Positions 1 through 20,000 of a stretch of DNA of 20,000 nucleotides are shown piece by piece (within the stretch, counting starts at the first letter, position 1; every line of letters starts with the position of its first letter). A program made the translations under genes and the position numbers. The stretch comes from an uncultured virus (IMG/VR IMGVR_UViG_3300046517_001837) (lineage: Duplodnaviria; Heunggongvirae; Uroviricota; Caudoviricetes). The notes under the pieces are model-generated. The model saw nothing but the letters and a program-made list of their open reading frames with translations, searched no databases and was not told where the DNA came from. The DNA is taken from IMG/VR virus record IMGVR_UViG_3300046517_001837. The stretch is one strand, 5' to 3'.

Positions 1-2098
1 TCACGAAGATCCCGAGCGCTTCGAGCGCGTCAGAGTTGGCGTCGAGGCTTCCCGTGTAGCTCGCGATCCGCTGGCGCTCGGGGTCGTCGGTGCTCAGGAG
101 CCCGGACAAAAAGCCGTCGGAGCTCACGTAGCAGGCGTCGCGCCGAGAATCGGTCATGAGCTTTTTCACGAACGGCACGAGCCCGCGCGCCAAGCTGTCT
201 TGGATGAAGTCGGCCATCTTGCGGCGCGCCTGCGTCTTGCGGCCGTTGATCGAGCTGGTCGTGACGCCGCTCTGGAAGACCATGCCCGCCGTGCGGTCGA
301 GCCGCGGCGCGCAGATCCCCGAGGCCTTCAGGTCGGCGTAGTCGGTCGCCGTAAGCACGGTGCCGCCGGCCAAGGTTTCGATGGCGAAAAAGTTCGTCAG
401 CAGCTGGGTTGCCTGACCCGCGTTCTCTTCGGGCGGCAAGAGCGCCGAGACCTTCGCCAGGCCCGCATGGGCGCGCAGCGTCACGATCCCGGAGTCGTTG
501 AAGCCGAGGCCGCCAGAGACGCCGCGTGCCTGGATCTCGGGGATCACCACCTGCCAGCCGGGCCAGGTGTACCAGACACGATCAGAGCGCAGCAGCGCGG
601 CGTCGACCTTGGCCTGCGCCTTGGTCAGCCCGAGCGCGCCAGAGCGCAAGAACTTGCGCCCCGCCGAGCCCGTATTGCTCGCGTCCTCTGCGTTGTCGGA
701 GGCGTAGGTGTCGATCGCGATCGAGCGGCGTGCGCTGTACAGGTAGTTGATGTCGATCGCTTCGTTCGTGGTGTCCTTGGTCTTGTCGAGCGCCGCCGTG
801 TAGCGCGCGTCGAGCTGACCTTCGGTGAGTGCAGCCGTGAGCGCCGCCGGGTTCGTGGCGCTCATCGTCGCAAAGCTCGGCTGATCGATCAGCACGTTGA
901 CGGCGTTCGCGCTCTGACCGACCGCGGTCCCGTCGTCGTACGCAGGGCGCACCTTGATCGAAAAGGGGCCGATGTTCGGCGCCGCGTTCGTGCCGGCCGC
1001 CACCGTGGTGGTGACCATCGTCACGAACTCGACCGCGCCAGACGTGCGGATGCGCGTGCCGGCCTTGATCGTGCCGCCGGCGTTCTCGCCCGCCTTGACG
1101 GTGGTCGCCGTGATCGTGATCCCGAGCGCCGTGGCCATCGCGCTCGCTGCGATCAGGATGGTGCCGGCGCCCGCGGTGCTGTCGTAGATGGACAGAAGCC
1201 CAGACGCGTCCACCAGCGCCTTGCCGTTGATCGAGGCGAGGCCCGCGGTGCCGTTGATGATCGTGGCCACCTCGGCCGCGGTCACCACCTGAAGATTGGC
1301 GACGTTGCCAGTGCCCGCCGTCGTGCCACCCGTCAGCTGCAAAACCGCCAGGACACCCGCGGTGCCATCGGCAAGCGTCAGGCTTCCGCCCGTGCCCTTC
1401 TGCAGACCCTTGATGGTGATCACGTTGGCAGCCTGCGTGGCGACGACGGCGCCGACCGCCGCATTGATGCGCGACACGACTGCGGCCGCCGTCTGATCGG
1501 AAGCTGCGAAGGTGACGACGATCATGGGCAGCGCGTCGATCGTGACGTTGAGCTTCTCGCCCCCGAGGAAGCCGGTACTGACGACCGCGCCGCCGCCCAC
1601 CCGCTGCGCCTCGGCCGCGGCAATCGCCGTCGAAGCCGTCGGGCCGCCCGTGCTGGTGGTCAGCGTGATTTGCTGGCCGACGATCAGGTTGTAGGGGCCC
1701 TTGGTTCCCTTGATGACCGCGAGCGGCGAGAAAGCGACCTCGCCGACGCTCGAGTCCACGCGTACGACCAGGAAGCGCGGCGCGCGAATGAACTTCGTGT
1801 AGAGGAAGCCGTTCCCGTTCCACACCTCGCCGTTGCGCTGGCGCGCGCACGGGTTGTTGCCGGTGATCCCGGCGTAGGTGTAACCGAGGGTTCCGAACTG
1901 GCGCGTGATGTCGCCGCCCTCGACCTCGGTGAGCACGCCGATCGGTCCGTCATCGAGCTCGCCCACCATGCAGACGACCCCGGTACCGATGCCCGTAATA
2001 CTGGCGCTCGGATCGAGATCTTCGACATACACGCCCTCAAGGGCGGTCATCTCTTCGATGGTGAAAACACGACGCGCGCGGAAAATGTAACCAGCCAT
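1..2098 (-). CDS. Contractile tail sheath protein, 3'-truncated by the window edge (699 codons in the window)
   Basis: Read manually because it is absent from the ORF track. ATG at 2098 follows a GGGGG SD, and the frame is open to position 2. N-term MAGYIFRARRVFTIEEMTALEGVYVEDLDPSASITGIGTGVVCMVGELDDGP...FG matches the sheath pattern (GVYVEE..I.G..T...GP...FG). C-term QARRKMADFIQDSLARGLVPFVKKL matches the sheath RR..D.I..S motif. It follows the neck/terminator genes. Confidence 0.85.
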   Translation of the reverse strand, partial: MAGYIFRARRVFTIEEMTALEGVYVEDLDPSASITGIGTGVVCMVGELDDGPIGVLTEVEGGDITRQFGTLGYTYAGITGNNPCARQRNGEVWNGNGFLYTKFIRAPRFLVVRVDSSVGEVAFSPLAVIKGTKGPYNLIVGQQITLTTSTGGPTASTAIAAAEAQRVGGGAVVSTGFLGGEKLNVTIDALPMIVVTFAASDQTAAAVVSRINAAVGAVVATQAANVITIKGLQKGTGGSLTLADGTAGVLAVLQLTGGTTAGTGNVANLQVVTAAEVATIINGTAGLASINGKALVDASGLLSIYDSTAGAGTILIAASAMATALGITITATTVKAGENAGGTIKAGTRIRTSGAVEFVTMVTTTVAAGTNAAPNIGPFSIKVRPAYDDGTAVGQSANAVNVLIDQPSFATMSATNPAALTAALTEGQLDARYTAALDKTKDTTNEAIDINYLYSARRSIAIDTYASDNAEDASNTGSAGRKFLRSGALGLTKAQAKVDAALLRSDRVWYTWPGWQVVIPEIQARGVSGGLGFNDSGIVTLRAHAGLAKVSALLPPEENAGQATQLLTNFFAIETLAGGTVLTATDYADLKASGICAPRLDRTAGMVFQSGVTTSSINGRKTQARRKMADFIQDSLARGLVPFVKKLMTDSRRDACYVSSDGFLSGLLSTDDPERQRIASYTGSLDANSDALEALGIFV

Positions 2099-2172
2099 GC
2101 TCAACCCCCAACGGGTTCCACGGCTTCGCGCGATTCGGACAGTAGCACGGGGCGCGCCGCCCCTGTCTAGGC

Positions 2173-2853
2173 CTAGCCCTGCGAGCTCGTGAGGGTGTGG
2201 ACTGCGCGCGGCCAGAAGTGCCGCCCCGCCCTCATCTCGAGCATGGGCGCGTCCCACGTCACGAGCGCGCGCAGCTCCCATTCATTCGTATAGGCCTTGG
2301 CCGGGATGTTGACGCGCTGCGCTGGCTGCTTGAGCGTGAAGCGCCCTGTCGCGCAGGCATAGATCTCGGGCAGGCGCAGCAGCACCCCGCGCACCTCACG
2401 CGGATTGAAGATCCACGAGAGCGCCGTCGCCATGGCGTCGCGCAGGGGCTTCGAGTCGGCCCAGAAGCTGACCTGAAACACACCCTGGGCGTCCCCGAGA
2501 TTCCAAATTACCGTGCCGCGCGCTTCGTCCCACGTATCTTCGAGCGCGTGCGGCAGAGCCTCGCTGAGGGCCGCGTCCGAACGCGGGAAGATGGACGCCG
2601 ACGGGTAGAGCAGCTTCTGTTGGGCGGTGGGGTAGTCGTCGAGCACGTCCAGCAGGGTGACTTCCCGATTTCGCGGCCGATCCTGTGCCGGGTCAGCCGG
2701 CTCGCCGCCCCAGACCGAGAACGTCTGACAGCGCAGATAGGCTTCGAGCGCCATCGCGCACGCTTTCTCGGCGTCGATCTGCACGCTGAGGCTATCGATG
2801 TGCGGCGCGGCCGCGTCCCCTTCCTTGCCGATCACGACGTCACCAGTAGCCAT
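2173..2853 (-). CDS. Probable tail terminator/tail completion protein (226 aa)
   Basis: Position between the HK97-gp10-like gene and the sheath; YPSASI and FQVSFWADSKPLRDAM segments resemble tail-terminator-type proteins. The function call rests mainly on synteny. Confidence 0.55.
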   Translation of the reverse strand: MATGDVVIGKEGDAAAPHIDSLSVQIDAEKACAMALEAYLRCQTFSVWGGEPADPAQDRPRNREVTLLDVLDDYPTAQQKLLYPSASIFPRSDAALSEALPHALEDTWDEARGTVIWNLGDAQGVFQVSFWADSKPLRDAMATALSWIFNPREVRGVLLRLPEIYACATGRFTLKQPAQRVNIPAKAYTNEWELRALVTWDAPMLEMRAGRHFWPRAVHTLTSSQG

Positions 2854-2858
2854 GCGAG

Positions 2859-3359
2859 CTAGCGTGACCCGCGCGCGCGCTCGGCCGCCATCTTTTTGAG
2901 CGACTTACGGATCTCACTATCGAGCACGCGGTTTTTCTTCCAGCGGCGCAGCGCGCGCGAAAAGTAGCGCTTGGGCGCGATCCCATGCTGCTGGATGCTG
3001 CGCCGCACCGCCCACGCCATCGCTACGGGGTCGGTGGCGCCCTTGCGCGTGGCCCAGGCGATCAAGGGCTCGATCGGGGGCGTAAACGGCCGCGTGCCGC
3101 CTTCCATCATGGCCGCGTAGGGCGCGCCCATCGTCACGAAGGCGCCCGTCTTCAGATAGATCACGCCGACGCTGTTGCGCATGATTCCGCGGTCAACGAC
3201 GGGGTAAGGCTCGTTTTCCGAGATCTCTTCGACCACGTAACCCTTGAGGCGCTCGGCGGCGCGCCGGCTCGCAATGACCGCGGCGTGCTGAAGGTCGGCC
3301 GGCAGGCGCTGCACGAGCCCCACGAACTGCGAGATCGTGACCTTGCGCCGCTGCCCCAT
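2859..3359 (-). CDS. HK97-gp10-like neck/tail completion protein (166 aa)
   Basis: Motifs PVVDRGIMRNSV, APYAAMMEGGTRP, PPIEPLIAWA, SIQQHGIAPKRYF. Start reassigned to ATG 3359, immediately after the upstream stop. Confidence 0.75.
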   Translation of the reverse strand: MGQRRKVTISQFVGLVQRLPADLQHAAVIASRRAAERLKGYVVEEISENEPYPVVDRGIMRNSVGVIYLKTGAFVTMGAPYAAMMEGGTRPFTPPIEPLIAWATRKGATDPVAMAWAVRRSIQQHGIAPKRYFSRALRRWKKNRVLDSEIRKSLKKMAAERARGSR

Positions 3360-3361
3360 AG

Positions 3362-3769
3362 CTAGACGGTATGCGTGCCTTCGACGCCTCGTGCCTCGCG
3401 CGCGCGCGTACGGTCGTGCAGCCGGCGCAGCGCGGCCTCGGTGCACTCAAGCGCCTCGGCATTCTCCTGGCACGCGTAGGGGCTGCTCTGGAAGCCGCGC
3501 AGGCGGTCCGCCACGATGGCGAGCAGCACTTCATTCGTGATGCCGTTGACGCCCACTTCCTTGATTGGCCCGTTCTGGAAGCAGATCAGCGTGCAGACCA
3601 GCGACGGGGTGCCTTCGGGGGCATCGGGGGGCGCGATCGAACCCGGTGGGCCTTGATACAGGATCGTGTAGACGTGGCTCGCGTTCCCGTTCTTGGGGTT
3701 GCGCTCGTCAGCCTCGATCGTGATCTCATGGTTCGCTGCGTTGATTTGGTGCTCGGTGATCTCTGGCAT
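3362..3769 (-). CDS. tad1: Tad1-family (Thoeris anti-defence 1) cyclic-nucleotide sponge-like protein (135 aa)
   Basis: FQNGPIKEVGVNGITNEVLLAIVADRLRGFQSSPYACQENAEA...RTRAREARGVEGTH matches, from recall, the Tad1 signature FQxGPIKExGVNGxxNExL...RL..FQ...CRENxxA...RT..RE.RGVEGTH. It has its own SD (GAAGGA). Confidence 0.88.
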   Translation of the reverse strand: MPEITEHQINAANHEITIEADERNPKNGNASHVYTILYQGPPGSIAPPDAPEGTPSLVCTLICFQNGPIKEVGVNGITNEVLLAIVADRLRGFQSSPYACQENAEALECTEAALRRLHDRTRAREARGVEGTHTV

Positions 3770-3795
3770 GGCGTGTCCTTCGCTTCGCTGGGGAT

Positions 3796-4353
3796 TCAGC
3801 GTTGGCCAGGGTACATCACCGCACCCGATCGATCCCGCCCCTGCGCGAGCTCGGTCAGCGTCACCTTCCAGTCGAACTGTTCGGGGCGCCGCACGGGCAT
3901 GTCCTCGACCACGAACGGGCGCCGATCAGTCTTGCCGTCGCGCGCGTCGACAAACACTTCGATGAAGCCCTCTTCATTGGGAGGCAGCGGACGCCGGTGG
4001 AAGAGGTCGAGGATCTCATCCTCCGTCAGCTGAGGGTTGAGCTCGGTCAGCACCACCACGCCGCGCTCGACGTAGCCGCCGTCGCGCAGCTGGCGCTGCA
4101 CCTTGGGCTCGACCTTCGGCCGTGGCAGAAACTCGCGCTCCCAGACGCGCGTCACGTCGCCGCGCCCCGCCTGGTTGCCGTTCCAGCGCAGGCGCACCGA
4201 GAGCACGCGATAGGGACGCATTCCCAACGTCGTGTTGAGCTCGCGCGCGCTGTTCACCGTGCTCGCAAGCTGCTCGGCCAGCGAGCACGGGCCCGGGTCG
4301 ACTACGACCGGCACAGCGGGAAGCAAGAGCCGCGGATTTCCGCTGTTATCCAC
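3796..4353 (-). CDS. Probable head-closure/head-completion protein (185 aa)
   Basis: Start reassigned to GTG 4353, with an AGGGGG SD overlapping the upstream stop. Neck-module position; beta-rich ending FDWKVTL. Confidence 0.5.
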   Translation of the reverse strand: MDNSGNPRLLLPAVPVVVDPGPCSLAEQLASTVNSARELNTTLGMRPYRVLSVRLRWNGNQAGRGDVTRVWEREFLPRPKVEPKVQRQLRDGGYVERGVVVLTELNPQLTEDEILDLFHRRPLPPNEEGFIEVFVDARDGKTDRRPFVVEDMPVRRPEQFDWKVTLTELAQGRDRSGAVMYPGQR

Positions 4354-4363
4354 AGCATGCCCC

Positions 4364-4816
4364 CTAGGTGTTGGTAACGCGCATGCCGCCGTTGAAGGTC
4401 TGGCTATTCGGGTTCGGGAACACGCCCAGATCATCGGCGAGGATGCTGATCAAACGCCGACGCTCGGCCAGCAGCTTCGTGCGCCCGAGGCGCGCGTCGA
4501 AGGTAATGCCGCCCGTGCTGGTGACGCCGCCCCGCTTGTTGTCGGAGCGGATCAGGCACTCGACCTCATCCAAGTCGCACAGGTCTCGGCGCACCTGGTT
4601 ACGCCCATCGGGGCTCAGACGCTTGAAGGCATCCTCGGTCACGTAGAGCGGCTGAATGGCCGCCGGGTAGCCGAAGGCAATCGCGGGCGCGAGCGCAAAC
4701 CAGCGCGGGTAGCCTAGGAAGTGCAAGATCTTGGTCTTTTCCTCTTCGGAAAAGCCTCCGACGCTCAGCGCTTTCGCGAGTGCGGTCTCTTCTTGCTCGA
4801 GCGATGCATCCGCCAC
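4364..4816 (-). CDS. Probable head-tail adaptor (neck 1) protein (150 aa)
   Basis: Helical N-term FSEEEKTKILHFLGYP, then a short GGITFD strand; first neck gene downstream of the capsid. Confidence 0.55.
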   Translation of the reverse strand: MADASLEQEETALAKALSVGGFSEEEKTKILHFLGYPRWFALAPAIAFGYPAAIQPLYVTEDAFKRLSPDGRNQVRRDLCDLDEVECLIRSDNKRGGVTSTGGITFDARLGRTKLLAERRRLISILADDLGVFPNPNSQTFNGGMRVTNT

Positions 4817-4829
4817 GTCAGGCAGCCTA

Positions 4830-5543
4830 TCACGGCAGGATGAGCTCGGGAGCCTCGCAAGGTTCCAACTGCACCCCCTGCTTCTGCAAGTGCTCGGGGT
4901 CGTAGCTGCGATTCGTGAGGATCTGCCCCGCCTTGAGCGTGGTCAAAAATCCGTCGCTCATGAAGCGCACCTCGCGCACCACGCGGTAATGACGCAGGTC
5001 GGGTTCATCGCGCTTGATGGGCTCGAGCGGGCGATTCTGCTCGTTCACCACCGACACAGGGGCGGACACCGGGAGCACTTCGGGCTGTTTGATGTCGAAG
5101 TCTTCGGGGTTCACGGGCTCGGCCGGGGGTTGCTCGGCGCGTGCGTTCGGGTCCACGGCGGGCTCGTCGGCGCGCGCGCGCAGCTTGGCCAGCACATCGA
5201 GGGCCTCGGCCTCGCTCTGTGGGTTCGCTTCCTTGAGCGCAAGCGCCTCTTCCGTGGTCAACACGGGGGCGGCATCGGGCGCGAACTGGCCGCCCGATGG
5301 ATCCGTCTGGGATCCCTCGGCTCCGAAAGGGATCCGATCGGGATCCGTTTCGAGGGCGGTCACGAGCGGATCGGGAGCGCTCGCCGCGGGCTCTGCCGGC
5401 GCTTGCTCAGGTTCGGGCTCGGGCGCCTCGGCTTCCTCGGCGTCTGAGCCCTCTTCGGACTCGCCCTCGGCTTCCTCGGCGTGCGGTTCGGTGGGGTCGC
5501 CAACGGCGACCGTGCTCGACTGCTTTGGCTTCTTTTTGCTCAT
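4830..5543 (-). CDS. Acidic, low-complexity hypothetical protein following the capsid gene (237 aa)
   Basis: E/A/P-rich disordered N-terminal region and a small C-terminal domain (YRVVREVRF...LKAGQIL). ATG 5543 preferred; it has no SD, but a TATGGT -10-like box lies 7 nt upstream, so the mRNA may be leaderless. Confidence 0.7.
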   Translation of the reverse strand: MSKKKPKQSSTVAVGDPTEPHAEEAEGESEEGSDAEEAEAPEPEPEQAPAEPAASAPDPLVTALETDPDRIPFGAEGSQTDPSGGQFAPDAAPVLTTEEALALKEANPQSEAEALDVLAKLRARADEPAVDPNARAEQPPAEPVNPEDFDIKQPEVLPVSAPVSVVNEQNRPLEPIKRDEPDLRHYRVVREVRFMSDGFLTTLKAGQILTNRSYDPEHLQKQGVQLEPCEAPELILP

Positions 5544-5571
5544 GCCGCGCACCATACCGCTGGGCCGCATG

Positions 5572-5637
5572 AAAAAAAACCGGCCAGGGTCCCCCCCGGT
5601 CTTCCGCGCGAAGCCATTACGGGTAAGACCCTGGCCG
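5572..5637 (-). terminator. Intrinsic terminator-like element downstream of the capsid gene
   Basis: Perfect 11-bp inverted repeat CGGCCAGGGTC (5581-5591) / GACCCTGGCCG (5627-5637), followed on the minus strand by G and T8 (A8 at 5572-5579). The enclosed loop is unusually large. Confidence 0.6.
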
Positions 5638-5708
5638 TGCCAGCGGTGACGGGCGCGTCACGAGAGCGAAGGACATCCCCCCCGCTTCGCGCACGCCACC
5701 GCGTGCGC
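5572..5708 (-). ncRNA. Candidate structured 3'-UTR RNA / sRNA after the capsid gene
   Basis: Four consecutive inverted repeats: 5689-5696/5701-5708, 5666-5671/5685-5690, 5646-5651/5656-5661, 5581-5591/5627-5637; ends in a U-tract. Confidence 0.35.
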
Positions 5709-5714
5709 CTTGGG

Positions 5715-7094
5715 TTAGCCCGCGTGCTCGATAACCAGCGCGCGCTTGAACATCGCGCCGTTGCCGGAAAGCAAGTCCGTGGGCACCGCGAATCCGCCCG
5801 ACCACGACCACGCGTGATCGACGATCTGCTGCAGCACATCGAGCGGCGCGCGGATGGTGTACCGAATGCGATCGGTCAGCACCGTCACGCCGTTGTTCGT
5901 CACCTGGAAGTTGCCCACCTTGCCCATGATCCCTGCCTCGGTGATGTAGTCGGACTCGGGGATGTAGTGCTCGTAGATCGAGCCACCACCCGTGATGATC
6001 GTGCGGCCGATCGGCGTGCCGCCGTCGTTGATGACTTCCGCGCCGATGTACGGGGCCGCGCGCGCGCTGCCCGAGGGCTCAGCGAACAGGGTCCCGACGT
6101 TGAACTGATTCGGGCACTCCGTGTTGCTGTAGAAGTAGCAAGCGAAGTTGGCGCCGATGGCCATCGACCGGTAGGGCATCGCGTCCGGGATCGATTGGTA
6201 GATGCGCTGCCATGCGTTGTCCTGCATGAGCTGCGCCTCACCCGCTTGCGGGATATGCACGTGATACATGCCGTCCGCGTGCGGGGGCACGTTCTGCGAG
6301 CGCAGCAGCGCCACCGCCTGGGTGATGTCGTTGAGCGTGAGCAGCGAAGTGCCCGAGAGCGCGTCCACCGTCGCCACGTTGCCGGCGCGCAGGATGCGCG
6401 CGCGCTGAAGTGCGCGCACGCGCGAGCGCGCCGCCAAGTTGGCGCCCAGGTTCGCAGACAGGGTCAGCGTGCCGGGGCCGTTCGGGAAGTCGGTGTTGTC
6501 GGGAGTCGCCGCCACCACGTTGGCCGCGATATTGGTGTTTCCGAGCTCGACCGCGATGGGGGCCGCGGGCGAGACGGGCACCAGCTGGCCGAGCAGCACG
6601 CGCTGCCGGAAGCCGTTGATGCTCGCGACCCGGATCGCTGCCGTGCCGCTGCTGGCCAGCACCATCGACATGGTGTCGCCAGACAGATAGGCGGTGAAGA
6701 GCTCGTTCCGCGTGACGCGGTTCATGGTGTCGCCCGCGAGCTCGCCCAGCTTCTGGGTGTCCTGCGAGAACTTGCTGGCGATCTGCACGCGGCTCTGCGG
6801 CATGTAGGTCTGCATGCCGTCGCCGCGCTGCACGGCCTCGACGCGCCATTGCTCCGTGCCGTAGGTGCGTACCGTCGGGTCCTGGCCGGGCGTGAGCGGC
6901 GTCATGTTGGGTTCCATGCGGCCCGTACGCGTGAAGATCTGCGCTTCGCCGATGTTGGCCGCCCAGCGGAAGGACTCGACGTCGGCGCGGAAGAGCAGCC
7001 GCGGGTAGAGCGCTTCGTAAAACGTACGCACCAGGGCGTTCTGCTGGATGATATTCGCGAGCTCGGGTCGAAACCCTACGAGTGAAACAGTCAT
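5715..7094 (-). CDS. Major capsid protein, probably HK97-fold of N4-gp56/DUF4043-like type (459 aa)
   Basis: Directly after the scaffold, with a GGAGG SD. Motifs IGEAQIFTR, TPLTPGQDP, LGELAGDTMNRVTRN, LTLNDITQAVALLRSQNVPP..DGMYHVHI, PLDVLQQ..DHAW are typical of this capsid class. Confidence 0.88.
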   Translation of the reverse strand: MTVSLVGFRPELANIIQQNALVRTFYEALYPRLLFRADVESFRWAANIGEAQIFTRTGRMEPNMTPLTPGQDPTVRTYGTEQWRVEAVQRGDGMQTYMPQSRVQIASKFSQDTQKLGELAGDTMNRVTRNELFTAYLSGDTMSMVLASSGTAAIRVASINGFRQRVLLGQLVPVSPAAPIAVELGNTNIAANVVAATPDNTDFPNGPGTLTLSANLGANLAARSRVRALQRARILRAGNVATVDALSGTSLLTLNDITQAVALLRSQNVPPHADGMYHVHIPQAGEAQLMQDNAWQRIYQSIPDAMPYRSMAIGANFACYFYSNTECPNQFNVGTLFAEPSGSARAAPYIGAEVINDGGTPIGRTIITGGGSIYEHYIPESDYITEAGIMGKVGNFQVTNNGVTVLTDRIRYTIRAPLDVLQQIVDHAWSWSGGFAVPTDLLSGNGAMFKRALVIEHAG

Positions 7095-7215
7095 GGGAAA
7101 AGGCCTCCGAAAAATCGGTGGGGTTCTTCCCGCCTGTTCGCCCGTTGACCGCTCGGCGTCGCGTGGTGGCGGTGCCGCGAAGTGGTGCGGCTATGTTTGT
7201 GTCGCAAGTATGATC

Positions 7216-7255
7216 AAAAAAAACGGGCCGCGTGAAGGTTTTTCACGCGGCCCGT
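7216..7255 (-). terminator. Strong intrinsic terminator between the scaffold and capsid genes
   Basis: Perfect 14-bp stem ACGGGCCGCGTGAA (7223-7236) / TTCACGCGGCCCGT (7242-7255), 5-nt loop, and A-run at 7216-7223 giving a U-tract on the minus strand. Confidence 0.8.
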
Positions 7256-7310
7256 CTCACCCGTTACCCCAAAGAGCCCACCCAGGGCGCCTCAGCACGC
7301 TTGCAGCCTA

Positions 7311-7985
7311 TCAGCGAATGCCCTGCTGCGCCTGGTAGTCCGACCATTCCTGAGCGGTCATCTCGAGACAGTTCTTGCTCGCGGGTGGCGTAGGAGCTGG
7401 CGCAGGCGCGGGCGCGCCCGGATTGGTGGGCGGCACTGGCACCGGCACGGTCGGCACGGGCGCGGCGCCCAGCGTGGCGCGGTTCTCGGGCGTGGCTAGC
7501 AGCCCGTCCAGCAGCTTCCCAAAGTCGGCGTCCTTGGCCTCGCCGCGCAGGAGAAAGTCGGCGTAATCGACCTGCTTGATCCCGCGCGCAGCGGCCGCAG
7601 ACAGCAGCGCGCTACGGCGCTCGTGCGCATCCGAGCGTGCAGTCGCCGTGCGGTTCGCAGCCTCTGCCCGCTCAGCGCGCTCTCGCTCGCGCTGCGTCTC
7701 GGTCAGGCTGGCCTGACGCGCGGTCTCGGCTTGCCGTTCCATCTCGGTCAGAGCCGCAATGCGGGCCGTCGCTTCCTCGGCCGTCTCGACGCCCAGGTGC
7801 CGCTTCAGGATCGTGCGCTCATGTTGGGCGAGCCGCATGGGCAGCCAGTTCGGATCAGTCTGGTCGGTCGGCGCGGGTGCGGGCGGCGCGGGTGCGGGCG
7901 GCGCAGGTGCCGGCGCAGGTGCCGGCGCGGGTGCGGGCGCAGGTGCCGGCGCAGGCGGTGTAGGAGCAGGCGCGGGTAGTGTCAT
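7311..7985 (-). CDS. Capsid scaffolding protein (224 aa)
   Basis: Pro/Ala N-terminus, central coiled coil (ERQAETARQASLTETQRERERAERAE), AAARGIKQVDYA, Pro linker and C-terminal EMTAQEWSDY helix; lies immediately upstream of the capsid gene. Confidence 0.8.
   Translation of the reverse strand: MTLPAPAPTPPAPAPAPAPAPAPAPAPAPPAPAPPAPAPTDQTDPNWLPMRLAQHERTILKRHLGVETAEEATARIAALTEMERQAETARQASLTETQRERERAERAEAANRTATARSDAHERRSALLSAAAARGIKQVDYADFLLRGEAKDADFGKLLDGLLATPENRATLGAAPVPTVPVPVPPTNPGAPAPAPAPTPPASKNCLEMTAQEWSDYQAQQGIR
7870..7977 (-). repeat. Coding tandem repeat encoding (PA)n / PPAPA
   Basis: Imperfect 12-15 nt repeats (GGCGCAGGTGCC, GGCGCGGGTGCGGGC) at the 5' end of the scaffold gene. Confidence 0.85.
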
Positions 7986-8044
7986 GGTGGTTTGTCCTTC
8001 GCTGTGATGGGTTCTGGTCGTTGTGCTGCGTAGGTGCGCGGGTG

Positions 8045-8093
8045 AAAAAACGGGCCCCTCGTTTGCGCCCCTAGGAACGCACCCGAGGGGCCC
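8045..8093 (-). terminator. Intrinsic terminator-like element upstream of the scaffold gene
   Basis: 10-bp stem GGGCCCCTCG (8052-8061) / CGAGGGGCCC (8084-8093) with inner TGCG/CGCA pairing; A6 at 8045-8050 gives a minus-strand U-tract. Confidence 0.6.
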
Positions 8094-8120
8094 TCGCTTT
8101 TTAGGTCAGCTTTTCGGCGC

Positions 8121-8789
8121 TCAGGTGAGGTTGGTATCAGCGTTCAGCGCCGTGCCATTGGTCAAGCCAGTCCCGGTGCCGACGCCGGGAAGGGCGATAT
8201 AGCGGACCGTCGCGCGCGTCACCGCGTCGGCGACCGCAAAGGCGATCTTGGTCTCGTCATTCGTGGCGGTGCCGGCGATTGCCGCCTGACCCGTAGCCGG
8301 CGCGCTCGAGCTGCGCTTGATGGGCGTGAGCGCGCCCGTCAGGGTGCCCGTCACGGAAATGGCGCTGATAAGCACCTGGGCGCGGCGCGAGCCGAGCAAC
8401 GTGCCGAAGTTCGTGGTCACGTCGATCGTCTCTTCGAAGATCAGCAGGTCGCCCTGGTAAGGCACGTAGATCACGGTGCAGGCCGTGATCGCGTCGGCCG
8501 CGGCGAACGTGATATCTCCGGCGCCGTTGATGCTGACCTGCCCGGTGGTGGGCGTCGCGTTCGAGCCGACGGCAAGGGGCGTGAGCCAGCCATTGAAAGT
8601 GCCCGTCGCATAGATCGCGACGATGCTTGCTGCCTTGGCGTTCTCCGGCAACACCATCTTGTCGCTGGCGACCACGCCGAAGCGCGTGCGCGTGATCGTA
8701 GCGAGCTGCTGCCCGATCAGCCCCTCTTTGAGCAGGGCCGGGATCGAGTTGGGGTTGCCGTTGGCGAGAGCCTGACGAACGGTGGTCAT
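8121..8789 (-). CDS. Probable virion structural/decoration protein with two internal beta repeats (222 aa)
   Basis: A/T/G-rich. Repeat 1 TGTFNGWLTP..ATPTTGQVSI..DITFAAADAITACTVIYVP; repeat 2 TGTLTGALTP..SAPATGQAAI..KIAFAVADAVTRATVRYIA. Start reassigned to ATG 8789 (GAAAGG SD). Confidence 0.6.
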   Translation of the reverse strand: MTTVRQALANGNPNSIPALLKEGLIGQQLATITRTRFGVVASDKMVLPENAKAASIVAIYATGTFNGWLTPLAVGSNATPTTGQVSINGAGDITFAAADAITACTVIYVPYQGDLLIFEETIDVTTNFGTLLGSRRAQVLISAISVTGTLTGALTPIKRSSSAPATGQAAIAGTATNDETKIAFAVADAVTRATVRYIALPGVGTGTGLTNGTALNADTNLT

Positions 8790-8848
8790 GGAAAAGCCTT
8801 TCTCGTGCGCGAGCACGATGGGGCCCGCGTGGCGCGAGTCTACGTGTC

Positions 8849-9550
8849 TTACACGCCCGCTGCCAAGACACTGAGCGCGCTCGAGCCGCTCACCTCAAGG
8901 CGCGTCACCGCGTTCGGGTTGCGCCCGAACTGTTGGATCAAGAGCCCAGAGACCGGAACATCAGCCCCCGTTCCCACCTGCGCCGCTACCGTGTCGAGCC
9001 CGAGATCGTCCGCCGCCGTGCCCGTAAACACGCTCAGCGAGCCTTGGCTGCCCGTCTTCTTGCCCGAGATCAGCACCTGGCCAAGCGTCGTCACGCTCGC
9101 CGGCAGGTAGGCGCAGCCTGCGAGCATGGCCGCGGCGTTGATGCGCGCCGCCACCTTGAGCGCCGAATCGTCGCCCGTCACAAAGGCAACGCTGACCGCG
9201 ATACCGTCGACCGTGAAGAGCAGCGTCAGGGCATTGAGGCCCGAGATCGGAAAGACGGCGCTCGACGTCGCGCGCGCCGGCACGCCGTTGACGCGCAGCG
9301 TGATCGGGGCCTGCGAGCGCAGCGCGAGAAACTCGATCTGCGTGAACGAGCCCGGCGCCAGCAGGTCAGCGAACTCGCCCGGCAGGGTTTGGATCGTGAT
9401 GTCCGCCTGCCTGACCTGGGAATAGGTCTCGGTGCCGCATTGCCCAAAGGTCAGGTCCCACGGGCACCCGCTCGGCGCCGCGCCTGCGCAGCCATCGGCG
9501 CAGCCGGACCCGACGAGCAGGTAGCCCTTTACCGAAAGCTGTTGGCTCAT
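8849..9550 (-). CDS. Probable virion structural protein with a flagellin-hook-IN-like domain (233 aa)
   Basis: TVDGIAVSVAFVTGDDSALKVAARINAA...GQVLISGKKTGSQGSLSVFTGTA resembles an insert in the sheath gene. ATGA-type overlap with the upstream gene. Confidence 0.55.
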   Translation of the reverse strand: MSQQLSVKGYLLVGSGCADGCAGAAPSGCPWDLTFGQCGTETYSQVRQADITIQTLPGEFADLLAPGSFTQIEFLALRSQAPITLRVNGVPARATSSAVFPISGLNALTLLFTVDGIAVSVAFVTGDDSALKVAARINAAAMLAGCAYLPASVTTLGQVLISGKKTGSQGSLSVFTGTAADDLGLDTVAAQVGTGADVPVSGLLIQQFGRNPNAVTRLEVSGSSALSVLAAGV

Positions 9551-9789
9551 TTGGCGGGCGTCTTCCCCGAGCCATAGGTGGGATCCATGTACGCGGGCGT
9601 GAGCTTCTTGCCCTCTTCGTACACGACCTGACCGAGGCGCGTGTTGCTGCCCCCCGAGACGCTCGGCCCGATGCCGTCGGCGAGACTCTCACCGCCCTCG
9701 CCGGGCGCGCTCTTGCCGATGACTGGGGGCGGCGTGACGGCCACGGGGACTGCGGAACCGCGAGAGCTGCCGGATGCGGGATTGGCCAT
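9547..9789 (-). CDS. Small G/S/P-rich hypothetical protein (80 aa)
   Basis: Strong AAGGAG SD; the stop overlaps the next start codon. Confidence 0.65.
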   Translation of the reverse strand: MANPASGSSRGSAVPVAVTPPPVIGKSAPGEGGESLADGIGPSVSGGSNTRLGQVVYEEGKKLTPAYMDPTYGSGKTPAK

Positions 9790-9840
9790 TGGGTGACTCC
9801 TTTCGGGGGAGTCTAGGCCATTCCCGGGGCAGCCGTCACG

Positions 9841-10395
9841 CTACGTCGAGAGCGCGCTTCGTAGCCGTGTACGAACAAGTACGCCCACCAGCATGGGCGC
9901 GGGTGGGCGGTACAGGGCGGCGCATTCACCGATTACGAAGCTCGTGTCGGTCTGCGCTCGGATCTCGACGGTATTGGCCCCGTAGCCTTCCCAGAGCTCG
10001 CCGCGTAGGTGGTCGCGGTCCGGGTCGCCATCGGCACAGTTGGCGATCGCGTGGATCCACTCGTGCACGCTGCTGTCGACCAGCTGAATATCCGGGCGGC
10101 CATCGAGCAAGTAGATCGTACGTTCCTCGACCTCGGTGCAGCCGGTGGTGAGCTCGTCGGGGCCTCGATCGAGCGCACACGGAATGTCGGCTTCGGCCGA
10201 TAGCTGGATCGTGTACTCGCGGTCGAGCGTGTCGCAGCCGTCGGGCACCCGCCCCACCTGGTCGGTCCATGCGTTGAGCGTTGCCACGTAGCTGCGATAG
10301 CAGGCGCCGAACACGTGTTGTTCCGTGTCGGGCTTGGGCGTCGAATCGCAGGCGTAGAGCAGGAGCAAGGCGATCAGCGGGATGAGGTATCTCAT
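9841..10395 (-). CDS. Lipoprotein with a HExxH zinc-metallopeptidase-like motif (184 aa)
   Basis: Signal peptide MRYLIPLIALLLLYAC (lipobox-like); VHEWIHAIA (HEWIH at 10051-10065); six further Cys residues. Confidence 0.7.
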   Translation of the reverse strand: MRYLIPLIALLLLYACDSTPKPDTEQHVFGACYRSYVATLNAWTDQVGRVPDGCDTLDREYTIQLSAEADIPCALDRGPDELTTGCTEVEERTIYLLDGRPDIQLVDSSVHEWIHAIANCADGDPDRDHLRGELWEGYGANTVEIRAQTDTSFVIGECAALYRPPAPMLVGVLVRTRLRSALST

Positions 10396-10426
10396 GCGCG
10401 TAGGAGATCACAGCTCCCTGCGCGCT

Positions 10427-10705
10427 TCAATGGAAGATGTCGCGAAAGAAGCGCGATACCAGCCCGTGAAGAACTGACAGGAACTCTGACCAGCTGAGCC
10501 TGCACCCCGCGCGCCGCCCGTGGACGTGGCTGAAGTCGATCGTTCCTTCGCCATCGCCCTTCGGGAAAGCCCATATGATCACCACGCGCTCACCCTCGCG
10601 CAGCGCCTTTTCGAAGTCGGCGCGCAAGCTGGCTTCGTCGCCGTCGCCGTCCTCATCCTTTTGCCAGGGGCGATCTTCCGGCTTTAGCTCGCGGAGATTC
10701 GTCAC
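10427..10705 (-). CDS. Hypothetical protein (92 aa)
   Basis: GTG 10705 overlaps the methyltransferase stop (GTGA). Corresponds to the 3' part of track ORF 10427..11065. Confidence 0.6.
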   Translation of the reverse strand: MTNLRELKPEDRPWQKDEDGDGDEASLRADFEKALREGERVVIIWAFPKGDGEGTIDFSHVHGRRAGCRLSWSEFLSVLHGLVSRFFRDIFH

Positions 10706-11328
10706 AGCAGCATCCCTTGCGCGAGCTGGCCGCGCGCGAGCTCGCAATACGCCGGGTTGATGTCCCAGCCTTCCGCGTCTCGGTGGTGGTTCTTGGCGGC
10801 TACGAGCGTGGTGCCCGAGCCGCAGAATGGATCCAGCACAAGCTCGCCCGGCAGCGAAAACCAGCGCACGAGCCAGCGCACGTGGCCGATCGAGCGCGGG
10901 CATGGGTGCCCGATCCGGCCTCGACCCATGCGGCCACCGTCGATCGTCTTGCCGGGCACAACGCGTGTTCCCTCGGGATAGCGCTCGCGCCCGTAGACAT
11001 AGGCGAGATCGCTGCCCACAAGCACCGTGCCGCGCTTCGACGGTACGTAGTACTCGAGCCAGCACGTGCGCCAGAAAGGCCAGTAGCTGGGCACTGCGCT
11101 GAGAAAGCGCGGATCAGTGCCGCACCCGACGTGCAGCACGACGTGCGAGACCTTTCCCACCAGGTGACCAAGCGTGTCGTGTAGGAGCTTGCCGGCGTCC
11201 ACGCCTGGAAAGAACTTGGCGCCGCGGTTCGGCCACACGGGATCGGTGATCACCACCGTCGGCTGCGTGGGCTGGAAGGCGCGCGCGAGCTCGATCGCGT
11301 CGCCGCACACGACGGTTTGCCCGCTCAT
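10702..11328 (-). CDS. DNA N4-cytosine/N6-adenine methyltransferase, beta-class-like, orphan (208 aa)
   Basis: VVCGDAIE, motif-IV variant VVITDPVW, HPCPRS, SAM-binding LVLDPFCGSGTTLVAA, and GWDINPAYCELA. Confidence 0.85.
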   Translation of the reverse strand: MSGQTVVCGDAIELARAFQPTQPTVVITDPVWPNRGAKFFPGVDAGKLLHDTLGHLVGKVSHVVLHVGCGTDPRFLSAVPSYWPFWRTCWLEYYVPSKRGTVLVGSDLAYVYGRERYPEGTRVVPGKTIDGGRMGRGRIGHPCPRSIGHVRWLVRWFSLPGELVLDPFCGSGTTLVAAKNHHRDAEGWDINPAYCELARGQLAQGMLL

Positions 11329-11528
11329 GCGCGCTCGTCTTGAACGTACTTGAGCGCGCGATCGATCTGCTCGTCACTACAGAGCTTCCCCACGCGCATT
11401 GCCGCGAGCCCGCTCCATAGGAGCGCGGCGATCAGGCCGTTCTCGCCGGGGTCGTACAGCGCAGACAAGGCATAGGTGAGAGCTTCGCGCGCCTGCTCTC
11501 GCGCGCGATCTCTCAGAACCCGTGACAT
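11325..11528 (-). CDS. Hypothetical protein (67 aa)
   Basis: ATG 11528 in a TGATG overlap with the upstream stop; ATGA overlap with the methyltransferase start. Confidence 0.6.
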   Translation of the reverse strand: MSRVLRDRAREQAREALTYALSALYDPGENGLIAALLWSGLAAMRVGKLCSDEQIDRALKYVQDERA

Positions 11529-11827
11529 CAAGGCCATTCGCCGGGCTCGTAGCTGTCGCAGCGTCCTAGGTCGACCTTGTGACGCGAGCAGCCGCACGGG
11601 TAAAGCTGCGGCCGCTTGGGCGCTTCACCACCCGACAGCTGCGCAAGACGCTCGAGCGTCATCACGTGCAGCGCCGCCGACTTCACGACGTCTTTGCTCG
11701 CCATGACCGAGCCCGGCACGCGCTGTGCGGCGCGCTCCATGTCGTCGCGCGCGCCTTCTCTCAAGACGCGGCCCTTGGTCGTGTCGTCGTCGAGGGTGAG
11801 CACGAGCACGAGGAAATGGACGCTCAC
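11528..11827 (-). CDS. Hypothetical protein with a C-terminal CGC..H...C motif (99 aa)
   Basis: GTG 11827 in a GTGA overlap with the upstream stop. YPCGCSRHKVDLGRC is a possible metal site. Confidence 0.6.
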   Translation of the reverse strand: MSVHFLVLVLTLDDDTTKGRVLREGARDDMERAAQRVPGSVMASKDVVKSAALHVMTLERLAQLSGGEAPKRPQLYPCGCSRHKVDLGRCDSYEPGEWP

Positions 11828-12219
11828 CTGAACATCCCCTTTGCGCGCACACACCACGCGACATCGTCCACGTTCACCATCTTCGCCGTATCTGCGATCA
11901 AGGTGGAGTCGAAGCCGCCCTTCTCCCTGAGCACAAGCACTGCCTCGCCAGCCATGTAGAGACCGTGAGGCCCAAAGTCGGCTTCGAAAAAGCTCTGCCG
12001 CCGCGCCTCGTGCTTCATCTGCCCGAAGAACGAGAGCCCGTTGCCGTCCAGAAGACACACGAAGTAGATGCCTGTGACGGTGCGCGGCGAGATCCACGCG
12101 CGCAGGGCAAGGAATCGTGCGCCGGGGAGCGTCGGTTTCGTGTGTCCAACGCTCCACACCGGCGGCGCACTCCACAACGAAGACTCAAACAGCTGCCTTT
12201 CGATGTTCGCTACGTCCAT
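11824..12219 (-). CDS. Hypothetical protein (131 aa)
   Basis: ATG 12219 in a TGATG overlap with the upstream stop (MDVANIERQLF...). Confidence 0.6.
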   Translation of the reverse strand: MDVANIERQLFESSLWSAPPVWSVGHTKPTLPGARFLALRAWISPRTVTGIYFVCLLDGNGLSFFGQMKHEARRQSFFEADFGPHGLYMAGEAVLVLREKGGFDSTLIADTAKMVNVDDVAWCVRAKGMFR

Positions 12220-12950
12220 CAGAGCCAGCGCCCGGCGACCGCGAACGTAGTGAAGCCGCACGTGTAGCCTAGCAAAGAGTCCTGCTCGGGCGCCTTGGCG
12301 TTGGCCTGGTAGTCCACCGCGAAGCCGCTTTGGCTGTCGAGCGCGACCGAGAACTGCGAGCCGTCCGCGGCCACGTCCCAAAACCAGAAGCGCCCGTTGC
12401 GGTACTCGCGGCTCTTCTGATCGGGGAAGCCAGGGCGAACCAGCGTCACGCCGTCGCCGCTACGCGCGAACGACCAGCGCTGCACCGCGAGCCCGTTCGC
12501 CGCGTACGGGTTCGAGCACCAGATCGTGCTGGGTAGTGGGGTCTGCACGGCCTTGAGCACCGTCGTTGCGATCGTGACTTCGACCGTCTTGCCCTCGTAC
12601 CAGAGCTTCGCGGGGTCTTGCGCAGGCGCGCCGGCATCGGCCTTGGGCTCGGCCGGAACAACCGAGCCGGCGTCCGGCGTGGCGCTCACAGGCGTGCCGG
12701 CGTCAGCCGTGAGAAGGGTGGCGGTGGCGGGGAGGGCGTCAGCTTCGGGCGTGGTGGGCATGTGGGGCATGCTACCCGCGTCGGGTTGCTCAAGCACCGC
12801 CGGCTCATCGTCGTAGGGCTTGGCAAACGCGGTTTTCGGCGCGCCGGTCTCTTCGGTGGTGTCTACCTGGTCGTAGTCGTGTGCGCCCGCGCAGCCCGTC
12901 AGCGCGAGAATGAACCGGATCCAGCCGATGATGTTTCGAAGCTTCTTCAC
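12219..12950 (-). CDS. Lipoprotein with a DAG-repeat linker and C-terminal beta domain (243 aa)
   Basis: GTG 12950 gives MKKLRNIIGWIRFILALTGC (lipobox LTGC); PDAGS/ADAGT/PDAGS/ADAGA linker. An alternative ATG lies at 12962. Confidence 0.72.
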   Translation of the reverse strand: MKKLRNIIGWIRFILALTGCAGAHDYDQVDTTEETGAPKTAFAKPYDDEPAVLEQPDAGSMPHMPTTPEADALPATATLLTADAGTPVSATPDAGSVVPAEPKADAGAPAQDPAKLWYEGKTVEVTIATTVLKAVQTPLPSTIWCSNPYAANGLAVQRWSFARSGDGVTLVRPGFPDQKSREYRNGRFWFWDVAADGSQFSVALDSQSGFAVDYQANAKAPEQDSLLGYTCGFTTFAVAGRWL

Positions 12951-12957
12951 GTCTTTT

Positions 12958-12988
12958 CCCATCTCTGCCGCGCTTGGCGGCCCCGTAA
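12958..12988 (-). repeat. 31-bp direct repeat, copy 1 (leader with hairpin and SD)
   Basis: CCCATCTCTGCCGCGCTTGGCGGCCCCGTAA, identical to 13312-13342. Confidence 0.95.
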
Positions 12989-12992
12989 AGAG

Positions 12993-13021
12993 ATCGTCGC
13001 GCGGTTCGTTTCCGACCGCAA
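12993..13021 (-). promoter_or_regulatory. Putative sigma70-like promoter
   Basis: TTGCGG-17 nt-GACGAT just upstream of repeat copy 1; same geometry as 13348-13376. Confidence 0.5.
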
Positions 13022-13027
13022 GCGGAA

Positions 13028-13303
13028 TCAGGCGGCGCGCTGGGCCGCGTAGGCCGCAATCATCGCTTCGTGCGATTCGTAGCGGGTCGGCCCCCACACT
13101 GTCGCCGGTATCCAGCGCACGCCGCGGCCGCGGTGGCTGTTGTGTTTGATCCAGACCTCACCAGCCACCGCCGTGTGGCCGCACACCGCCCAGCGCTTGA
13201 TCTCGAGCGCGGGAACCTCGGTCGTGACCGCAAGCACCCTGCAAAACTCAGGGTTGAAGGTGTTTCCAGAAACGTAGACCTGACCGACTTTTGCGTTTTC
13301 CAT
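13028..13303 (-). CDS. Hypothetical protein (91 aa)
   Basis: ATG 13303 (MENAKVGQVYVS...) directly downstream of the repeated leader/SD. Confidence 0.7.
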   Translation of the reverse strand: MENAKVGQVYVSGNTFNPEFCRVLAVTTEVPALEIKRWAVCGHTAVAGEVWIKHNSHRGRGVRWIPATVWGPTRYESHEAMIAAYAAQRAA

Positions 13304-13311
13304 CTGTCTTC

Positions 13312-13342
13312 CCCATCTCTGCCGCGCTTGGCGGCCCCGTAA
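13312..13342 (-). repeat. 31-bp direct repeat, copy 2
   Basis: Identical to 12958-12988. Confidence 0.95.
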
Positions 13343-13347
13343 GAACA

Positions 13348-13376
13348 ATCTTCAGCTATCCCAATACCGTTTGCAA
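13348..13376 (-). promoter_or_regulatory. Putative sigma70-like promoter with an overlapping palindrome
   Basis: TTGCAA-17 nt-GAAGAT; the -35 box lies inside the perfect palindrome CCGTTTGCAAACGG (13367-13380). Confidence 0.5.
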
Positions 13377-13402
13377 ACGGAATCGTACGCGCGCGAGCAA
13401 AC

Positions 13403-14650
13403 CTACTTTGCCTTGCGCTTCCGCGTCTTGCGCCGCTTGGCTTCTTCCTCGGCCTGCGCTGCGCGCGCGCGGATCCCCGCCGTGGTCGCGCTTTTTGCAA
13501 GCTGCATTTCTTTCAGCTGCGTGCGCGCCGCGGTCTCGCGCTCGAGCGCGCGCGTCGCTTCCTCCCGATCAGCGTGCTCACCTACCAGCCGATCGGGGAT
13601 GGGCTCGCCCCCCGTGCGCGCAGGTTCGGCAAGCTCCATGGCCGCCGCGCGCTCGCTCTCGGTGGGCGGTTCCGAGCTCGGCGTCTCTGCCCAGTGATCA
13701 AACCAGCCCAGCACCGTCTCGCGGTCGTGCGGGCGCGCTGGCGGGTGCTGGTACACGCGCCCCGCGCCATCGACGAACGGCTGATCGAGCTCGCGCACCT
13801 GGCCATGCACCGCGATCGAGTCCGCTGCTGTGCGCGCGTCAAAGGTGGCCACGATCTTCTTTTTGACGGGCTCGCCCTCCTTTTTCAACGCGTGCAGCCC
13901 TTCCATGGCTGCGCCGTTGTACGCATACGCGACCTCGGTTCGCACGATGCGCTCGGCCCAGTACTTGCGCTCAACAAAGAGCCCCTGCTTGAAGCGGCCC
14001 TCGCGGATGCGCTGCACCACGCCCGGCGCCACTTCCTTCGCCACCAGGCTTACGCGCAGGCCCTTTGGCCCGCCGTGCGCCACCAGGCTCGCCACCATCT
14101 GATCCACCGTCGCGCCGCTCGTGAGCCCGACCTGAATGATCCGCGAGAACTGTTGAGCCATGCGCTGGCCGTACCGATCGAAGCTCGTAGCGACCCGCGT
14201 GGTCAGCGCCGCCTGAGGCCCGCGCCGCACATGGCTCTGCTGCATGGCCGCCAAGATGGACGGCGAGAGCGCAACGCCGCGGTAGGTCTGTTCGAGCTTG
14301 TCGAGCGTCTTGGCGCCGTCCCGTACGGCCTTGCCGATCGCGCGCTTGCCCGTGCGGGTGGTGATGCCGCCTGCCTTCTGCTTCACCGCTTCGATCGTGA
14401 CGCCGATCTGTGTCTGATAGGCCTGCGCCTGCGCCATCGAAAAGGTTTTGCCCTTGTCGTTGCGCGCCAGGTACGCCAGGCGCACCGCCAGCTTCTTGTC
14501 AGCCTCATTGAGCACCGAGTGAAGGTCGCGCCTGGCGCCGCGCCCGTCGCCATCTTCGAGCGCCACGATGTGATCGGCCTGAACGATAGCCGCTTTGATG
14601 ATCTTCTCAGCATCAAGCAGCATCGCGCTCGAGCGCTTCTTGGGCGCCAT
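13403..14650 (-). CDS. Minor head morphogenesis protein, MuF/SPP1-gp7 family (415 aa)
   Basis: Immediately after the portal. WAERIVRTEVAYAYN, KKKIVATFDART, HGQVRELDQPF and HPPARPHDRE match MuF motifs. Confidence 0.85.
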   Translation of the reverse strand: MAPKKRSSAMLLDAEKIIKAAIVQADHIVALEDGDGRGARRDLHSVLNEADKKLAVRLAYLARNDKGKTFSMAQAQAYQTQIGVTIEAVKQKAGGITTRTGKRAIGKAVRDGAKTLDKLEQTYRGVALSPSILAAMQQSHVRRGPQAALTTRVATSFDRYGQRMAQQFSRIIQVGLTSGATVDQMVASLVAHGGPKGLRVSLVAKEVAPGVVQRIREGRFKQGLFVERKYWAERIVRTEVAYAYNGAAMEGLHALKKEGEPVKKKIVATFDARTAADSIAVHGQVRELDQPFVDGAGRVYQHPPARPHDRETVLGWFDHWAETPSSEPPTESERAAAMELAEPARTGGEPIPDRLVGEHADREEATRALERETAARTQLKEMQLAKSATTAGIRARAAQAEEEAKRRKTRKRKAK

Positions 14651-14656
14651 GCGCGC

Positions 14657-16279
14657 TTACTCGTCGCCGTCTTTGTCGTCGCCGCCGGCGCCCTCGATGC
14701 CCACCTGGGTTTTGAGCGCCTCGGCCGTGCGCTCTGCATCCTTGTCGGCGTCTGCTTCGATCTCTTGCAACTCGAGATCGGTGTCGACCACGCCGAAGAG
14801 GTGCCCCACGTAATCGACGCCGCTCTTTTGGCTGAGCAGCGGCTTTCCGCCCGTGGCCGCTTGCGCGATCGACACCGTGTCTTTCACGTCCTGGCTTGTG
14901 GGCTGGAAGTACGGGGGCCACTTGAGCGTGACCGACTCGACCTCGCCCGGGTCGAGATCCGGGGTCAGCGTCTCTTTGTGCTCCATGACGACGGCGCCCA
15001 TGTCGTTCATGATCTGCAGCGCCGGCTTCGCACGCACCTTGCGCGCGACCTTGAGCACATCCTCAAGGATGCGCGTCAACGTGCTGCCGTATTGCGGGCG
15101 CAGCCGATTGCAGCGGGCGATCATGGGCGCGTATTGAAGCCGCTTGGCGGCCGCGCTCTGCGCCATCCCGCTCTTGGCCTCTTCGTCACGCGGGCGCACC
15201 ACCTGGCACTCTTCGAGGATCGACACGCGTAGCTCGCTCATGAGCTCGAGCGCGGCCTTCACGCTGCCGCCCGCGAGCTCTAGGAACTCGGCGCCGCCCG
15301 GCGAGTGGATCACCGCGCCCGACCCCTTCGTCACCGGCTGCTCGTCGTCTTCGCTCTTGATCACCAGCGTGGGGTCGACGTTGAAGGTGGTCCCTTTGGT
15401 CGTCGCGCTCAGCAGGCGGTTGTATTCGTCGAACTTGTCTTCTAGGCCCTCGTAGTCGCCGTCGCCGTCTTCCTCTTCGGAGTTGGGCAAGTTCTGCGTC
15501 CAGTAAAACGGGCAGAAGCCAAAGCCGTGATCGCCGACGAACGAGGGCGCGATCTTGTCCATCCAGTCGGGTTGCTCAGCGAGCTCGGCCGGCACGGCTT
15601 CCCACGTGATGTCGACCGACATATCCCAATAGCGGACATACCAGAAGTCTTTGACCTTCCGCTCACCGCCTTCGAACACGGGCTTCTTGAACAGGTAGGC
15701 CTTGAGCACGCGCGCGGGCAGCAGCTTCTGCCGGTTCGCCCACTCGAGCACCGTGCAGTGCTTGGCGTTGTGGACGTCCACCGCAAAGGCGTTCGCGATC
15801 ACGCCCAGGCTCAGGCAGGCGGTGCCATGCTGGCCCCCGTTGTCGCGCGCCTCGCCCATCTTCTGCGGCAACAGCATGAGCTTTGACCACTCACGCAGCG
15901 CCTTCTGCGCCGCGTCGTCGCCATCGACGTTGATCTCGGGGAAGGCGTCGCCGTCGACCGACATCTCGGTCAGGCTCGCCGTCACCAGGCGCGCGAAGCG
16001 CTTGCGCGTGCTCGGCCGCCGGCGGTCGAGCGACACGTAAAAGCCAGGCGCCATCGGCAACGGCTCAAGGCCGCCCATGCCGCGCGGCGAGCCGTTCCAG
16101 TCGTAGCGCTTGCCATCGTCCTGCGTGCCCCTGAAGTATTGCTCGAGCCGGTCCATGTAAAAGAACCGGTCGTTCTCGCAAAGCTTGCGCAGCGGCACGC
16201 GTGGCAGGAGCATCAGGGCCACTGACGCCATCGTGGAAGCCGGCGCGGGTGGCACGGTCGGAACGAGCGCTACGGACAC
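14657..16279 (-). CDS. Portal protein, SPP1-gp6-like (540 aa)
   Basis: Size and position before MuF. Motifs RLEQYFRG, HGFGFCPFYWTQN..DGDGDYEGL..KFDEYNRLLS, AQSAAAKRLQYAPM, VTLKWPPYFQP, ELQEIEAD plus an acidic tail. Start codon uncertain. Confidence 0.82.
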   Translation of the reverse strand: MSVALVPTVPPAPASTMASVALMLLPRVPLRKLCENDRFFYMDRLEQYFRGTQDDGKRYDWNGSPRGMGGLEPLPMAPGFYVSLDRRRPSTRKRFARLVTASLTEMSVDGDAFPEINVDGDDAAQKALREWSKLMLLPQKMGEARDNGGQHGTACLSLGVIANAFAVDVHNAKHCTVLEWANRQKLLPARVLKAYLFKKPVFEGGERKVKDFWYVRYWDMSVDITWEAVPAELAEQPDWMDKIAPSFVGDHGFGFCPFYWTQNLPNSEEEDGDGDYEGLEDKFDEYNRLLSATTKGTTFNVDPTLVIKSEDDEQPVTKGSGAVIHSPGGAEFLELAGGSVKAALELMSELRVSILEECQVVRPRDEEAKSGMAQSAAAKRLQYAPMIARCNRLRPQYGSTLTRILEDVLKVARKVRAKPALQIMNDMGAVVMEHKETLTPDLDPGEVESVTLKWPPYFQPTSQDVKDTVSIAQAATGGKPLLSQKSGVDYVGHLFGVVDTDLELQEIEADADKDAERTAEALKTQVGIEGAGGDDKDGDE

Positions 16280-16282
16280 GTC

Positions 16283-16609
16283 TTACCCCCTGCGCGTGGA
16301 TTCTTTGGCGTCTCGTAGGTCTTCGGCCTGCATGGGTCGATCGCTGAGCATTTCGCCTTCACCGCCCCCTTGAAGGGCGAGCTTGCGCTGGGCTTGGGCG
16401 GCGACCTTTTCCTCGGCCTCGACCTTCGTCAGCCGGGCGTCGATGTCGGCTTCGCCCTTCAGCCGCCTTTGCCAGTCGATGCGGATCGTACGCAGCTCGA
16501 CGGTGGCCTTTTCGGCGTCGCCGTGGAAGTGCTCGAACAGCACGCGTCCGAAGCGCACGGCCTCGACACCGACCTTCGCCCAGAACTCAAGCCATTCTGT
16601 GCCCATCAT
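16283..16609 (-). CDS. Hypothetical helical protein (108 aa)
   Basis: ATG 16609 in an ATGA overlap with the upstream stop; amphipathic N-terminus and charged coiled-coil-like C-terminus. Confidence 0.65.
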   Translation of the reverse strand: MMGTEWLEFWAKVGVEAVRFGRVLFEHFHGDAEKATVELRTIRIDWQRRLKGEADIDARLTKVEAEEKVAAQAQRKLALQGGGEGEMLSDRPMQAEDLRDAKESTRRG

Positions 16610-17040
16610 GATCCTGGCCCTTTCGGTGAGAGGCCCTGCCAAGTGACCTTGAGCTGCGCGAGCAATCGATCGAGCTCGCCGCTGTTGCCGGCACTATATG
16701 CGGCCTTGGCCAGTTCGTGCACGCGCACGACTTCAGTGAATTGCGCGTCGACCCGATCGCACTGCGCTCGGATGCCTGTCACCTGCGCTCGAGCGTCGGC
16801 GGCCGTGAGATCGTGGGCCTCGGCCTGCTTCGTGACCGCGTCTTGCTTGAGCAAGCACAGGTCGGTCGCGAGATCGTGTGCGGGCGGGATGCTGTCCGCG
16901 TAGAAGTCGAGCGCGGCATGGCTTAGGTCGAGTGCGCTCTTCGCGTCTTTGTTGATGGCAGCGCAGCCCTGGACGGCTTCGTACCCTGTGGCGACGACTC
17001 CCGCCCAGAGCCACAGGGAAATTGCAATTACGACGCGCAT
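16606..17040 (-). CDS. Membrane-anchored or lipoprotein-like helical protein (144 aa)
   Basis: Hydrophobic N-terminus followed by VQGC; helical body with two more Cys; AAGGGGG SD. Confidence 0.65.
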   Translation of the reverse strand: MRVVIAISLWLWAGVVATGYEAVQGCAAINKDAKSALDLSHAALDFYADSIPPAHDLATDLCLLKQDAVTKQAEAHDLTAADARAQVTGIRAQCDRVDAQFTEVVRVHELAKAAYSAGNSGELDRLLAQLKVTWQGLSPKGPGS

Positions 17041-17103
17041 GGTCTGGCCCCCTTGGATTTGGGCCAGTGTGGCGCAGTCAGCGCGGCTTAGGCAACGCGG
17101 CTA

Positions 17104-17625
17104 TTAGGCGTCGAGGGGGCAGCAGTAGCCAGCTTCCTGGCAGATCGCAGGCCACCATTCGGCCTCAGTGCCGCAAAACAGGTCCTGGAAGTACACTTGG
17201 CAGATCATCGGTGCGTCTTCGATGCTCACCGCCTCGGCATAGGTGAAGGTCTGCACCTCTACGCCATCGATCGTGGCGTACTGACCGAGATACATGCCGT
17301 AGCCGTCGTTCCAGGCCGTGGCGTTGAGTCCATCGGACTGGGTGCAGTCCACTTCTTCGCTGATGTAGTAGGGGTCGCTGAAGACCTGCCGCGCGGCGTA
17401 CGGGGCCGAGTAGGAGGCCGGGGTAAGGCCCGCCCAGCCATGCGCGAGGGATTGTGCCGAAAAGAGCTTGGTGGCGGCTGCGCGGCGCGCGAGCAGCTCA
17501 TCATGGGTGCCCGTGAACACTTCCCAGTTGACGTCGGGAAGCGTGAGGGTCCGGTCTTGTGCGCTGGCCTGCACACACAGCGCGAGAGTGACGGTGAATA
17601 CAAACAGATTTGCGAGCTTTCTCAT
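17104..17625 (-). CDS. Secreted hypothetical protein with a Cys-rich C-terminus (173 aa)
   Basis: Sec signal MRKLANLFVFTVTLALCVQASA|Q; AAGGAG SD; acidic/aromatic composition; ends ICQ..FCG..ICQEAGYCCP. Confidence 0.75.
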   Translation of the reverse strand: MRKLANLFVFTVTLALCVQASAQDRTLTLPDVNWEVFTGTHDELLARRAAATKLFSAQSLAHGWAGLTPASYSAPYAARQVFSDPYYISEEVDCTQSDGLNATAWNDGYGMYLGQYATIDGVEVQTFTYAEAVSIEDAPMICQVYFQDLFCGTEAEWWPAICQEAGYCCPLDA

Positions 17626-17698
17626 AGGTTTGGCGACTCCTTTTTCGCCTTGCCATGGTTACGCTCGCTGCCCGCGATCTCTTGATAGCGCGGGTGGG

Positions 17699-18349
17699 TT
17701 ATTTTGCAGCGCCGAAGCCCGCTACCCGCGCGAGATCATCCTGGGCGAGCTTGGCTTTGATGCGCTGGATACCGGCCTTCACGCGCACGGCGCCCCTCAG
17801 CTTTCCCACCACGTCTAGGAGGTTGTCGCGCGTGACCATGTCCAGCTTGGAGGGGTCGTCCACGTCGGCGGCCGCGAGCAGGAGCTGGCGCTTGAGCTTC
17901 GTGGGGTCTTGCGGATCTGGCAGATCGGCGGTGAGCCGAGCCCGCAAAAAGGCGTCGTCGAGCACGCGCATTACGCCGGCGGGCAGCTTGTCGTAGTCCT
18001 TCTCGCTATCGACCTGCACGAGGTCGCGCAGCTTGGGAAAGGCCACGCCACGCACGTTGCCTTTGGCGGCCTTTGCGAGCGTCTGCGCGATGATCGGGAT
18101 GTCGCCCGGCAGCTTGAGCACGCTTGAGCCGTCGTCGCCATCGATCACGGGCCAATGCTGGCTTGGCATGACGAAAAGCGTACCCGGGTCATAACGCGGG
18201 TCTCCTGTTACCTCGACGCCGTCTCTGTAGACGCGCTGGCGGAGCGGCGTCGCGTCGCCTGCCGCGTTGCGCAAACCAGCTTCCTGATCGAGCACGACTT
18301 GGAGCAGGAGAAGCGTAGCGGATGCAGCTTGATGGTAGAGGTCAGGCAT
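17699..18349 (-). CDS. Hypothetical protein (216 aa)
   Basis: AAGGAG SD overlapping the upstream stop; phage-like codon usage; no motif recognised. Confidence 0.75.
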   Translation of the reverse strand: MPDLYHQAASATLLLLQVVLDQEAGLRNAAGDATPLRQRVYRDGVEVTGDPRYDPGTLFVMPSQHWPVIDGDDGSSVLKLPGDIPIIAQTLAKAAKGNVRGVAFPKLRDLVQVDSEKDYDKLPAGVMRVLDDAFLRARLTADLPDPQDPTKLKRQLLLAAADVDDPSKLDMVTRDNLLDVVGKLRGAVRVKAGIQRIKAKLAQDDLARVAGFGAAK

Positions 18350-18363
18350 GGGTGGTGACTCCT

Positions 18364-19122
18364 TCAGGGTGTGATGCCGGTGTCTGCCAGGATCCAGGTT
18401 TGCTGCGCCGCGCGCTCTGCGGGACCGAGGTAGTCACCCAGGACAAGCGCCCTGTACCTGAACGCGGCCAGGTTTGCACCGTTTGACTGGCCGCCTAGGG
18501 AAAGGGTGTTGGCCGGCGCTGCGCCGCTGGGCGCTGTCGTGCTGGTGATGCTCACCGCAAGCGCGCTCTTGATGTACACGGCAGCCCCGGGCGAGATCCC
18601 GAGCCTGTACGACACCAGGTAGTAGGTGGCGACGTTCTGCACCTGAGCGACGCCGATACTGACGAACGCGCCCGCGGCATTGGAGACGTACAGACCCACG
18701 TTTCCCGCGCCGGCAACGTCGAATGCCAGGCCCACGCCAATCGTGGCCCCCACCGTGCGCGTGCAGACGGGCCTGCCGCCGGCCGCGGTGTTCGTCGGCG
18801 TGCACACCAGCAGGATCGAGCCGCCGTTTCCATCGTGCTCGAAGGTGTAGTAAGCGGCCGGCTTGTTGCTGACGTAGTATTCCGCGCCGGTGAAGGTTGC
18901 GCAGAGCTTGCCGCCGAAGTCCGCGTGCGCCGCCGGCACCACCACTTGGTTCGAGTTGGAGGCCTGCACGAGCTGGTGCGCCGCGTCGTTGTAGTCGATC
19001 CACGCGCTCACCTTCCCCGTGATGCCGTCCACCGCGTAGTAGTCCGCCACGAACACCGGACGGTTGAGCGCGACCGTGAGCACGTCGCCGAATGGGGTGA
19101 TCGGGTTTCGGTCGAAGTTCAT
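18364..19122 (-). CDS. LamG/ConA-like beta-sandwich protein, paralog A; possible tail/receptor-binding protein (252 aa)
   Basis: GKVSAWID..HQLVQAS...P...FGGK.CATFTG N-terminal pattern, TLSLGG, and a C-terminal helix ERAAQQTWILADTGI resemble phage LamG-like proteins. Confidence 0.6.
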   Translation of the reverse strand: MNFDRNPITPFGDVLTVALNRPVFVADYYAVDGITGKVSAWIDYNDAAHQLVQASNSNQVVVPAAHADFGGKLCATFTGAEYYVSNKPAAYYTFEHDGNGGSILLVCTPTNTAAGGRPVCTRTVGATIGVGLAFDVAGAGNVGLYVSNAAGAFVSIGVAQVQNVATYYLVSYRLGISPGAAVYIKSALAVSITSTTAPSGAAPANTLSLGGQSNGANLAAFRYRALVLGDYLGPAERAAQQTWILADTGITP

Positions 19123-19823
19123 GGCGCGATCCCTGTGTCCTGCTGGATGTAGCTATATACTGCCGCGTCCTCTTGAGCCCCGAGATCAGGTGTCACGATC
19201 AGGAGATGGCGCACACGCGCTTTCAGTGGCAGCGAATCGTTTGAACTGCGCGCGCCAAAGCTCAGCGAAGAAGAGGTGTTGATGTTGTTATTTAGAAGTG
19301 CGCCAGTCTCGGCCGCGATTCCGTTCTTTTTCATATAGCGCCGCGGGTCATATGCCGAGACTGCTACCACCACGCTGCCCGCGACATTGGTGGTGAACGC
19401 GGTTGAGACGCCAAGAAACGCTGACCCTCCCGAGCGAAAGAGAGCCCAGCGAACCACGTTCGTCGCCGATAGCTCATTTGTTGCGCCGCCGGAACCGGTG
19501 TTGTCGGTCTCCCAGATCAGCTGGGCCGCGCCCGCGGCGGTGACTGTCAGCGTTGAGTAGGCGCGACTCGGCCCGTTCACAAGATAGTTCCAAGACACCG
19601 CTGTGCGATTCGACTGATACCAGCGCGCAGCCGTGGCGCCGTCGAACGTTGCGCAGAGCTTGCCGCCGAAGTCCGCGTGCGCCGCCGGCACCGCCACCTG
19701 CCTGGCATTCAAGGTCTGCGCGAGCTGGTGCGTGACGTCGTTGTAGTCGATCCACGCGCTCACCTTCCCCGTGATGCCGTCCACCGCGTAGTAGTCCGCC
19801 ACGAACACCGGACGGTTGAGCGC
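18896..19823. repeat. Direct repeat blocks shared by paralogs A and B (offset 752 bp)
   Basis: 18896-18940 = 19648-19692 (45 bp identical) and 18984-19071 = 19736-19823 (88 bp identical), separated by a diverged 43-bp patch. Confidence 0.95.
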
Positions 19824-19877
19824 CATGATCAGGATCTGGCCGAAGATGCCGCGCGGGCTTCGGGTGCCGATGCTCAT
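19119..19877 (-). CDS. LamG/ConA-like protein, paralog B (252 aa)
   Basis: N-terminal ~75 aa nearly identical to paralog A; YMKKNG, LSFGARS, AVYSYIQQDTGI; ATGA overlaps on both sides. Confidence 0.6.
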   Translation of the reverse strand: MSIGTRSPRGIFGQILIMALNRPVFVADYYAVDGITGKVSAWIDYNDVTHQLAQTLNARQVAVPAAHADFGGKLCATFDGATAARWYQSNRTAVSWNYLVNGPSRAYSTLTVTAAGAAQLIWETDNTGSGGATNELSATNVVRWALFRSGGSAFLGVSTAFTTNVAGSVVVAVSAYDPRRYMKKNGIAAETGALLNNNINTSSSLSFGARSSNDSLPLKARVRHLLIVTPDLGAQEDAAVYSYIQQDTGIAP

Positions 19878-20000
19878 GGCGCGATCCCTGTGTCCTGCTG
19901 GATGTAGCTATATACTGCCGCGTCCTCTTGAGCCCCGAGATCAGGTGTCACGATCAGGAGATGGCGCACACGCGCTTTCAGTGGCAGCGAATCGTTTGAA
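19874..20000 (-). CDS. 3' end of a third paralog (C), truncated by the window edge
   Basis: 127 bp identical to 19119-19245 (3' end of paralog B), with the same stop/start overlap. Confidence 0.7.
   Translation of the reverse strand, partial: SNDSLPLKARVRHLLIVTPDLGAQEDAAVYSYIQQDTGIAP

Follow-up and report, generated by a model that had tools for sequence, protein, structure and literature searches.

Tad1 is a family of sponges for gcADPR, and some of its members also bind cyclic trinucleotides. According to the available excerpts of Li et al. (10.1101/2023.11.15.567273), R90 and T97 of CbTad1 contact the phosphates of the cyclic trinucleotide, mutants of the Tad1 dimer-dimer interface became dimers and lost trinucleotide binding, R90A or T97A mutants retained gcADPR binding, and substitutions at the trinucleotide site occur in only 6% of Tad1. 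In the accessible part of Hadary et al. (PMC12393519, Table S2; 20 Tad1 cloned), plaque assays validated 12 of 18 Tad1 rows as active on type I Thoeris, and 6 were negative. By eye, the homologues #49, #50, #65 and #67 of that table, which block type I Thoeris, have neither the R nor the T that contacts the trinucleotide, and the plaque-validated #49 also lacks the W that completes the triad (R90, T97 and W105 in CbTad1). Homologue #56, with the full triad, is entered there as giving no type I Thoeris inhibition; together with the 6 negatives among 18, this indicates that sequence does not guarantee Tad1 activity.

Tad1 has also been found in virions. The phiKZ protein gp184 is a Tad1 and a minor capsid protein that is injected (10.1101/2025.11.23.690004, PMC11297242, PMC10449902, PMC13282480; excerpts). 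On the defense side, the available text of PMC12578639 describes sensing of the major capsid protein by Thoeris, for staphylococcal and streptococcal systems only, and other excerpted sources report that types V and VI Thoeris are likewise blocked by Tad1 and that type II Panoptes is restrained by a cA3 decoy (PMC13712596).

We analyzed a stretch of 20,000 nucleotides (the window), which is C1:46655-66654 of a virus record of 66,654 bases (65.6% GC). Genes of the window and record include portal, MuF-like, capsid, sheath-like, tape-measure-like, baseplate and terminase genes. The gene of interest and its ribosome-binding motif are as follows.

3362..3769, minus strand: tad1 homologue encoding P0002 (135 aa), from the open reading frame and from sequence, profile and fold matches
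3776..3780, minus strand: Shine-Dalgarno-like motif AAGGA, 6 nt before the tad1 ATG and within the 26-nt spacer, read directly

The gene ends in TAG, and the ATG of the following HK97-gp10-like gene lies exactly 2 nt on, the distance given in an earlier sequence-only reading of this DNA. The plus-strand frame across 3362-3769 is open and has no start codon; we rejected it as the gene.

P0002 is a Tad1 homologue by sequence and fold. A phmmer search of PDB sequences returned seven matches, namely six Tad1 chains and phiKZ gp184, with E values of 1.4e-17 for CmTad1 (8kbb), 2.4e-16 for gp184 and about 6e-9 for CbTad1, and P0002 matched the family profile PHROG 2428 (E 3.6e-31). The predicted structure (pLDDT 94.7) has the Tad1 architecture, an N-terminal antiparallel beta-sheet followed by two long C-terminal helices. 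Tad1 structures were present in every Foldseek match listed at E < 0.001 (E 2e-9 to 6e-7, TM 0.64-0.76), and VIA aligned the model to CbTad1 with Z 13.6 and an rmsd of 2.4 Å over 122 residues, compared with Z 7.5 for the best unrelated fold. These matches are far above chance, and both the modeling against Tad1 structures and the family profile thus bear out the Tad1-like identity claimed in the sequence-only reading. Its statement that the characterized members come from Firmicutes-type phages is contradicted by gp184 and by the Leptolyngbya, Opitutaceae and Acinetobacter homologues among those tested in the available part of Leavitt et al. (10.1101/2022.05.03.490397). True homologues made up 1877 of 1922 candidate proteins, and an identical P0002 protein is present in three other contigs.

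To compare individual positions, residues were mapped from phmmer alignments, with CbTad1 numbering inferred to be shifted by 1 and CmTad1 numbering by 10, and residue roles were taken from the accessible parts of Leavitt et al. (10.1101/2022.05.03.490397) and Li et al. (10.1101/2023.11.15.567273). In the gcADPR pocket, CbTad1 G55, R78, F82, N92, R109, R113 and G120 correspond to P0002 G67, R89, F93, N103, R120, R124 and G131, all identical, and CbTad1 H29 is likely the counterpart of P0002 H32, an assignment made from conservation among 120 homologues and not from a printed alignment. All of these P0002 residues are conserved in 119-120 of the 120 closest homologues. CbTad1 F87 and R57 are replaced by Y98 and I69, both states as in CmTad1, and N122 is replaced by H133, the majority residue here (105 of 120 homologues). 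Judged by these residues, the gcADPR pocket of P0002 is predicted to be canonical and unchanged, and residual cyclic-dinucleotide binding in it is possible. A two-copy model of P0002 scored 0.81, compared with 0.00 for the best of three controls, and passed a homodimer mark that 20 of 30 solved homodimers attain, as does 1 of 23 monomers, although this pass may arise from the likeness of P0002 to solved Tad1 structures. Contacts in the model agreed to at least 97%, with pLDDT at least 84. The model suggests that P0002 forms a head-to-tail dimer with two gcADPR pockets.

The second set of published positions lies on the following feature.

3413..3469, minus strand: helix alpha2 face, residues 101-119, from the alignment and published residue roles

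Here the hexamer and cyclic-trinucleotide positions are replaced in P0002 (Q101, E108, C109, A112, R115, R116 and D119). CbTad1 R90, T97 and W105 have become Q101, E108 and R116, and the CmTad1 dimer-dimer residues R88, T95, K96, Q98, E99, M102, W103 and K106 read Q, E, C, E, A, R, R and D, so that none of the 8 interface residues is identical. The motif LRRL, which the sequence-only reading had set against LxWL in characterized members, covers residues 114-117; LxWL is right for CbTad1 and CmTad1, but among the 120 closest homologues no more than 50 have the W. Combined with the published mutant data, the residue mapping places LRRL on the hexamer face, outside the gcADPR pocket, and because the equivalents of R90, T97 and W105 are replaced, LRRL predicts a dimeric sponge without a cA3 pocket and not a new ligand. 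We infer that the hexamer and the cA3/cAAG pocket are absent from P0002. Instead of the altered ligand specificity proposed earlier, the substitutions more likely mean that the hexamer and the cyclic-trinucleotide pocket have been lost and the gcADPR pocket is intact. P0002 belongs to the Tad1 family and not to its hexameric dual-pocket type (Cb, Cm, SBS and Coli), with sponge activity predicted from its residues.

This pattern is shared by other homologues. R, T/S and an aromatic residue were all kept in 42, all missing in 54 and mixed in 24 of the 120 best homologues, where the triad-less share is biased upward because the query itself is triad-less. Strong covariation links the three positions (R-W table 43/1/7/69 among the 120 homologues, uncorrected for kinship), and on a poorly resolved tree built without the triad columns the triad state changes 21 times (shuffled mean 35, minimum 28), which suggests that the triad was lost or exchanged repeatedly. 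P0003, the closest homologue (68%), has kept it. At its curated cut-off of 27 bits, the Pfam model PF24729 (Acb2_Tad1_hairpin) did not match P0002; of five proteins run against it, two with R/T/W matched (25 and 27.6 bits) and three without R/W did not.

The heavily altered alpha2 face and the unmatched Pfam hairpin model could also mean that P0002 is a decayed or structurally co-opted Tad1 whose signal binding is gone. We consider this very improbable: the frame is intact and preceded by a ribosome-binding motif, the pocket is complete, the same protein recurs in the three other contigs, the triad-less pattern is that of the 54 homologues above, and 40 related neck modules do without Tad1.

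The sequence-only reading had also singled out a Pro-rich insert, which is indeed present at residues 40-56.

3581..3667, minus strand: variable region between Y34 and F64 (residues 35-63, 29 aa), from the homologue alignment and the model
3602-3652, minus strand: Pro-rich stretch GPPGSIAPPDAPEGTPS, residues 40-56, from the translation

The Y34-F64 interval spans 12-48 aa in the 120 homologues (median 21), compared with 29 aa in P0002; 11 of them have a loop as long or longer. Six prolines are at the high end, with more in 2 of the 120, and P0003 has a similar Pro-rich loop. We dropped the idea that the insert is special, given this range of lengths and the resemblance to P0003, and read it as ordinary loop variation on the basis of the alignment.

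For the host, alignment of the capsid protein against prokaryote genomes gave a single match (51% identity), on a 66-kb contig in a Deltaproteobacteria metagenome-assembled genome (MAG) of 10.1 Mb, the size and GC of which we take to suit a myxobacterium. This MAG has a ThsB_TIR match over the cut-off and no match to Tad1, and its capsid-bearing contig could be a mis-binned phage. The related capsid gene in this one MAG hints faintly at a myxobacterial host. Capsid matches among cultured phages were rejected as a guide, being only 28-31% identical and pointing to unrelated hosts.

It is conceivable in this setting that the substitutions and the Pro-rich loop retune P0002 to another signal, for example one from a myxobacterial TIR system, for which the MAG with its ThsB-type TIR match is the nearest host clue. 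In the excerpts of Li et al. (10.1101/2023.11.15.567273), the range of cyclic dinucleotides bound by other Tad1 is determined by loops surrounding the pocket. We nevertheless regard such retuning as quite improbable, since every pocket position of P0002 is canonical, the insert falls in the beta3-beta4 region, outside the four pocket loops named in the available text of Leavitt et al. (10.1101/2022.05.03.490397), and SBSphiJ7 Tad1 still binds gcADPR with a longer loop (about 38 aa, counted by eye, versus 29 in P0002). The genomic setting of tad1 involves the following neighbors.

5715..7094, minus strand: major capsid protein, in an operon shared with tad1 and proposed to trigger Thoeris, from phrog_1357 (E 1e-14) and annotated capsid matches
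4364..4816, minus strand: head-tail adaptor, judged solely by position; lies upstream of the closure gene and is conserved in relatives
3796..4353, minus strand: head-closure (stopper)-like neck gene with a likely GTG start at 4353, from fold matches to phage neck chains
2859..3359, minus strand: HK97-gp10-like neck gene, its ATG 2 nt past the tad1 stop, from an Atlas feature score of 0.96 and TM 0.75
2173..2853, minus strand: tail terminator, judged solely by position; precedes the sheath and is conserved in relatives
2..2095, minus strand: tail sheath running off the window, from Pfam Gp18_domIII_N (E 0.004, under the cut-off), position and conservation

The feature score and TM value agree with the HK97-gp10-like downstream neighbor named in the sequence-only reading. 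Its head-closure-like upstream neighbor fits the neck and stopper fold matches, but the exact name is not fixed: the model (pLDDT 88.6) gave best E values of 2.5e-4 and 3.2e-4 to phage neck/stopper chains at a query TM of only 0.32-0.34, and the best matches were neck/stopper chains of NF5, Pam3, phiCD508, Pa193, E217 and T1 mixed with tail-tube chains. By sequence, this gene had no PHROG or PDB match, and neither the adaptor-position nor the terminator-position gene matched a Pfam or PHROG family.

The tad1 gene lies on the same strand as its neighbors, with spacers of 26 nt before and 2 nt after it. Its codon use resembles theirs (GC3 0.84, codon index 0.67), and we found no sign in these values of a recent foreign gene. 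A minus-strand scan placed terminator-like sites at 7258, 5599 and, weakly, 4967; the stretch from the closure gene to the sheath contained none. A sigma-70 promoter scan, which is blind to phage promoters, found none, so that an internal early promoter for tad1 is possible. With such short spacers and no strong terminator, late co-expression of tad1 with the virion genes is plausible.

Several other features of the record were observed. Two adjacent paralogues of 252 aa each (window 18364-19122 and 19119-19877, minus strand) are 43% identical overall and near-identical over their N-terminal 60 residues, and match no Pfam or PHROG family. The terminase large subunit gene (G000:C1:5268-6980, minus strand) is at the opposite end of the record from the portal gene (window 14657-16279), and if the genome is circular, many small genes separate the two. 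There are two DNA methyltransferase genes, at window 10702-11328 (minus strand), inside the head module between the MuF and capsid genes, and at G000:C1:24927-25709 (minus strand). Outside the window, two small minus-strand ORFs, G000:C1:13876-14154 (phrog_11049/872) and C1:4297-4563 (phrog_419, weak PGDYG match), had no PDB sequence match; we take them to look Tad2-like, in which case sponges of more than one family may be encoded by this phage.

To place the tad1 insertion, we compared related loci from capsid-anchored searches. Of the 90 scanned, many ended short of the neck; 40 non-redundant loci had both closure and gp10 genes. The closure-gp10 gap was -12 to +30 nt in 39 of these 40 neck modules, compared with 443 nt in the window; the remaining locus (L162) has gp10 and closure in swapped order. 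A Tad1 profile matched nothing in any of the 90 loci, and tad1 at the closure-gp10 junction was seen only in the window phage and three near-identical contigs. Inserts of more than 200 nt occurred at the adaptor-closure junction, one upstream of the tad1 site, in 25 of 40 relatives, and one junction downstream of closure-gp10 in 8 of 36, with mixed cargo. By eye, the cargo at the adaptor-closure hot spot (L101, L103, L121, L133, L177 and others) comprises lipoprotein-, methyltransferase- and HNH-like and very basic ORFs. Together, the closed junction of the relatives, their lack of Tad1 and the cargo nearby mark tad1 as an accessory gene in a cargo-tolerant module, at a junction otherwise shut. 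It is cargo and not a neck component; the notion that Tad1 belongs to the neck machinery in this phage family fails on its absence from related modules and on the abutting closure and gp10 genes.

Because the module often takes unrelated cargo, the position of tad1 may be neutral. P0002 could then be a working gcADPR sponge that landed here by accident, its timing unselected or set by its own promoter. The miscellaneous inserts at both neighboring junctions, the restriction of this insertion to the window phage and its near-identical contigs, and the 22 of 51 Tad1 loci elsewhere that lie among replication or other named genes favor such an accident. Against it, the closure-gp10 junction is unbroken in nearly all relatives, the insert is trimmed to its short spacers with the codon use of its neighbors, and the 26-nt spacer is hardly long enough to hold a promoter that does not extend into the upstream gene. 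We consider an accidental position a real but minority prospect, and favor expression with the late operon.

The wider family provides a further comparison. From 77 other viral Tad1 loci, 51 were left after removing duplicates and those with a flank below 2.5 kb, and up to three ORFs of at least 90 aa per side (247 proteins) were compared with PHROG, a scan that misses divergent genes and missed the window's own neck genes. Virion or packaging genes lay on both sides in 8 of 51 loci (one via a portal match), a raw count and not a measure of enrichment. One locus was borderline, 15 had such genes on one side (several apparently kin), 22 were among replication or other named genes and 5 had unnamed surroundings. 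With 8 of 51 loci inside morphogenesis operons, the neck-operon setting is less special than the sequence-only reading held. We rejected loss of R/T/W as a mark of Tad1 in structural operons, the triad being kept in 14 of 24 structural-context and 7 of 22 other loci (p = 0.085; 5 unnamed loci excluded, kinship uncorrected). Among six small or mid-sized cultured-phage loci, none had Tad1 in a structural module, and one excluded 150-kb phage was likewise non-structural. A literature search, with subscription journals largely outside its coverage, found no paper on Tad1 in late operons.

Individual loci vary in arrangement. L061 5956-6276 encodes a triad-less 106-aa Tad1 of another subfamily, flanked by a neck gene and a sheath-like one; it is among the 8 loci with virion or packaging genes on both sides and is an independent case of Tad1 in the neck region. 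Tad1 lies between the portal and major capsid genes in L009, L016, L017 and L051 and between the terminase and portal genes in L007, L035 and L045. It is fused behind a small domain resembling the ORF C1:4297-4563 in L026 (5692-6372), and behind other small domains in L048 (5683-6225), presumably Tad2-like, and L009 (5680-6381), which is unnamed.

A neck-operon site could also serve assembly-time loading of the sponge into the virion for delivery at the next infection, as for phiKZ gp184, which the available excerpts describe as validated for injection and which likewise lacks R, T and W (having E, N and A). The Tad1 homologue orf166 of Bc431v3 was listed in purified virions at 39% coverage in the accessible part of PMC3601020, Lactococcus phage 1706 orf71 is labeled "structural protein" by annotation only, and the 8 of 51 loci flanked by virion or packaging genes point the same way. 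However, the N-terminal extension of gp184, about 110 aa long, is missing from P0002 (P0002 residue 16 aligns with gp184 residue 115), and the Bc431v3 and 1706 Tad1 genes adjoin replication genes, so that position does not predict packaging. The same part of PMC3601020 also lists an amidase in the Bc431v3 virions at 87% coverage, making carry-over possible. By analogy with the known virion-borne Tad1, packaging of P0002 is possible, but we think it rather unlikely as the explanation of the site.

Our preferred interpretation, held as probable but well short of certain, is that a Tad1-family gene sits between two neck genes and encodes a likely dimeric sponge for gcADPR and not for trinucleotides, likely expressed late with the capsid. 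In this scheme tad1 would be read with the late operon, co-transcribed and translationally coupled with head, neck and tail genes, so that the sponge would accumulate as the capsid protein does; the capsid protein would set off Thoeris, and the two pockets of the P0002 dimer would hold the gcADPR, the cA3 pocket having probably been given up. Anti-defense genes are usually sought in early accessory regions. Tad1 in head or neck operons instead suggests an antidote timed to its trigger, because Thoeris can sense capsid protein. As speculation, escape from type II Panoptes might have been the selective reason for losing the cA3 pocket. A broader idea, which we rate as improbable, is of a widespread dimer-only Tad1 that has repeatedly shed the hexamer and cA3 pocket and been repeatedly wired into head and neck operons, made with its capsid trigger and carried onward in virions. 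If true, this dimer-only subtype would absorb the gcADPR of Thoeris and leave type II Panoptes untriggered. A Tad1 that naturally lacks the trinucleotide pocket also lends itself to testing whether sponges become narrower in range to evade decoy defenses such as Panoptes.

Compared with the known systems, P0002 resembles CmTad1 (PDB 8KBB-8KBD) and CbTad1 (7UAV, 7UAW, 8SMD, 8KBE-8KBH) in fold and gcADPR pocket, and their head-to-tail dimer is predicted for it. CmTad1 and CbTad1 are, in the published excerpts, hexamers with two extra trinucleotide pockets, whereas the P0002 residues for these are replaced, and unlike theirs the loop before F64 is Pro-rich. The founding member, SBSphiJ7 Tad1, is of the same family, has the same pocket motifs and carries a long insert in the equivalent loop, but it keeps R, T and W and binds cA3/cAAG according to the available text of Li et al. 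(10.1101/2023.11.15.567273), and P0002 has lost the triad. Homologues #49, #50, #65 and #67 have, like P0002, canonical pocket motifs and no R and T at the trinucleotide site; unlike P0002, three of them keep W, and the seven systems assayed, in the accessible part of that study, included no trinucleotide system. The Tad1 core of phiKZ gp184 is 34% identical to P0002 over 119 columns, and both lack R, T and W; gp184 carries a long N-terminal extension, is cut by the head protease and is present in virions, as its excerpted sources describe, whereas P0002 has no extension. The Tad1 family, its ligand and the virion delivery of the phiKZ protein are already known, and P0002 is a variant of this known family.
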